DNA of 64,000 bases from Candidatus Bathyarchaeota archaeon (lineage in GTDB: Archaea; Thermoproteota; Bathyarchaeia; TCS64): positions 160,001 to 224,000 of the forward strand of contig CAVYVF010000023.1 in NCBI GenBank assembly GCA_963771885.1, written 5' to 3'. The notes beneath the pieces were generated by a model that had not been told where the DNA came from, searched no databases, and was given only the letters and a program-made list of their open reading frames with translations. Below are positions 1 through 64,000 of this stretch, piece by piece. The stretch's first letter is position 1. Every line of letters begins with the position of its first letter. The position numbers and the translations under genes were made by a program.

Positions 1-298
1 AGACCCTCACGCCCCCCGACGCCCTGACCACGTCGACAGTGGCGGAGGTGTGATCCCAGTGGCCGTGGCTGAGGACGACGGCGTCGATGCCCCCGAGGTC
101 GACCTTGAGGGTCTTCAGGTTCCTGAGGAGGCACTCTCTGTCGCTGCCCGTGTCGAGGAGGACGCGCCTCCTTGTGCCCCGTGACTTGTATTCTAGAAGT
201 GTCGAGAAGCCCCAGTGGGCTACCGGACCAGCGCTCTGGACGATGTTGTCGAGGATTGTCGTGAGTTTGAGGCTACTTACCTCGGCGGGGCTAATCAT
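1..298 (-). CDS. MBL-fold metallo-hydrolase (5' part, runs off window start)
   Basis: Manual translation from ATG at 298: MISPAEVSSLKLTTILDN...HWGFSTLLE...VLLDTG...AVVLSHGHWDHT (HxHxDH motif); not in the ORF track because it is truncated by the window edge. Confidence 0.85.
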   Translation of the reverse strand, partial: MISPAEVSSLKLTTILDNIVQSAGPVAHWGFSTLLEYKSRGTRRRVLLDTGSDRECLLRNLKTLKVDLGGIDAVVLSHGHWDHTSATVDVVRASGGVRV

Positions 299-329
299 GG
301 AATAAAAATTGTGCATCAGAGATATAGCC

Positions 330-1127
330 TTAGACAGCGGGGGCCTCTCCGCCCTCGCCCGGCTTCCACCCCTTGACGTAGCCGATCGTCGTCTTCACCG
401 AGCGGCTGAGGTAGCCGAGGTCGGTGTCGAGGGCGCAGAACCTGAAGCCCCTCTTTATCGCGTCGTTGATGTCTGTAGCGTCCTGCGTGACGAAGCAGTG
501 CATCCCCGGCGCCACACCGTGCTCCCTCCCCGCGTCCACTATCTTATCTAGCGCCTCGATGAACTTGGGGTTCGTGTACTGCTTATGTATCCCCATATCG
601 AGGCTGAGGTCGCTCGGCCCCACGAAGCATGCGTCCACGCCTTCGACGCTGAATATCGCGTCGAGATTCTCCACCCCCTTGACCGACTCGATCATCGGGA
701 TTACGAGAATCTCATCGTTCGCCGTCTTGAAGTAATCAGGGTCGCGGAACGCCGCGAGGCGCGGACCCGCGCCCCTCTCCCCCTTCGGCGGGTACTTCAT
801 GAGGCGTACCGCCTCCTTCGCCATCTCCGCCGACTCGACGCGGGGCAGCACCAGACCCATAGCGCCAGCGTCGAGCACCTTCTTGCACCAGATGAGGTCG
901 ATCCAGGGGATGCGCGCCAAGGGCATGCACTTGCCCCGCGCGTAGAGCATGCTCTGCACGAGGCTGTGGTAGGTCTCCGGGCCGTAGGCGCTGTGCTCCA
1001 TGTCGCAGACGAGCCAGTCAAAGCCCATGTCCGCGAGGTACATCGTCATATCAGGGTGGCCGACGGTCACCCACGTCCCAATCGCCGGCTTGCCGGCCTT
1101 CAGCTTCTGCTTTACAAGGTTTCTCAT
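330..1127 (-). CDS. HpcH/HpaI (GarL-like) class II aldolase
   Basis: GFDWLVCDMEHS, LDAGAMG, KYPPKGERG, MIES, FVGPSDLS motifs. Confidence 0.9.
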   Translation of the reverse strand: MRNLVKQKLKAGKPAIGTWVTVGHPDMTMYLADMGFDWLVCDMEHSAYGPETYHSLVQSMLYARGKCMPLARIPWIDLIWCKKVLDAGAMGLVLPRVESAEMAKEAVRLMKYPPKGERGAGPRLAAFRDPDYFKTANDEILVIPMIESVKGVENLDAIFSVEGVDACFVGPSDLSLDMGIHKQYTNPKFIEALDKIVDAGREHGVAPGMHCFVTQDATDINDAIKRGFRFCALDTDLGYLSRSVKTTIGYVKGWKPGEGGEAPAV

Positions 1128-1218
1128 GGCGTAGAAAGTGACGGTCTGTTCTTAATACAGTTGCCCGTGGGCGTCAATCCTAAATGATGAACACCTCCCT
1201 CTACTTCGAGGGACAGGT

Positions 1219-2532
1219 TTGAGTTTCAGCGGGGAGAAAGCCTTCGGGTACATGAAAAAGCTCGCAGAAGACATTGGGCCACGGCCCAGCGGCACAGAAA
1301 CGGAGAGGAAAGCCGCGGAGTGGATAATGTCAGAGTTCAAGAGGCTCGGCTACGACTCCAGAATAGAGGAGTTCGACGCCTTCACGGGGATAATTAAGGC
1401 GCAGAAGCTGGAGGTATTAAAACCCTACAAGGCAGAGGTCGCCTGCGAGGTCATGCCCCTTTCGGGAAGCACCGGCGCGAAAGGCGTGACCGGAGAACTG
1501 CTCTACCTCGACACATATGACGAGGAGTACATCACCCCCGAGGTGAAGGGCAAGATCATAATCACCGGCGGAGCCCCCGCCAACAGGGACCGCGCCTTCG
1601 CCCAGCTCAAGAAGTACAAGCCAGCGGGCATCATAATCATCGAGTCCACACCCAAGGCGATGGCGAAGAACCTATGGGGTAGCCCAACCTTCCGCAAGAA
1701 GTATGTCGACATACCCATGGTTAGGGTCGCCTTCGAGGACGGCGTCAACCTCGTAAAGTCGGGCGCCAAGACGATGCGCCTCGTCGCCGTCGCCGAGGAG
1801 AAGACGATTAAGACCCAGAACGTCGTCGCCGAACTCAAGGGGACGACCCGCCGAGAGGAGATCATAGTAGTCTGCGGACACTACGACACAGTATTGGAGG
1901 TCCCCGGCGCTGGCGACAACGCGGGAGGCACAGCCATCACCCTCGAACTCGCACGCGTCTTCAAGAAGAAGGGCACGAAGAGGACGATGCGCTTCATCGC
2001 CTGGGGATGCGAGGAGCTCGGACTGCTCGGCAGCCGGGAGTACGCGAGGAGGCTCAGGACGGAGAGCGAGGCGGAGAAGAAGGCGGACGAGGAAGCCGTC
2101 ACCGAGCTCGACAACACCGTCCTCTGCCTCAACCTCGACGTCCACGGCGGCATGATAGGCACGAACGTCGCCAAAGTACTCGGCCCACCCGAGCTAACGA
2201 CATCCGTGAAGCTGCTCAGCAAGGAGAAGGGCACGGTCTTCATCGTCTCAGAGGGCGTCTACTCATCCGACGGCACGCCTTTCTCCGCAGTCGGGATCCC
2301 CAGTGTCTCACTCAGCAGGGAGACGCCCACAAACCTCCTCATGCACAGCAGAGAAGACGTAGAGAAGTGGCTCAGCCCCGAGGCACTGGAGGCACACGGC
2401 CTTTTCGCCGAGGAGTTCCTCACCCGCTACGCCGCCGAGGCCGCCGCGTGGCCCTTCGAGAAGACGATACCCGAAAAGCAGAAGAAGGAAATCGAGGACT
2501 ACTTCAAGAAAGCGGGGAGAAAGCTCCCCTAG
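1219..2532 (+). CDS. M28 family aminopeptidase with PA domain
   Basis: IGPRPSGT, CGHYDT, GAGDNAGG, WGCEELGLLGS, NLD, SD and H..D Zn-ligand motifs; TTG start. Confidence 0.88.
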   Translation: MSFSGEKAFGYMKKLAEDIGPRPSGTETERKAAEWIMSEFKRLGYDSRIEEFDAFTGIIKAQKLEVLKPYKAEVACEVMPLSGSTGAKGVTGELLYLDTYDEEYITPEVKGKIIITGGAPANRDRAFAQLKKYKPAGIIIIESTPKAMAKNLWGSPTFRKKYVDIPMVRVAFEDGVNLVKSGAKTMRLVAVAEEKTIKTQNVVAELKGTTRREEIIVVCGHYDTVLEVPGAGDNAGGTAITLELARVFKKKGTKRTMRFIAWGCEELGLLGSREYARRLRTESEAEKKADEEAVTELDNTVLCLNLDVHGGMIGTNVAKVLGPPELTTSVKLLSKEKGTVFIVSEGVYSSDGTPFSAVGIPSVSLSRETPTNLLMHSREDVEKWLSPEALEAHGLFAEEFLTRYAAEAAAWPFEKTIPEKQKKEIEDYFKKAGRKLP

Positions 2533-4334
2533 TCTTCTTCCTCGGGGTTCTCCTCAATCCAACTGAACTTCTTCTGCAGCGTCGAAGGGTAGTAGCTACG
2601 CCAGTCGAAGCCGACCCTGCGCCCCCAGTCGAGGTAGATGCGGGGGTCGACGTAGTTCTTCAGGCTTGTGCCGAGGTTATAGTCGCGTGTTATCTCCTGC
2701 GCCTCGACCTGCAGCCTCATGCGCTCGACAGTCTCTCTGTCGCGCTTCCGCTTCTCCTCTAGTTGCTTCTTCAGCTTGAGCGAGGCTGTGACGTAGGCGT
2801 TCTTGAGCTTGCGTACGCGTTCGCGAGCCGCCTTCGTTGCCTTACGGGCGGCGTCGAGCCTCTTCTTCGGCGCCTTGAGCTCGGCTCCGGCCTTCTCTGC
2901 CTCAGCTAGCTTTGTCCTCTGAACCTCTTCTTTCCCCTCAGCCTCGACTAGTCTTTTCTCAGCCTCGACCAGTTTCTCGCGGTACTTGTTCTCCTCGTCA
3001 GTGATCTTAGCGCGGAGTGCCTTCTCATCGGCTGATGCCTTGGCTTCGAGTTGCTTTAAGTGTGCCTTCTTTTTTTCGAGGCTCTGCTGCCAAGTCTTGG
3101 GGATGGTGCGCTTGTGGTTGCAGATTATTGCAGCTTCGAGGTTGGCGCGCAGGGCAGCTTGGCGCTTAACGTAGTCGGGGTCCTCGGGCTTGACGATCTC
3201 TTTGGCGAGTCTGCCGCCGACCGCGTCTGTGGCGTATAAGGTCCTGAAGACCTTGGCGCTGAGCCCCTCCATAATCTCCTTTAGGAAGTCGCCCACGTGG
3301 CCCGAGTTTATGCCCTCGAAGAGGCTATCCTTCCCCGCCCCGCTGGCGAAATCGCGGAGGTTGGCCACCACCTTTGGGGGCAGGGGGGCTGTGATGTTCA
3401 TCGGCACCGAGTCCTTACCGAGGAAGTTGAAGGTGACAGAGCCGTCCCTGTTGAAGCAGACGTGCTCCGGGCGGAGGGTGCTTGCGCCCACCGTATCGGC
3501 CTCGTCCTCGTCGTCCTTCTCGTCTCCGACTCTGAACTTGAGGCGGTCGATGAGGTAGCAGACCGTCGCCGTCTTGCGCCGCTTGAGGTCGGCGGTGGTG
3601 AGGTTGCCCTCTATGTGTGCCTTGACCTCGTCGAGTTTCTCCTTTAGGGCACGTGCCTTCTCGTACTTCTCCATGTCCTTCCTCTGCTTGAGGAAGCTTG
3701 CGTCGCCGGGCCAGACGTACTTCTTTTTGCCACTGAGCTTGTCCGTCCAGCGGGCAATCCACATTGTGCCGGGCTCCCAGACTATCGCCTTCCAGTTGCC
3801 CGGCGGGTGCGGGGCGTCGGGGCTGAGGTTGAGCTCTATGTCCCCGTACTGGGGACCCCTCTTCCACCTGCCCCTCCACGGGTGCTGGCCGCGGCCCATG
3901 AAGATACTGTTTGGCTCCACGTTGTAGTTGCCGAGTTCCATCCGCTGCCCGTCGACCGTGGCGTAGCCGTACTTCTCCTTGTTGGCGTCGCGCTGCGCCT
4001 TCCGCTCAGCTGCCTGCGCCTTCTTCACCTCGGGTGGGAGGTTCTGCTTCTCCTCGCGCTCGCGCTGCACGACCCTGATTATGGCGGTAAAATCTACTTC
4101 GCCAGGTTTCAGTTCGAGGCCGAGTGCCTTGCCGAAGTCCTCGTGGAAGTTCTCAGCGAACTTGGGGTCGTCGACGTAGGGCGTGCCGACCTTCTTCGCC
4201 CAGGCGACTGCTATCTCCTCCTGCTCGTCGCTAAGGCTGACGGGCTGGCCCTTGATGTTGACTGTGAATCCGCGCGCCTTGTACTTGGGGGGGACGATGA
4301 CGCCGTTGTGGTGGAGTGTGTTCACGCTGTGCAC
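2529..4334 (-). CDS. top1B: DNA topoisomerase IB (eukaryote-like)
   Basis: LHHNGV, FMGRGQHP, FRVGDEK, ADTVG, FLGKDS, SAKVFRT, CNHKR, SLKNYVDPR (complete R-K-R-H-Y catalytic pentad); start taken at GTG 4334 (ORF track extends to 4463 into the upstream gene). Confidence 0.93.
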   Translation of the reverse strand: MHSVNTLHHNGVIVPPKYKARGFTVNIKGQPVSLSDEQEEIAVAWAKKVGTPYVDDPKFAENFHEDFGKALGLELKPGEVDFTAIIRVVQREREEKQNLPPEVKKAQAAERKAQRDANKEKYGYATVDGQRMELGNYNVEPNSIFMGRGQHPWRGRWKRGPQYGDIELNLSPDAPHPPGNWKAIVWEPGTMWIARWTDKLSGKKKYVWPGDASFLKQRKDMEKYEKARALKEKLDEVKAHIEGNLTTADLKRRKTATVCYLIDRLKFRVGDEKDDEDEADTVGASTLRPEHVCFNRDGSVTFNFLGKDSVPMNITAPLPPKVVANLRDFASGAGKDSLFEGINSGHVGDFLKEIMEGLSAKVFRTLYATDAVGGRLAKEIVKPEDPDYVKRQAALRANLEAAIICNHKRTIPKTWQQSLEKKKAHLKQLEAKASADEKALRAKITDEENKYREKLVEAEKRLVEAEGKEEVQRTKLAEAEKAGAELKAPKKRLDAARKATKAARERVRKLKNAYVTASLKLKKQLEEKRKRDRETVERMRLQVEAQEITRDYNLGTSLKNYVDPRIYLDWGRRVGFDWRSYYPSTLQKKFSWIEENPEEED

Positions 4335-4395
4335 CGGGGGGCTTTGATGAATACCGGGTGGCCCCTCTATAAAAATTACCCAAAGACTGCGGTCA

Positions 4396-4968
4396 TCAGG
4401 GGAGCGCCTTCTCCAGGTCGCCGACGCTGAGCATGGCGCCGAAGCGCTCCGCTGGCTTCCCACCCCTGAAGATGATCACAGTTGGAATGCCCATGACGTT
4501 GTACTCCTTCCACTTCTCCGTGTTTGTGACGTCCATCTCGTAGTAGTCGGCGCCCGTGTGCTTCTCGGCGAGCGCCTTGAACTGTGGCTTGATGACCTGG
4601 CAGGCTGGGCAGCCCTCGCTGCTAAATAGGAGGGCGACGGGCCTGCCCGCCCTGAGCACTTTCTCTTGGAAGTTGCCGTCGGTGATCGGGGTGATCGTCT
4701 TGGACTCGCCCCTGCTGAAGAGGTCCCTGAGCTTCGAGAGGGGGCCCGGGTACTTCTTGTAGGCGACCTGGTAGCCGACGTCCTCTATCGCCTTCTCAAT
4801 GGCTGTGAGGGGGACGGTATCCTCCATCGTGACCTTGATTGTCTTCTTGAGGTAGTTGCCCTGCGCCTTCGTGACGCCAGGGACCTTCATCACTGACTTC
4901 TCCAGCGTGACGACGCATGTGGGGCAGTCCATCCGGGTGATGCCGATCTCCTTTGTGACCTCGGGCAT
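4396..4968 (-). CDS. Heavy-metal-associated (CopZ-like) domain fused to a thioredoxin-fold domain
   Basis: N-terminal MDCPTC...IEDVGY HMA domain; C-terminal FSSEGCPAC...YNVMGIPTVIIF thioredoxin fold with cis-Pro motif; ATG at 4968, 2 nt after the corrected copA stop. Confidence 0.85.
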   Translation of the reverse strand: MPEVTKEIGITRMDCPTCVVTLEKSVMKVPGVTKAQGNYLKKTIKVTMEDTVPLTAIEKAIEDVGYQVAYKKYPGPLSKLRDLFSRGESKTITPITDGNFQEKVLRAGRPVALLFSSEGCPACQVIKPQFKALAEKHTGADYYEMDVTNTEKWKEYNVMGIPTVIIFRGGKPAERFGAMLSVGDLEKALP

Positions 4969-4970
4969 GG

Positions 4971-7039
4971 CTAGTCCCTCGGCTTCCACCTGCGGAGCAG
5001 TAGGCTGTTGTGACCACTGTTATGCTGCTGAGGGCCATGGCGCCCGCGGCGAATATCGGGTTCATCTGTATGCCCCAAGGGACGAGGACGCCCGCGGCGA
5101 CGGGTATCAGCGCCGTGTTGTAGGCGAAGGCCCAGAACAGGTTCTGCACTATCTTGCTGTATGTGCGCTTGCTCAGCTCGATGGCGGTGGATACGTCCTC
5201 CAGGTTGTTCCTGATGAGGATTATACCGGCGCTCTCGACTGCTACGTCGGTTCCGCTGCCGAGGGCTATGCCCACGTCGGAGGCGGCGAGGGCGGGCGCG
5301 TCGTTGACGCCGTCCCCAACCATCGCGGTTACGAGGCCCTCCTTCTGCAGGTCCTTTATGACGCCGACCTTGTCCTCAGGGAGGACCTCAGCGCGGAACT
5401 CGTCGATGCCTACCTGCTTCGCGATCGCCTCGGCTGTGCGCTTGTTATCGCCCGTAATCATGACGACCCTGAGGCCCAGATCCTTGAGCTTCTTCACCGC
5501 CTTGGGGGCGTTGTCCTTTACCTGGTCGGCGACGGCGATGATTCCCGTCACCTTCCCGTTCATCGACACGAATGCAAGCGTCTTGCCCTCGTCGTAGAGC
5601 CTCTCGGCCTTCGCCTTGATGTCCTCGGGGAACTCGGCCTTAGTCTCCTCCATTAAGCGGCTCGTGCCGACGACGTAGTGCCTCCTCCCGATGTCGCCCT
5701 TGACGCCCCTGCCGGCGAGCGCCTCGAAGTTCTTAGGCTCGTAGAGTTTGAGCTTCTTCTCCTCAGCCATCTTGACGACGGCCGCGGCGATCGGATGCTC
5801 GCTCAGCTTCTCAAGGCTTGCGGCGTGGGAGAGGGCATCGTCCTGGTCCTCGGCCACTATGTCCGTAACGGCGATCTCGCCCTTGGTGAGGGTACCCGTC
5901 TTGTCGAAGGCGACGGCCTGAAGACTACGCGCCTTCTCGAGGTATTCGCCATTCTTGATGAGTATACCGTTCTGTGCGCCGAGCCCCGCACCGACGAGTA
6001 TGGCTGTGGGCGTGGCTATCCCCATTGCGCAGGGGCATGCGACTATTACGACTGCGACGAAGGCGGTGAAGGCGACGCCGAAGCCAGCGCCTACGACATT
6101 GTTCCAGACGATGAACGTTGTCACTGCGATGATGAGTATAGCGGGGGTGAAGTATGCGGCGACTGTGTCGGCGAGGCGCTGTATCGGCGCCTTACTGAGC
6201 TGCGCCTCCTCGACCATCTGGACGATCTGCTGGAGGGTCGTGTTCATACCGATCTTGGTGACGTCCATCTTAAAGCTGCCCTCCCTGTTGATGGTGCCGC
6301 CAATGACCTCGTCGCCCACCTTCTTGGAGACGGGGACGCTCTCGCCGGTGATCATGCTCTCGTCGATGCTGCTGGCACCATCAACGAGGACACCGTCGAG
6401 CGGGATGCGTTCTCCAGGTTTGACGCGGAGTATGTCCATGGGCATGATCGTCTCAACGCCGACCTCCTCCTCCTTGCCGTCCTCCTTGACTATGCGCGCC
6501 ATGGGGGGCTGCAGGTCGAGCAGCTTGCGAACAGCCTCGGATGCCCTGCCGCGTGCGACCTCCTCGAGGTACTTGCCGATGAGGATGAGGCCGAGTATCA
6601 TCGCGGCAGCGTCGAAGTAGACGTCCATGCTCGGCGCCCACTGGGGGAAGAGGACGACGAAGGCGCTGTAGCCGTATGCGGTCGTCGTCCCGATTACGAT
6701 GAGAGTGTCCATGTTGGCGGTCCTCGCCTTAAGCGCTCCCCAGGCGCCGCGGTAGTATCGCCACCCGGCGATGAACTGGACGGGTGTACCCAGCAGGAGC
6801 CCCCAAATGTGGTGGCTGAAGAGCGGCGGCTCCGGGAGGAACATCATGATCATCAGGACGAAGCCGAGGGTCAGGCTGAAGATAGCGAGGTTCCTTAGCT
6901 TCTTCAGCTCGACGTCGGGGTGCTGAAATGTCAGCATGCAGCCCTCGCTGCAGAAGTAGTAGGTCTTGCCGCCCTGCTCCACCTTGAAGGCGGCGTGCTC
7001 TTCATCAACGTGCATCCCGCAGACTGGGTCGCGTGCCAT
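4971..7039 (-). CDS. copA: Cu(I)-exporting P1B-type ATPase with N-terminal YHS/TRASH domain (1-nt deletion near 5009)
   Basis: DPVCGM..YYFCSEGC, TGES, CPCAMG, DKTGTLT, SEHP, GDGVNDAP, YN, MALSS; restoring one base at ~5009 gives the normal ending VTNSLLLRRWKPRD* (TAG 4971-4973). Confidence 0.92.
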
Positions 7040-7106
7040 TGTATTCTCTGGGTGCTCTGCGAATTACCTAAATTTAAATAGTCAGCGGAAAACTGGGCGA
7101 AAACGG

Positions 7107-9237
7107 CTATCTTATCCTACCCTCTACGTCCTTGTCGACCTTAACGACCTTGCTGCCCGCTGAAAGGAGCTTGCCGTTGACGTAGGCCTTGCCCGCCTTC
7201 GCCTCTAGTGTCAGGGCTGCGATGTCACCGATCTCGATCTGGGGCGCGCCTTCACCGCTGATACCCTCGGCGGTGACCTGTGTCCCAGCTGGGCTATCCG
7301 GCGCGTTCAGCACCCCGACGACGCTCCCGGAGTCCCCCGCGAGCAGCATGCCCTGGCTCAGCTCGCCGCGGAGCTTCGCGGGCTTCAGGTTCGTGACGAC
7401 GACGAGATGCTTGCCTAGAAGCTCATCCTTCGGGTAGTGGGGTTTCAACCCGGCGCAGAGCTGCCTTTGCTCGGAGCCGAGGTCGATCTTGAGGACATAG
7501 AGCTTGTCCGCCTGCGGGTGGTCGTTCACCTCGGTGACGACGGCGACGCGCAGGTCAAGTGAGGCGGGACCGGTGGGCTTCGGCTTCTCCTCCTTCTTCG
7601 CCTCGGGTTTTGCCTCTCCGGGCTTCTTCAGCACGATGGAGTCGATCTTGCGGAGAATGATCTTGGCGCCTGCTATCTTGTGGTTCTCGACGGCCACATC
7701 TACGTTGCTCCACTTGAGGGCGGGGAGGCCGAGCTGCTCCTCGACCTGCGAGGAGAACCGGGGCAGTATAGGCTTGACAAGTATCGAGACCGTCTTGACG
7801 ATGTTGACGCAGTCGGTGAGTACCCTCTGCGCCTTCGCCTTGTCCGTCTTGACGAGCTCCCACGGCTGGTTCTCCTGGAAGTACCTGTTGCCGAGCGTGC
7901 TGATCTCGAGGGTCTTGGCTACTGCCTCGCGGAAGTTGTAGTCGTAGTAGCTGTCGCTGACCGACTCTGCGCGCTTCGCTACGTCTGCGAGGAGCTCCTT
8001 GTTCAACACCGTTGAGACGGTGCCTTCGAAGTTCTTGTCGAGGAAGCTCAGCGTCCTGTAGACGAGGTTGGCGATGTTGCTGACGAGCTCATTGTTCACC
8101 TTATCCTGCAGGGTCTTGAGGTCGAGGTCGATGTCGGTCATGCTGTGGCCGAGGTTTGCGGCGTAGAAGTATCTGAGGAGCTCAGGGTCGAGGAGCTCCG
8201 CGAACTCGCGTCCCGTGAGGAAGGTGCCGCGGCTCTTGCTCATCTTCTCCCCGCTGACGTTGAGGAAGCCGTGGACGACGTACGTTGTCGGGGACGTGGA
8301 AGCCGCTGCCCATGAGGACGGCGGGCCAGAAGAGGAGGTGGAAGTAGATGATGTCCTTCCCGATGACGTGGATGATGGTGGAGTCCTCGCCGAGCCAGAT
8401 GTCCTCCGCCGTGAAGTCCCTGCCGCGGCAGTAGTGCGCCGTTGAGGCGATGTAGCCGATGGGCGCGTCAAGCCAGACGTAGAAGTACTTGCTCTCCTCT
8501 CCGGGGATCTTGAAGCCGAAGTATGGGCCATCCCTGCTTATGCACCAGTCCTGAAGCCCCTGATCGACCCAGCTCAGAATCTGGTTCCTGATCTCGGGCT
8601 GCAGGTTCTTGTTCCCGGTGAGCCACCCTCTGAGCTGGTCGCTGAAGTCGTTCAGTCTGAAGAAGTAGTGGCGACTCGGCTTCCTGATGGGCTTTGAGCC
8701 GCAGATGCTGCAGTAGGGCTCAATGAGCTCGATGGTGCTGTAGGCGGCGCCGCACTTCTCGCAGACGTCGCCGTACTGATCCTTCGCCCCGCACTTTGGG
8801 CACGTTCCCTTGACGTACCTGTCGGGGAGGTACCGCTTGCAGTTCTCGCAGTATGTGAGCTCGATGTCCTTAGTGTATATGTGGCCTGCGTCACTAAACG
8901 TTTGAAGATGAGTTCCGTGTAGTGCTTGTTCTCGGGGCTGTGTGTCGTGTAGTAGCTGTCGTAGTCTATGAGGTAGCGCTTGTAGTCTATCGTCGTGTTC
9001 CTTCGCCCACTTGGCGACGAACTGCTCCGGGGGTATGCCCTGCTTCGCCGCCGCTATCTCGATCGGGGCGCCATGTGTGTCTTCCGCGCCGCAGTAGAAG
9101 GCGTCGTGGCCCCTCATCTTGAGGAAACGGACGTAGATGTCAGTCTGTGTGTTCTCCAACAAGTGGCCTATGTGGACGGAGTTGTTGGCGTAGATGAGCG
9201 CCGACGTAATCAGTACTCGCTTCTTGAACTCCTTCAT
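7107..9237 (-). CDS. metG: Methionyl-tRNA synthetase with C-terminal OB-fold tRNA-binding domain (three apparent indels)
   Basis: HIGH, Zn-knuckle CxxC pairs, YVWLDAPIGY, GKDI, KMSKS, HPQADKL...SQGMLLA; compensating shifts near 8994 and 8893 and a further shift near 8285. Confidence 0.93.
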
Positions 9238-9497
9238 CGATGGCTCCCCCCGAAGTTTTCGATCGAATAGCCGGTCAGGGCTATTAAAACACGTTGCCCC
9301 GGCTCAACCGGGCGGTCTCTGGCGATCTTAATTCTTCTAGTGAGTTTTGGTCCCTTATGTCTGACCTCGGACCTTTATTTAAACCTCTGTTATGGCCCCA
9401 CGGGTACACTTTCATCTGACTCCAGTCGGGAGCCTGCACACCACTTATATGCCCGTGCCGAGGTTCGGCGATCGAGGATTCGTCGAGGTAGACAGCC

Positions 9498-11741
9498 ATG
9501 AGCTCCGTTGAAGTGGTCGGCGCGCGTGAGCACAACCTGAAGAACGTGTCTGTGAACATCCCGAAGAAGAAGTTGGTCGTCTTCACAGGTGTTTCGGGCT
9601 CGGGGAAGAGCAGCCTAGTCTTCGACACCGTCTACCAGGAGGCGCAGCGCCAGCTCATTGAAACCTTCAGCAGCTTCGCCCGGCGCAGGCTCCCGAAGAT
9701 CAACAGGCCCAATGTGGACGAGATAAGAAACATCTCGACTTCGATCACGATCGATCAGAAGAAGCTGGGGGCGACACCCCGGTCCACGGTTGGCACCGTG
9801 ACGGAGGTCTACACTTACCTCCGCCTCCTCTACAGCCGCTGCGGCGAACCGCTGACCAACGACAGCCGCGTCTTCGGCTTCAACAACCCCTACGGAATGT
9901 GCCCGGTCTGTAAGGGTCTCGGCACGGAGCTCGTCTTCGATGTGGATGCCCTCATAGACTGGGATAAGTCGATAAACGAGGGCGGCATCAGGCACCGCCA
10001 CTTCCAGCCAGGCATGGCGAGCTACCGAGTCATCGTCGCCAGTAACTACTTCGACCTCGATAAGAAGCTACGCGACTTCACGAAGGAGGAGGTTGACAGG
10101 CTCCTATATACGAAGAAGAGCCTCGTGGAGAAGCCGATGCCGGGGCAGGTCTACCGCGTCTGGTACGAGGGCGTCGTCGAGACCCTCAAGCGCAGGACGA
10201 TGGGGCATGAGACCGACGAGGACAGCAACGTCGCCGAGTACTCGCTCCAGTTCTACAAGGGCCAGTCCTGCAAGGTCTGCGGGGGCAGTAGAATAAACGA
10301 GTTCGCCCGCAGCGTCAAGCTCAACGGCAAGACGATCCCGGAGCTCGTCGAGATGGAGCTAACCGACCTACTACCGTGGCTCGACACCGTCAAGGGCCCC
10401 GTCGCCGATCCCATCGTGATGAGGATGCGCCCCGTCGTGAAGAATCTCGTCGACATAGGCGTCGGATACCTCAACCTCAACAGGGCCACGGGCACCCTCA
10501 GCGGAGGCGAGAGCCAGCGCGTAAAGATGGCTAGTCAGCTCGGCTGCGACCTCGTCGACCTCATCTACATCTTCGACGAGCCCACCGTCGGGCTCCACCA
10601 GAAGGACATAGGCAAGCTCGTCGAGATGCTCCAGCGCCTCGGCGAGAAGGGGAACAGCCTCTTCGTCGTCGAGCACGACCAGCAGGTGATGAGGGCCTCC
10701 GACTGGATTATAGACGTCGGCCCCGGCGCAGGCGTTGCGGGGGGAAAAATCGTCTTCGCGGGGACTTACCCTGAACTCCTCCAATCCGACTCGATAACGG
10801 GCAGGATGCTGAGTAGGGACACGTCTTACCGCGCTGAGAGGCGGAAGCCGAAGAACTGGAAACAGGTCAAGAATGCACGCGCCCACAACCTCAAGAACGT
10901 CACAGCTAACATCCCCACCGGCGTCTTCTGCTGTGTCACAGGCGTCGCAGGCTCAGGGAAGAGCAGTCTGATACTCGACGTCTTCGCCCGGCAAAACCCC
11001 GAGGCGATAGTCATCGACCAGACAGCCGTCGGGCGGAGTAGCCGCAGTAACCCCGCCACATATACGAAGGTCTTCGACCTCATCCGCCAGGAGTTCGCGG
11101 AGGCAACGGGCAAGCCTGCCAGTATATTCAGCTTCAACGGCGCAGGCGCCTGCCCCAAGTGCAAGGGCTCAGGCCGGTTGCACATTGAGATGTTCTTCCT
11201 CGAGGAGGTCACGATGGTCTGCGACGAGTGCGAGGGGCGGAGGTATAAGCCCGAGGTGCTTGAGCTCAAGCTCAGGGGCAAGAACATCGCAGACGTGCTC
11301 ACCATGACCGCCGCCGAAGCCGTCGGCTTCTTCGACGACGCCGAGATAAGGCGCCGCCTCATGGTCCTCGACGAGGTCGGCCTCGGCTACCTCACCCTCG
11401 GGCAGGAGGTCTCTAGCCTAAGCGGCGGCGAGGCGCAGCGCCTCAAGCTGGCCCGCGAGCTACACAGGAGGGGAAACACATACATCCTCGACGAGCCGAC
11501 GACGGGGTTGCACATGGCCGACATCGAAAAGCTCCTCCACGTCGTGAACCGCCTCGTAGAGGGGGGCAATACCGTCATCGTCATCGAGCATAACCTCGAC
11601 GTGATCCGGAACTCGGACTGGGTGATTGACATGGGCCCGGAGGGGGGCTCTAAGGGCGGCGAGATAATCGCGGAGGGGACGCCGGAGCAGGTCGCAGCTT
11701 CAGGTAGCGCCACGGGGCAGTACCTCCGCATGGTCCTCTAA
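9498..11741 (+). CDS. UvrA-like ABC ATPase (short class II / DrrC-like)
   Basis: GAREHNLKNV, two GxxGSGKSSL Walker A motifs, LSGGE twice, Zn fingers; 747 aa, much shorter than canonical UvrA. Confidence 0.88.
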   Translation: MSSVEVVGAREHNLKNVSVNIPKKKLVVFTGVSGSGKSSLVFDTVYQEAQRQLIETFSSFARRRLPKINRPNVDEIRNISTSITIDQKKLGATPRSTVGTVTEVYTYLRLLYSRCGEPLTNDSRVFGFNNPYGMCPVCKGLGTELVFDVDALIDWDKSINEGGIRHRHFQPGMASYRVIVASNYFDLDKKLRDFTKEEVDRLLYTKKSLVEKPMPGQVYRVWYEGVVETLKRRTMGHETDEDSNVAEYSLQFYKGQSCKVCGGSRINEFARSVKLNGKTIPELVEMELTDLLPWLDTVKGPVADPIVMRMRPVVKNLVDIGVGYLNLNRATGTLSGGESQRVKMASQLGCDLVDLIYIFDEPTVGLHQKDIGKLVEMLQRLGEKGNSLFVVEHDQQVMRASDWIIDVGPGAGVAGGKIVFAGTYPELLQSDSITGRMLSRDTSYRAERRKPKNWKQVKNARAHNLKNVTANIPTGVFCCVTGVAGSGKSSLILDVFARQNPEAIVIDQTAVGRSSRSNPATYTKVFDLIRQEFAEATGKPASIFSFNGAGACPKCKGSGRLHIEMFFLEEVTMVCDECEGRRYKPEVLELKLRGKNIADVLTMTAAEAVGFFDDAEIRRRLMVLDEVGLGYLTLGQEVSSLSGGEAQRLKLARELHRRGNTYILDEPTTGLHMADIEKLLHVVNRLVEGGNTVIVIEHNLDVIRNSDWVIDMGPEGGSKGGEIIAEGTPEQVAASGSATGQYLRMVL

Positions 11742-11774
11742 GAAGCACTATATCCTACCTACGCCAAGACTCAA

Positions 11775-12743
11775 TTGATGGCGGAAGAGGGGGACGCGCC
11801 GAAGAAGGAGATCGTGAGCCGCGAGGAGCTCATCGGCCTGGTCCAGTTAGTGATAATATTTACCGCCATACTCGCCGGGCGAGAGATCGGGAACATCTAC
11901 GGGAGCTACAACGAGCTCACCCACCTTTCGGTTAACCTCGCCCTGAGCGAGGAGGAGATGTCCAACTACCTCATCGACGCCATGGAGGGCAGGGTCTCCA
12001 CACTCGACGTCGGCCTCGCGATTACAATCCCCGACTTCACCAGCGAGGAGGGGCAGGTCACCCAGACCCCCGACTACGTCAGGAAGTGGCTCATTAGCGT
12101 CACCCTGAGCCCCATCGTCGTCACCCAGCCCGAGGTCTCCGACGTCGAGCTCGCCATGTACATCGAGGGGGAGCAAGTGCTGACCCAGTCCTACGAGTTC
12201 CCAAGGCAGAAGGTCGGCTACATCAGCTTCATCCGGCGAAACCTCACCCTCGCCGTCGACGACGTCGAGGCGCTGAGAAGGCTCGTGGCCGATGGGGCGG
12301 CTGTCCATGCGGGGGAGGTTGAGGTTATTATAAGGGGGCGGGCGAAGACGAATGTCCTATGGTTCGAGTCGAACCTCCCATTCACGACGATAAGGTACCC
12401 ACTCGTGAGGGCGCCGAGCCTCGTCCTTCAGGGGTCACACTGGGAGACGCAGGACGGCTCCGGGACCATGGCGAGTACTGGTGAGTTCACAACCGTCGTC
12501 ACAGAGTTTGACAACCCCACTCGCCTCCACTCGGTGACCCAGAACGTGACCTGCAGGTTCTACAGGGAGGGCGTTGAGGGGCCCGTCGCCTCGGTGACGA
12601 AAACTGCAACCGCCGCCGCGGGGACGACCTCGACGTACTTCTTCAACATCACACCCAGAGAGCCCGGCGTTTACTATTACACGCTTGAATCGATGGGCAG
12701 GCTCATCCTCCCAGGGGAGTCGCCGCGGCTGACCGTGGACTAG
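11775..12743 (+). CDS. Hypothetical membrane-anchored protein
   Basis: 322-aa ORF filling the gap; N-terminal hydrophobic helix LIGLVQLVIIFTAILAG, followed by beta-rich domains. Confidence 0.7.
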   Translation: MMAEEGDAPKKEIVSREELIGLVQLVIIFTAILAGREIGNIYGSYNELTHLSVNLALSEEEMSNYLIDAMEGRVSTLDVGLAITIPDFTSEEGQVTQTPDYVRKWLISVTLSPIVVTQPEVSDVELAMYIEGEQVLTQSYEFPRQKVGYISFIRRNLTLAVDDVEALRRLVADGAAVHAGEVEVIIRGRAKTNVLWFESNLPFTTIRYPLVRAPSLVLQGSHWETQDGSGTMASTGEFTTVVTEFDNPTRLHSVTQNVTCRFYREGVEGPVASVTKTATAAAGTTSTYFFNITPREPGVYYYTLESMGRLILPGESPRLTVD

Positions 12744-12789
12744 CCGGATAAGCTCAAAAGGCTAAGCGCGTCTCATATCACGAACCGGC

Positions 12790-13479
12790 ATGGAGGGAAT
12801 ACTCGTAAAGTACCCCCTGATCCTCGTCAACCTGAAAACCTACAGGGAGGGCATGGGGGAGAACGCCGTGAGGCTCGCAAAGATAGCGGAGCAGGTACAC
12901 GTAAAGACGGGCACGAGCATCGCCCTCGCGCCGCAGGTCGCCGACTCCAAAATAGTCATCGACGCGAGCGAGACACCGGTCTTCGCGCAGCACGTCGACC
13001 CTGTCGGCATGGGTCAGTTCACAGGGCACATCCTCCCAGAGTCGGTCGCCGAGGCGGGTTGCGTCGGTACCCTGATCAACCACAGCGAGAGGCAGCTCCC
13101 CATGGAGATCATAAAGGCGACGATAAAGAGGGCTCAGGAGGCCGACCTCGAGTCGGTCGTCTGCGTCGACACCGTGGAGAAGGGTAGGCAGGTCGCCGCA
13201 TTCGCGCCCCACGCCATCGCCATCGAGCCCCCGGAGCTCATAGGCAGCGGCGTCTCAGTCTCCAAGGCAAGGCCCGAGGTCATCTCAGGCGCCGTCGCCG
13301 CGATAAAGCACGTCAACCCCAAGATCAGGGTCCTCTGTGGGGCGGGCGTGACGAACGGCGAGGACGTTGCCATCGCCCAGAAGCTAGGAGCCGAGGGAAT
13401 ACTCGTCGCCAGCGGCGTCGTCAAGGCGAAGGACCCGCAGGCGGCGCTCCTCGACCTTGCCCGGAGCCTCAGACACTGA
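12790..13479 (+). CDS. tpiA: Triosephosphate isomerase, archaeal short type
   Basis: NLKTY, AQHVD, INHSER, AIEPPELIG, LCGAG, LVASGVVKAKDP. Confidence 0.95.
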   Translation: MEGILVKYPLILVNLKTYREGMGENAVRLAKIAEQVHVKTGTSIALAPQVADSKIVIDASETPVFAQHVDPVGMGQFTGHILPESVAEAGCVGTLINHSERQLPMEIIKATIKRAQEADLESVVCVDTVEKGRQVAAFAPHAIAIEPPELIGSGVSVSKARPEVISGAVAAIKHVNPKIRVLCGAGVTNGEDVAIAQKLGAEGILVASGVVKAKDPQAALLDLARSLRH

Positions 13480-14830
13480 GCTCTGCGACGGTCTCCTCTA
13501 TCAGTTTCTTGTTCTCTGAGACGAGTTTGTCAACTTTCTGCTGCGTGTCCGCCTCGGCGTAGAGTCTGAAGATGGGCTCGGTGCCGCTGGGGCGTACAAG
13601 TATCCAGCTGGCATCGTTGAAGACGAGCTTTAGACCGTCCATCGTGTCGACCTTCGGGGCTGCGACCTTCGTCCGGAGCGCCTCGAGAACCTTCTGCTTG
13701 AGCTCATTTGGGCACCGCACCTTATCCTTCGCCTGCGCATAGGTTGGGAGGGCCTTCACGAGCTCTGAGAGAGGCTTGCCGCGCTCCGCCATGATGTTGA
13801 GAATGAGCGCCATCGTCATCGAGCCGTCCCTGACGGGGTGATGTGGCCCGTACATGACGCCGCCGTTCTCCTCCCCGCCGAAGTCTATCCCGTTCTCCAC
13901 CATGGCGCGGCTGACATCGACGCTCCCGACCTTTGTCCAGTGGATCGAGCCTCCTGCACCCTCGACGACATCGACTATTGCGTTGCTGCTGCTGACCGCC
14001 GTGGCTACACGTGCCCCGTGGTGCTTCGCCATGTAGTAGTCAGCGGTGAGTGCGAAGCTCCTATCCCCCCAGAGGACCTCGCCGCGCTCGTCGAGGAAGA
14101 TGCTCCTGTCCGCGTCGCCGTCGAAGGCGACCCCTATGTCAGCCTTCGTCGCCTTCACAAGCTCCCTGAGTCCGCCGAGGTTATCGGGGCGGGGCTCGGA
14201 CTGCCTACCGGGGAAGCGCCCGTCGAGTTCCGCGTTGACTGTGTAGACGGTGCAGCCGAGACGCTGGGCGATCACCGGCGCGACGAGCGTGCCGACTCCG
14301 TTACCGGGGTCGAGGGCGACCTTGAATTTCTTCCCCGAGATGAGCTTATCGTCCACCTTGGATACGACGGCGTCGACGTAGAGGCCTATAGCCTCCCTGC
14401 TCCTAACCTCGCCGACGCGGTCCCACTCGGCTGCCTTAGGGCCCCCGGCGAAGTGTAACGCCTCAATCTCGTCCTCCAGCTTACGGGGTATCTCAACGCC
14501 ATCCCCAGCCATGACCTTGACGCCGTTGAACTCGGGCGGGTTGTGGCTCGCCGTAATCATGAGTCCGCCGTCGAGGCCGAGGTGCTTGACGGCGTACTGC
14601 AGCGTGGGGGTTGGTAGGATGCCGAGGTCATAGACGTTGCAGCCAACGGATAGTAACCCGGAGGCGGCGGCGTCCCTGAAGAGGGGGCTCGTTACCCTGC
14701 CGTCCCTGCCGAGGGCGATGTTCTTGCCTAGCTTGTGCCCGCATGAGGCGGCGAGACGCGTCACGAGCTCCGGCGTCAGCTCTTTGTTGGCGACGCCCCT
14801 TACGCCGTTGGTTCCGAATAGGCTACCCAT
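13469..14830 (-). CDS. glmM: Phosphohexomutase (phosphoglucosamine / phosphomannomutase family)
   Basis: LFGTNGVRG, TASHNP, FDGDADR, GGEENGG, RPSGTEP; start placed at ATG 14830. Confidence 0.9.
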   Translation of the reverse strand: MGSLFGTNGVRGVANKELTPELVTRLAASCGHKLGKNIALGRDGRVTSPLFRDAAASGLLSVGCNVYDLGILPTPTLQYAVKHLGLDGGLMITASHNPPEFNGVKVMAGDGVEIPRKLEDEIEALHFAGGPKAAEWDRVGEVRSREAIGLYVDAVVSKVDDKLISGKKFKVALDPGNGVGTLVAPVIAQRLGCTVYTVNAELDGRFPGRQSEPRPDNLGGLRELVKATKADIGVAFDGDADRSIFLDERGEVLWGDRSFALTADYYMAKHHGARVATAVSSSNAIVDVVEGAGGSIHWTKVGSVDVSRAMVENGIDFGGEENGGVMYGPHHPVRDGSMTMALILNIMAERGKPLSELVKALPTYAQAKDKVRCPNELKQKVLEALRTKVAAPKVDTMDGLKLVFNDASWILVRPSGTEPIFRLYAEADTQQKVDKLVSENKKLIEETVAELSV

Positions 14831-14892
14831 GCCTAGAGATATGGGGAAGGGATAATTAAATGGTGAAATCCGGGATATACCTGGGCGCCGGG

Positions 14893-15984
14893 TCACATGA
14901 CCTGGCGGCGCTCGAGTATGCTCTCTAAAACTTCCTTGCTGGGGCAGATGCTAACGCCGTCCGTTATCGTGACGCCGTCGCGTATCATCGAGTAGTCGCC
15001 TATGAGGCTACCCGATTCGACCTTCACCCAACGCTCTAGTATCGCGTTCTCGCCGAGGATCGCGTTCTTGACCGAGGAGTAGTCGCCCACTGCGGCGCCG
15101 GGAAAGAGTATGCTGTTCTCGATGCGGCACCCCTTCCCGATTAGGACGTGATCGCAGATGGTCGTGTTGGGGCCTATGAGGCTGTCCGCGCCGACCTCGG
15201 CGCCGGGCCCTATGTAACACGGCGCGAGTATCTTGGCGCTAGGATCAACCTTTGCACCCTCGCCCATCTTGACGCCGCCTTCGTACTTGCTCAGTATTAT
15301 CTGATTCGCTCTGAGGTAGTCGTCGGGTATCCCCATGTCCGTCCAGAGGCCATGGAACTCGAAACCGAAGAGCTTCCGCTCGTTGGCGAGGACGGGGAAT
15401 ACCTCCCTCTCGATGCTCACGGCGCGGCCATCGGGTATGTAATCGAATATCTTGGGGTCGAGGACGTAGATGCCCGCGTTAATAAGATTGCTCGGCTCAA
15501 GTCCCTTCTCGGGCTTCTCGACGAAGCGGGTGATGCGCCCCTCCCAGTCGAGCTCTACGGCGCCGTAGCGACTCGGGTCCGCTACCGGCGTCACTGCGAC
15601 GGTGGCGAGGCCGCCATTCTGCTTGTGGTACTCGATCAGACGCCTGATGTCGATGTCCGAAATGACATCCCCATTGAGGACGAGAAAGGGCTCACCGTTG
15701 AGGAGGTCCCTCGCCTTCTTTATAGGCCCGCCAGTACCCAGTGGGCGCTGCTCACGGCTGTAGATGATGCCGAGGTCGTACTTTGTTGGGCCGAGGTAGC
15801 GAACCAGGGCTTCCGCCATGTAGTTCACCGCCATAACGACGGTGTCGACGCCCCCCTGCGAGAGATTCTTCAGTGTCCAGTCCATAAGCGGCTGGTCCCC
15901 AATGGGGAACAGCATCTTTGGTCTCGTGCAGCTTAACGGTCTAAGGCGGGTGCCGAAGCCACCCGCGAGAACTAATGCCTTCAT
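14893..15984 (-). CDS. NDP-sugar pyrophosphorylase (mannose-1-P guanylyltransferase-like) with left-handed beta-helix
   Basis: LAGGFGTRLRPL..RPK, PLGTGG, NGD, FVEKP, INAGIY, hexapeptide repeats. Confidence 0.9.
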   Translation of the reverse strand: MKALVLAGGFGTRLRPLSCTRPKMLFPIGDQPLMDWTLKNLSQGGVDTVVMAVNYMAEALVRYLGPTKYDLGIIYSREQRPLGTGGPIKKARDLLNGEPFLVLNGDVISDIDIRRLIEYHKQNGGLATVAVTPVADPSRYGAVELDWEGRITRFVEKPEKGLEPSNLINAGIYVLDPKIFDYIPDGRAVSIEREVFPVLANERKLFGFEFHGLWTDMGIPDDYLRANQIILSKYEGGVKMGEGAKVDPSAKILAPCYIGPGAEVGADSLIGPNTTICDHVLIGKGCRIENSILFPGAAVGDYSSVKNAILGENAILERWVKVESGSLIGDYSMIRDGVTITDGVSICPSKEVLESILERRQVM

Positions 15985-16059
15985 CAAGCTTCACCGGCGG
16001 TAAGGATGAGCAGAGCTTGCTTTAAGAAATTTGCTCACCTCTGGTAAGGGGTATAAGTG

Positions 16060-16812
16060 CTACTTTAGGAGGAAGCCCATGACCTCGCTGAGTTTCTCGG
16101 GGCTAAGCCTCTCGTAGCGCTCGATGCTCCCAACGTCGTACCAGAAGGCGTCTGTGAGGTATGCCTCCACCTTTCGTCCCTTCTGGACTAGGTAGCTGAT
16201 GACGTCGCCCATGAGGTCGAAGCTGCGGAATTGGCCCATCTGCTGAAGGCTGCTCATCTCCTTGAGCATGCTGCCGCTGAGAACAAGTATGCCTATGCTG
16301 ACAGGTTGCATGAGGTCGGGCTTTTCTATGAAATTGGTTATCCTCGTGCCGTCGAGCTCGGCCTTGCCAACGCTTATGTTGTACCTCTTCGCGAGTGCGA
16401 GTGTCGCCTCGGCGCCCTTGGACTGGTGGTGCTTGACCATCGCTGAGATGTCGAGGTTACTTATGATGTCCCCGTAATAGACGACGAGGGTATCGCTGTC
16501 GCCTATGGCGCCCTTCTTGTAGGCGTTAAGGAGGGCGTTAGCGCTCCCCTTCAGGTTGGGGTCGTCGAGCACATAGGTCATCTCGACACCGAAGCGCTCA
16601 CCGTGCTCGAAGTAGTTCTCTATCTGCTGGTGTTTGTAGCCGACGAGTAAGACGGTCTTCTTGACGCCGTGGTACTTGAGGAGGCGGAGTATGTAGTCGA
16701 GTATGGGTTTTTGCTCCTCGCCTATGGGTATCATGCACTTCTGGAAGTAGTAGGTGAGTGGCCTGAAGCGTGTCCCTTCGCCGCCAGCCAGCACGACCCC
16801 CTTTATGGACAT
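16060..16812 (-). CDS. Sugar-phosphate nucleotidyltransferase
   Basis: LAGGEGTRFRPLT, YYGD, FIEKP, FWYDVG; ATG at 16812. Confidence 0.88.
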   Translation of the reverse strand: MSIKGVVLAGGEGTRFRPLTYYFQKCMIPIGEEQKPILDYILRLLKYHGVKKTVLLVGYKHQQIENYFEHGERFGVEMTYVLDDPNLKGSANALLNAYKKGAIGDSDTLVVYYGDIISNLDISAMVKHHQSKGAEATLALAKRYNISVGKAELDGTRITNFIEKPDLMQPVSIGILVLSGSMLKEMSSLQQMGQFRSFDLMGDVISYLVQKGRKVEAYLTDAFWYDVGSIERYERLSPEKLSEVMGFLLK

Positions 16813-16813
16813 C

Positions 16814-17017
16814 TTAACCTTCCTTTGAGGTGAGCGAGGCAAGCATTATGACGCCGGTTAGGGCGATGACGAAGCCGAGCGGAGTGAATAACCGATTGGC
16901 CACGGCCCACTCGGTGGTGAATGAGAAGTAGGCGAGGATACCGCCCACTATCAGGAGCGCCGCGCCGAGGATGCCGACCGTGATGGCTGAGTAGCTGAAG
17001 CTGAACCTGCTCGACAT
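16814..17017 (-). CDS. Small two-helix membrane protein
   Basis: 67 aa, two hydrophobic segments, tightly packed in the operon. Confidence 0.65.
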   Translation of the reverse strand: MSSRFSFSYSAITVGILGAALLIVGGILAYFSFTTEWAVANRLFTPLGFVIALTGVIMLASLTSKEG

Positions 17018-17049
17018 TGTGACCTACACTGAGTGCCCCGCGGGTGTAC

Positions 17050-18144
17050 TTAAGAGGATGTCGCCGCCCCGATCTTCTCGGGCAGGTACTTATCCACGAT
17101 GTATGTGAGGCCGTAGCGGCTGAAGGCCTCCAACTCCGCCTTCTTTTGTATCTTTATGAAGAGCTCTATCTCGCTCTTCCACGGATCCTCATTGTAGCGG
17201 GGGTCGGTCTGTAGCTCGGTGAGGCGCTTCTTGTCGAACTCCGTAAGGTTTTCAGTGGGTAGCTTGTAGTTGATGATGTCGCTTGCCCAGACGCCGATCC
17301 ATTTGGCGTCGGGGGTTGTGAGTCCTCTGAGGTGGGCGGCGTTTGCGCTGCCAGAGCAGATGACTTGGGCGATATGTACACCCCAGGGGTCGCCGTCTGT
17401 GAAGAGGAAGACGGGCATCCCCCAGTCCTTACTCAGGCGGTGGATGATGCTTCTCGTGCTTCGGGGCGCCTGCCCGGCGGTGTGTATGAGTATGGCGTTG
17501 AACTTTTTGTGGGCCTGCTCTTCCACGAGACGGGTGAACATTGCGCCTTTCTCGACGACGATGACCTTGTTCGCAGTGGTCTCGATGAACTCGCTGCTGG
17601 TGACGGCGGGGCCGACCATGATGCCGTCGGGGTGGTCAGTTAGGTTCGTGCGCCTCCCCTCGTAGCCGGGAACCGTGTATTCGATTGTGATGTCACCGAA
17701 TATGGCGCTCCTCTCCTCGGGGAAGATGCCGAAGTTCTCACGCGCCTTGTTGAGCGCAACCTCGAGGTCGGTGATGATGCTGTCCGACTCCTGCTGGTCC
17801 GTGTACTCGATATCGCGCTGGCCACGTGCAGAGTAGTATGCCTCCCTGAGTGTACTTGTCTTCCTCTGCGTGACGAGCTCGCGGGCAAACCACGCTGTCC
17901 AGATGAGCTGGGTGAAGGGGCGTATGTGCTTGATGTTTCTGCTGTGACGCTTTACCATGCGGTCGCCGAGGATGTATTGGCGCGTGTGGGGGTCGTACTG
18001 GATGTTGTCTGTGCTCCTGCTCTGCATCATCACCCAGGGGAACTCGCCTTGGTTGATCTGGTCGTAGACTAGCGAGCCGAGCTGCTTTAAGGCCTCGTCG
18101 GTGGCCTCACGCTGCTTGTTCGCCTCACTCATCCGTTTCGACAT
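17050..18144 (-). CDS. top6A: DNA topoisomerase VI subunit A
   Basis: TLREAYY (catalytic Tyr), VEKGAMF, TDGDPWG, KAELEA. Confidence 0.95.
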   Translation of the reverse strand: MSKRMSEANKQREATDEALKQLGSLVYDQINQGEFPWVMMQSRSTDNIQYDPHTRQYILGDRMVKRHSRNIKHIRPFTQLIWTAWFARELVTQRKTSTLREAYYSARGQRDIEYTDQQESDSIITDLEVALNKARENFGIFPEERSAIFGDITIEYTVPGYEGRRTNLTDHPDGIMVGPAVTSSEFIETTANKVIVVEKGAMFTRLVEEQAHKKFNAILIHTAGQAPRSTRSIIHRLSKDWGMPVFLFTDGDPWGVHIAQVICSGSANAAHLRGLTTPDAKWIGVWASDIINYKLPTENLTEFDKKRLTELQTDPRYNEDPWKSEIELFIKIQKKAELEAFSRYGLTYIVDKYLPEKIGAATSS

Positions 18145-19813
18145 CCAGTTTCTCCTCCTTCTCCTCTCCCTCTTCTGCGTCTAGCTCCTCGTCTGGAGGT
18201 GGTAGCACACCGTTCTCCATGTTACCGTTCTCTTCGCCATTCTCTTCTCCATTTTCCTCCTCGTCCTCCTGCTGGTTCACGACGAGTATCTCCTTGAGGA
18301 GCTTCTGCACGTCAGGCATGTCGGTCTTCTCCCCGAGCTTGGCCGCAAACTCGGCTATCTTGGGAAGGTACTTGCCGAATATATTGAGTCGGTGCTTTTG
18401 CCTCTCCAACTTGACGCTACGGCTGATGAATATGCGCAGGTCACGCGCCGCCTCACGTATGGCGTTCGTGATCTCCTTCTCGACCTCGACCTGGTCTGCG
18501 AGGAACTCCTTGCCGACGCTCTTGTAGGGGATCTTGGTCGAGCAGAGGTGGATCGCCACGACGAGGGGCGTCTCCTGCTGCACGTTGTATGTCTTCCAGT
18601 TGATGTCCTTCGAGATGACCTTGTAAGTCACGCAGCTCGACTCGTCGAAGAGGAGGGGGATACGGTTCGCGAACCTGTATAGGGTGATGCCAGTGCCGAT
18701 CTTGCGGACGGTAGGGCCCGCGACGACGGCTGCCTCCACGATGAAGGGATAACCGCTGTAGGTCGCGGGTGGCCGCTGGACGGTCTTGATGAAGTCGGCG
18801 TCTGTGAGGCTGAGCTCCTTCCGTATGCCGGTTTCGAGGAGATCGGGACCGATTGGGCTGAGGCAGCTCGCGTCGGGGCGGTAGAACTCTTGAAACTCCT
18901 TCGCGGCGCGCGTCAGCTTGACAATCTCCTCGGACTGGAGGCTCGCCGGCTTCGTCTCAGGCTTCACTCCTGCGAACTCGAGGAACTTCTCCGCCGTCTT
19001 CGGGCCAACGCCTTGAAACTGCTCGATCATGAAGCCCTTCATCTCGCGTGACTTGGTGACGAGGAGCATCCTGCGGAGAGTCTCGACATCTATACCATGG
19101 GGGTGGGGTTTCACCCTCAGGGGTACGGGGGGCATCTTTGTTGTGCCGCGCTCGAAGCGATAGAGCCTGTTTTTAGGGTCTACGAATGTGAGGTCTGCAT
19201 AGGGATTTACCATGGCAGTCTGACGGAGGTACTCTATCATGCGGCTCATGATACGGGGGTAGTCGCCCTCAATCTGCAGCTCGACGATAGTTCCACGCCA
19301 GCCCCTCTCGTTTGCGAGCGTCGTGTGGCGGAGCACCTGAGGCTGGTTCTTCTGGATGTCCATCATCATCTCATACTCGTGTATCTCGTCCCCAGTGCTA
19401 CTCGTGACGATAACGGGCTTATGGGTAGTTATCTGGCCGTAGAGGATAGTCATCTTGCCGCCCATGCCGAAGGTGCCTCTGTTCTGCTTGAGTGTGTACT
19501 TTGAGCCGTAGAAGACCTGAGCGAAGCAGGCTGGTATCTCATCTGAGGGCACGCCGGTGCCGTTGTCCTGTATGCGGAGGAGGTAGACGGCTGTGCCGTT
19601 CTCGCCTCCGCTGCTGCTCAGCTCCGTGAGGCGCACGTAGATGTCGGGGGGAATCTGGGCGCTCTCGCAGGCGTCGAGGCTGTTCTCGAGTATCTCCCTG
19701 ACGCCAACGTAGATTGCCCTGCTGGGGTTGCTGAAGCCCGCGATCTCCCTGTTGCGGTAGAAGAAGTCACTCGGGCTGACTGCCTGGTACTCCGTCTCCT
19801 GTGATTGTACCGT
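18125..19813 (-). CDS. top6B: DNA topoisomerase VI subunit B (N-terminus extends in frame to an ACG at 19813)
   Basis: Frame continues upstream of the ORF-track start through SPSDFFYRNREIAGFSNP..RE..ENSLDACE (GHKL motif); DNGTG, RGTFGMG, PHPHG, RFANRIPL. Confidence 0.93.
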   Translation of the reverse strand, partial: TVQSQETEYQAVSPSDFFYRNREIAGFSNPSRAIYVGVREILENSLDACESAQIPPDIYVRLTELSSSGGENGTAVYLLRIQDNGTGVPSDEIPACFAQVFYGSKYTLKQNRGTFGMGGKMTILYGQITTHKPVIVTSSTGDEIHEYEMMMDIQKNQPQVLRHTTLANERGWRGTIVELQIEGDYPRIMSRMIEYLRQTAMVNPYADLTFVDPKNRLYRFERGTTKMPPVPLRVKPHPHGIDVETLRRMLLVTKSREMKGFMIEQFQGVGPKTAEKFLEFAGVKPETKPASLQSEEIVKLTRAAKEFQEFYRPDASCLSPIGPDLLETGIRKELSLTDADFIKTVQRPPATYSGYPFIVEAAVVAGPTVRKIGTGITLYRFANRIPLLFDESSCVTYKVISKDINWKTYNVQQETPLVVAIHLCSTKIPYKSVGKEFLADQVEVEKEITNAIREAARDLRIFISRSVKLERQKHRLNIFGKYLPKIAEFAAKLGEKTDMPDVQKLLKEILVVNQQEDEEENGEENGEENGNMENGVLPPPDEELDAEEGEEKEEKLDVETDE

Positions 19814-19814
19814 G

Positions 19815-20405
19815 CTATTCCCTCCTCTCTGATGCTGGGGGTGCCTGGTCGTACCATATCTCGCCGCGATCCTTCTTGAGCTGGCGCCGGTATGCGAAGA
19901 GGTAGTTGTAGACGGTCTTGTGGAACTTACCCCTGATCAGCATCATCACTGCCTCAGTCGCCGCGGGGAGGGACTCCACGTTGCCGATGAGGGCGACTGT
20001 GCTCCCGTAGACGCTCATCTGAGTCTCGGTGAGCTCCTCAATGAGTACCCTGCTCTTGCCTTCCTTGCCTATTATGCGGCCTTTTACTCTGTCCTGCGCG
20101 CTTCGGCTCGGGCCGACGTGCTCCTCGAGGTCGACTATGGAGAGGTCGAAGTCCTCGTTGGCGAGCAGCAAGGCCCTCTCGGGGCTGAAGCCTCTGCCTA
20201 TAGCCTTGACTATGTTTGCGACGATGAAGATTATGGAGACGTCGGGCTGGTCGGGGGTGAGCACTATCTCAACGTTTCCCGACTCGCTCTCTATGACTAG
20301 GTTGACCTTGAAGGTCTTCTCGATACGGCTCTTCACCTTACCTTCTGGACCGATGAGGACGCCGACCCTGTCATGGGGTATCCTGATGTAGTTACGCTTC
20401 TCCAG
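19815..20405 (-). CDS. KH-domain pre-rRNA processing protein (Dim2/Pno1/Krr1 family)
   Basis: In-frame extension (L)EKRNYIRIPHDRVGVLIGPEG (first KH GxxG), AIGRGFSPERA, RVKGRIIGKEGK; candidate start CTG at 20405. Confidence 0.9.
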   Translation of the reverse strand: MEKRNYIRIPHDRVGVLIGPEGKVKSRIEKTFKVNLVIESESGNVEIVLTPDQPDVSIIFIVANIVKAIGRGFSPERALLLANEDFDLSIVDLEEHVGPSRSAQDRVKGRIIGKEGKSRVLIEELTETQMSVYGSTVALIGNVESLPAATEAVMMLIRGKFHKTVYNYLFAYRRQLKKDRGEIWYDQAPPASERRE

Positions 20406-21186
20406 TCTTCACCCACTCCGTTAACTCTTTGTTGTCGTATACCTGGACGCCCAGCCTCGTGAAGTACGCGTTCACCGTCTCCACGTCGTGTTGTAGGAGA
20501 CTGGGGGCTAGGGGATGGTTGATGAGCATGGCTTGGCTCACGTCGAATATGACGGGCTTGTTCTCCCAGACCATAATGTTGTACTCGCTCAGGTCGCCAT
20601 GGACGAGGCCCGCCTTCTGGTAGAGGGTACGCATCTCGTCGGTGAGCATGTCGTAGAATCCGGCCGGGTCCTCGAGTGGCAGTTCTCTGAGGAGTGGTGC
20701 GGGGACTCCGTCGACACCTATGAAGGTCATTACGAGGATGTTCTTGAGGAAGTCAATGGGGCGAGGCGAGTTGACGCCTCCCTGCTGGGCGAGCTGGAGA
20801 TTGCTAAACTCCTTTTGCGTCCACGCGTAGACTAGGCTCTTCGTGTCTGTGCGGATGTGCTTGAATCGGGGGTCGCCTTCTATATACCTCATCATGCCTT
20901 TCCGGAACTCGGCCGTCGTCGTGTAGTAAATCTTGACGGCTATCTCCTTGCCGCCGGGGGCCGTTCCCCAGAAGACGTGTGCCTCTTTCCCCGCCTTGAG
21001 TACGCCCTTGATCTTGTCTATCTTCTTCTTCTGGATGAGCCTGAGGATGCCTTCCAGTGTAGGGCGGTCGAAGACTGCATCGTTGACATTGAACTCCTCC
21101 TGGTTCTTGTTCAGCATCAGAGCTGACTCTTCATGTCTCCTCTGCAGCTTCTCGGCCTTGCGTTCCATCTTCTCTTGGCTGGGCAC
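20392..21186 (-). CDS. rio1: RIO1 family Ser/Thr kinase
   Basis: GKEAHV, AVKIY, YIEGDPRF, W..KEF.NL, LVHGDLSEYNI, IFDVSQA. Confidence 0.93.
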   Translation of the reverse strand: MPSQEKMERKAEKLQRRHEESALMLNKNQEEFNVNDAVFDRPTLEGILRLIQKKKIDKIKGVLKAGKEAHVFWGTAPGGKEIAVKIYYTTTAEFRKGMMRYIEGDPRFKHIRTDTKSLVYAWTQKEFSNLQLAQQGGVNSPRPIDFLKNILVMTFIGVDGVPAPLLRELPLEDPAGFYDMLTDEMRTLYQKAGLVHGDLSEYNIMVWENKPVIFDVSQAMLINHPLAPSLLQHDVETVNAYFTRLGVQVYDNKELTEWVKTGEA

Positions 21187-21197
21187 GTGGGAATCAG

Positions 21198-21233
21198 CTA
21201 CTCTATCTTCAGTATGCCTCTCTGCTTGCCCAA
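21198..21233 (-). pseudogene. Mini-ORF MGKQRGILKIE*, possible internally deleted aIF-1A remnant
   Basis: TTG...TAG with GAGGG SD-like sequence upstream and a TATA-like ATTTTTAAG at 21272-21280; occupies the aIF-1A slot of the aIF1A-rio1-KH-top6BA operon. Confidence 0.5.
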
Positions 21234-21271
21234 GGGCGGACCCTCTCTCTCGGTGATAGCTGGGTGAGAGG

Positions 21272-21311
21272 CTTAAAAATCGTTCCTATAGGCGTTTAAG
21301 CCATAAACGCC
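21272..21311 (-). promoter_or_regulatory. TATA-like box plus adjacent 8-bp inverted repeat upstream of the rio1-top6 operon
   Basis: Minus-strand ATTTTTAAG (21272-21280); GGCGTTTA-N5-TAAACGCC at 21291-21311. Confidence 0.45.
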
Positions 21312-21469
21312 GTTTTTTAACTAGCACGCTTCAATTTTCCTTTATTTTCTGATCCAGTTTTATATTAAACGTGTTAATTCGTATTTAAGGGTAAATCTTG
21401 ACCCTCACGCGTCTGTTAACAAATCCGGCCAGTATTCAGGGAAAGTCGCGTCTTTGGTGTTTCGCTGCT

Positions 21470-22258
21470 TTAAGTAGAAGGCTTTGTGAGGGCTAGAAGT
21501 TCGTCAAGCAGCGGCTGGCGGGACGCCGCAACTAGCTCCATCGTAGCTTCCCTTGTAAGGGGAAAGTCGGCTCCGACCGAGCCACCTGTAGAGTAAGTTC
21601 CCCCCGCCTCGGCGAGTATGTGAAGGGCCGCGGCTACGTCTGTGGCGCGAACAGTGCCCCTGATGTCGAGGTGTGCGTCCAATGTGCCCGAGGCGACGAG
21701 ACTCAACTCGGTGGCGCTGCTGCCTAGCATGCGTATATACCTGCAGTGGCTGAGGAGCGGCGTGATGCGGTCTAGTTTCGGGGTTTTACTTATGTCGATC
21801 GAGATGAGGGCGGAGCGCGCCTGCCTAAGGACGGCTATTTTGATCTGGCGCCCGTTGAGTGTGGCCCCACCTCCGCGTGTCGCCGAGTAGGTCTCACCCG
21901 TGTAGAGATGCTTCACCACAGCTGCTAGTGTACCCGAGAACATGCCGTTGTCCGAGACGGAGAGACACGCGACGGCGGGGCTTAGTCCCCGAGCGAGGTT
22001 TGTCGTACCGTCAACAGGGTCGGCTATGATAACGGGTCCGCCCTCGCATACGACGGCGTTCCCCTCCTCGCTTATCAGCTGCGCGGCGACTTGCTGCGTC
22101 TGCAGAGATTCGATGAGCGCACCCTGGGCGGCCTCGTCGAGTAGTTGCTTGTACTCGCGGTTCTCGAGGCCCACGCCCCTGCGGCGTGCATTCTGTACTG
22201 CTGCGTAGATGTCGTCCGCCGCCAGACTGAGTGCCTTGAGCCAGTCGCCGTTGTCCAC
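21470..22258 (-). CDS. Inositol monophosphatase / FBPase (SuhB family)
   Basis: ISEE, ADPVDGTTN, RMLGS..ELSLVASG, DVAAA. Confidence 0.9.
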   Translation of the reverse strand: MDNGDWLKALSLAADDIYAAVQNARRRGVGLENREYKQLLDEAAQGALIESLQTQQVAAQLISEEGNAVVCEGGPVIIADPVDGTTNLARGLSPAVACLSVSDNGMFSGTLAAVVKHLYTGETYSATRGGGATLNGRQIKIAVLRQARSALISIDISKTPKLDRITPLLSHCRYIRMLGSSATELSLVASGTLDAHLDIRGTVRATDVAAALHILAEAGGTYSTGGSVGADFPLTREATMELVAASRQPLLDELLALTKPST

Positions 22259-22326
22259 GTCATCGCCCCTCTTAGTTTACACGGTGCCACACATCTATAA
22301 GGGGTAAACACAAATGGCGATGGAGC

Positions 22327-22923
22327 GTGGCTAGGATTGTGTCAAGGGTACTTCCAAAGGCGTTCTACGGTAGGAGCCCTGAGGTCGTTGCGCGTGAGCT
22401 TCTTGGGAAGAGGCTTGTCCGGGTCTTGGACGGCGAGCGGCTGGAGGGGATTATCGTCGAGACGGAAGCGTACCACGGCGGCGGCGACCCCGCGAGCCGA
22501 GCCTTCAACGGGAAGAAGGATTATAATACACCTATGTGGGACGAGCCGGGGCGCCTCTTCGTCTACAACGTCCACAAGTACTGGATGCTGAACGTCGTCG
22601 CACATGAGCTCGGGGGGGTTGGAGGCGTTCTCTTCAGGGCAATCGAGCCTAAGATAGGGGTCGAAGTGATGCTAAGGAGACGCCCTGTGATCGATGTGAG
22701 GGAGCTGACGAGCGGACCCGGGAAACTGAGCGTCGCCCTCGGTATCACACGTGGACTGAATGGGCTACCCGTAACCGACGTAGGGTCTCCAGTTCATATC
22801 CTCGATGTCCCACTCATGAACGAGTGCAAAACCAGCCACAGAATAGGTGTCACACGTGACCTCCCCGAGGAGCTCAGGTTCTACGTCCCCGGGAACCCCT
22901 ACGTCTCGCGCCATTCCAAATAA
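22327..22923 (+). CDS. mpg: 3-methyladenine DNA glycosylase (MPG/AAG family)
   Basis: VARELLGK, IVETEAY, DPAS, VLFRAIEP, SGPGKL, RIGV. Confidence 0.93.
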   Translation: MARIVSRVLPKAFYGRSPEVVARELLGKRLVRVLDGERLEGIIVETEAYHGGGDPASRAFNGKKDYNTPMWDEPGRLFVYNVHKYWMLNVVAHELGGVGGVLFRAIEPKIGVEVMLRRRPVIDVRELTSGPGKLSVALGITRGLNGLPVTDVGSPVHILDVPLMNECKTSHRIGVTRDLPEELRFYVPGNPYVSRHSK

Positions 22924-22988
22924 GGGGTATAAACAAGACTTCCCTGACGATGCCTGACTGAATACCGTGTCTTATAGGGTTAAGAAAT

Positions 22989-23135
22989 ATGGACAAGACT
23001 TTCTTGCATTGACGTGAGGCCTCCGTCTGTGAGGTGGCTAAGATGATAGCGAACTGGGAGCGCGACTACCATTCGACATCCGGGGACTACGTCTACAGTC
23101 AGTGAAGGATATTTTACACTGGTCCTTTCCAATAG
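22989..23135 (+). pseudogene. Possible decayed CBS-domain gene fragment
   Basis: MDKTFL..(ID)..EASVCEVAKMIA...VSE-DIL readable only across stops and frameshifts. Confidence 0.25.
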
Positions 23136-23148
23136 GTTGAGTGGAAGC

Positions 23149-24309
23149 TTAGGGCCTCCAGATAGTAACAACGCCGCTCTGCTCGAGCTCCTCGATCTGC
23201 TTCGGTGTCTTCTTTAACACGGTCCTGAGCACCTCCTCGGTATACTGGCCGATAACGGAGGCACCGGTTTTAATCTCACCAGGGGTCTCACTGAACTCTG
23301 CGGGGAATTTTGGTATTTTGTAGCTGCCTGCGAGCGGGTGGGGAACCTCAACGAAGGTCTTCCTCGCGATGAGGTGGGGGTCTTCGAATCCCTCGTACGC
23401 CTCGTAGATGGGGGCACTTGGTACATCGAAGCTGACGAGCCACTCGAATGCCTCCTTCCTCGTCATCGTTGAGAGCTTCTCCTTTACGAAGTCGAGTGTG
23501 ACCTCCTCTACACCGAGCTTTTCCTTCATCTCCTCGACCGCCTTGGGGCGGCTGCCCGCGATCTGGACCCAGCCGTCCTTGACCTTGACAACTCCCCAGA
23601 GCTCGCTGGGTGGGCGGACGCGTTTCTGCCTCCTCGTTAGGGGGCTCTCCTTGAAGAGGTCGTAGGCAACTGTCTCGCAGCAGTTGAAGCTGACCATGGT
23701 GTCGACTTGGTTTACGTCGATCATCTGGCCCTTGCCGGTCATGTCGCGGTGGCGAATAGCGGCGAGTATGGCGAATGCCGCCATTGTACCGGGGCCGATA
23801 TCTCCGAGAGCGCCCGCCATCTGGACGGGGTCGTGCTCAGGGTTTATGCTCTTACCCGTAGCATATGTGTGGCCGCTTATCGCCTCGGCGACGACGGCGT
23901 AGCTCCCATACCTGCTGTAGGGGCCGTACTGTCCGAAACCACTGAGGGCGGCATAGATGATGTTGGGCTTTATATCCTTGAGGACGTCATAACCGAGGCC
24001 GAGGCGCTCCATGGCGCCGGTTGCGAAGTTCTGGACGACGACATCCGACTCCGCCACGAGCTCCTTCACGAGGGCGATACCCTCAGGCTTCTTCATGTCG
24101 ACGGCGATGCCCTTCTTGCCGCAGTTGACTGCCATGAAGCTGGTGGAGGAACCCTTGTAGAGCTCCCCGGGGCCGAGTCTGCCTATATTGCCCCAGGGGG
24201 GTTCGACTGTGATGACGTCAGCGCCGAGACCTGCGAGCATCATTGTGCAGTAGGGGCCAAACCAAACGTGTGTGAAGTCGAGGACCTTGATGTCTTCGAG
24301 TATCTTCAT
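23149..24309 (-). CDS. Family III CoA-transferase (CaiB/BaiF)
   Basis: IKVLDFTH..GPYCTMMLA.LGADVI.VE, N.GKK, DVVVQNF, LGLGY, SGFGQYGP. Confidence 0.92.
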   Translation of the reverse strand: MKILEDIKVLDFTHVWFGPYCTMMLAGLGADVITVEPPWGNIGRLGPGELYKGSSTSFMAVNCGKKGIAVDMKKPEGIALVKELVAESDVVVQNFATGAMERLGLGYDVLKDIKPNIIYAALSGFGQYGPYSRYGSYAVVAEAISGHTYATGKSINPEHDPVQMAGALGDIGPGTMAAFAILAAIRHRDMTGKGQMIDVNQVDTMVSFNCCETVAYDLFKESPLTRRQKRVRPPSELWGVVKVKDGWVQIAGSRPKAVEEMKEKLGVEEVTLDFVKEKLSTMTRKEAFEWLVSFDVPSAPIYEAYEGFEDPHLIARKTFVEVPHPLAGSYKIPKFPAEFSETPGEIKTGASVIGQYTEEVLRTVLKKTPKQIEELEQSGVVTIWRP

Positions 24310-24358
24310 TTTTGAATCGTGTTGATGGGGCAGAGGATACTGATAATACTTGCGCGTG

Positions 24359-25435
24359 TCAAAAGGGAAGCTGGTGCTTCGTTAGGCCGCACTCCTCGTG
24401 GAGCTGGAGTAGCTCCTTCTGAAGGCTCTTGTTGAGGGGGATGCCTGTCTTCTTGCGTTCCCGCCAGGTGAGGTACTCTTTCTCGCCGGCGGTGTAGATG
24501 TGGTCGTGCCCCGGCATCCTGCGCGAGGCGCGTAGCCCGCGGAGTATATTACCAGTCATCTTCTTGAAGGCGTCCAACTCGGTGAACGCCTCGACATCGA
24601 CTGCCATGAAGAAGTGACCGAGGTTCGTGCCGGTGAGCGCCTTGAGGAAAGCGCCGCCCTGAAGACTGGCGCTGAGTATCTCGACGACTGTGGCGTAGCC
24701 ATAGCCCTTGTAGCCGCCCGTCTCCGCGGGGCCGCCGATGGGGAGGAGTGCTGCCCTATCTCGTGTGAGGTCTCGGAGGATCTCATCGGGGTCGGTCATG
24801 TAGCTGCCTTCGGCATCTATTACGAGCCCATCGGGTACCTTCTTGCCCTCGCGTGCGTAGACCTCGACCTTGCCGCGCTGTATGATGCTGGTGGCGCAGT
24901 CGAGCATGAACGGAAACTCCTCATCGGTGGGCATGCCGAAGGTCAGGGGGTTTGTGCCGAGCATGTTCTCTGTGCCGTAGGTTGGGGGAATTGAGGGGCG
25001 GGCATTCGTGCCGACGATGCCTATCATACCCTCGTCGACGGCCATCTGGGCGTAGTAGCCCGCGATACCGAAGTGCGTGCTGTTGCGAGCGGCGACCATG
25101 CCCATGCCGAGTTTCTTTGCCTTCTCGATTGCCATATTCATCGACTTGGCGCTGACGATCATCCCCATCCCGTTGTGCCCGTCGACGACTGCTGTTGTAG
25201 GGCCCTCTCGGATGACCTCGAACTCGGTGACGGGGCTCTGCTTCTTGGCTTGGATGCGGTCGTAGTAGATGGGCTTGAGGCGGCTGATACCGTGGCTGTC
25301 GATACCCTGCCTGTCTGCAGCGATGAGCACTTCCGCACATATCTCGGCGTCTCCCTCCGGTACACCCACCTTCCTGAAGACGTCGACCATAAAGCTACGG
25401 AGCTTATCGATCTCTACCCAGACTACTTCCGGCAT
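24359..25435 (-). CDS. Ldh_2 family NAD(P)-dependent 2-hydroxyacid dehydrogenase (ComC/AllD-like)
   Basis: GIDSHG, NSTHFGIAGYY, LGTNP, LDCATS, GYKGYG. Confidence 0.9.
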   Translation of the reverse strand: MPEVVWVEIDKLRSFMVDVFRKVGVPEGDAEICAEVLIAADRQGIDSHGISRLKPIYYDRIQAKKQSPVTEFEVIREGPTTAVVDGHNGMGMIVSAKSMNMAIEKAKKLGMGMVAARNSTHFGIAGYYAQMAVDEGMIGIVGTNARPSIPPTYGTENMLGTNPLTFGMPTDEEFPFMLDCATSIIQRGKVEVYAREGKKVPDGLVIDAEGSYMTDPDEILRDLTRDRAALLPIGGPAETGGYKGYGYATVVEILSASLQGGAFLKALTGTNLGHFFMAVDVEAFTELDAFKKMTGNILRGLRASRRMPGHDHIYTAGEKEYLTWRERKKTGIPLNKSLQKELLQLHEECGLTKHQLPF

Positions 25436-25483
25436 GTCTTACCAGCCTAGTGGTGGCACGATGCGCGGATTTAAAATGGTTGG

Positions 25484-26965
25484 CTACTCCGCCCAGCTGA
25501 GTGAGCGTGTAACGGCTTCGCGCCAGCGGGAGTAGAGGCTTTCCCGCTCTGCCTCGTCCATCGAGGGCTCGTAGACTCTCTCCGCGTGCCATACTTTCGG
25601 GAGTTCTTCCCGTCTCCAATAACCGACTGCAAGTCCCGCGGCGAAGGCGGCTCCGAGGGCAGTAGTCTCAGTGTTGCTGGGGCGAACGACTCGCCTTCCG
25701 AGGACGTCTGCCTGGAACTGCATGAGGAAATCGTTGCGCGTGGCTCCGCCGTCGACACGTAGCTCGCGTAGCCTGACGCCGCTCTCCGCTTCCATTGCAT
25801 CGGATACGTCGCGGGTGAGGTAGGCTATCGCCTCGAGGGTGGCTCGGGTGATGTGTGCTCTGCCCGTGCCACGGGTTAACCCGAGTATGGTGCCCCGTGC
25901 GTATTGGTCCCAGTGGGGCGCACCGAGCCCCGTGAGGGCAGGGACGAGGTAGACGCCGTCGTTGCTGGTTAAGCTCGCGGCGAGTCGCTCTGCATCACGG
26001 GGGTTCTTCACTAAACCCGCGTCCCTGAGCCACTCGACAGCGGCGCCGGTGCAGAAGACGCTCCCCTCGAGGGCGTATGTCGTCGAGCCTCCAATATCCC
26101 ATGCGACGGTCGTAAGTAGGTGTTCCGACCTCGTGAGCTCAGTCCCCGTGTTCATGAGCATGAAGCTGCCAGTGCCATAGGTACACTTTGCGTCACCCGC
26201 CCCGAGGCAGGTCTGGCCGAGGAGCGCCGCCTGCTGGTCGCCGAGGTCACCGGTTATAGGTATGCTCGCGCCGAGGAGTTTCGGGTCCGTGTGCCCGATG
26301 AAGCCGCTAGACGGTACCGGCTCGGGTAGCATCGCCTCAGGGACGCCCATGAGATCGAGAAGCCCCGCGTCCCAGCGTAGCTTCCTGATGTCGAAGAGCA
26401 TGGTCCGGCTGGCGTTCGAGTAATCGACTGCGTGTACCTTGCCGCCTGTTAGTTTCCAGATGAGCCAGGAGTCGACGGTACCGAAGAGTATCTCGCCGTG
26501 CTCCGCCCTGGCGCGCAGTCCGGGAACGGCATCGAGCACCCACCTGATCTTCGGGCCGCTGAAGTATGAGTCGGGGATGAGTCCTGTTTTCTCCTTGATC
26601 TCAGAGGCGTGGGGACGGAGTCTTTCGACCATCTCCGCTGTGCGTCTACACTGCCAGACTATCGCGTTGTGGATTGGTTCCCCCGTCGTCCTATCCCAGA
26701 GGATCGTAGTCTCCCGCTGATTGGCCATGCCTAGCGCGGCAATCTGTGACGGGTCTATGTTGGCCGCCCTTATCGCCTTCCTCGCGGCACGCAGTTGCGC
26801 CTGCCAGATGTCCACAGGATCCTGCTCGACCCACCCCGGTTGGGGATAATACTGTCTGATTTTGAACTGCCCCGAGGAGATCAGCTCGGCCTCGTGATCT
26901 AACAGCAGGGCTCGCGCGCTCGTCGTCCCCTCGTCGAGGGCCAGAACGAATCCGTCTCCTGGCAT
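25484..26965 (-). CDS. glpK: Glycerol kinase
   Basis: [52 protein letters not shown]. Confidence 0.93.
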
Positions 26966-27016
26966 CGGTGAATACCACGCCTGGTTCGGCTATGAAACTA
27001 TCTAAAAAGCAGCCGC

Positions 27017-28312
27017 TTAGGTGACGGTACCCCTATCATCGTTGTACTTCTGGTACTCCTTGTTATCGATGACGCCCTTGAGGTGTTGGGCGACCTTCCA
27101 GACATCGTGGTATCCGATGTAGAGGGGGATTGGGGCGAGGCGCATGATGTTCGGCGGACGGAAGTCGGGTATAACGCCTCGAGTGATGAGAGCTTGGTTG
27201 ATCCTCCACCCCTCCTTGTGGGCGACGCCGACGTGACCGCCTCTCCTCTCCGGCTCGCGGGGTGTAGCGATTGTGTAATTGTACGGCGCCTTCCCCAGAA
27301 GCTCGTCGATGAGGTACATGAGGTACCCCGTGATCTTGAGCGACTTTTCCCTGATGCGCTCAATTCCTGCCTCACGCATGATTCGGAGCGAGCCCTCGAG
27401 AGGCGCGGCGCTGAACATGTTTATGGTGCCTATCTGCCATGCGGAGGCTGTCCTCGCCGGGTCGAAGCGAGTCTCCATGTTGAACATCGTTGAGCGATTG
27501 TTCCCCCACCACCCAGCCAACCCTGGGCGTACGCCGAATAAGCGTCTGTTGACGTAGAGGCTCGCTGTGCCGCCGGGGCCCGCGTTCATGTACTTGTAGT
27601 TGCACCAGAAGGCGAAGTCCACGTCCCAATGGTCGAAGAAGTGGGGGACGACGCCGACACTGTGGCTGCAGTCGAATCCTATCCATATCTTCTTGCGGTG
27701 TGCCGCCTTGGTGAGACGCGCCATGTCGGCGAGCTGCCCCGATTTGTAGTAGACGCTCGGGAGAAGGGCAAGCGCCACCTCCCCCGTCATATGCTCGATG
27801 ATGTCCTCCTCCTCGATCAATCCATTCCTCCCCTTTACGAGGATCAGGTCCTTCTCGGGGTCGCCTCCCCTGAGGATTATCTCAGCGGCGAGGGCGTAGA
27901 GGTCGCTCGGGAAATTGAGTTCGTCGGCGAGAATCTTTCTGCGCCTCCCCTTGGGCTCATAGAATGTCGCGACTAGGTTGTGGAGGTTGACGGTTGTGCT
28001 GTTTGTGACGACGACCTCGCCGGGTCCCGCCCCGACTAGGGGCGCCTCGAGGTCGCCGAGGGTCTCCCCGTAGTTGATCCAGGGTATCTTGCCCCTACCC
28101 CAGCCGGCGATGCCTAGGGTCTTCCACTCGTTTGCGACTCTCATCAACGTCTCTTCAGCGTCTTTACTCATCAGCCCGAGGCTGTTGCCATCCATGTAGA
28201 TGCTGTTCGGGACGTGGTGAAACCTACCCCTGAAGACGGCGAGCGGGTCCTCAGCGTCCATCCTGAGGGCGAAGTCCTCGCCGAGCTCGTACATCTGCGT
28301 CTTACCCTTCAT
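27017..28312 (-). CDS. kynU: Kynureninase
   Basis: YMDGNSLG, NFPSDLY, FDCSHSVG, FWCNYKYMNAGPG (PLP Lys), PGLAGWW, DFRPP..RLAP; start at ATG 28312 or 28294. Confidence 0.92.
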   Translation of the reverse strand: MKGKTQMYELGEDFALRMDAEDPLAVFRGRFHHVPNSIYMDGNSLGLMSKDAEETLMRVANEWKTLGIAGWGRGKIPWINYGETLGDLEAPLVGAGPGEVVVTNSTTVNLHNLVATFYEPKGRRRKILADELNFPSDLYALAAEIILRGGDPEKDLILVKGRNGLIEEEDIIEHMTGEVALALLPSVYYKSGQLADMARLTKAAHRKKIWIGFDCSHSVGVVPHFFDHWDVDFAFWCNYKYMNAGPGGTASLYVNRRLFGVRPGLAGWWGNNRSTMFNMETRFDPARTASAWQIGTINMFSAAPLEGSLRIMREAGIERIREKSLKITGYLMYLIDELLGKAPYNYTIATPREPERRGGHVGVAHKEGWRINQALITRGVIPDFRPPNIMRLAPIPLYIGYHDVWKVAQHLKGVIDNKEYQKYNDDRGTVT

Positions 28313-28381
28313 GGCTGATGTTGGCGTGGCAGAGCCTAAAAGACCGTCGCCCTTTTCCTCACCGATTCCAAACAATCCACT

Positions 28382-28483
28382 ATGGAGACCCCGACGCTTA
28401 CAACAGTGCGCCTTCTCTTTCGACCCGCTACCCAAGCGGACGTGCCATTCATCACATGCCTCTTCAGCAGGAGCGCGCGCTGA
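28382..28483 (+). pseudogene. Truncated RimJ/RimL-type GNAT N-terminal remnant
   Basis: METPTLTTVRLLFRPATQADVPFI...*, matching the P-x-L-x-T-x-RL-x-LRP start of RimL-type acetyltransferases; only 33 aa. Confidence 0.5.
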
Positions 28484-28505
28484 CTGAGGCGGTCCGCGAG
28501 CTTGG

Positions 28506-29700
28506 TCAGAAGAGGTAGACCGTGACCTCGCTCCCGGCTTCGAGGAGCTGAGTGCCTACCGGGATTATGATGTAACCGTTCGCATAAGCCATGCTGGTTA
28601 TGTCGCCGCTCTGCTTAAAGACGGGTACAGCCTCGTCGCCCTCGACGCGCACCGAGTAGAACTGCTCCCGCTCCCCCTCCGCCTTAATCGCCTTACTCAG
28701 CTTCGCTTTAACTGATCTCTGTTCCGAAGGTGGCAGACCCGCTACCCGCCTCAATGCCGGGACGAGGAAGACGTAGGCGTTGTTCAGGCAGCTCGTCGAG
28801 TAACCCGGCATTCCAAAGACGGGGGTCCCGCCGACTTCGCCGAAGAGCGTCGGCTTCCCCGGCTTGACGCGTAGCCCGTGGAAGTGCACCTTGCCCAGGT
28901 CCTCGACGACCCCTGCGAATAGGTCGCGTACGCCCACGCTGCTGCCTCCACTGAAGACCGCGACGTCGTGTGTGGAGGCGTCCTTTACTGCGGCGGCGAT
29001 CGCGTCAAAGTCGTCGCGAACAAGCCCCCGGACCACGGGTACGCAGCCGTTAGCCGCAACCACCGCGGAGAGGGTGTAACTATTTATGTCGTAGACCTGA
29101 CCCGGCTTGAGGGGATTGCCCTGTAGGACGACCTCATTACCCGTGGAGTAGATGGCGACACGGGGCCTCGCGTAGACCCTAACCTTCGTGAAACCAAGGG
29201 CGGCTATAGCTCCGAGCCTACCCGGAGTGAGCGCTTCGCCTCCCTTTACGACCGCCTCACCACTCTTGATGTCCTCGCCTTCTGGTGCGACGTTTGAGCC
29301 GGGCTTCGCAGGCCTCTGAATCTCCACCCCGTCGCCTGAGAGCTTGGTGTACTCGACCATGACGACGGCGTCCGCCCCCTGGGGGACAGGCGCTCCCGTC
29401 GCGATCTCGACGCACTCGCCAGCGCCGACTACTCCGTCAAAGACTTCACCCGCGTGACGTGTCCCAATCAACTTGAGTACGATTCGGCACTGCCGCCGTG
29501 TCCGCCGCCCTCACCGCGTAGCCGTCCATAGAGCTGCGGTTAAAGGGCGGGACGTTCAAACCCGCGACCACGTCAGCCGCTAGCACCCGCCCAGAAGCCT
29601 CACCTAATGGTACTTCCTCAACCTTGGCGGTCCTACGTGTGTTCTCCTCTATGATGCTCACCGCGTCGAGGCGCGACATGAGCTTCCCGAAGGGCTTCAT
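28506..29700 (-). CDS. moeA: Molybdopterin molybdotransferase (frameshift near 29480)
   Basis: GRVLAADV..PPFNRSSMDGYAV in one frame; IATGAPVP.GADAVVMVE, STGNE, SGGSSVG, KPGKP in the next. Confidence 0.92.
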
Positions 29701-30194
29701 CTGCTCAGCTCCCACTGCATGTGCCCGACGTTTGGCAAAATGATCTTTGTGAGCGCAACCTTTATCGCGTTCCGGGAGCCGGGGAGGCAGAAAATGAGCT
29801 TCCCTTGCGCAACCCCCGCGGTTGCTCGGCTCATGATGGCTGCGCCGCCTATCTCGTCGTAGCTTATCCTGCGGAAGAGTTCGCCGAAGCCGATCATCTC
29901 CTTATCCATTAGTGGCGTGACGGCGGCGACGGTCTTGTCCTTGGAGCCAATGCCCGTTCCCCCGCTGGTGACAACGACAGCGACGGAGTCGTCGAGGAGC
30001 ATCCCCTGCACCTCGGCCCTTATTTTCTCCTCGTTGTTAGGAACGAGGGTGTGGTGGACGACCTTGTGCCCGTCCCCCTCGATTAGGGAGACGGCGATCC
30101 GCCCAGTCTCGTCATCCTTCTCCGTCCTCGTATCACTTGTAACTATGAGGGCGAACGTCGTTGGCTCCTTCTTGTGCGTGGGGTGCTCGCTCAT
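29697..30194 (-). CDS. moaB: Molybdopterin adenylyltransferase MoaB/Mog
   Basis: TSDTR..D.TG, TSGGTG, GFGELFR, SRATAG, LPGS. Confidence 0.93.
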   Translation of the reverse strand: MSEHPTHKKEPTTFALIVTSDTRTEKDDETGRIAVSLIEGDGHKVVHHTLVPNNEEKIRAEVQGMLLDDSVAVVVTSGGTGIGSKDKTVAAVTPLMDKEMIGFGELFRRISYDEIGGAAIMSRATAGVAQGKLIFCLPGSRNAIKVALTKIILPNVGHMQWELSR

Positions 30195-30619
30195 CTTCCC
30201 TTCCTCTTCTCCACGACCCTGATGTCCGTGATCCTCGTCGACGGGTACTGACCCGCCCCGTCCTTCTCCATGTACTTGACCATGTCCCAGACGTTGAGCA
30301 GAGCGACTGATACGCCCATGAGCGCCTCCATCTCGACCCCCGTCTTGTAGACCGCCTTAACGACGCAGCGCGCCTCAACATTGTCCTCACCGAGATTGAA
30401 CGAGGTGTCGACCGAGGTGAGGGGTATCTGGTGGCACATGGGGATGAGGTCGGGGGTCCTCTTGACCGCCTGTATGCTGGCGATCTCGGCGATGGTGAGG
30501 GGGTCGCCCTTCTTGACCTTCCCCGTTTTGATCGCCTCGACTGTCTCCTTCCTGAGAATTATTCTGCCGATTGCCTCGGCCGTCCTCGGCACCGACTCCT
30601 TGTCGGCGATTTCAACCAT
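30191..30619 (-). CDS. moaC: Cyclic pyranopterin monophosphate synthase
   Basis: MVEI..K, KKGDP, LIPMCH, TGVEMEAL, WDMVK. Confidence 0.95.
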   Translation of the reverse strand: MVEIADKESVPRTAEAIGRIILRKETVEAIKTGKVKKGDPLTIAEIASIQAVKRTPDLIPMCHQIPLTSVDTSFNLGEDNVEARCVVKAVYKTGVEMEALMGVSVALLNVWDMVKYMEKDGAGQYPSTRITDIRVVEKRKGR

Positions 30620-30629
30620 CTCGAACGGG

Positions 30630-31052
30630 TTAGTCTTCGTCAGGTCTTCCAGCCTCCACCCAGCGCGCCCCCGAGGGGGTGTGCTCCCTCTTCCATATGG
30701 GCACCCTCTTCTTCAGCTCGTCGATGACGTAACGGCAGGCGTCGAAAGCCTCAGCGCGGTGCCCCGCGGAGACGGCGACGAGGACAATGTTATCGCCTAC
30801 CTTGAGGTCACCATACCTATGGACTACGAGGATGTCCTCGACGCCGAACTTTTGGATAGCCTCGCCCCTGATGACTTGTAGCTGCTTCTCCGCCATCTCG
30901 GGGTAGACTTCTATCTCCATCCTCTCGACGCGCCCCGCCTCCGACTCGTCGCGGACTGTGCCAACGAATGTGACTAGTCCGCCGACTGATGGCTTGGCGA
31001 GGTGCTGCAGCTCCTCGTCGACGCTGAAGTCGTCGCGTGTGACCCTTATCAT
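30630..31052 (-). CDS. moaE: Molybdopterin synthase catalytic subunit
   Basis: GGLVTFVGTVR, YPEMA, HRYG.L.VG, HRAEAF, VPIWKRE. Confidence 0.95.
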   Translation of the reverse strand: MIRVTRDDFSVDEELQHLAKPSVGGLVTFVGTVRDESEAGRVERMEIEVYPEMAEKQLQVIRGEAIQKFGVEDILVVHRYGDLKVGDNIVLVAVSAGHRAEAFDACRYVIDELKKRVPIWKREHTPSGARWVEAGRPDED

Positions 31053-31055
31053 GGT

Positions 31056-31301
31056 CTAGCCTCCGCTGACGGGGGGGAATAGGGCGACCTCGTCCCCCGG
31101 CGTGAGGACCCGTTTAGGCTCGACGAAGGAGCCGTTTATAGCGACGAGTACGTTGCCCTCCTGCCCCTTGAGAGAGGAATGCATCCCAATGACCTTCTGC
31201 TTCAGTTCCTCCGCTGTGGCATCATCGGGGACGTCGACCTCCTCCTCCCGGAGCCCCGTGAACTCGCGTATGCTCGCGAAGTATCGGACTCTGAGCTTCA
31301 C
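31056..31301 (-). CDS. moaD: MoaD/SAMP ubiquitin-like sulfur carrier
   Basis: YFASIRE..G, GDEVALFPPVSGG C-terminus; GTG start. Confidence 0.95.
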   Translation of the reverse strand: MKLRVRYFASIREFTGLREEEVDVPDDATAEELKQKVIGMHSSLKGQEGNVLVAINGSFVEPKRVLTPGDEVALFPPVSGG

Positions 31302-32227
31302 TTCTCCTCACTCCAGTAGGGTGCCCTACGGCTCGTCGCGAGTCGGAAGGCGTCAACCAGTTCCTCCTTGGATGCGCCTCTCCTTAAGAGTTGCACTACG
31401 GGGACGAGGTTGTCGCCCCGCATGAGGCATGGCTTGAGGTGCCCGTCGCTTGTTAGGCGGAGCCTGTTGCAGTTGGCGCAGAATACCGTGTTGTGTATGG
31501 GGCGTACAATCTCGACCGTCGCGCCGCTTGGGAGGGTGTACCTCTTACGGCGGTGCATCACCTGCTCCTCCACCTTGACTGCCTCATCGCCCCACAGCTC
31601 CTCAAGGGTCGTCAGGTCGTAGTAGAGGTCACCCCACCTCTCCACGCCCCTCTCGAGCCTCTGGTACTCGATGAGCTGTAGTATAGCCCCCGTCTCCGCT
31701 GAGAGGCGCAGCATCTCAGGTATCTCGTCGGAGTTGAGCCCCTTCATGACAACAAAGTTGAGCTTAATCGGCTTTAGCCCCGCCTCATCGGCGGCGTGTA
31801 TCCCTGCCCTGACCCTGTCGAGGCAGTCAACGCCCGCGATCTTCTTCACGACTTCCCGCTTTAAGCTGTGGAGACTTACGTTGACCCTCCGAAGTCCCGC
31901 ATCGCGTAGCGCCTCCGCATTTCCAGGGAGGCTGAGAGCGTTCGTCGTCATCGAGACCTCCCTCACGTGAGGCGAGATGAGGCGGATGACGTCGACTATG
32001 TCCTCTCTCATTAGGGGCTCGCCGCCGGTTACCTTGACCTTCGTGACGCCCAGCTCCGCGGCGACCCCAACTATGCGGCCAATCTCCTCGGGTGTCATCT
32101 CGCCTCGCGGGTCGTGCTCTCCCTCCCTGTGGCAGAAAAAGCATGCGAGGTCACACCTCTGAGTCACGCTTACGCGCAGACTCGAGACGTGCCTCCCGCA
32201 CGGGTCGACAAGTGGGTCCAAGGGCAT
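31298..32227 (-). CDS. moaA: GTP 3',8-cyclase (radical SAM)
   Basis: LRVSVTQRCDLACFFCH, TGGEP, FCANCNRLRLT.DG.LKPCL. Confidence 0.95.
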   Translation of the reverse strand: MPLDPLVDPCGRHVSSLRVSVTQRCDLACFFCHREGEHDPRGEMTPEEIGRIVGVAAELGVTKVKVTGGEPLMREDIVDVIRLISPHVREVSMTTNALSLPGNAEALRDAGLRRVNVSLHSLKREVVKKIAGVDCLDRVRAGIHAADEAGLKPIKLNFVVMKGLNSDEIPEMLRLSAETGAILQLIEYQRLERGVERWGDLYYDLTTLEELWGDEAVKVEEQVMHRRKRYTLPSGATVEIVRPIHNTVFCANCNRLRLTSDGHLKPCLMRGDNLVPVVQLLRRGASKEELVDAFRLATSRRAPYWSEEK

Positions 32228-32262
32228 TTACGCAAATACCGCCTCCTCGGTGCCCTAAAATG

Positions 32263-32307
32263 GTTATGCATCGCTGTGCATGACGGCAAAGCTTATCCGA
32301 CATGCAC
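32263..32307. promoter_or_regulatory. Palindromic operator candidate in the divergent moaA/tupA promoter
   Basis: GTTATGCA-N6-TGCATGAC (32263-32284) overlapping GTGCATGACGG-N10-CCGACATGCAC (32276-32307). Confidence 0.5.
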
Positions 32308-32327
32308 TAACATTCACATCGTAATCG

Positions 32328-33353
32328 GTGAAAGCTATGACAGAGAAAAAGGGAATGTCGATAAACCAGAGGACAGCCGTGATACTCGGCGTCGTGGTAA
32401 TAGTTGCACTGGTCGGCGCGGTCTGGTACTTCAACCAGCCCGCTGCGGGAAAAACGCAACTCATCGTCTCCACCACAACGAGTTTCTATGAGACCGGCTT
32501 CCTCGACACGCTGAAGAAGGCGTTCGAGACGAAGTACCCGCAGTACAATGTGAGCTTCATTAGCCAGGGCACGGGGCTCGCATTGGGGACCGCCTCAAGG
32601 GGGGACGCCGATCTCGTCCTCGTCCACGCCCCATCTAGCGAGAAGATTTTCCTAACGAACGGCACCGGCGTTAACAGGAAGATTGTCGCCTACAACTACT
32701 TCCTCCTCGTCGGGCCGACTGCCGATCCCGCCGGGATAAAGGACCTAGGTATTGTCGACGCGCTCAAGGCGATTGTCGCCGCGGGCAGGGAGGGCAAAGC
32801 CGTCTGGGTCAGCAGGGGCGACAAGTCGGGAACCAACACGAAGGAGATCGCTCTCTTCAAGCTCGCAGGCTTCGACACAGTGGCGCTTGCCGCTGAGAAG
32901 GATCCGAGCGGCAACCCATGGTACCTATCCGCCGGGGCAGGCATGACGGCGACGCTTCAGCTCGCCGACCAGAAGAGTGCCTACACGCTCACCGATATCG
33001 CTAGCTTCCTAACGAATACGGCGAACGGCAATATACACCTCGTCCAGTACGTAGGCCCCGGCAAGGACATGCTCAACGTCTACGCCATCATAGTGATCAA
33101 CCCGAGTTGGAAGAATTACAGGGGCACCTTCTCCGCAGCCACAGACTTTGAGAAGTACCTCCTCTCAACCGAGGGACAGAACCTATTCGGTAGCTTCGGC
33201 GTTCAGGGTCAGACCGTCTTCAAGCCCTGGATACCCATGAAGACCGCCAACACTGATACGACGACGATCCAGTGGATCGAGAGCTACGCCTACATCAACG
33301 GCACCGAGTGCCCTGAGAAGTACCGCGTCCAGGCCGGCGACCTATACAAATAA
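32328..33353 (+). CDS. tupA: Tungstate ABC transporter substrate-binding protein
   Basis: N-terminal TM anchor, STTTS..TG, GTG.AL, GDADLVLVHAP, SRGDKSGT. Confidence 0.9.
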   Translation: MKAMTEKKGMSINQRTAVILGVVVIVALVGAVWYFNQPAAGKTQLIVSTTTSFYETGFLDTLKKAFETKYPQYNVSFISQGTGLALGTASRGDADLVLVHAPSSEKIFLTNGTGVNRKIVAYNYFLLVGPTADPAGIKDLGIVDALKAIVAAGREGKAVWVSRGDKSGTNTKEIALFKLAGFDTVALAAEKDPSGNPWYLSAGAGMTATLQLADQKSAYTLTDIASFLTNTANGNIHLVQYVGPGKDMLNVYAIIVINPSWKNYRGTFSAATDFEKYLLSTEGQNLFGSFGVQGQTVFKPWIPMKTANTDTTTIQWIESYAYINGTECPEKYRVQAGDLYK

Positions 33354-33390
33354 AGGCGCTGAGCCACCCACTCTCTGAGGGACCCCGTTT

Positions 33391-34086
33391 TTGAGCTGGC
33401 AGCCTATAGTCGACGGACTACGAGAGGCGGTACACCTCATCGCAACAGGGGACCCCGTTGTCATCCAGATCACGATACGCAGCCTCGAGGCGGCGGGCGC
33501 CGGCACTGCGATGGCTGCTCTCATCGGCTTGCCGATAGGAGTTGCCATCGGGCTCGGTTCCTTTAGGGGCAGGAAGTTCCTTAAGACGCTGTTCAATGCG
33601 ATGGTCGGCATCCCAACTGTCTCTCTCGGTCTTCTACTCTGGTCCCTCTTCTCACGCAGCGGTCCCCTGGGCTACACGCAGCTTCTTTACACGGTCTCAG
33701 GCATCGCCATAGGTGAAGGCGTACTCGTAACGCCGCTTATCATCAGCTTCGTTGCGAGCGCCGTCGAGGCGAAGGACATGGGGCTCAGGGACCTGACGAG
33801 GACATTGGGAGCGAGCGAGTATGAGAGTAGCCTCGCCGTCGTTCGGGAGGCGTGGGGAGGCGTTTCCCTCGCGCTTGTCTCGAGCTTCAACCGCGCCTTC
33901 GCTGAGCTCGGTATCGCCATGATGATAGGTGGCAATATCCAAGGCCTCACAAGGGTACTGACGACTGCGATTAGCCTGCAGACGAGCATGGGCGAGCTGG
34001 GGTTGGCCTTCGCCCTCAGTTTCATACTGCTCATCGTGGTCCTCAGCCTCAACTTCCTCATAACATGGCTCGGGAGGGCGAGTTAG
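33391..34086 (+). CDS. tupB: Tungstate ABC transporter permease
   Basis: LFSRSGPLG, RAFAELGIAMMIGGNI..TRVLTTAI. Confidence 0.9.
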   Translation: MSWQPIVDGLREAVHLIATGDPVVIQITIRSLEAAGAGTAMAALIGLPIGVAIGLGSFRGRKFLKTLFNAMVGIPTVSLGLLLWSLFSRSGPLGYTQLLYTVSGIAIGEGVLVTPLIISFVASAVEAKDMGLRDLTRTLGASEYESSLAVVREAWGGVSLALVSSFNRAFAELGIAMMIGGNIQGLTRVLTTAISLQTSMGELGLAFALSFILLIVVLSLNFLITWLGRAS

Positions 34087-35112
34087 ACGGAGCTCTACGG
34101 ACTAGAATCCGTCACAAGGGGCTACGGCACCCGGAACGCGCTGAGCGAGGTGTCTCTCTCCATCGAGGAGGGGGAGACGCTCGGCGTGGTAGGGGAGAGT
34201 GGCGCCGGAAAGACGACGCTGCTCAGGCTCCTAGCGGGGCTCGACCTGCCGACCAGCGGCGCCATGAGGTGGAGGGGGAGGCCCGTCGATCAAAAGACAG
34301 CGGCTGAGCTGCGAAAAGTGGCGACGATGATCTTTCAGCATCCCCTCTTCATCAGGGGGAGCGTCTACCAGAACGTCGCCTACGGGCTTGAGCTGAGAAG
34401 CGTGCCCCAGACGGAGATAGATAAGCGGGTCGCCGAGACGCTAGCCAAGGTCAGGCTTCAGGGCTTCGAGTCGCGGGACGCAAGGAGGATCAGCGGAGGC
34501 GAGCAGCAGAGGGTTAGCCTCGCACGCGCGCTCGTACTGAACCCGAAGGTACTTCTCCTCGATGAGCCGACGGCGAACCTCGACTCTGAGAACGCCTCTA
34601 TCATATCTGACGTAATTGCCGGCGAGGCTGGGGTTAGGACAATAGTAATAGCGAGCCACGACCTCGCACGTGTCGGCAGGCTCGCCGATAGGATCATAGA
34701 GATAGAGGGCGGGAAGATCATCGCCGAGGGCGGAGTCGAGGTGCTCGCTTCCAACCGCTTCAGCACGAACGTCTTCAGCGGCGTCTGCAGGGAGGTCAAC
34801 GGAGAGTCGGACGTCGACGTCGGCGAGGGAGTCTCCATAGCGTGCGCTGCTGTACAGAAGGGTAGGGTCGTCGTCAGGGTCAGACCCGAGGACATCATAG
34901 TGTCTAGGGAGCCTTTCGAGTCGAGCGCCCGGAACAACTTTCGGGGCCATATCGTTAGCATCGAGGAGAGCGGCGCGATTATACGGCTGAAGATAGAAGC
35001 GGGGAGGGTCTTCACGGCTCACATCACCCGTCGTACCCTAAACGAGATGGGGCTCAACATCGGCTCAGATGTCTACATCAGCTTCAAAGCGTCAAGCGTC
35101 GACCTGATCTAG
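34087..35112 (+). CDS. tupC: Tungstate ABC transporter ATPase with TOBE domains
   Basis: In-frame N-terminus ELYGLESVTRGYG..ALSEVSL from ACG 34087; GESGAGKT, ISGGEQQR, LLLDEPT, SSARN, FKASSV. Confidence 0.9.
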   Translation, partial: TELYGLESVTRGYGTRNALSEVSLSIEEGETLGVVGESGAGKTTLLRLLAGLDLPTSGAMRWRGRPVDQKTAAELRKVATMIFQHPLFIRGSVYQNVAYGLELRSVPQTEIDKRVAETLAKVRLQGFESRDARRISGGEQQRVSLARALVLNPKVLLLDEPTANLDSENASIISDVIAGEAGVRTIVIASHDLARVGRLADRIIEIEGGKIIAEGGVEVLASNRFSTNVFSGVCREVNGESDVDVGEGVSIACAAVQKGRVVVRVRPEDIIVSREPFESSARNNFRGHIVSIEESGAIIRLKIEAGRVFTAHITRRTLNEMGLNIGSDVYISFKASSVDLI

Positions 35113-35174
35113 CTAGAAAACCGACTGACGATTTTAATACGGGTTCGACGAATATCAGAAAACAGGGTTTTGCT

Positions 35175-35750
35175 ATGGCCAAGCTCAAGGGATCGGAGAC
35201 TGAGAAGAACCTGCTTAAGGCGTTCGCCGGCGAGTCGCAGGCGAGGAATAGGTACACATACTTCATGAACGCAGCGAAGAAGGAGGGATTTGAGCAGATC
35301 GCGGGTATTTTCGAGGAGACCGCGAACAATGAGAGGGAGCATGCCGAAGTCTTCTTCAAGCACCTGGAGGGCGGCGACGTGGTCATCACCGCCGACTACC
35401 CAGCGGGGAGAATAGGGACTACGGCGGAGAACCTGCTCCACGCGGCGGAGGGGGAAAAGATGGAGTGGGGTACACTCTACCCCAACTTCGAGGCTGTGGC
35501 ACGCAAAGAGGGCCTTGATAAGGTCGCTGAGAGCTTCAAGGAGATAGCTGAGGTCGAGGAGAGGCATGAGAAACGGTACAGGAAGCTTCTCGAGAACGTG
35601 AAGGCAGGCACAGTCTTCAAGAAAGTGGAGGCCGTGGAGTGGAAATGCCGCAACTGCGGATACGTCCATGAGGGAAAGGAGGCCCCGAAGGTCTGCCCGG
35701 CGTGTAAGCACGCGCAGAGCTACTACGAGCTCCTCGCCGAGAACTACTAG
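35175..35750 (+). CDS. rbr: Rubrerythrin
   Basis: AFAGESQA.NRY, EREH, EERH, C-terminal CRNCG...CPAC rubredoxin domain. Confidence 0.95.
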   Translation: MAKLKGSETEKNLLKAFAGESQARNRYTYFMNAAKKEGFEQIAGIFEETANNEREHAEVFFKHLEGGDVVITADYPAGRIGTTAENLLHAAEGEKMEWGTLYPNFEAVARKEGLDKVAESFKEIAEVEERHEKRYRKLLENVKAGTVFKKVEAVEWKCRNCGYVHEGKEAPKVCPACKHAQSYYELLAENY

Positions 35751-36562
35751 GCGACATCCACCTTTTCGCGTATCCTTTTAACCGTGTTTTCTATCTCGTC
35801 CACGCTGGGGGTCGTCATCATTATCGCCTTGTTTGGGCACACCTCGACGCATCGTCCGCACCCCCTACACTGATCCGTGATGCGCGCCTTACCATCCTCA
35901 ACTATGATTGCGTTTACAAAGCAGACCTTCTGACAGACGCCACAGCCAACGCATTCTTCACCGACTGTGACTTCAACACCCTGCATCTTCGTGACCCGTG
36001 CGCCGATATCTTCGTTAAGGCTCGGAAGCATCTTCCATAAGCAGCAGCAGGGGCAGCAGTTACAGACAGTGAGCAACTTCTCCCCGGGGGCGACGTCGAG
36101 CCAGACAGCGTCGAGCTTGTTGCGCCCTATGACGTGTATGAGCCCCGCTGCGTCGGCGCGCCGGATGTGCTCATGTGCCTCCTCCCGAGTGACAGGGTGA
36201 CCTAACTTCGGGTCTATCCTCCTCGCCGCCTCCCCCATGAAGAGGCAGCCGAGGTCGCGGGGATAGTCCTTGCACTTGTTCGCCTCGCGGCAGATGCAGA
36301 AGTCCATCGCCCAGTGGAAACCCGCCTCGTCGATGAAGCGGTGGACTATCTCTCCGGGGAGGGGTGTGCTTGAGCCGGCGTCGATGGGCTGGTTAAGGGT
36401 TATCTCGACGACACTGTCCTTCGGGAGGTATACGAGGTCGTCGCCATCGAAGAGTAGGCGGCTCATGGCGGCGCCGACGCCGGGGATGTGCGACGCCTTG
36501 GCGAGGATGAACCTGTACTTGAAGTTGCTCTTGAGGAGGTCTATGAACCACTTCGGGCGCAT
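35747..36562 (-). CDS. 4Fe-4S dicluster protein with CxCR and CNCCPCCC motifs
   Basis: Start MRPKWF at ATG 36562; CICRE...C, VCNCCPCCC, two CxxCxxCxxxC ferredoxin motifs; fused to the upstream gene in the ORF track only because of a frameshift. Confidence 0.8.
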   Translation of the reverse strand: MRPKWFIDLLKSNFKYRFILAKASHIPGVGAAMSRLLFDGDDLVYLPKDSVVEITLNQPIDAGSSTPLPGEIVHRFIDEAGFHWAMDFCICREANKCKDYPRDLGCLFMGEAARRIDPKLGHPVTREEAHEHIRRADAAGLIHVIGRNKLDAVWLDVAPGEKLLTVCNCCPCCCLWKMLPSLNEDIGARVTKMQGVEVTVGEECVGCGVCQKVCFVNAIIVEDGKARITDQCRGCGRCVEVCPNKAIMMTTPSVDEIENTVKRIREKVDVA

Positions 36563-36609
36563 CGAGGGCTCGGAGAATAATCCCCGCCGGGATAGATAAC
36601 ACCGCGGTG

Positions 36610-37006
36610 CTACTCTTTCGACTTGAGCTTCTGCTGGAGCGTCTTGAGCTCGCCATGCTCGGCGAAGCGTATCTGCGTGTTGAGCCTGAGGGGTAGGCCT
36701 ATCTGGCGGAGGAACATGGCTAGTCCGCCGCCATCTATCTTCTCTACAGATCTTTCCCTGCTTGACGGCGTCAATGAGAGCCTGCTCGACCTGGGGTATC
36801 ACCTTGGGGAACTGCTCCCTCGCCTGGCGCCAGACCTCCCACGCCCTGTCGCCGAATATTCGGTTTAGCATCTCGTCGGTAGTAGGCTCCTTGGGCTTGT
36901 CCTTCGCAAGCTCCCGCGCCGCCTGGGCGGCGTCATGAGCAGCCATGCGCCTCTGCATCTCCTGCATCTTCTTCCTCTTGAGGCGCTCCAGCTCGTCATC
37001 CGACAT
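36610..37006 (-). CDS. PDCD5-like (dsDNA-binding domain) protein, 1-nt insertion near 36748
   Basis: MSDDELERLKRKKMQEMQRR N-terminus; removing one base gives GKI-VEKIDGGGLAMFLRQIGLPLRLNTQIRF...KSKE* (TAG 36610-36612). Confidence 0.7.
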
Positions 37007-37073
37007 AGCGTAGAGACGAATGAGGGCGAGCCTTTAACCCTTTAGGCACCGGCCGGTCTTCAAATATAAGTGC

Positions 37074-37583
37074 TTGAATGGGGAATCTATCAGGATGGAC
37101 GAGCTGGGCGTCGCCATAAGGACGGAGATGGTGCCGGGCGACCTCGGCGAGATAGTGCGTCTCCACGGCGTTCTCTATGAGAAGGAGTACGGGCTCGATA
37201 ACACCTTCGAGGCTTACGTGGCAGGCCCTCTATCCGAGTTTGTAATCCACCCCGCGGAGGGGCAGAGGATATGGGTGGTGGAGGACTGCGGAGGCGTCGC
37301 GGGCTGCATCGCTATCGTGAGGAACTCGGAGGGCGTCGCCCAGCTCAGGTGGTTCATACTAACACCCGAGACGCGTGGGAGGGGACTCGGGAAACGCCTG
37401 ATGGAGGAGGCGGTCAACTTCAGCAGGGAAGCAGGTTACGGGCGCATCATCCTCTGGACATTCAGCGAGTTGGAGACCGCCATTGCCCTCTACAAGAAGT
37501 GGGGATTCGCCAAGACCGAGGAGAAGGCACATCATACCTGGGGCCGTGACCTCGTCGAGGAGAAGTATGAGCTAGAGCTCTGA
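37074..37583 (+). CDS. GNAT acetyltransferase
   Basis: PGDLG...HG.LY, AQLRWF..PETRGRGLG, AIALYKKWGF. Confidence 0.9.
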   Translation: MNGESIRMDELGVAIRTEMVPGDLGEIVRLHGVLYEKEYGLDNTFEAYVAGPLSEFVIHPAEGQRIWVVEDCGGVAGCIAIVRNSEGVAQLRWFILTPETRGRGLGKRLMEEAVNFSREAGYGRIILWTFSELETAIALYKKWGFAKTEEKAHHTWGRDLVEEKYELEL

Positions 37584-37593
37584 GGAGTCAAAC

Positions 37594-38439
37594 ATGATCC
37601 CTTTTGAAGTTCTCGCCCTCGTCACCTCGTTAACGAACGCTCTAGGGGTGACGCTCATAGCGAGGGGAATGAAGGGGTCGAAACCGATAGTCGCCGCCTT
37701 CTGGAGTGTTGCGGTACAGACGGTGATCCTCGCGGTGCTCCTGCTGACGAGGATGCCGGCGATAAACTGGACTGCAGTAGGTTACTTCGCCCTCGGTGGC
37801 GTCCTCAGTCTCGGCGTCGCCCGGCTACTCAACTTCGTCGCCATGAGAGGACTCGGGGTCGCGAAGACGAGCGCCCTCATAGGAAGCAGCCCCGTGATAA
37901 CGACGCTTCTCTCGATAGCGATACTCTCAGACATGCCCGACCTCGCGACTATAACCGGCGCGGCAACGGTGGCAATTGGCGTAGCACTAATTAGCGGTGC
38001 CTCTGGCTTCAGGGTAGAGAAGGCGCTCCTCGTCGGCCTCGCCTCTGCGCTCGCCTACTCCCTCAGCAACATCGCGAGCAAGTCAGGAGTCCTCATACAG
38101 CCCGACCCCTTCCTCAGCGCGACGGCGGGCGCGGTGGCGGGTCTCGCCTTCATCATCACCTACCTCGCTGCCACAGGGCAGACTAGAGACCTCGGCGTGA
38201 GCCGTCATAGCCTCGCCTGCTTTGCTGCTACCGGTGTACTCAGCAGCGTGGGCTGGCTCACAATGATGTCAGCCCTCGAGACGGGATCCGTCGGAGTCGT
38301 CACGACGATCGTCTTCAGCTACCCCCTATTTGCCCTGATCACCACGCGCCTGCTCATGAAGGAGGAGAAGTTCTCGATCCGCACCGTGATCGGCTCGACC
38401 CTCGTCGTCCTGGGTGTGGCGATCGTCACGCTCCTCTAA
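37594..38439 (+). CDS. EamA/DMT family transporter
   Basis: 281 aa, about 10 hydrophobic helices in two repeats, YPLFA...EE.F. Confidence 0.85.
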   Translation: MIPFEVLALVTSLTNALGVTLIARGMKGSKPIVAAFWSVAVQTVILAVLLLTRMPAINWTAVGYFALGGVLSLGVARLLNFVAMRGLGVAKTSALIGSSPVITTLLSIAILSDMPDLATITGAATVAIGVALISGASGFRVEKALLVGLASALAYSLSNIASKSGVLIQPDPFLSATAGAVAGLAFIITYLAATGQTRDLGVSRHSLACFAATGVLSSVGWLTMMSALETGSVGVVTTIVFSYPLFALITTRLLMKEEKFSIRTVIGSTLVVLGVAIVTLL

Positions 38440-38459
38440 TTGGAATTGCTTCTTGATCA

Positions 38460-40340
38460 CTACTTTGGCTTGATCTTGCCGAGCCTCATAGCATTCAGTA
38501 TCACTGCGAGGCTCAGCCCCATGTCTCCCACCGCGACGGCGACCCAGAGGGTCACGAATCCGGGGAGTGCGAGTGCTGCGACGCCGAGTTTAACGACTAG
38601 GCTGAGGGTTATGTTCTCCCTTATTCGGCGCATAGTCGCGCGGCTCAGTTCGACTGCGTAGGGGACTCGGTCTATCCTGTCCTGCATCAGTGCGATGTCC
38701 GCCGTCTCAAGGGCAACGTCACTGCCCATCGCACCCATCGCGATGCCCACGTTAGCCTTGGCGAGTGCTGGCGCGTCGTTCACACCATCCCCCACCATTA
38801 TGATTCCACCGAGGCTCTTTAGCGAATCAACAGCGGCGACCTTCTCCTCGGGAAGTAGCCCTGCGCGGTACCCGTCGACGCCGACCCTCGCGGCGACCTC
38901 GCGCGCTGTCTCCTCGTTGTCTCCCGTCAGCATCTCTACCCTGAGCCCAAGAGCCTTGAGCGCCGCGACCGCGTTAGCGGACTCGGGGCGGACCCTATCG
39001 CTGAGAGTAAGTGTCCCTATGACCGCCTTGTCCTTCGCTACGAGAATCGTCGTCTTCCCCGCCTCAGGGTGAAAGTCGGGATTCTCTATGCCGAGCTGGG
39101 AAAGGAGGCGTGAGTTACCCACGCATATCTGAGTTTCATCGAGGCGCGCCTCTATTCCCCGTCCCGGGATAGGTCTTGAAGCCCGACGGCTCGCCGCCGG
39201 CGACTCCCGCCTCGCGTGCCTTGCTCACGATCGCTTGCGCAATCGGATGCTCAGACTTTGCCTCGAGTGACGCGGCGCAGCGGAGGACCTCTCCCGGCTC
39301 GACGCCTCGCACATCGCTGACCTCGAGTTCCCCCTCGTAAGAGTCCCCGTCTTGTCGAAGGCGACTACCTTCGCACGGGCGAGTTCTTCAATGTGTATGC
39401 TACCCTTGATTAAGACGCCGTTTCTGCTCGCGCTGGCGATCGCCGAGACCATCGCGACGGGTGTCGAGATGGCGAGGGCGCATGGACATGCAACTACGAG
39501 CATGACGAGCGACCTGTAGACCCAGTCGAGGAACGGCTGACCAAACAACAGTGATGGGACAGTCGCGACGATGATAGCCGCCACGATGACGGCGGGGGTA
39601 TACCAGCGACTGAACCTGTCGACAAAGGCCTCCGTCGGCGACTTGCTCTCCTCCGCCTCCTCAACCATGTGGAGTATCCTCGCGAGCGTCGACTCCTCAG
39701 CCATGCTCGTGACGCGGACTGCGAGGAAGCCGTCGACGTTCATAGTCCCAGCGAATATGTCCTCGCCGACGCTCTTCGACACGGGGAGAGACTCGCCAGT
39801 TATCGCCGACTGGTCGACGCTCGACTCGCCCTCGACGACCTCTCCGTCGAGTGGGATTCGATTACCGGGGCGGAGGACAAAGACCTCACCGGGCATCACT
39901 TCGCCTACGGGGACCTCGACCTCGGAGCCGTTTCGCCTGATGACTGCGACCTCCGGGCGCAGTTCGATAAGTTCTTCGATTGCGTGTCGGGCACGGTCGC
40001 TCGCATAATCCTCGAGCCTCTCTGCTAGGCTGAAGAGTATGATGACGGCGGCGCCTTCCTCGATGTGACCGATCGCCGTCGCTCCGACCGCCGCGATTGT
40101 CAGCAGGAAATCGATGGTGACTCTTCGGTGGAGGAGCGCCTTGAGCCCTGAGTAGGCGATCTCGTAGCCGGAGACGACCATCGCGGTAAAGAGAATTGCG
40201 TCCGATAGTAGGGTCCGTCCCTGGAGGTAATTGAGAGAGAGCCCGAATGCAAGCGCCGCGCCGGAGAAGACGAGTCCCCAAATGCTCCCCTCCTGCCCCT
40301 CGTGGTTGTGCAAGTGTTTCCCGTGATCGTCGTCGCCCAT
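38460..40340 (-). CDS. Zn/Cd-type P1B ATPase (ZntA/CadA-like), two compensating indels
   Basis: His-rich N-terminus, TGES, CPCALAIS, DKTGTLT, SEHP (in the shifted frame), GDGVNDAP; missing G in the run at 39330-39334, extra base near 39172. Confidence 0.88.
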
Positions 40341-40413
40341 TTCGAGACCTCGTATTCAAATGGGGAGACAATCTCTAATTATTAACTTAGTGCTTATATT
40401 TAGTATATTATTA

Positions 40414-40427
40414 TTAATAATTATTAA
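40414..40427. promoter_or_regulatory. Perfect 14-bp palindrome in the AT-rich divergent promoter
   Basis: TTAATAATTATTAA between the P1B ATPase and the first Mo-hydroxylase operon. Confidence 0.35.
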
Positions 40428-40517
40428 GATAAAGCATGGATCATATTAAAATGCATCTTCCTCGCCTCGTGCCGGCTATCAACGCTTTTAATCGCGGAGA
40501 CGCGAGAATCATATACA

Positions 40518-42869
40518 ATGTCCGGGCAGAGCCTACATAGGGTCATCGGCAGGGACACACCGAGGAAGGACGGAGTCTCCAAGGTCACTGGGGCGGAGCG
40601 ATTCTCCAGCGACCTCTCAATGCCGGGGATGCTACACGCTCGCATACTCAAGAGCCAGTATCCACACGCGAGAGTCATGAGGATCGACAAGACGGAAGCT
40701 GAGCGGTCTGGAGCAGTCGTCATAACCCCCGACGACGTCCCCGACGCAAGGTTCTGCCCACGCCTCGTGAGCACACCCGAGGCGACCTACAAGGACTGGC
40801 ACATACTCGCGCGCAAGCCCGTCTACGTCGGCGAGCCAGTCGCTGTCGTCATCGCTGAGACCGAGGAAAAGGCGCAGGAGGCGCTTGGGCTCGTCAAGGT
40901 CGAGTATGAGAGGCTCCCCGCCGCGTATGACGCCCTCGAGTCGATGAGGCTCGGTTCCATGCTTCACGACGAGATCACCCTCAAGGGAAGCGACCTCAAG
41001 ATCGAGAGCAACATCGCCTGCACCCTCGACAGCCGGGAGGGCGACGTCGAGGCTGGCTTCAGGGAAGCCGACGTGGTCATCGAGCGGGAGTACAGGACTA
41101 ACCGCCGCTACCACGTCCAGCTGGAGACGAAGAGCGTCCTCGTCAAGCCCGAGCCAGATGGTGGTGTCACTATCTGGAGCACGACGCAGACCCTCCACAA
41201 CACGCGGCTGCTCTTACATGAGATATTTGGGCTCCCGATGGGCAAGATACGCGTCATGAAGGCTGCCCTCGGGGGTAGCTTCGGCTCAAGTATACAGGTC
41301 AACACCGTCGTACCCATTGCCGTCGCAGCCGCCCTCAAGACGCGGCGCCCCATTCGCCTCAGCCTCACACGCGAGGAGGATATGCACGACCACACCAGCT
41401 ACAGCATGATATTCAAGCTCAAGATGGGCGTCAAGCGGAGCGGTAAGCTCACCGCGGGGCACCTCGACGCGTGGCTCGACATCGGCGGACATCAAGTGCA
41501 GGCCTATCCCCTCCTCGGTTGCATAGTCGGGTGGTGGGTGAGCCTCTACAAGCTCCCAGCCAAGAGCTATAGGGGCATCGCAGTCTACACGAATAAGGTA
41601 CCCAGTTGCGCCTTCCGCGGCTATGGCAACCCACAGATGACGTGGGCTACGGAGTGCATGATGGATGAACTCGCTGAGGCGATCGAAATGGACCCTGTCG
41701 ACTTCCGCCTCATGAACTACATCGGGCAGGGCGACCTCTTCTGGGGACAGGGACCTACAGTCAAGAGCATCATCCAGAGCTGCGGAGTCGAGGAGATACT
41801 CAAACGCGGCGCGAAGGAGATCGATTGGTACAACCGCCCCAAGGCGGGGAGCCAAGCTGGTCGCTATCGCCGCGGTATCGGCATGGGGCGCGGATACCAC
41901 ACGAGCAGCGCTGGCGCACCCGTACCGGGGACAGTCGTTGACTTCGGCGGCGCATTCATCAAGTTAAACGAGGACGGTACCTTCGATTACGTTACGGCCC
42001 TTATGGACCACGGTGGAGGAACCGTCGAGGCACACGCGAAGATTATCGCCGAGGAGCTCAGCGTCCCACTCGAGAATGTCAACATCATACAGGCGGATAC
42101 GAGTACAACGGTCTACGACGTCTGCACACACGCGAGTAGGGGCATCTACTCTGGCGGAGGGGCCGCCCTCAAGGTGGCGCGCCAGGTCAAGGACAAGATC
42201 AGGGAGAACGCTAGTAGGATACTCGACGCGTATCCGCACGCCCTCAAGTTCAGGGTGGACACGGCGAAGGGCCAGGGCGTCATCTACGCGGAGGGCGTTG
42301 CTGGGCGCGAGCTGACCTTTAAGGAACTCGCCTACACGATGAGGCATAAGAACTGGGGTACAATCGCCTCCGTCGACAGCTACAGGCAGCCCGCTTGCCC
42401 GCCTCACTTCACGGGCTACTTCGTCGAGGTCGAGGTGGACACGTGGACGGGTAAGGTGCGCCCCATGAAGATCATCGCGGGTGCCGACATCGGGACGGTT
42501 ATCAACCCGACGCTCGCAGCGGGGCAAATACACGGCGGCTTCGCGCAGGGATGGAGCATGACGCTCCTCGAGGACGAGCCTCACGACCCCGTAACCGGCG
42601 ACCTCGTCAACAGGGGCTTCCTCTCCGACTACAAGATTCCCACGGCGCGGGACATGCCTCACCTAGAGGACTTCAAGGTCTTCTTCGTGGACACTTACGA
42701 GGACACGGGACCCTTCGGTGCGAAGGGTATCGGCGAAGGAGCGCTAAACCCTGTCGCCGGAGCGGTCGCTAACGCGATACAAAACGCACTGGGAGTCAGG
42801 TTCTACGACCTCCCAATTACACGCGACAAGATTCTCGCAGCGCTAAACAAGAAGGAGGGTCAGCAATGA
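40518..42869 (+). CDS. Xanthine oxidase family Mo-binding large subunit (operon 1)
   Basis: KVTG, PHAR, GGSFG, CAFRGYG.PQ, HASR, GQIHGG, AKGIGE. Confidence 0.92.
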   Translation: MSGQSLHRVIGRDTPRKDGVSKVTGAERFSSDLSMPGMLHARILKSQYPHARVMRIDKTEAERSGAVVITPDDVPDARFCPRLVSTPEATYKDWHILARKPVYVGEPVAVVIAETEEKAQEALGLVKVEYERLPAAYDALESMRLGSMLHDEITLKGSDLKIESNIACTLDSREGDVEAGFREADVVIEREYRTNRRYHVQLETKSVLVKPEPDGGVTIWSTTQTLHNTRLLLHEIFGLPMGKIRVMKAALGGSFGSSIQVNTVVPIAVAAALKTRRPIRLSLTREEDMHDHTSYSMIFKLKMGVKRSGKLTAGHLDAWLDIGGHQVQAYPLLGCIVGWWVSLYKLPAKSYRGIAVYTNKVPSCAFRGYGNPQMTWATECMMDELAEAIEMDPVDFRLMNYIGQGDLFWGQGPTVKSIIQSCGVEEILKRGAKEIDWYNRPKAGSQAGRYRRGIGMGRGYHTSSAGAPVPGTVVDFGGAFIKLNEDGTFDYVTALMDHGGGTVEAHAKIIAEELSVPLENVNIIQADTSTTVYDVCTHASRGIYSGGGAALKVARQVKDKIRENASRILDAYPHALKFRVDTAKGQGVIYAEGVAGRELTFKELAYTMRHKNWGTIASVDSYRQPACPPHFTGYFVEVEVDTWTGKVRPMKIIAGADIGTVINPTLAAGQIHGGFAQGWSMTLLEDEPHDPVTGDLVNRGFLSDYKIPTARDMPHLEDFKVFFVDTYEDTGPFGAKGIGEGALNPVAGAVANAIQNALGVRFYDLPITRDKILAALNKKEGQQ

Positions 42870-43762
42870 GCATCAACACGCACAACACCCACATCGTCCA
42901 CGGCTTCGATTACTACGCCCCAGCCAGCGTCGCTGAGGCGACCAAGCTTCTCGACGAGCACGGTGTCGAAGCGATGATCCTCGCAGGAGGAACTGATCTC
43001 ATCCCAAAGATGAAGCAGGCGATCCTTAAGCCGAGACACGTCGTCAACCTGAAGCACATCCCTGAGCTAGCGGGCGTACGCGAGGAGGCGGAGCAGATCA
43101 GGATCGGGGCACTCACGCGTCTACGCGACCTCGAACGTAGCATAATAGTCACCGAGAAGCTACCCCTCCTCCACGAGGCGGTCACCGCCATCGGCTCAGT
43201 CCAGATACGAAACATGGCGACCGTCGGCGGAAACCTCTGCAACGCGTCTCCGGCGGCGGACAGCGCTCAGGCACTCGTCGCCCTCGGCGCCAAGGCGAAC
43301 ATCGCCGGGCCAAAGGGGGAGAGGAGCATCGAGCTTGAGAGCTTCTTCACGGGGCCCAGCAGGACGGTGCTCGGAAGGGGCGAGCTGCTGGCGAGCCTAA
43401 CCCTCCCCTACCCTGAGGAGGGGAGTAGGGGTGCCTTCATAAAGCTGGGGAGGACGAGCCTAGACCTCGCCACCGTCAGCATCGCCGTCAACGCGAAGAT
43501 GAAGAAGGAGACAGTCGAGAGCATACGCGTCGTCATGGGAGCCGTAGCACCAACACCACTTAGGCTTAGGAACGTCGAGCAGAGCCTAGCGAAGAAGAAG
43601 CTGACCGTCGACGCGATCGAGGAGGCGGGCAAGCTCGTCTCCGAGAGCATCAAGCCCATCACCGACATCAGGGGTACCGCCGAGTACAGGCGCATCGCCT
43701 CGAAGGGGCTCGCTATGGAGGCGCTTACGCGCATCCTCGAAGGCTCAAGGAGGGAAAAGTGA
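42866..43762 (+). CDS. FAD-binding medium subunit (CoxM/XdhB-like)
   Basis: AGGTDL, QIRNMATVGGNLCNASPAAD, DIRGTAEYR. Confidence 0.93.
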   Translation: MSINTHNTHIVHGFDYYAPASVAEATKLLDEHGVEAMILAGGTDLIPKMKQAILKPRHVVNLKHIPELAGVREEAEQIRIGALTRLRDLERSIIVTEKLPLLHEAVTAIGSVQIRNMATVGGNLCNASPAADSAQALVALGAKANIAGPKGERSIELESFFTGPSRTVLGRGELLASLTLPYPEEGSRGAFIKLGRTSLDLATVSIAVNAKMKKETVESIRVVMGAVAPTPLRLRNVEQSLAKKKLTVDAIEEAGKLVSESIKPITDIRGTAEYRRIASKGLAMEALTRILEGSRREK

Positions 43763-44232
43763 TGAAAATCATTATTAGGGTCAATGGTAAGCCGAAGAGC
43801 TTCGACGTCGAGCCGAACACGCTTCTCCTCAATCTAGTGAGGGACGGGATGCTGCTCACGGGGGCGAAGTACGGGTGTGGTGTCGGCGAGTGCGGCGCAT
43901 GTACGGTGCTCCTCGACGGTGAGTCGGTGCTCGCCTGCATGGTCCTAGCCGTCGACGCGGACGGGCGCAACGTCGAGACCATCGAGGGCCTCGGCGAGTA
44001 CGATAGCCTCAACCCGATACAGGAGGCGTACCTCGAGGAGGGCGCTGTCCAGTGCGGGTTCTGCACACCCGGCTTCATCATGTCGACGAAGGCTCTCCTC
44101 AGCGAGAAGTCCCAGCCGACGGAGACGGAGATCAGGGAGTACCTCAAGGGGAACATGTGTAGGTGCACGGGCTACGTCAATATTGTGCGCGCGGTCCAGT
44201 CCGCCGCTGCGAAGATGAAGGGACCGGGTTGA
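43759..44232 (+). CDS. 2Fe-2S small subunit (CoxS-like)
   Basis: GCGVGECGAC, QCGFCTPG, CRCTGY. Confidence 0.95.
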   Translation: MMKIIIRVNGKPKSFDVEPNTLLLNLVRDGMLLTGAKYGCGVGECGACTVLLDGESVLACMVLAVDADGRNVETIEGLGEYDSLNPIQEAYLEEGAVQCGFCTPGFIMSTKALLSEKSQPTETEIREYLKGNMCRCTGYVNIVRAVQSAAAKMKGPG

Positions 44233-44813
44233 GAACCGGGGCGGTCGTCCTAGCCGCCGGCAAGAGCAGCCGGATGGGCGCAAACAAGCTCTTATTGGAG
44301 GTTGCGGGGAGGACCGTCCTCGACAGGCTTCTCGACGCGTTGACAAATGGTGTCGACGAGGTCGTCGTTGTCACGGGCAACAACCCGGAGCCGATACGAG
44401 TCATCGCCGAGGCGCACGGTGTCCGCGTCGCCCACAACCCAGAACACGAGAAGGGTATGACGACAAGCTTCCAGACCGGGATAAATGCGCTGGGAAAAGT
44501 CGACGCGGCTTTCCTCGTCCTCGGAGACCAGCTCGGCCTGCGCTCAGAGCTTCTCCGCAAGATGGCGGCGGCGATCGAGGATGTCCCCGGCGCACTCATG
44601 GTGAGCCCGACACACGACGGGAGGAGGGGACACCCCGTGCTCTTCAGGGCAAGTCTCTTCGGCGAGATACTCGCGGTGAAGGGGACGCTAAAAGAGGTCG
44701 TCGACGCCCACGCAGACGCACACATCCACGTCGAGGGGGGAGAGTGGAGCACCCTCGACTTCGACACCCCAGGGGACTTCGAGCGCGCCAAACGCCTATT
44801 CACATGTGCATAA
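44229..44813 (+). CDS. mocA: Molybdenum cofactor cytidylyltransferase
   Basis: TTG start overlapping the upstream TGA; LAAGKSSRMG.NKLL, GM..S, LGDQ, GHPVLF, DFDTP.D. Confidence 0.88.
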   Translation: MRTGAVVLAAGKSSRMGANKLLLEVAGRTVLDRLLDALTNGVDEVVVVTGNNPEPIRVIAEAHGVRVAHNPEHEKGMTTSFQTGINALGKVDAAFLVLGDQLGLRSELLRKMAAAIEDVPGALMVSPTHDGRRGHPVLFRASLFGEILAVKGTLKEVVDAHADAHIHVEGGEWSTLDFDTPGDFERAKRLFTCA

Positions 44814-44949
44814 GCCCATTAAGATACAATTCGCGGCGGAGTAGCGGATATTCGGCCCCCGTTTTTTCTGCTGTTTCGCCCAGGTCTCCATCCGCATACT
44901 ATGCCTCAATCTTATAACGACGTGGACGATTTTCCCCTCGGCGGTCTTG

Positions 44950-45530
44950 TTGGCGAAGAAGATCACTCAGATTGACGTCATCAGTTTGAACGTGGAGTGC
45001 CTCGCGGGGCGCGACGCGATGGAGAAGGTCATGGAGGGGCGGCAGGAGCTTAAACCCAGCGCAGGGGACACCCACTCGCCGAGTGGGTGAAGAGTGCCGT
45101 CGACAGGATGGATGCCCTCCTCACCGAGGAGACGAGGAATGTGATCATGGAGTCCTGCGGCAAGAACTGCAGCGAGGCGAACAGACGGGTCATAGACGCG
45201 GGCATCGCCAAGAGAAGGAAGGCGAAGACCGAGGAGGACTTCATCGACGCCGAGGTCAAGGCATCCAAGGCGAGCGTAAAGCTGGAGAGAGGCGAAGGCG
45301 TACTCTACCAGATCTACACACCCCGTGGCTTCGGCAAAGGGTTGCGCTGCTACTGCAGCCTCACAAGAGGACTCCCCGACTCCGAGAAGATGTCACCGAC
45401 CTACTGCATGTGCGGTGAGGCATTCGCCCGAAACTATTGGCATAGCGTCCTCGGGCGACCCGTAGAGGTCAAGCTCCTAGAGTCGGGGCTCACTGGCTCC
45501 GACGTGTGCCGCTTCGAGATACGCCTCTGA
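44950..45530 (+). CDS. Cys-rich uncharacterised protein (DUF6144-like), frameshift near 45072
   Basis: TTG start then EKVMEG; after the shift EWVKSAVDRMD..IMESCGKNC, CYC, YCMC, VEVKLLES...CRFEI. Confidence 0.65.
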
Positions 45531-45574
45531 TCCAGGCGCTAGAGTTAAATCACCTACTTTTCACTCCGGAAGGC

Positions 45575-46012
45575 ATGGACGCGGAAGCAAACGGGGTCAC
45601 CGACGAGTCAACGAAGTGCATCATGGTCATCGACTCGGGGCTCCCCGTCGGGCTTAGGGTGAACACCGCCGGGCTCCTCGGGGCGACGCTCGGCAGGAGG
45701 CTGGAGAGGATAATCGGCCCGGACGTCGTCGACGCCTCGGGGGAGAACCATGTCGGCATACTCAACGTGCCTCTCCCAATTCTCTCCGCTGACGCGGACA
45801 CCATCAAGGCGATCAGGGAGAAAGCTATGAAGACGGGAGGAGTCCTCATCGTCGACTTCACCGAGACGGCGCAGAGGGAGGTACGATACGAGGACTACAC
45901 GGATAAACTGGCTGCGACCCCCGCTGGGGAGCTGAAGTACCTCGGCGTCGCTCTCTACGGGCTTAAGAAAGCGGTGAATAAGCTCGTGGGGAATCTGCCG
46001 CTTCTCCGCTAG
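45575..46012 (+). CDS. DUF2000 family protein
   Basis: KCIMVID..LP.G..NTA, DASG..H.G, PIL, DFT..AQ, Y..Y, Y.GVALYG.KK.VNKL.GNLPLLR. Confidence 0.75.
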   Translation: MDAEANGVTDESTKCIMVIDSGLPVGLRVNTAGLLGATLGRRLERIIGPDVVDASGENHVGILNVPLPILSADADTIKAIREKAMKTGGVLIVDFTETAQREVRYEDYTDKLAATPAGELKYLGVALYGLKKAVNKLVGNLPLLR

Positions 46013-46788
46013 CACCGCTTCCGCTTTATCATCTCGGCGACGATGCTAACACCTATCTCCTCGGGCGTCTGAGCCCCAACGTCGAGGCCGATAGGCGCGT
46101 ACATCGCGTCAAGGACCTTCTCGTCGAAGCCCTCAGACTTTAACTGCTCCCGGTGCTTCCTCGCCTTGTTGCCGCTGCCTAGCAGACCTATGTATGCGGG
46201 CTTCGCCTTAGCGGCGTGGCGGAGGGCGGCGATCTCGAACGGGGTCTCCCCGTGTAGGACGGCGACGTAGTCGGAGGGACGTATCTCCACCCCGGCTAGG
46301 GACTCGGGGTACTTGCCGCTGACCACTCTCATCCCTGGGAAGTACTCCTGCTTCGCCGTCGGCGCGTCGTCGACGACAATGACCTCGAATCCGCAGTCCT
46401 TCGCGTAGCGGGCGACGGCTTGGGCTATCCAGCCGCTGCCCATGATTATCAGGCGTGGGTCTGGCTTGACTACGTCCATGAATATCTTGACCTCCCCCCC
46501 GCACTTGGAGTCGATGGCGATCATGCCCTCCCTCGGCGGTATCCCCATGGCGAAGTGGAGCGTCCGAGGCTTACCCTCCGCGAGCGCACCCAGCGCCTGC
46601 TCCACAATGAGTCTCTCCATCCCCCCTCCGCCGATGGTGCCCAGCGACTTGCCGTCGGGCGTCACCAGCATCTTAGACCCCGGCTCGCGGGGGCCCGAGC
46701 CCTGCTTCTCGATGAGGGTGCACAATACCACGCTCTGCCCACTTGCGATGAATTCGTTTGCTCGGCGGAATATCTCGGGGTCGCTCAT
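46009..46788 (-). CDS. xdhC: XdhC/CoxI Moco-insertion accessory protein
   Basis: GSGPREPGSKM, GTIGGG, CGG, YIGLLGS..K, APIGLD.GAQTPEEIGVSI.AE. Confidence 0.92.
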   Translation of the reverse strand: MSDPEIFRRANEFIASGQSVVLCTLIEKQGSGPREPGSKMLVTPDGKSLGTIGGGGMERLIVEQALGALAEGKPRTLHFAMGIPPREGMIAIDSKCGGEVKIFMDVVKPDPRLIIMGSGWIAQAVARYAKDCGFEVIVVDDAPTAKQEYFPGMRVVSGKYPESLAGVEIRPSDYVAVLHGETPFEIAALRHAAKAKPAYIGLLGSGNKARKHREQLKSEGFDEKVLDAMYAPIGLDVGAQTPEEIGVSIVAEMIKRKRC

Positions 46789-46821
46789 CCCAAGGACTTA
46801 CACACTGATGGTTTAAAACGG

Positions 46822-47169
46822 TTAATCCCGTCTCACGAGGAGTGGGCGCATTGGGGAGAAGGACTCGTAGAGGCGCAGGATGGCCTGCTTCTCCTCCTCG
46901 GTGCACCCGATGAGCACCTTGATCTCGGAGTCCCTCTTGACGAGGTCGACTGTGCAGACGATCGCGTCGATCCTGTCCCGGGGATCGGAGCCGACGAAGA
47001 CGTCGATGCCCTCCTCGTCCATAGAGGATGTGCCCTCGAGATAGCCGTAGTCGACGGGGAAGATGACGGTGTCAGAGCCCCCGTCGTGGGTGCCCCGCGG
47101 GTTGTCGACGATTATCCGGCAATCTGAAACGAGGCGATCCAGGTGCTCCCAGAAGCTGCCGTCCACCAT
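46822..47169 (-). CDS. Short inorganic-pyrophosphatase-like protein
   Basis: D.PRG, FPVDYGYLEGT.S.D..GIDVFVG resembling the family I PPase core; 115 aa. Confidence 0.65.
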   Translation of the reverse strand: MVDGSFWEHLDRLVSDCRIIVDNPRGTHDGGSDTVIFPVDYGYLEGTSSMDEEGIDVFVGSDPRDRIDAIVCTVDLVKRDSEIKVLIGCTEEEKQAILRLYESFSPMRPLLVRRD

Positions 47170-47246
47170 GCGTCACAATAACCCTATGAATATGATAAAC
47201 ACTACCCAGCATGTGACGCCGATAACATTTTAGAGGGCATTAATCT

Positions 47247-47605
47247 GTGCAATTAAAACATCCAGAGCGATTCTCATGGTTGAGAGGTTGTTCCCCATCG
47301 AAGTCCCGTTACCGTGTACATAGTGAGAACTGGAATATCCCCTTCTTCATGGTGCGAGAGAGGCACGCCCTCTGGATTAATCCCACCTACACCTCAGCCA
47401 GAGGCATCGCGAATGGCGACGCCGTCGCACGTCGATAATGGTCACGAATAATGTCGTCTGCCTGCAGGATGGGGCGTGGCCCACATTCGACGGGGACGGT
47501 GTCGAGATGAGCGGCTCGCCGAACATCCTCGCCCCAACGGAGCAGACGATGCCTAGCCGGGTAACCAGAACGCACATGATATTCGTAGAAGTAGAGAAAA
47601 GCTAG
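47247..47605 (+). pseudogene. Remnant of the C-terminal molybdopterin-dinucleotide-binding domain of a DMSO-reductase-family enzyme
   Basis: SRYRVHS..NIP.F...LWINP....RGI.NGDAV, then in another frame VVCLQDGAWP.FD.DGV..SGSPNIL...PS...H..FVEVEK*. Confidence 0.7.
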
Positions 47606-48066
47606 TCGGGGGCTATCTTCTCCGCCGCGTCGAGTATTGCCTCGATTATGGCGACGTAACCCGTGCAGCGGCAGATGTTGCCCTCGATGGCCATCTTGAC
47701 CTCGTCCTCGGTGGGGCGCCTGTTGTCCCTGAGCAGCGCGTATGCGCTAAGCAGCATCCCCGGGGTGCAGAAGCCGCATTGGACGGCACCGTTCTCCATG
47801 AACGCCTCGCGCAGCTCCTTCATGAGGGGGTTGTCGACGAGTCCCTCGACTGTGCAGACGTGACGTCCCTCGACCTGCGGCGCGAGTATGATGCACGAGG
47901 TCATCGGGTAGCCGTCGATGAGCACGGTGCACGCCCCGCACTCGCCCTGCTCGCATCCCTTCTTGACGCTCTTCACGCCCAGCTCCTGCCTGAGCATGTC
48001 AACGAGGGTCATCGTGGCCGGCGCCTCGACGTAGACGTCAGCGCCGTTGAGCTCGAAGTTCACCAT
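47602..48066 (-). CDS. 2Fe-2S small subunit (operon 2)
   Basis: GCEQGECGAC, QCGFCTPG, CRCTGY; ATG 48066 overlaps the upstream TGA. Confidence 0.94.
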   Translation of the reverse strand: MVNFELNGADVYVEAPATMTLVDMLRQELGVKSVKKGCEQGECGACTVLIDGYPMTSCIILAPQVEGRHVCTVEGLVDNPLMKELREAFMENGAVQCGFCTPGMLLSAYALLRDNRRPTEDEVKMAIEGNICRCTGYVAIIEAILDAAEKIAPD

Positions 48067-48938
48067 CAGAGTACACCTCCGGCGCGGCTCCACGCTTCAC
48101 GCATGGCGCGCTTGACAAGTACGCCAACCATGTCCCTGCGGTACTCGGCGGTGCCACGGATGTCATCTATGGGTTTGGCCGCCTCGACGCAGCCGGCTGC
48201 CGCCTCGCCAATCAGTTCCTCGCTCATCTTCTTCCCCCTGATCTTGTTCTCGACTGATGGCACGCGTATGGGGGTCGGCGCGACGCTGCCGAGCGCTATC
48301 TTGACCTCCCTCAGCTTTTCGCCGTCCCTCTCCGTGTAGACTGCTGCGTTCACGACGCTGAGAGTGAACCCCCTGCGCCTGCCAATGCGCTGGAAGCTGC
48401 TTCCAGCCCCCCTGATGAGAGGGAAGCGCAGCCCGCCTAGTATCTCGTTCTTCTCCAGCACCGTCATCTTCGGCCCCTTGAACAGCTCCTGAAGAGGTAT
48501 CCAGTGACCCTCCTCAAGGCTGACTATGTGCGCTTCGGCGGCGTGCACGAGGAGCGGTGGCGCCGAGTCGGCGGCGGGGGACGCGTTGCAGAGGTTGCCC
48601 CCAATCGTCCCCCTGTTCCTGATCTGGACGCTACCGATCCACCGCGCTGCGTCGTGCAGAGCCGGCGCCGCCTCCTCTACGAGCTTTGATGCCAGAAGCT
48701 GCGAGTGGGTCGTCGTCGGCCCTATGAGTATGTAACCTTCCTCCTCCTCGACGCCGCGTAGCTCGTCTATGAGCCCGAGGTCGATGAGGTGTACGGATTT
48801 CGAGCCTAGGTCGCGGAAGGCGGGGATGATGTCTGTGCCTCCGGCAATGGGCATCGGGTTGTCGAGGATGCCCATCATTTCCAGCGCCCCCACGAGTGTT
48901 GGCGGTCGGAGCAACTCGAACCCGTTCAGTGGCTTCAT
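48066..48938 (-). CDS. FAD-binding medium subunit (operon 2)
   Basis: AGGTD, QIRNRGTIGGNLCNASPAAD, DDIRGTAEYR. Confidence 0.93.
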   Translation of the reverse strand: MKPLNGFELLRPPTLVGALEMMGILDNPMPIAGGTDIIPAFRDLGSKSVHLIDLGLIDELRGVEEEEGYILIGPTTTHSQLLASKLVEEAAPALHDAARWIGSVQIRNRGTIGGNLCNASPAADSAPPLLVHAAEAHIVSLEEGHWIPLQELFKGPKMTVLEKNEILGGLRFPLIRGAGSSFQRIGRRRGFTLSVVNAAVYTERDGEKLREVKIALGSVAPTPIRVPSVENKIRGKKMSEELIGEAAAGCVEAAKPIDDIRGTAEYRRDMVGVLVKRAMREAWSRAGGVL

Positions 48939-51265
48939 ATCTTGCCCGCCTCCTTGAGCGCCTTGTGCATGCGATCCGGAGTTATCGGGATCGTGCTGAA
49001 CCTGATGCCCGTTGCGTGGTGGACGGCGTTGACTATGGCGGGGACGATACTGATGATGCTGGGCTCGCCTACGCCCTTGGCGCCGAATGCGGCGTGCTTG
49101 TACGCCTCCTCGACGACTATCGTGTCCCCGATCTCTGGCGTATCCATCGCCGAGGGTATGACGTAGTCCTTCAATCCAGTCGTCGTTACGATGCCATCCT
49201 TCAACTGGAGGTTCTCCATTATGGCGAAGCCTACACCGTGGCTGATGGCTCCGTGGATCTGCCCGTCGACGATGAGTGGATCGATAGCCTTTCCCACATC
49301 CATGGCGGGCCAGATCTTCGTCACCTCAACGACGCCCGTCTCAGTGTCGACCTCGACTTCGGCTACTGAGGCGGCGAAGGTGTAGACGGCGTAGTTGTGG
49401 CCGAGCCCCGTCTCCGGGTCGAAGAAGCGGCGTGGGGAGATGTAGAAGCCGTAGCTAGCCGGGTTCTCTCCGCGTATGTGCATCTGCTCTGCGACCTCGG
49501 CGAAGGGTATCTTTTGCACCGGCTTCTTCTTATTGTAGGCGTGACTGTCGCGCAGCTCGACCTGATCCTCGGGGCAGCCGAGCATGTCGGCGGAGACCCT
49601 GATCATGCGCTCCCTGAGCTTTATCGCCGCGTCCGCTGCAGCACTACCACCCATCATTAGTCCCCTGCTACCGTGGGTCGGCTTGGAGTCTGGGGTCGTG
49701 TCCGTGTCCGCCTCCTCGATTTTTATATCATCGAGTCTGGCGCCGATAATCTCCGCCGCGATCTTCGCGTGGCCGAACGGCGAGCCCTGCCCTATCTCGC
49801 AGATGCATGTGCGGTAGGTTAGGCTGCCGTCCATGTGTATCATGAGGGATGCGGCGCTCCAGTCGGGTGTACTCCGACTCGTGCTGTTGCCGTGGTAAGC
49901 ACAGCCGACGCCCCAGCCCTTCACCTTCGTGCCAGTCCTCACGGGCTCCCTGTGCTTCCACCAGTCGGAGGCTGCGGCGGCGCCGGCGAGGCACTTGTCT
50001 ATACCGCAACTGCTGTCCAGCTCCTGATCACAGGTTGTGTGCCCACCGACCCTGAGGACGTTCTTCATCCTGAAGTCGACGGGGTCCATACCAAGCTCGA
50101 ATGCGAGCTTGTCTACCTGTTGCTCGGCGGCGAAGTGGAGGGCGAGGTTCCCGAAGCCGCGGTAGCTGCCCCCGTAGACCTTGTTCGTGTAGACGGCGCG
50201 CCCGTCTACGGCGACGTTCGGCACCTCGTAAGGCCCACAGGCATGGGCGGTCTGGCGCCATAGCCAGAATGGGGCTCGGTTGGCGTACGCCCCCACCTCG
50301 AGGGTTATCTCCACCTCGACAGCGGTCATGTTGCCCTTCCTGTCGGCGCCTGACTTGTAGTGGAAACGGGCTGGGAACCTCTTCGGCGTCACCGCCATGA
50401 CCTCGCTGCGGTCCATGATGTACGCGGCAGGCTTCCCGGTCTTGACGGCAGCTAGCGCGGTGTACGCCCCGATGAGGGGCCCGGTGTCGTCTTTCTTTCC
50501 GAAGGCACCTCCGCTCAGCGGGTGTATTACCCTAACCTGGTTGAGCTTCCAGCCGAGCATGCGCGCCACCTTCTCCCTGACGAGGTGGGGGCTCTGCATG
50601 CAGGCGATGATCGTGACCTTGCCGACACCATCGGGCACAGCGTAGGCTACTTCGGGCTCCATGCACATGTGCTCCTGATAGGGGGACCAGTAGGTGTCCT
50701 CTACGACGACCTTGGCGTCTCTCCAGCCCTTGGCGATGTCCCCTTTCCTGATCTTTGTCTTGAGTGCAATATTGGATTCCTTGTGAACTATCGACGCGCC
50801 GTCCGCGAGGGCGGCGTCTATGTCGAGCACCGCTGGCAGCGGCTCGTAGTCGACGACGATAGCGTCGAGCGCATCCTGAGCCGCGACCTCGTCGACGGCG
50901 CAGACGAGCGCGATGGGGTCGCCGACATAGTGGACTTTTACGTCGTTCAGGAAGGGCTGCTCCGGCATCGCGTAGCCAATCTCGTTCTCCCCCGGCACGT
51001 CCTTCGCCGTGAGTATGGAGACCACGCCCGGCACACTACGCGCCGCGGAGGCATCCACCCGCCTGAGGAGGGCGTGAGGCTTCGTGCTACGCAGCACCTT
51101 GACAACCATCGTGTCCCTAGGGATGTAGTCTGCCGTGAAGCGGGCCTTGCCGAGCAGCTTGTCGAGGGCATCCGACCGCACAGTCTTCTTCCCCACGACT
51201 AGGTACTCGTCCCTGTTGAGCAGGTCGCTCAGAATCCTATCGTACTCCATTGGCGCCAACCGCAT
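48935..51265 (-). CDS. Xanthine oxidase family Mo-binding large subunit (operon 2)
   Basis: PHA, GGAFGKK, GSYRGFG, EIGQG, THGSR, GQIHG, AKGVGEP; start 51265 or 51250. Confidence 0.92.
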   Translation of the reverse strand: MRLAPMEYDRILSDLLNRDEYLVVGKKTVRSDALDKLLGKARFTADYIPRDTMVVKVLRSTKPHALLRRVDASAARSVPGVVSILTAKDVPGENEIGYAMPEQPFLNDVKVHYVGDPIALVCAVDEVAAQDALDAIVVDYEPLPAVLDIDAALADGASIVHKESNIALKTKIRKGDIAKGWRDAKVVVEDTYWSPYQEHMCMEPEVAYAVPDGVGKVTIIACMQSPHLVREKVARMLGWKLNQVRVIHPLSGGAFGKKDDTGPLIGAYTALAAVKTGKPAAYIMDRSEVMAVTPKRFPARFHYKSGADRKGNMTAVEVEITLEVGAYANRAPFWLWRQTAHACGPYEVPNVAVDGRAVYTNKVYGGSYRGFGNLALHFAAEQQVDKLAFELGMDPVDFRMKNVLRVGGHTTCDQELDSSCGIDKCLAGAAAASDWWKHREPVRTGTKVKGWGVGCAYHGNSTSRSTPDWSAASLMIHMDGSLTYRTCICEIGQGSPFGHAKIAAEIIGARLDDIKIEEADTDTTPDSKPTHGSRGLMMGGSAAADAAIKLRERMIRVSADMLGCPEDQVELRDSHAYNKKKPVQKIPFAEVAEQMHIRGENPASYGFYISPRRFFDPETGLGHNYAVYTFAASVAEVEVDTETGVVEVTKIWPAMDVGKAIDPLIVDGQIHGAISHGVGFAIMENLQLKDGIVTTTGLKDYVIPSAMDTPEIGDTIVVEEAYKHAAFGAKGVGEPSIISIVPAIVNAVHHATGIRFSTIPITPDRMHKALKEAGKI

Positions 51266-51293
51266 AGAGTAGACGCCATGGGGTATTTAGAAT

Positions 51294-51860
51294 CTACAGC
51301 CGGGAGCAGCCGAGTATGATCCTGAGGAGTGCGTCTGAGTCACCGGCCTCGAGGGCGAAGGTGCGCGTCGCCTTGCCCTTCACGAGCTCGGTGACCTCGG
51401 CGACCTTGTCCCCCCTGCAGAGGTAGACGGCTACGCCGCCTTGTCTGAGGGAGTCCGCCACTGCGACGGCGCCGGGGTACACCCCTTTACGCTCGGACTC
51501 GAGGCGGCCGTACTCGTCGACGAAGACGACTGCCCCCTCCCTCATCCCCTCGGCGGCTCGTTGGAGTGCGAGGTTTGCGCGGCTGAACCCCTCACGACTG
51601 AATGCGAAGCGTGGGTTGCCGAGGGACTCCCAGTCACCGTTGGAGCCCATGCAAATCGGCTTGACGAGGGGCACCCTCAAGCCAGTGTCAAGCTCAAGAA
51701 TCTCATATCTGGGGTCACCCCCATCTGCGTCGGGGATGCGCATACTGAGAACGCCCATTACCTTTATTCCGTCTGCCCTCGCCCTCCCCGCGGCAACCTC
51801 AGCAGTCCGAGTCTTCCCCCCGCCTATGGGGGCGTGGAGTATTACGGCGCAGCGCATCAT
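51294..51860 (-). CDS. P-loop NTPase (THEP1/DUF2478-like)
   Basis: GGGKT Walker A, V.GVLS, VFVDEYGRLE. Confidence 0.7.
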   Translation of the reverse strand: MMRCAVILHAPIGGGKTRTAEVAAGRARADGIKVMGVLSMRIPDADGGDPRYEILELDTGLRVPLVKPICMGSNGDWESLGNPRFAFSREGFSRANLALQRAAEGMREGAVVFVDEYGRLESERKGVYPGAVAVADSLRQGGVAVYLCRGDKVAEVTELVKGKATRTFALEAGDSDALLRIILGCSRL

Positions 51861-51916
51861 CGGGAAGACGGGCGCAGAGGATAAGAACCCAGCGACCGAC
51901 TAGATGCCGAGGACAG

Positions 51917-53350
51917 TTGGACGGTTACGTGAGGAGCAAGATAGTCTGCACCATAGGCCCAGCGAGCAGGAGGCCCGACATACTCAAGGAGATGGCGGCG
52001 TCGGGCATGGACGTTGCGAGGGTCAACCTGAGCCACGGTAGCCTCGACGACCACAGGAACACGATACGCGCCATAAGGAGCCTCGGAACAGTATCCGTCC
52101 TTGTTGACCTCCCCGGCCCTAAGATACGCCTAGGCGAGCTCAAGGAGCCCATCCAGCTCAAGCCCGGCGACAATGTCCACTTCACCACAGAGAACGTCAT
52201 CAGCGAGGGGCTCACCCTCCCAGTCAACTACGCGAAGCTCCCCGCCGAGGTGCGCCCGGGAGGCCATATCTTCATCAACGACGGCCTCATCGAGCTGGAC
52301 GTCATCAAGGTAGACGGTGACTTCAATGGCTTCGACGCCAAGGTTGTGAGCGGAGGCGAGGTGAGGAGTCGCAAGGGCGTCAACGCCCCCGGCGCAAGCC
52401 TGAGCATCCACCCGCCCACCGAACAGGATATAAAAGGCATAGAGTTCGGCGTACAGGCAGGGGCAGACTGGTTCGCCGCCTCGTTCATCAGGAACAGGAA
52501 AGACGTCCAAGCCGTCAAGGAGGCAATAAGCACCGCTGACGGTGATCAGCCGATCATTAGCAAGATTGAGCATGGGGAAGCGATAACCAACATAGATGAG
52601 ATCATCGACGAGAGCGACGGCATCATGGTAGCGCGCGGCGACCTCGGCATCGAGGTTCCACCCTGGGACATCCCCCTCCTCCAGAAGAAGATAATCACAA
52701 AGTGCTACGAAGCGGGTAAGCCCGTCATCGTCGCGACTCAGATGTTGGAGTCGATGGTCGAGAACCCGCGCCCCACCCGCGCCGAGGCGAGTGACGTCGC
52801 CAACGCCATCCTCGACGGCGCAGACGCGATAATGCTGAGCGAGGAGACGGCGATGGGTGCCCACCCAGTAGAGGCGGTACGCGTCATGGAGAGCATAAGC
52901 CGCGTAGTCGAGGCGGGGGCGGCCCTCAGGAACGTGCAGAAGCCCCAGCAAGGACACCCCATCGCGGACATCATCGGGAGCCTCGCCGCCATGGCGACCG
53001 AGGCGGTTAAGCCCTCTGCCATCATCGTCCCCACGCGAAGCGGCTTCACTAGCCGCATGGTCTCAAAGTACAGGCCATCCACAAGGATACTCGCCGTCTC
53101 GAAGGAGCAGAAAATAGCACGCAGGATACGCCTATACTGGGGCGTCGAGCCCATCGACATCCAGTGGAGCGATAACAGGGACGAGCTGATCGTCCGAGCG
53201 GTCAACAGAGCCCTGAGGGAGGGCTACGTCAGGGACTCCGACTCCGTTATGATCGTGTCCGGCTCATCCTTAGAGGCGCCGGGGGGCACGAGTACCCTTG
53301 AGATACTCAGGGTCCGCAACATACTGCGGCACGCAGGGGGGAAGGGCTAA
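51917..53350 (+). CDS. pyk: Pyruvate kinase
   Basis: KIVCTIGPAS, DLPGPKIR, SKIE, MVARGDLG, ATQMLESM, PTRAE.SDVANA. Confidence 0.96.
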   Translation: MDGYVRSKIVCTIGPASRRPDILKEMAASGMDVARVNLSHGSLDDHRNTIRAIRSLGTVSVLVDLPGPKIRLGELKEPIQLKPGDNVHFTTENVISEGLTLPVNYAKLPAEVRPGGHIFINDGLIELDVIKVDGDFNGFDAKVVSGGEVRSRKGVNAPGASLSIHPPTEQDIKGIEFGVQAGADWFAASFIRNRKDVQAVKEAISTADGDQPIISKIEHGEAITNIDEIIDESDGIMVARGDLGIEVPPWDIPLLQKKIITKCYEAGKPVIVATQMLESMVENPRPTRAEASDVANAILDGADAIMLSEETAMGAHPVEAVRVMESISRVVEAGAALRNVQKPQQGHPIADIIGSLAAMATEAVKPSAIIVPTRSGFTSRMVSKYRPSTRILAVSKEQKIARRIRLYWGVEPIDIQWSDNRDELIVRAVNRALREGYVRDSDSVMIVSGSSLEAPGGTSTLEILRVRNILRHAGGKG

Positions 53351-53844
53351 TGCTTGTCGGACTCATCTCGGACACCCATGACAACGTCAATATGATTAAG
53401 GCTGCGATAAAGCGGTTGAACGAGTTGGATGTGGGACTTGTCCTCCACGCTGGCGACTATATCAGCCCATTCACGGCGAAGCCCTACGCAGAGCTGAAGG
53501 CGAAGATGATTGGCGTCTACGGAAATAACTGCGCCGAGAGGGAGAAGCTCAAGGAGGTCTACGCTGCTGTGGGCAAAGAGCTGGTCGGGAACTTCGCCGA
53601 GGTCGAGGCTGGGGGCAGGAGGATAGCCCTCCTCCACGGTCACGACGACGCCCTACTCCGCTCACTTATCGTGCATGGCATCTACGACGTCGTCGTTCAC
53701 GGACACGACCACAAGACGAAGGTCGCCAAGGTTGACTCGACACTTGTCATCAACCCAGGCGAGGCCGGGGGTTGGCTATACGGCAGAAGCACATTCGCCG
53801 TTCTCGACACCGAGAAACTCACCGTCGAGATAGTCGAACTCTAG
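53350..53844 (+). CDS. MJ0936/YfcE family metallophosphoesterase
   Basis: SDTHDN, HAGD, GNN, HG, HGHDH, INPGE. Confidence 0.9.
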   Translation: MLVGLISDTHDNVNMIKAAIKRLNELDVGLVLHAGDYISPFTAKPYAELKAKMIGVYGNNCAEREKLKEVYAAVGKELVGNFAEVEAGGRRIALLHGHDDALLRSLIVHGIYDVVVHGHDHKTKVAKVDSTLVINPGEAGGWLYGRSTFAVLDTEKLTVEIVEL

Positions 53845-54171
53845 GTGTCCGCCTTGATCAGGAAGGCGTTCGTTATGAGCGTCAACCCGGGGCGGGAGGC
53901 GGAGTATGAGGCGCGCCACAATCCCATCTGGCCTGAGTTGGAGAGGACCCTCAAGGACCACGGCGTCCACACCTACACAATCTTTCTCCACCCCGAGACT
54001 AGGCAGCTCTTCGCCTATGTCGAGTACGAGGACCAGGCACGCTGGGACGCCGTCGCCGGGACGCCCATCTGTAGGCGCTGGTGGAGGCACATGGGGGAGA
54101 TGATGCCCTCGAACCCCGACTGCAGCCCCGTCTCCGAGGAGGTGCACGAGGTTTTCCACATCGAGTCCTAG
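53845..54171 (+). CDS. rhaM: L-rhamnose mutarotase
   Basis: RKAFVM, EYEARH..IWPEL, Y.IFL, LFAY, C.RWW..M, P.S....EVFH. Confidence 0.88.
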   Translation: MSALIRKAFVMSVNPGREAEYEARHNPIWPELERTLKDHGVHTYTIFLHPETRQLFAYVEYEDQARWDAVAGTPICRRWWRHMGEMMPSNPDCSPVSEEVHEVFHIES

Positions 54172-55919
54172 GTGTAGAGGAGCCTGTAGAATTCCTCGAC
54201 AGACTCCCGGATGTACTTCTCGTCGACCTGACCGAGGGGAGACGGCGTCTCGAAGACTCGGGCGGGTATCCTCAACTCTTTGGCGTTGAAGCCCTCCCTC
54301 TCCTTGAAGCGGTTCTTCTCCCTGAGTATCTGCATACCGATGACCTCGAGCTGCTCGGGCGCGACCTTGTGCCCTGCGGTGGCGAGGGTCTTCAGCACGG
54401 TGTCCTTGTCGTAGATGCCCCTTGCGAAGAAGCAGACAACGAGGCTGCTGAGTATCTGGCGCCAAGCCTCCTCCTTCAGAAGCTTCACGGCGGCCGCTTT
54501 GGGGTCGGGGAGCGCTTTTTCCTTGAGTGCGGTCTGGTCGATGCTGTAACCAGCGGCGTCTAGGTGGCTGTGTCGGCTCCCCGTGAGGTGGCCGATGTGG
54601 CTGACGGGGCCTGTGTGGTAGCCGGGCATCTCGTTGCCGCCGAAAGCCATCGCGTACTCCTCGCCGCCATAGCGCTTCGACGCCTGATCCACGCCCTGAG
54701 CGAGAGCCGAGTAGAACTCGTTAGGCTGCTTAACTATGTACTCGACTGCCTTTGCGTAGCTGGGCTCGTCACCCCACCTGAGGCTGAGGCCGAGTGTCTC
54801 GCCCTGCCCGATTAGTCCCTTCTCCATCGCCTCCGTAGCCCATGAGAGGACGACGCCCGTGCTCATCGCGTCGAGCCCCCATATCTCCACCGCGTCTATG
54901 AGGTGGAGCATAGCCTTCTCGTCGAAGACTCCGACCATGGAGCCGAGGGCGTAGATGAGCTCGTAGTCATAGGGGATCATGGTGGTCTTGTAGAAGTAGG
55001 GCTCATTGGCGTATGGCTCGCGGAGGGCGGCGATGTGTATGCAAGCGACGGGGCAGTGGGCGCAGGCGACGCGACGCCCGAGGTAGTTCTCCGCCAGCTT
55101 CTCCCCCGATATCTTCTCCGCCTCCAGCGAAGTCGTCGCCTTAAGGTTCATAGTGGGCAATCCCTTCTGCAGGTTGAGCGGCATGATGTTTGAGGCAGTA
55201 CCGATGTCATGGTACTTCTTCATCACCGGTGAGGAGACGGCGCGCTTGTAGACGTCGTCGTATGCCTCGCGGTACAGTTTCCTGTTGCTGACCTCGAAGC
55301 CGTGGTCGCCTGATACTGTGACAGCCTTGAGCTTCTTGCTTCCGAAGACGGCGCCGAGGCCGAGGCGGCCGAAGTGACGGTAGGTCTCTGTGATGACGGA
55401 TGCGTATCTGACCAGATGCTCGCCGGCGCCGCCTATCCTCATGATGGTGCGGGTACCCGCCCCCGGCTCGAGTTCCCTGATTATCCTCCCCGTGGTGACG
55501 CTGCTCGCGATCCCCCAGATGCCCGAGGCGTCACGGAACTGGACCCCCTTGCCGTTAATTGATAGGTAGACGGGGGACTCGCTCGCGCCTTTGATGACTA
55601 TCGCGCCGTAGCCCGCCGACCTTATTGCGACGGCGCTGCGCCCTCCAGCGTGGCTCTCCCCGAGGTTCCCAGTGAGGGGTGACTTGAACATCGCAACTGT
55701 CTTCGAGGCGAGTGGGTAGAGCCCCACGAGCGGCCCAACGGCGAAGATTATTGGGTTGTCTGGCCCTAGGGGGTCCGCGCTCTTGGGGCAGTACTCGCTC
55801 AACAGGTTGATGGCGACGCCCGCGCCGCCGATGTAGTACTGGAAGAGGTCGGCTCTGTCCTCGACCTCGAAGCGGCGTGCCGTAAGGTCGGCGATGAGTA
55901 CACGCGTCGGCAGCCTCAA
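54168..55919 (-). CDS. Tungsten-dependent aldehyde:ferredoxin oxidoreductase family enzyme
   Basis: DPLGPDN, KSPLTG.LGES.AGG, GRLGLGAVFGSKKLKAV, CAHCPVAC, DYE, GLDAMSTG; TTG start overlapping the upstream TGA. Confidence 0.9.
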   Translation of the reverse strand: MRLPTRVLIADLTARRFEVEDRADLFQYYIGGAGVAINLLSEYCPKSADPLGPDNPIIFAVGPLVGLYPLASKTVAMFKSPLTGNLGESHAGGRSAVAIRSAGYGAIVIKGASESPVYLSINGKGVQFRDASGIWGIASSVTTGRIIRELEPGAGTRTIMRIGGAGEHLVRYASVITETYRHFGRLGLGAVFGSKKLKAVTVSGDHGFEVSNRKLYREAYDDVYKRAVSSPVMKKYHDIGTASNIMPLNLQKGLPTMNLKATTSLEAEKISGEKLAENYLGRRVACAHCPVACIHIAALREPYANEPYFYKTTMIPYDYELIYALGSMVGVFDEKAMLHLIDAVEIWGLDAMSTGVVLSWATEAMEKGLIGQGETLGLSLRWGDEPSYAKAVEYIVKQPNEFYSALAQGVDQASKRYGGEEYAMAFGGNEMPGYHTGPVSHIGHLTGSRHSHLDAAGYSIDQTALKEKALPDPKAAAVKLLKEEAWRQILSSLVVCFFARGIYDKDTVLKTLATAGHKVAPEQLEVIGMQILREKNRFKEREGFNAKELRIPARVFETPSPLGQVDEKYIRESVEEFYRLLYT

Positions 55920-56323
55920 ATCGGCTCTGCCTCCCTCATCGCCAGCACCTCGTGCGGGCAGTAGCCTACGCAGTAGCCGCAGTGAACGCAGATGTCGGGC
56001 TTGTTTGCCTCGTCGTCCCAGAAGACGGCGTGCATGGGGCAAGCCTCCTCGCAGCGGTGGCAGCCGATGCAGGTGCTCGCTTTCAGTACCACGCCTCCGC
56101 CCTTACGTTGGGTTAGGGCGTTTACTGGGCAGACCTTCATGCAAGGCGGGTCAGGGCAAGCCCTGCAGGCGACGACGACGAATCCCCTTTCGAAGCCCCC
56201 CGCAGACTTGACCCTTATCGCCGACTTGGCGAGCCCGCCTTCCCCGAAGCGCCTGTTGCAGGCGAACATGCAGAGCTGGCAGCCCACGCATCTGTCGGCG
56301 TCGACCACGGTGAGCCTCGTCAT
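55916..56323 (-). CDS. Polyferredoxin-type Fe-S subunit of the AOR
   Basis: Four Cys clusters (CVGCQLC..AC, CRAC..PC..VC, CIGCHRC..AC, C.HC..C..YC). Confidence 0.9.
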   Translation of the reverse strand: MTRLTVVDADRCVGCQLCMFACNRRFGEGGLAKSAIRVKSAGGFERGFVVVACRACPDPPCMKVCPVNALTQRKGGGVVLKASTCIGCHRCEEACPMHAVFWDDEANKPDICVHCGYCVGYCPHEVLAMREAEPI

Positions 56324-56383
56324 GACTCATTCTGACGGTGAGGTTACTCATTTATGTTATGCATGTATGGGGGCTACACATAG

Positions 56384-57553
56384 CTACTGTTTCTCGCCGC
56401 AGAAGCGGCGGATGACAAGCTCCTGCACCTTCGCCGCGTCGACAATGGAGTCGAGGTCGACCCACTCGACGGCGGCGTGAGCGCCATCGCCCGACGGGCC
56501 GTAGGCGACGGCGGGTATCCCCTTCTCCCACATGATCTGCGTGTCCATCCACCCCGAGCCCCCGATGAAGCCGGGAGTAAGTCCTATCGCCTCCTTGCTG
56601 CAGGTGGCGATGGTCTGGCAGATGTCCGCGGACTCGGGGACATCCATGGGACCTCGGTAGAAGGTTATCTCGTAGCTCGCTTTGAAGTGGGGGTCTTTGT
56701 CCGCGATGCCCCTTAGGAGTGCCTCCATCTCCTGCTCGACGTCCTTCCTCTCCTCCCCGGGGATGGTGCGCCTCTCTATGGATAGAAGACACTTGTCTGG
56801 GTAGGTGCTGAGCTCGAGGCCGCCCTTTATGAAGCCGGCGTGTACGCTAGCGGGGCCGAGGACGGGGTGCTTCCTCTTCTGCAGCTTTATGCCTACGGTT
56901 TCGAGCCCTGTGAGGACGCCGCCCATCTTGGCGATGGCGTCTACCCCCGTCTGCCACATGCTTCCGTGTGCGGCGAGGCCCTTCGTCTCGACGTCTATCC
57001 ACGCGAAGCCCTTGTGGCACCTCTCGATCTGTAAGGCGCTAGGCTCGCCGATTATAGCGGCGTCGACGCGCGTCTTCTCCATCACCCTCTCCGTGCCGAT
57101 GCTTGCGAACTCCTCGTCGCAGACACCAGCGACGACCACGTCTCCATTAAGCTGTGTGCCCGAGTCAACTACCGCCTTCAGCGCCGCGAGGCTGGCAACG
57201 AAGCCACCCTTCATGTCGAATGTGCCGCGGCCGTACATCCTGCCCTCCTTGATGACGGGTTTGAGGGGGTCGATAGTCATATAGTCGTAGCCGACGGTGT
57301 CGATGTGGCCATTGAGCATCAGGCTCCGACCCCCGCCGGTGCCCTTCAGAGTGCCCACGGCGTTCGCCCTCTTCGCCTCGATCTTATCGATCTTAGTCTT
57401 GAGGCCCAGCGCCTTGAGCCATTGGGCGACGTACTCCGCTATCTCCTCCTCCCCCTTAGCCCCCGGAACGAGCGTCGGGTTAACCGAGTCGATCTTCACA
57501 AGCTCCTTGAGCAGCTCCGTGGCCGCCTTCCCGTCCACGCTGGATTTAAACAT
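56384..57553 (-). CDS. M20 family ArgE/DapE-like deacylase
   Basis: LNGHIDTV, GRG.FDMKGG, DEE, IGEPS, GLAAHGS, GP...AH. Confidence 0.9.
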   Translation of the reverse strand: MFKSSVDGKAATELLKELVKIDSVNPTLVPGAKGEEEIAEYVAQWLKALGLKTKIDKIEAKRANAVGTLKGTGGGRSLMLNGHIDTVGYDYMTIDPLKPVIKEGRMYGRGTFDMKGGFVASLAALKAVVDSGTQLNGDVVVAGVCDEEFASIGTERVMEKTRVDAAIIGEPSALQIERCHKGFAWIDVETKGLAAHGSMWQTGVDAIAKMGGVLTGLETVGIKLQKRKHPVLGPASVHAGFIKGGLELSTYPDKCLLSIERRTIPGEERKDVEQEMEALLRGIADKDPHFKASYEITFYRGPMDVPESADICQTIATCSKEAIGLTPGFIGGSGWMDTQIMWEKGIPAVAYGPSGDGAHAAVEWVDLDSIVDAAKVQELVIRRFCGEKQ

Positions 57554-57600
57554 AGGTTAGAAGACGACACCATCCGGTTAAAAGAGTGGAGGTTGCTCGC

Positions 57601-59250
57601 CTAGTGGGCCGCGGGCCTTACCCATCCGCCGTAGACGGGATATCGGCAGCATATGACCTCTATGAAGGCGGGGCGCCCCTTCTTGTTCTCTTTGAGCGCC
57701 ACCTTGAGGGCGGGTGCCACGTCGTCGGGGTTCTCAACCCTCTCCGCGTGCATACCAATCGCCTCCGCCATCTTCGCCGTCTGATAGACGTCCGCCTTCG
57801 TCACCTCGCAGGCGAACGGTGTGTGGCCGCTGCCCCAGAAGCCAGGGCCGTAACCGCTGAAGCCGCCGTTGTTTATGTGGACAGTAGTAATTCCCATCTT
57901 GTGCCTGACGAGCGCCTCGTAGTCACCCATCTGGTAGCTCACACCCGCGTCCCCCGTAACGCTTACCACCTGTCTCTTCGGGTAGGCAAGCTTCGCCCCC
58001 ATCGCTGCGGCTAGGCCGAAGCCGAGCGTCGACACGTTGCCCCAAGCCATGAAGCCGTGCTCAATCACCGAATCGTAGATCGTGGTCAGCTGGTCGCGGG
58101 TGTTCCCCGACTCGTGCGTGACAACGCTGTTCATCGGGTCAAGGGCATTGATGATCTCAGCGTAGACCCTGTAGGGGTTTATCGGCTTCTCGCTCGACTC
58201 CATGAATGTGCGATACTTCGTCATCTTCTCCTCCTTCGCCGTCGCGACCTCAGTTTCGACACCTTTCCTCGGCTTCGCCTTCTGTTTCTCGGCCTCGGCT
58301 ATCATCTGTGTGAGCACCAGTTTGGAGTCGCCGACGATGGCGTGGTCGGTGCGGGTCGCCCTGTTCAGGTCCTGCTCGTCGATCGTGCACTGTATTACGG
58401 TCTTTCCCCTCGTGGGCACCTCGTGGCCGAAGCTCGTTGGCCCAAGGCTCGCGCCGATGGCGAGGACGAGGTCGGATCCCTTCAGCCATCTCTCCGCCGG
58501 TACGTCGCGGACGCCGAGGCTAAGCGGGTGGTTCTCGGGGAAGCAGCTTTTCCCCATCAGCGTCGTGAGCACCGGCGTCCCTGTCAGCTCCGCGAATCGC
58601 ATCAGCTCGGCGCACGCGTCACCGAAGAATACGCCCTGCCCGGCATAGATCATAGGCATCTTCGCGTGAAGAAGCGCCTTCACCGCCTTCTCGACATCAG
58701 CTGGGTCACCCGAAGGCCTCCAGCCCTTCACGGGGGTGTAGGGGTGCTCGGCTGGATCGTAGTCCTCGAGGCCGCGTGGTAGCTGGAGCATGACCGGACT
58801 CGGGCGACCGCTGCGCAGCTGCGTGTAGGCTCGGCGGACGAACTCTGGGACGCGCCGCCCCTGGTTTATGAAGCCACTCCACTTCGTGACGCCGCGGAAA
58901 CCGTCCTCGATGTTGAAACGCTCACGCGCCGCAGCGGCATTGGGCACTCCGTCGGTTAAGCATAGGACGGGGGACGAGTCCTCGTACGCCTGAGCAAGCG
59001 CGCCATAGGCCATCTCAGTTCCAGCCGCGTTCAGCCCACCCATCACGGCGGAGACACCGATCTTCCTTCCGCTTGTCGCCCTGCTGTACGCGTCGGCAAC
59101 GGCGACCGCAAATCTCTCCGTCCTCACCATGATAAGTGGCATCCCCTCCTCACCACAGGCGTTGACGAAGATATTCGTCGGGAAAGTGCATATCCATTCG
59201 GTCCCCTCCTCGCGGAGGAGTTTGACCAACCCGTTTACAGCTTTGACCAA
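57601..59250 (-). CDS. ThDP-dependent enzyme (acetolactate synthase-like superfamily)
   Basis: RTERFAVAVADAYSR, GRPSPV, FPENHPL, GDAG...INN ThDP motif; start placed at TTG 59250. Confidence 0.85.
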   Translation of the reverse strand: MVKAVNGLVKLLREEGTEWICTFPTNIFVNACGEEGMPLIMVRTERFAVAVADAYSRATSGRKIGVSAVMGGLNAAGTEMAYGALAQAYEDSSPVLCLTDGVPNAAAARERFNIEDGFRGVTKWSGFINQGRRVPEFVRRAYTQLRSGRPSPVMLQLPRGLEDYDPAEHPYTPVKGWRPSGDPADVEKAVKALLHAKMPMIYAGQGVFFGDACAELMRFAELTGTPVLTTLMGKSCFPENHPLSLGVRDVPAERWLKGSDLVLAIGASLGPTSFGHEVPTRGKTVIQCTIDEQDLNRATRTDHAIVGDSKLVLTQMIAEAEKQKAKPRKGVETEVATAKEEKMTKYRTFMESSEKPINPYRVYAEIINALDPMNSVVTHESGNTRDQLTTIYDSVIEHGFMAWGNVSTLGFGLAAAMGAKLAYPKRQVVSVTGDAGVSYQMGDYEALVRHKMGITTVHINNGGFSGYGPGFWGSGHTPFACEVTKADVYQTAKMAEAIGMHAERVENPDDVAPALKVALKENKKGRPAFIEVICCRYPVYGGWVRPAAH

Positions 59251-59299
59251 GACAAACCACTTGGTCAGAGATGGGTTTAGATGGGTAAAAAATGCTCGA

Positions 59300-60208
59300 C
59301 TACATCTGGCGCAAGCGCTGAATGCGGTCCTCAAGGGGGGGATGCGTGGCGAAGAGGTTGTCGAGGGCGGTATGGTTCGGGTCGCTAATGAAGAGGGGGC
59401 TGACCGCCTCGTCAACCTTCATCTTGCCCGGGTTAGAGTGCTTTATCTTCTCCAGTGCTGAGGCGAGACCTTCGGGGAACCGGGTCAGCTCTGCGCCGCT
59501 CGCATCGGCCAGGTACTCCCTCCTACGGTTTATCGCGTACTGGACGAGCGCGACGGCGATCGGCGCGATTATCGCCAGAATCAAGCCGAGGAGCATCACG
59601 GCGACCTCGAAGCCCCCTCCGCCGCGGTCCCTGCTCTTGCGCCGGGAACCACCCATCCAGCTCCACTGCCTAATAATGCTGCTGAGTATCGAGACGAGAC
59701 CGACGAGTACAGCGACGAAGGTCATGAACTGTATGTCCCTGTTGCGTATGTGGCTCATCTCGTGGGCGACGACGCCTTCAAGCTCCGCCCTGTTGAGCTT
59801 CTGGAGAGCCCCCGTAGTGACCGCTATGCTAGAGTGCTCGGGGTCCTTCCCGGTGGCGAAGGCGTTGATCTCGGGGCTGTCCATCACGTAGACCTTGGGC
59901 ATCGGCATCCCCGCGGCAATCGAGAGGCCCTCTGAGACGTTGTTGAGGTAGATGTACTCGTTGCCTTCAGCGGGGTGAGCTCCCGTAGCGGCGATGACTA
60001 TCTGGTCGCCGTACTGGTAACTGCCCCACGTGTAGACAATAATCAGAATGGCGCTTATGGGGAGGACGATGATTAGGTCCTGTGGCGCGAAGATGTAAGC
60101 AAACGAGTAAACGAGGCCGAAGAGGATTAGCGACACCACTATCGCTAGGAGGATGCTGTCCCTCCGGTTCCTCCTCTGCTCCTCGAAGAACGTCCGCCGC
60201 TGCTCCAT
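59300..60208 (-). CDS. htpX: HtpX-type M48 membrane metalloprotease
   Basis: NAFATG, AHEMSHI..RD, REYLAD, L..ALEK, FATHPP...RI. Confidence 0.93.
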   Translation of the reverse strand: MEQRRTFFEEQRRNRRDSILLAIVVSLILFGLVYSFAYIFAPQDLIIVLPISAILIIVYTWGSYQYGDQIVIAATGAHPAEGNEYIYLNNVSEGLSIAAGMPMPKVYVMDSPEINAFATGKDPEHSSIAVTTGALQKLNRAELEGVVAHEMSHIRNRDIQFMTFVAVLVGLVSILSSIIRQWSWMGGSRRKSRDRGGGGFEVAVMLLGLILAIIAPIAVALVQYAINRRREYLADASGAELTRFPEGLASALEKIKHSNPGKMKVDEAVSPLFISDPNHTALDNLFATHPPLEDRIQRLRQM

Positions 60209-60777
60209 CAGAACTGTACCTTCGGTGCCTGCCTCTCGCCCTCAGGTATAGCGATGAACTCGCGCTTGCTGCGCCCGCCCGCAAACCAGATGCCGGGTAT
60301 AGTCGTGATCAGGTTGTTGAAGTTGAGCACGCTAGTGTTGAAGAACTGGCGCGCGTAGGCGATCTTATCCTCGATGCCCTGAAGCTGCTCCTGAAGTAGC
60401 TTGAAGTTCTCGTTCGCCTTGAGCTGCGGATACGCCTCGGCCACGGCGAAGAGCTGACGGAGCGTCGAGGTGAGCATGTTGCTCGCCTCCATCCTCTCCT
60501 GTGGGGTGCCGCTGATCATGCCAGCGCGGGCCATGGCGACCTTCTCGAAGATCTCCCTCTCATGCTTTGCATACCCCTTGACCGTCTCGACGAGGTTCGG
60601 GATCAGATCGTACCTCTTCTTGAGCTGGACGTCGATCTGGCTCCAGGCCTCATCGATCTGGTTCTCGTACATCCTTATCCTGTTGTAGTACGAGAAGTAG
60701 AGCCCTACGAGGATCAGGGCGACGACTACTACCGCCCCGATCAAACCGATCGTGAAGATGTCCATTTTTCTTCCCAT
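60208..60777 (-). CDS. lemA: LemA family protein
   Basis: N-terminal TM, AWSQIDVQLKKRYDLIPNLVETVKGYAKHE, AEAYPQLKA. Confidence 0.94.
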   Translation of the reverse strand: MGRKMDIFTIGLIGAVVVVALILVGLYFSYYNRIRMYENQIDEAWSQIDVQLKKRYDLIPNLVETVKGYAKHEREIFEKVAMARAGMISGTPQERMEASNMLTSTLRQLFAVAEAYPQLKANENFKLLQEQLQGIEDKIAYARQFFNTSVLNFNNLITTIPGIWFAGGRSKREFIAIPEGERQAPKVQF

Positions 60778-60829
60778 TGAAGTAAAGAAAGCTAACCCTA
60801 AAAGGTTATTGAATATAGTCTAAATAGTT

Positions 60830-62035
60830 CTATGCGCGGGGCTTCACGCCGTTCTTCCCCGGGAGGGTCTCGACTCCGAACATGTGGGTTGCTGCTGCGA
60901 CGAGTAGGATTATGCCGCTCATGACATAGAAGGGGGCTGCTAAGCCGAAGCCGTCGGCGACGGCGCCGAGCATTATTGGCCCGATTAGGCTTCCGATGTC
61001 TCCGAAGAAGCGGAATATGCCCATGCTTGTGCCGCGTGGCTCACCGATGGTGGCGTCGGTCGCCATAGCGAGGGGAGCCTGCTGCATTCCGCTCGTCCCA
61101 ATGCCCATTACGAAGGATACGGCGCAGAGTAGTGTGAAGGAGTTGAACTGCGGGAATAGCGCCATGGAGATGGCGGAGACTATGAGACCGAAGACCACGA
61201 TGGGCTTCCTGCCTATGAGGTCGATGCCGTAACCGATGGGTATGGTTAGTATTAGGTTAGCGATCGTTGCCACGCTGAGTATCATGCCTATTTCCGCGGG
61301 GCCTAAGCCCGCCTCCGCCGTGTAGAAGGGCAGTATATCCTGCCTGATGCCTGAGACTAGGAAGAACGCAGTCGCGCTGGCTAGCGAGGCGAATATGAAG
61401 CCCTTGTTCTTTAGGAGCCTGAGCGTCAGGTCCTTGGGGAAGGCGAGTTCGCCGCTGTGCGCCTTTCCGCTTTCAGTCTCCTTGATGAAGACGTAGGTTA
61501 GCGCGAGGCTAACCAAGCCTGTAGCGGCGTAGAAGTAGAAGTTGGCCTGAGCCCCGTACCACGTGGCTATGAAGCCGCCTATCGTCGGCCCCGCAGCCTG
61601 CCCTATGGTCTGGAAGCTCTGGAAGTAGCCTAGGACGCGTCCCCTCTCCTCCGGCTTGAGTATGTCGGCGAGGAGCGTCGTCCGGCTCGTCATCCACATG
61701 CTCGCGCCCATACCCTGTATGAAGCGATAGAACAGGAAGAGCCAGAAGTTGTCTGCTGTGGCGTTTAGGAATGCGCAGATCGCTATCAGCGCGGTCCCGA
61801 TGATCATGAGGGGTCTGCGCCCTATCTTGTCCGCGAGGACCCCGGCGGGGAAGTCCATGATGAGACGCCCGACGCTGTAGACGGTGATGACCATCCCTGC
61901 GAGGAAGATGCTGACGCCGAAGCTCTGCGCGTAGAGGGTCAACACGGGGGAGACTATCCCCATGCCCACGAAGATGAAGAACGAAGGTACATAGATCGAG
62001 AGGATGTCGCTTGTCCTTGACCTGTCCGCCAACAT
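60830..62035 (-). CDS. MFS transporter
   Basis: GVLADKIGRR motif A, about 12 TM helices. Confidence 0.9.
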   Translation of the reverse strand: MLADRSRTSDILSIYVPSFFIFVGMGIVSPVLTLYAQSFGVSIFLAGMVITVYSVGRLIMDFPAGVLADKIGRRPLMIIGTALIAICAFLNATADNFWLFLFYRFIQGMGASMWMTSRTTLLADILKPEERGRVLGYFQSFQTIGQAAGPTIGGFIATWYGAQANFYFYAATGLVSLALTYVFIKETESGKAHSGELAFPKDLTLRLLKNKGFIFASLASATAFFLVSGIRQDILPFYTAEAGLGPAEIGMILSVATIANLILTIPIGYGIDLIGRKPIVVFGLIVSAISMALFPQFNSFTLLCAVSFVMGIGTSGMQQAPLAMATDATIGEPRGTSMGIFRFFGDIGSLIGPIMLGAVADGFGLAAPFYVMSGIILLVAAATHMFGVETLPGKNGVKPRA

Positions 62036-62174
62036 CGCGCCTTCTAGATTCCTACGCAGAACCGTCCACAGCGATTTAAAGTTGCCTTAGGAGATACTAC
62101 GATCCTATCTCGTCGGGAGCTTGCGGGGATTATATCGAGGGGAAGAGCGATAATGTGAAGGTTTAACCCGAGCC

Positions 62175-63401
62175 TTAAACCGATGCGCTTCTGCTGAATC
62201 TCGTCCGTATTATCTCCTTGGCGAATAAAGCGACCATCAGAGCGCTGAAAACAAGGAGGGCGTCCATCGCCCAGAAGGGCGCGTGCAGGTCGGATGCATC
62301 TGCTATCGCGCTGAGCGCCACGGGGCCGATCATCGAACCGAGGTCACCCATGAGCCTATAGACGCCCATGGCTAAGCCTCGGCGCTCGTTCTGCGTCGCA
62401 TCCGTCGCGAGGGCGAGGGGCGCCTGGCCCGCTCCGCCTGATGCTAACCCCATCACGAGGGCAGCGATTACGAGCCCCCAGTAATCCTTGGCGTAGACGA
62501 AGCCGATGTCGGCAGCAGCCATTATCAGAATGTTCCAAATTATCACTGGCTTCCTCCCGAGGAGGTCGATAGCGTAGCCGATCGGGACTGTGATGATCAG
62601 GTTAGTTATCGTCGCGTAGCCGAGGATAGTCCCGATCGCGGCGGGATCCATACCGAGCTCGTTCGCCGCGTAGAGGGGAAGTATGTCGGTGCGTATACCC
62701 GAGCGCTGGAAGAAGACAACGAACGTGGCGAAGCAAGCCATCGCGTAGGTCTGGTTCTTCAGCAGGCGGACGACATCACCCAGCTTGAAGAGGTGCTCGC
62801 CCCCGACCTTCACCTTAACAATTCCCTTGGGCTCGAAGATGAGGAAGTATGTCAGCAGGACGCAGATGGCGCCTGTGACGGTGTAGGCGTAGAACGGGGC
62901 GGCTATCCCCCATGCGGCGGCGACGAAGCCGCCGATGACCGGCCCCGCGCTCTGTCCTATGAGCATGAAGGCTTGGAAGTAGCCCATGATGCGCCCCCTC
63001 TCTTCGGGCTTGAGGATGTCGGCTAGCAGCGTTTGTCTGCTCGTCATCCACATACCGCTTCCAACGCCTTCTAGGAACCTGTAGACGAGGTAAAGGCCGA
63101 AGTCCGATGCCGAGGCGTTTAGGAAGGCGGTGATCATGACGAGGATGCTGCCGATTATCATGACGGGTCTGCGCCCGTACCTGTCGGCGGCTATACCCGC
63201 GGGGATGTCGGCGATGAACCTCCCGAAGGCGTGCGCGGTGATGGCGAGGCTCGCCACGGCGAGGCTGACGCCGAAGCTCTGCGCGTAGAGGCTGATGATG
63301 GGGCTGACGATGCTCATCCCCACCATATTGAAGAAGCTGGGGACGTAGATGCTCAGGATGTCGTTAATGACGGTTCTTCTCTGAGTTTCTTCCCCAGCCG
63401 T
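62175..63401 (-). CDS. MFS transporter (tandem paralog; N-terminus extends to ACG 63401)
   Basis: GIAADRYGRR; in-frame upstream DILSIYVPSFF identical to the neighbouring paralog. Confidence 0.88.
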   Translation of the reverse strand, partial: TAGEETQRRTVINDILSIYVPSFFNMVGMSIVSPIISLYAQSFGVSLAVASLAITAHAFGRFIADIPAGIAADRYGRRPVMIIGSILVMITAFLNASASDFGLYLVYRFLEGVGSGMWMTSRQTLLADILKPEERGRIMGYFQAFMLIGQSAGPVIGGFVAAAWGIAAPFYAYTVTGAICVLLTYFLIFEPKGIVKVKVGGEHLFKLGDVVRLLKNQTYAMACFATFVVFFQRSGIRTDILPLYAANELGMDPAAIGTILGYATITNLIITVPIGYAIDLLGRKPVIIWNILIMAAADIGFVYAKDYWGLVIAALVMGLASGGAGQAPLALATDATQNERRGLAMGVYRLMGDLGSMIGPVALSAIADASDLHAPFWAMDALLVFSALMVALFAKEIIRTRFSRSASV

Positions 63402-63443
63402 GGCCCAGCCCTCGTATAGGGATCGTGGGTGAATATTGGTTGG

Positions 63444-64000
63444 TTAAAGCTTATCGGCGATGCCCAGCCGCTTCAGCATCCTGATGGCGCGCAGGGTTAT
63501 CCACTTCGAGGGCTTCCCCTTCTCCTCGATGTCCACCCACATCTTGCCGTTATACGTGTTTTCGAGCAGCCACCTTCCATCCGGCTGCCTCGCCTCGAGG
63601 ACGATGTCAATCGCTGGCTGCATCCTGTCGTCGTGAACGCCGAGTCTCGTCAAGGTGTCGAGCACCTCGAGGACGTCGGACTGGTAGAAGAGGGGGAATC
63701 CGAGCTTCTTCCACCCTGTCTTGTCCTTGCGGGAGCCGTCAGGGTTCCGTAGATATCTGTATACCAAGTTCTCGAGGATGTTCCGCGTCTCGCGGTCGAT
63801 GACGGCCTGCATGTCCTTGCCCCGTTTCTCCGGGGGGATCGCGGAGAGAGAGCGGAGCATCTTGGTTGCGCCCATGTAGCAGTTCTTGGGGAAGACGGTA
63901 GACTCGTTTATCGGGTAGCTCCGGCACCGCCAACCGGCGTTCTCATCGTCATGGTAGCCATTGGTAAAGTCGATGAGGCGCCTCGTCCGGGGGTCGTCGA
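63444..64000 (-). CDS. Uncharacterised prenyltransferase/terpene-cyclase-repeat-like protein (3' part)
   Basis: Open frame to the window edge: DDPR...GW.C...CYMG, GFPLFYQSDVLE, Q.DGRW.LE, G.PSKWITL. Confidence 0.65.
   Translation of the reverse strand, partial: DDPRTRRLIDFTNGYHDDENAGWRCRSYPINESTVFPKNCYMGATKMLRSLSAIPPEKRGKDMQAVIDRETRNILENLVYRYLRNPDGSRKDKTGWKKLGFPLFYQSDVLEVLDTLTRLGVHDDRMQPAIDIVLEARQPDGRWLLENTYNGKMWVDIEEKGKPSKWITLRAIRMLKRLGIADKL

Follow-up and report, generated by a model that had tools for sequence, protein, structure and literature searches.

Once duplication has made a prokaryotic gene redundant, the spare copy becomes a pseudogene and is eroded by substitutions, frameshifts and nested deletions; this process itself is well known. 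For the core translation factor aIF-1A, two genes have been studied in Haloferax volcanii, where they can be deleted singly and not together, as the accessible portions of two reports describe (PMC3828320; PMC8576121). A literature search, mostly without subscription papers, found no report of an aIF-1A gene duplicated or lost in Bathyarchaeia.

The locus described here lies in a window of 64,000 nt, the whole stretch of DNA that was analyzed, from a Bathyarchaeia genome (G000; other G labels denote genomes of relatives, L labels loci and X labels sequencing runs). An 11-codon open reading frame stands ahead of rio1 in an operon that continues with a KH-domain protein gene, top6B and top6A (Table 1). 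It is very probably a pseudogene remnant left after aIF-1A duplication, through ordinary loss of a spare copy. The gene order had been proposed in a sequence-only reading of this DNA and is supported by NCBIfam models: the KH, top6B and top6A-type models pass their curated cut-offs, and the Rio1 models give a strong match (E 1e-65), yet below their own curated cut-off. A long acidic low-complexity tail ends top6B (18125-18300, minus strand). In relatives, sfsA sits between an FBPase/IMPase gene and aIF-1A (PF03749 match in G009). SfsA was not found anywhere in the source genome (92% complete) and sfsA, too, is cut to its 3' tail; therefore, deletion down to a gene's end is ordinary here.

Table 1. 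Features of the aIF-1A remnant and the rio1 operon in the window
Feature	Position	Strand	Remarks
top6A	17050..18144	-	
top6B	18125..19813	-	ACG start at 19813 by homology
arCOG04150 KH-domain protein gene	19815..20405	-	CTG start at 20405 by homology
rio1 kinase gene	20392..21186	-	GTG start, 264 aa
SD-like AGCTGAT of rio1	21193..21199	-	6/7 to anti-SD complement; overlaps remnant stop codon; putative function
aIF-1A remnant	21198..21233	-	codons 1-4 (TTG start) fused to last 7 codons + TAG
Deletion junction AAGCAGA	21221..21227	-	K-Q at codons 3-4 (this lineage) and K94-Q95; L199 alignment
Shine-Dalgarno-like GAGGG of former aIF-1A gene	21241..21245	-	anti-SD of the genome's 16S rRNA located
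TATA-like box TTTTTAAG	21272..21279	-	operon promoter, still present in remnant alleles
sfsA 3' tail (gene deleted)	21392..21419	-	upstream of aIF-1A in relatives

Read on the minus strand of the window, the remnant begins with TTG at 21233-21231, runs for 11 codons and ends with TAG at 21200-21198, leaving a spacer of 11 nt to the rio1 GTG at 21186. The TATA-like box, GAGGG, reading frame and spacing had thus been described accurately. Compared with the 102-codon gene of relatives, 91 codons (273 nt) are missing. The OB-fold model PF01176 (~64 residues) finds no match in the mini-ORF, its sole match in the whole genome being an intact one at C23:679773-679958. Over its final 30 nt, the remnant agrees with the end of the aIF-1A gene linked to rio1 at 28 of 30 positions in G002 and G016, at 26 of 30 in G008, G012, G013 and the genome's own second copy, and at 22 of 30 in G009, an agreement that exceeds what chance would be expected to give. 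The promoter and the spacer before rio1 also align to their counterparts in relatives with an intact gene; in genus g1 the intact slot holds a 102-codon aIF-1A that ends 10-17 nt ahead of rio1.

The 5' end is explained by a metagenome locus, L199, whose Rio1 is 94% identical. Its promoter is that of the remnant, and its gene likewise opens with TTG-GGC-AAG-CAG, after which ~39 aIF-1A-like codons precede a deletion of its own. Because L199 shares the TTG and continues from it into aIF-1A-like codons, this is the true original start position, and the start codon would have changed from ATG to TTG before the last deletion. A global alignment had suggested that the TTG belongs to an internal S-P-W codon fragment; the L199 start rules this out. 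The proposal that the OB fold was lost through an in-frame internal deletion, with the two ends remaining, is borne out by both comparisons, as is the similarity it predicted to the aIF-1A termini of relatives. The remnant has what is expected of a decayed gene: i) both of its ends are homologous to the syntenic intact gene (3' end, G002/G016; 5' end, L199); and ii) it lies between the promoter and rio1, where 50 of 65 family genomes retain aIF-1A.

At the junction, the short sequence AAGCAGA is found at both gene ends, and microhomology-guided repair there may have produced the deletion, with the L199 alignment permitting a junction a few bases away. An alternating CG tract is absent from 21221-21227. 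The retained 3' end likely reflects the SD-like site of rio1, which overlaps the stop codon.

The same reading had held an assembly or read deletion to be equally plausible, leaving the gene intact in the organism. The source genome is a 23-contig assembly with 6.66% contamination, and the bridging evidence consists of assembled contigs. Nevertheless, an artefact is effectively refuted, since the same junction recurs in independent material. G003 (Rio1 99% identical) has the identical 11-codon ORF, and the metagenome locus L203 encodes MGKQRGILKLE, one change from the source 11-mer. Of four runs compared, three are DNA runs (X1, X2 and X3), each of a different study and with its own variants, whose contigs span the junction. 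In X1, one contig covers the entire kilobase; it differs by 7 substitutions and lacks another 4 nt at 21218, which frameshifts the 11-mer; in X2, a change at 21218 turns the Gly of the 11-mer into Ser. Two other contigs were set aside: one of the RNA run X15 (20700-21251), which extends <31 nt beyond the junction, and one of X2 with a joint at 21198-21298, which has just 22 nt on one side and probably comes from another organism. The X15 contig ends ~20 nt below the TATA box and was considered as marking a transcription start, but contigs cannot show starts.

Contrary to what had been proposed, the cell has not lost aIF-1A, because an intact gene of 102 aa is on the same contig (G000:C23:679716-680024), ~500 kb from the remnant; an intact copy elsewhere had been named beforehand as a refuting result. 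This second copy adjoins, and lies upstream of, a YchF-related GTPase gene. It scores above the Pfam (PF01176) and TIGR00523 cut-offs, shares 86-90% identity with the copies in the operons of five relatives, and at 54 columns invariant across 36 family references shows a single change, R94K, which is also common among operon copies. Its conserved residues are present, it has a TATA-like box and an SD-like site, and it is presumed to be expressed and to supply the cell's aIF-1A. For two 110-aa genes upstream of it (L001:1850-2182 and 2237-2569, minus strand), NCBIfam gives no match; in 10 g1 genomes the nearer of the two is found close by the second copy, on one side or the other.

Loss of the operon copy is recurrent. 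Among 71 genomes of one Bathyarchaeia family, Rio1 is matched in 65 and PF01176 in 69, and the DNA upstream of rio1 was examined in all 65 Rio1-bearing genomes. The operon aIF-1A is kept in 50 (49 whole ORFs plus the G080 copy, which is broken across the ends of two contigs), and a remnant only is present in 15, five in g1, four in g16 and six in g19. All 15 of the latter have another aIF-1A copy, full length in 14 and a 42-aa contig-end piece in G057. Conversely, in 13 of the 50 keepers no other copy was found, these genomes being incomplete. No genome among the 65 is without both copies. On the Rio1 tree (73 of 75 rows, omitting the broken G025 and the short G074), loss of the operon copy needs six changes, five of which are forced by strong branches; this and the aIF-1A tree are quick trees without bootstrap.

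In the aIF-1A tree (126 rows, in which the frameshifted second-copy row of G002 is meaningless), a divergent paralogue of other genera (48 rows, support 99) stands apart from the operon type. The g1 second copy nests within the g1 operon-type sequences (support 82-89), suggesting that it arose later, in a duplication of its own. The copies that survive in g16 and g19 are divergent ones, with 56-57% identity to the operon type in two pairs that were measured, and this is the only kind found in g16/g19 genomes without an operon copy (L153, L155, L160-L164, L168, L171-L173, L140, L149). The idea that the g1 second copy occupies the locus of the divergent paralogue found no support, with one neighbor family shared with one genome. 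Some genomes (G062, G066, G077, G081) have 3-4 aIF-1A copies.

Intermediate stages are preserved in strains. A pattern scan of metagenome contigs gave 15 loci, of which five have an intact ORF, one is full length but frameshifted, and nine are deleted. The distance from the TATA box to rio1 is ~365 nt in intact alleles, 207 nt in L199 and L204, 128-133 nt in six loci (like G017), and 91 nt in L203 (like G000); the alleles fit a nested deletion series. The native frame is lost in seven of the nine deleted metagenome alleles and kept in two; because most are out of frame, the in-frame state of the source remnant looks like chance. Among the five g1 remnant genomes, the frame is kept in three (G000, G003, G011) and not in two. 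Still-open operon copies of G004, G008, G015 and G077 are changed at invariant residues, e.g., G32V, C40R and R46G. Operon copies that are near full length and apparently decaying, through invariant-residue changes or a frameshift, were seen at L115 (G077), L016 (G004), L010 (G008), L201 and L205. Pairwise dN/dS is mostly saturated and gives weak support for relaxed selection, in a few pairs only. The G011 junction has a repeat of 5-7 nt, and several other junctions show no clear repeat.

These observations suggest the following sequence. An ancestor of the genus would have duplicated aIF-1A to a stand-alone locus, here beside the YchF-related GTPase gene, making the copy that headed the rio1-KH-top6B-top6A operon redundant. 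The operon copy would then have accumulated substitutions and been shortened by one internal deletion after another, probably between short repeats. These deletions would have been halted on one side by the promoter and leader and on the other by the rio1 ribosome-binding site, presumably spared because the downstream genes need them, so that only the two ends survive. The 11-aa peptide would have no sequence-specific role, the second copy supplying aIF-1A. Both the order of events and the reason for the kept ends are what we infer from the alleles at hand.

Might the peptide itself be functional, for example, as a basic competitor of aIF-1A tails? The same peptide occurs in G000 and G003 and, with one change, in L203, and other in-frame alleles exist in G011 and L204. 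The agreement among G000, G003 and L203 reflects shared descent because their Rio1 proteins are 98-99% identical. The 11-mer is frameshifted in X1 and has lost its Gly in X2, and the ORFs of the remnants, 9 to 51 aa long, are unrelated in sequence. Most deletion alleles of close strains have lost the frame, and in one strain the 11-mer itself is frameshifted, so that the peptide is not conserved; the test for constraint on frame or peptide found none, and a functional micropeptide is highly improbable.

A second alternative is a leader ORF whose sequence does not matter: its SD and start codon would load ribosomes, and termination-reinitiation would feed rio1 or the mRNA would be protected. 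Some features of the remnants are in its favor. In 12 of the 16 remnants tested, the corresponding position still has an ATG or TTG, and the codons behind the retained start are 56-100% identical to an intact relative, a retention not obviously predicted by pure neutral decay. The rough per-allele chances of start retention are 0.26-0.60 for nine of the ten most decayed remnants. In this test the alleles are not independent, sharing ancestry, the reference sequences do not represent actual ancestors, and some positional slack was allowed in locating starts; retention of the start codon and leader is thus a hint only. The stop lies 7-13 nt from the rio1 start in G000, G011, L204 and L193-type alleles, and in the accessible part of an H. 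volcanii study (PMC10666635) gaps of 13-14 nt still allow 40-60% reinitiation. However, gaps of 22-23 nt abolished coupling there, and the gap is 22 nt in L199, 32 nt in G017, L198 and L200, 99 nt in G007, and 163 nt in L201. Instead of the conserved stop within ~20 nt of the downstream start that marks a uORF, the stops are 7 to 163 nt before rio1. Furthermore, the g19 remnants G052, G053, G057 and G065 stop after two codons, four g16 remnants have neither ATG nor TTG at the spot, and rio1 has its own SD-like site. A leader ORF is therefore improbable, and the remnant of a spare copy is the preferred interpretation.

It had also been speculated that loss of aIF-1A relaxes start selection and thereby permits the nearby ACG and CTG starts. 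In agreement with such a link, four genomes without the operon copy (G000, G003, G017 and G007) start the KH gene with CTG, and two of them, G000 and G003, start top6B with ACG. Besides the retention of aIF-1A in the cell, the distribution of these codons already contradicts it, so that the link is almost certainly wrong. CTG also starts the KH gene in G001 and G010, and ACG top6B in G012, all with both aIF-1A copies intact; top6B starts with ATG in G017 and G011, both without the operon copy; and the KH gene starts with GTG in all 10 g16 and g19 genomes without it. Moreover, aIF1/SUI1 is present in 17 of 18 genus genomes, and no odd feature was seen in it there that would make an altered aIF1 the cause of the odd starts. 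The KH CTG and top6B ACG starts are patchy within g1 and absent from other genera where the start was read.

A rough genome-wide count compared SD-led codons near the starts of 1828 long ORFs with a control. An SD-led excess was seen for ATG (172 vs 96), TTG (107 vs 15) and GTG (82 vs 54); no excess was found in this count for CTG (46 vs 56) or ACG (58 vs 62). TTG is thus a common start in the source genome. Among 15 readable stand-alone g1 copies (L001:1444-1752, minus strand, and L061-L074), 14 start with TTG and one with GTG; the divergent paralogue starts with TTG or GTG in 30 of 48 cases, and the operon copies with ATG in 48 of 49. Start-codon feedback control is known for eIF1 and bacterial IF3. 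The TTG/GTG starts of stand-alone copies could reflect such feedback or simple inheritance where TTG is common. A broader proposal is that selection in this family favors taking aIF-1A out of the rio1 operon as a separate gene, whose weak TTG/GTG start could allow feedback control, and that the vacated slot is kept as a leader ORF of no particular sequence that loads ribosomes onto the rio1 mRNA; the start codons of the stand-alone copies and the start retention in most remnants are the pattern in its favor. This is considered quite unlikely; ordinary loss of a spare copy remains preferred.

The mechanistic weight of these results is small, a spare copy having been lost, and their value as a natural experiment is modest. 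Within one archaeal family, the copy of this core translation factor in the rio1 operon has disappeared on 5-6 occasions. The divergent paralogue, the only kind found in eight genomes plus a partial ninth and a tenth (g16, g19), appears to be sufficient. Caution is needed in marker-gene work and annotation, as these genomes retain an aIF-1A other than the syntenic orthologue.

As regards known systems, usual prokaryotic duplicate erosion is matched by the substitutions, frameshifts and nested deletions at the rio1-linked aIF-1A. Here, in contrast, the operon promoter on one side and the SD of the following gene on the other would set limits to the erosion, so that both ends remain, and it has recurred 5-6 times at the same locus. 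Archaeal microhomology-mediated end joining, as far as the accessible parts of two reports describe it (PMC12281630, PMC5435918), gives junctions at short repeats, as those at AAGCAGA and the G011 repeat may be; several aIF-1A remnant junctions differ in having no clear repeat. Termination-reinitiation coupling, in what is accessible of its descriptions (PMC10666635; PMC6728339), resembles the source locus, where a short ORF terminates 11 nt ahead of the following start codon, but the distance from the stop to rio1 is not conserved across alleles. The closest parallel, within the portions of the H. volcanii reports cited above, is the HVO_0136/HVO_A0637 pair, two aIF-1A genes of which either is dispensable while the other is present. 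Unlike in H. volcanii, natural populations of this Bathyarchaeia family have repeatedly deleted the operon copy, and the second copy is either a near-identical recent duplicate, as in g1, or an older divergent paralogue, as in the other genera.
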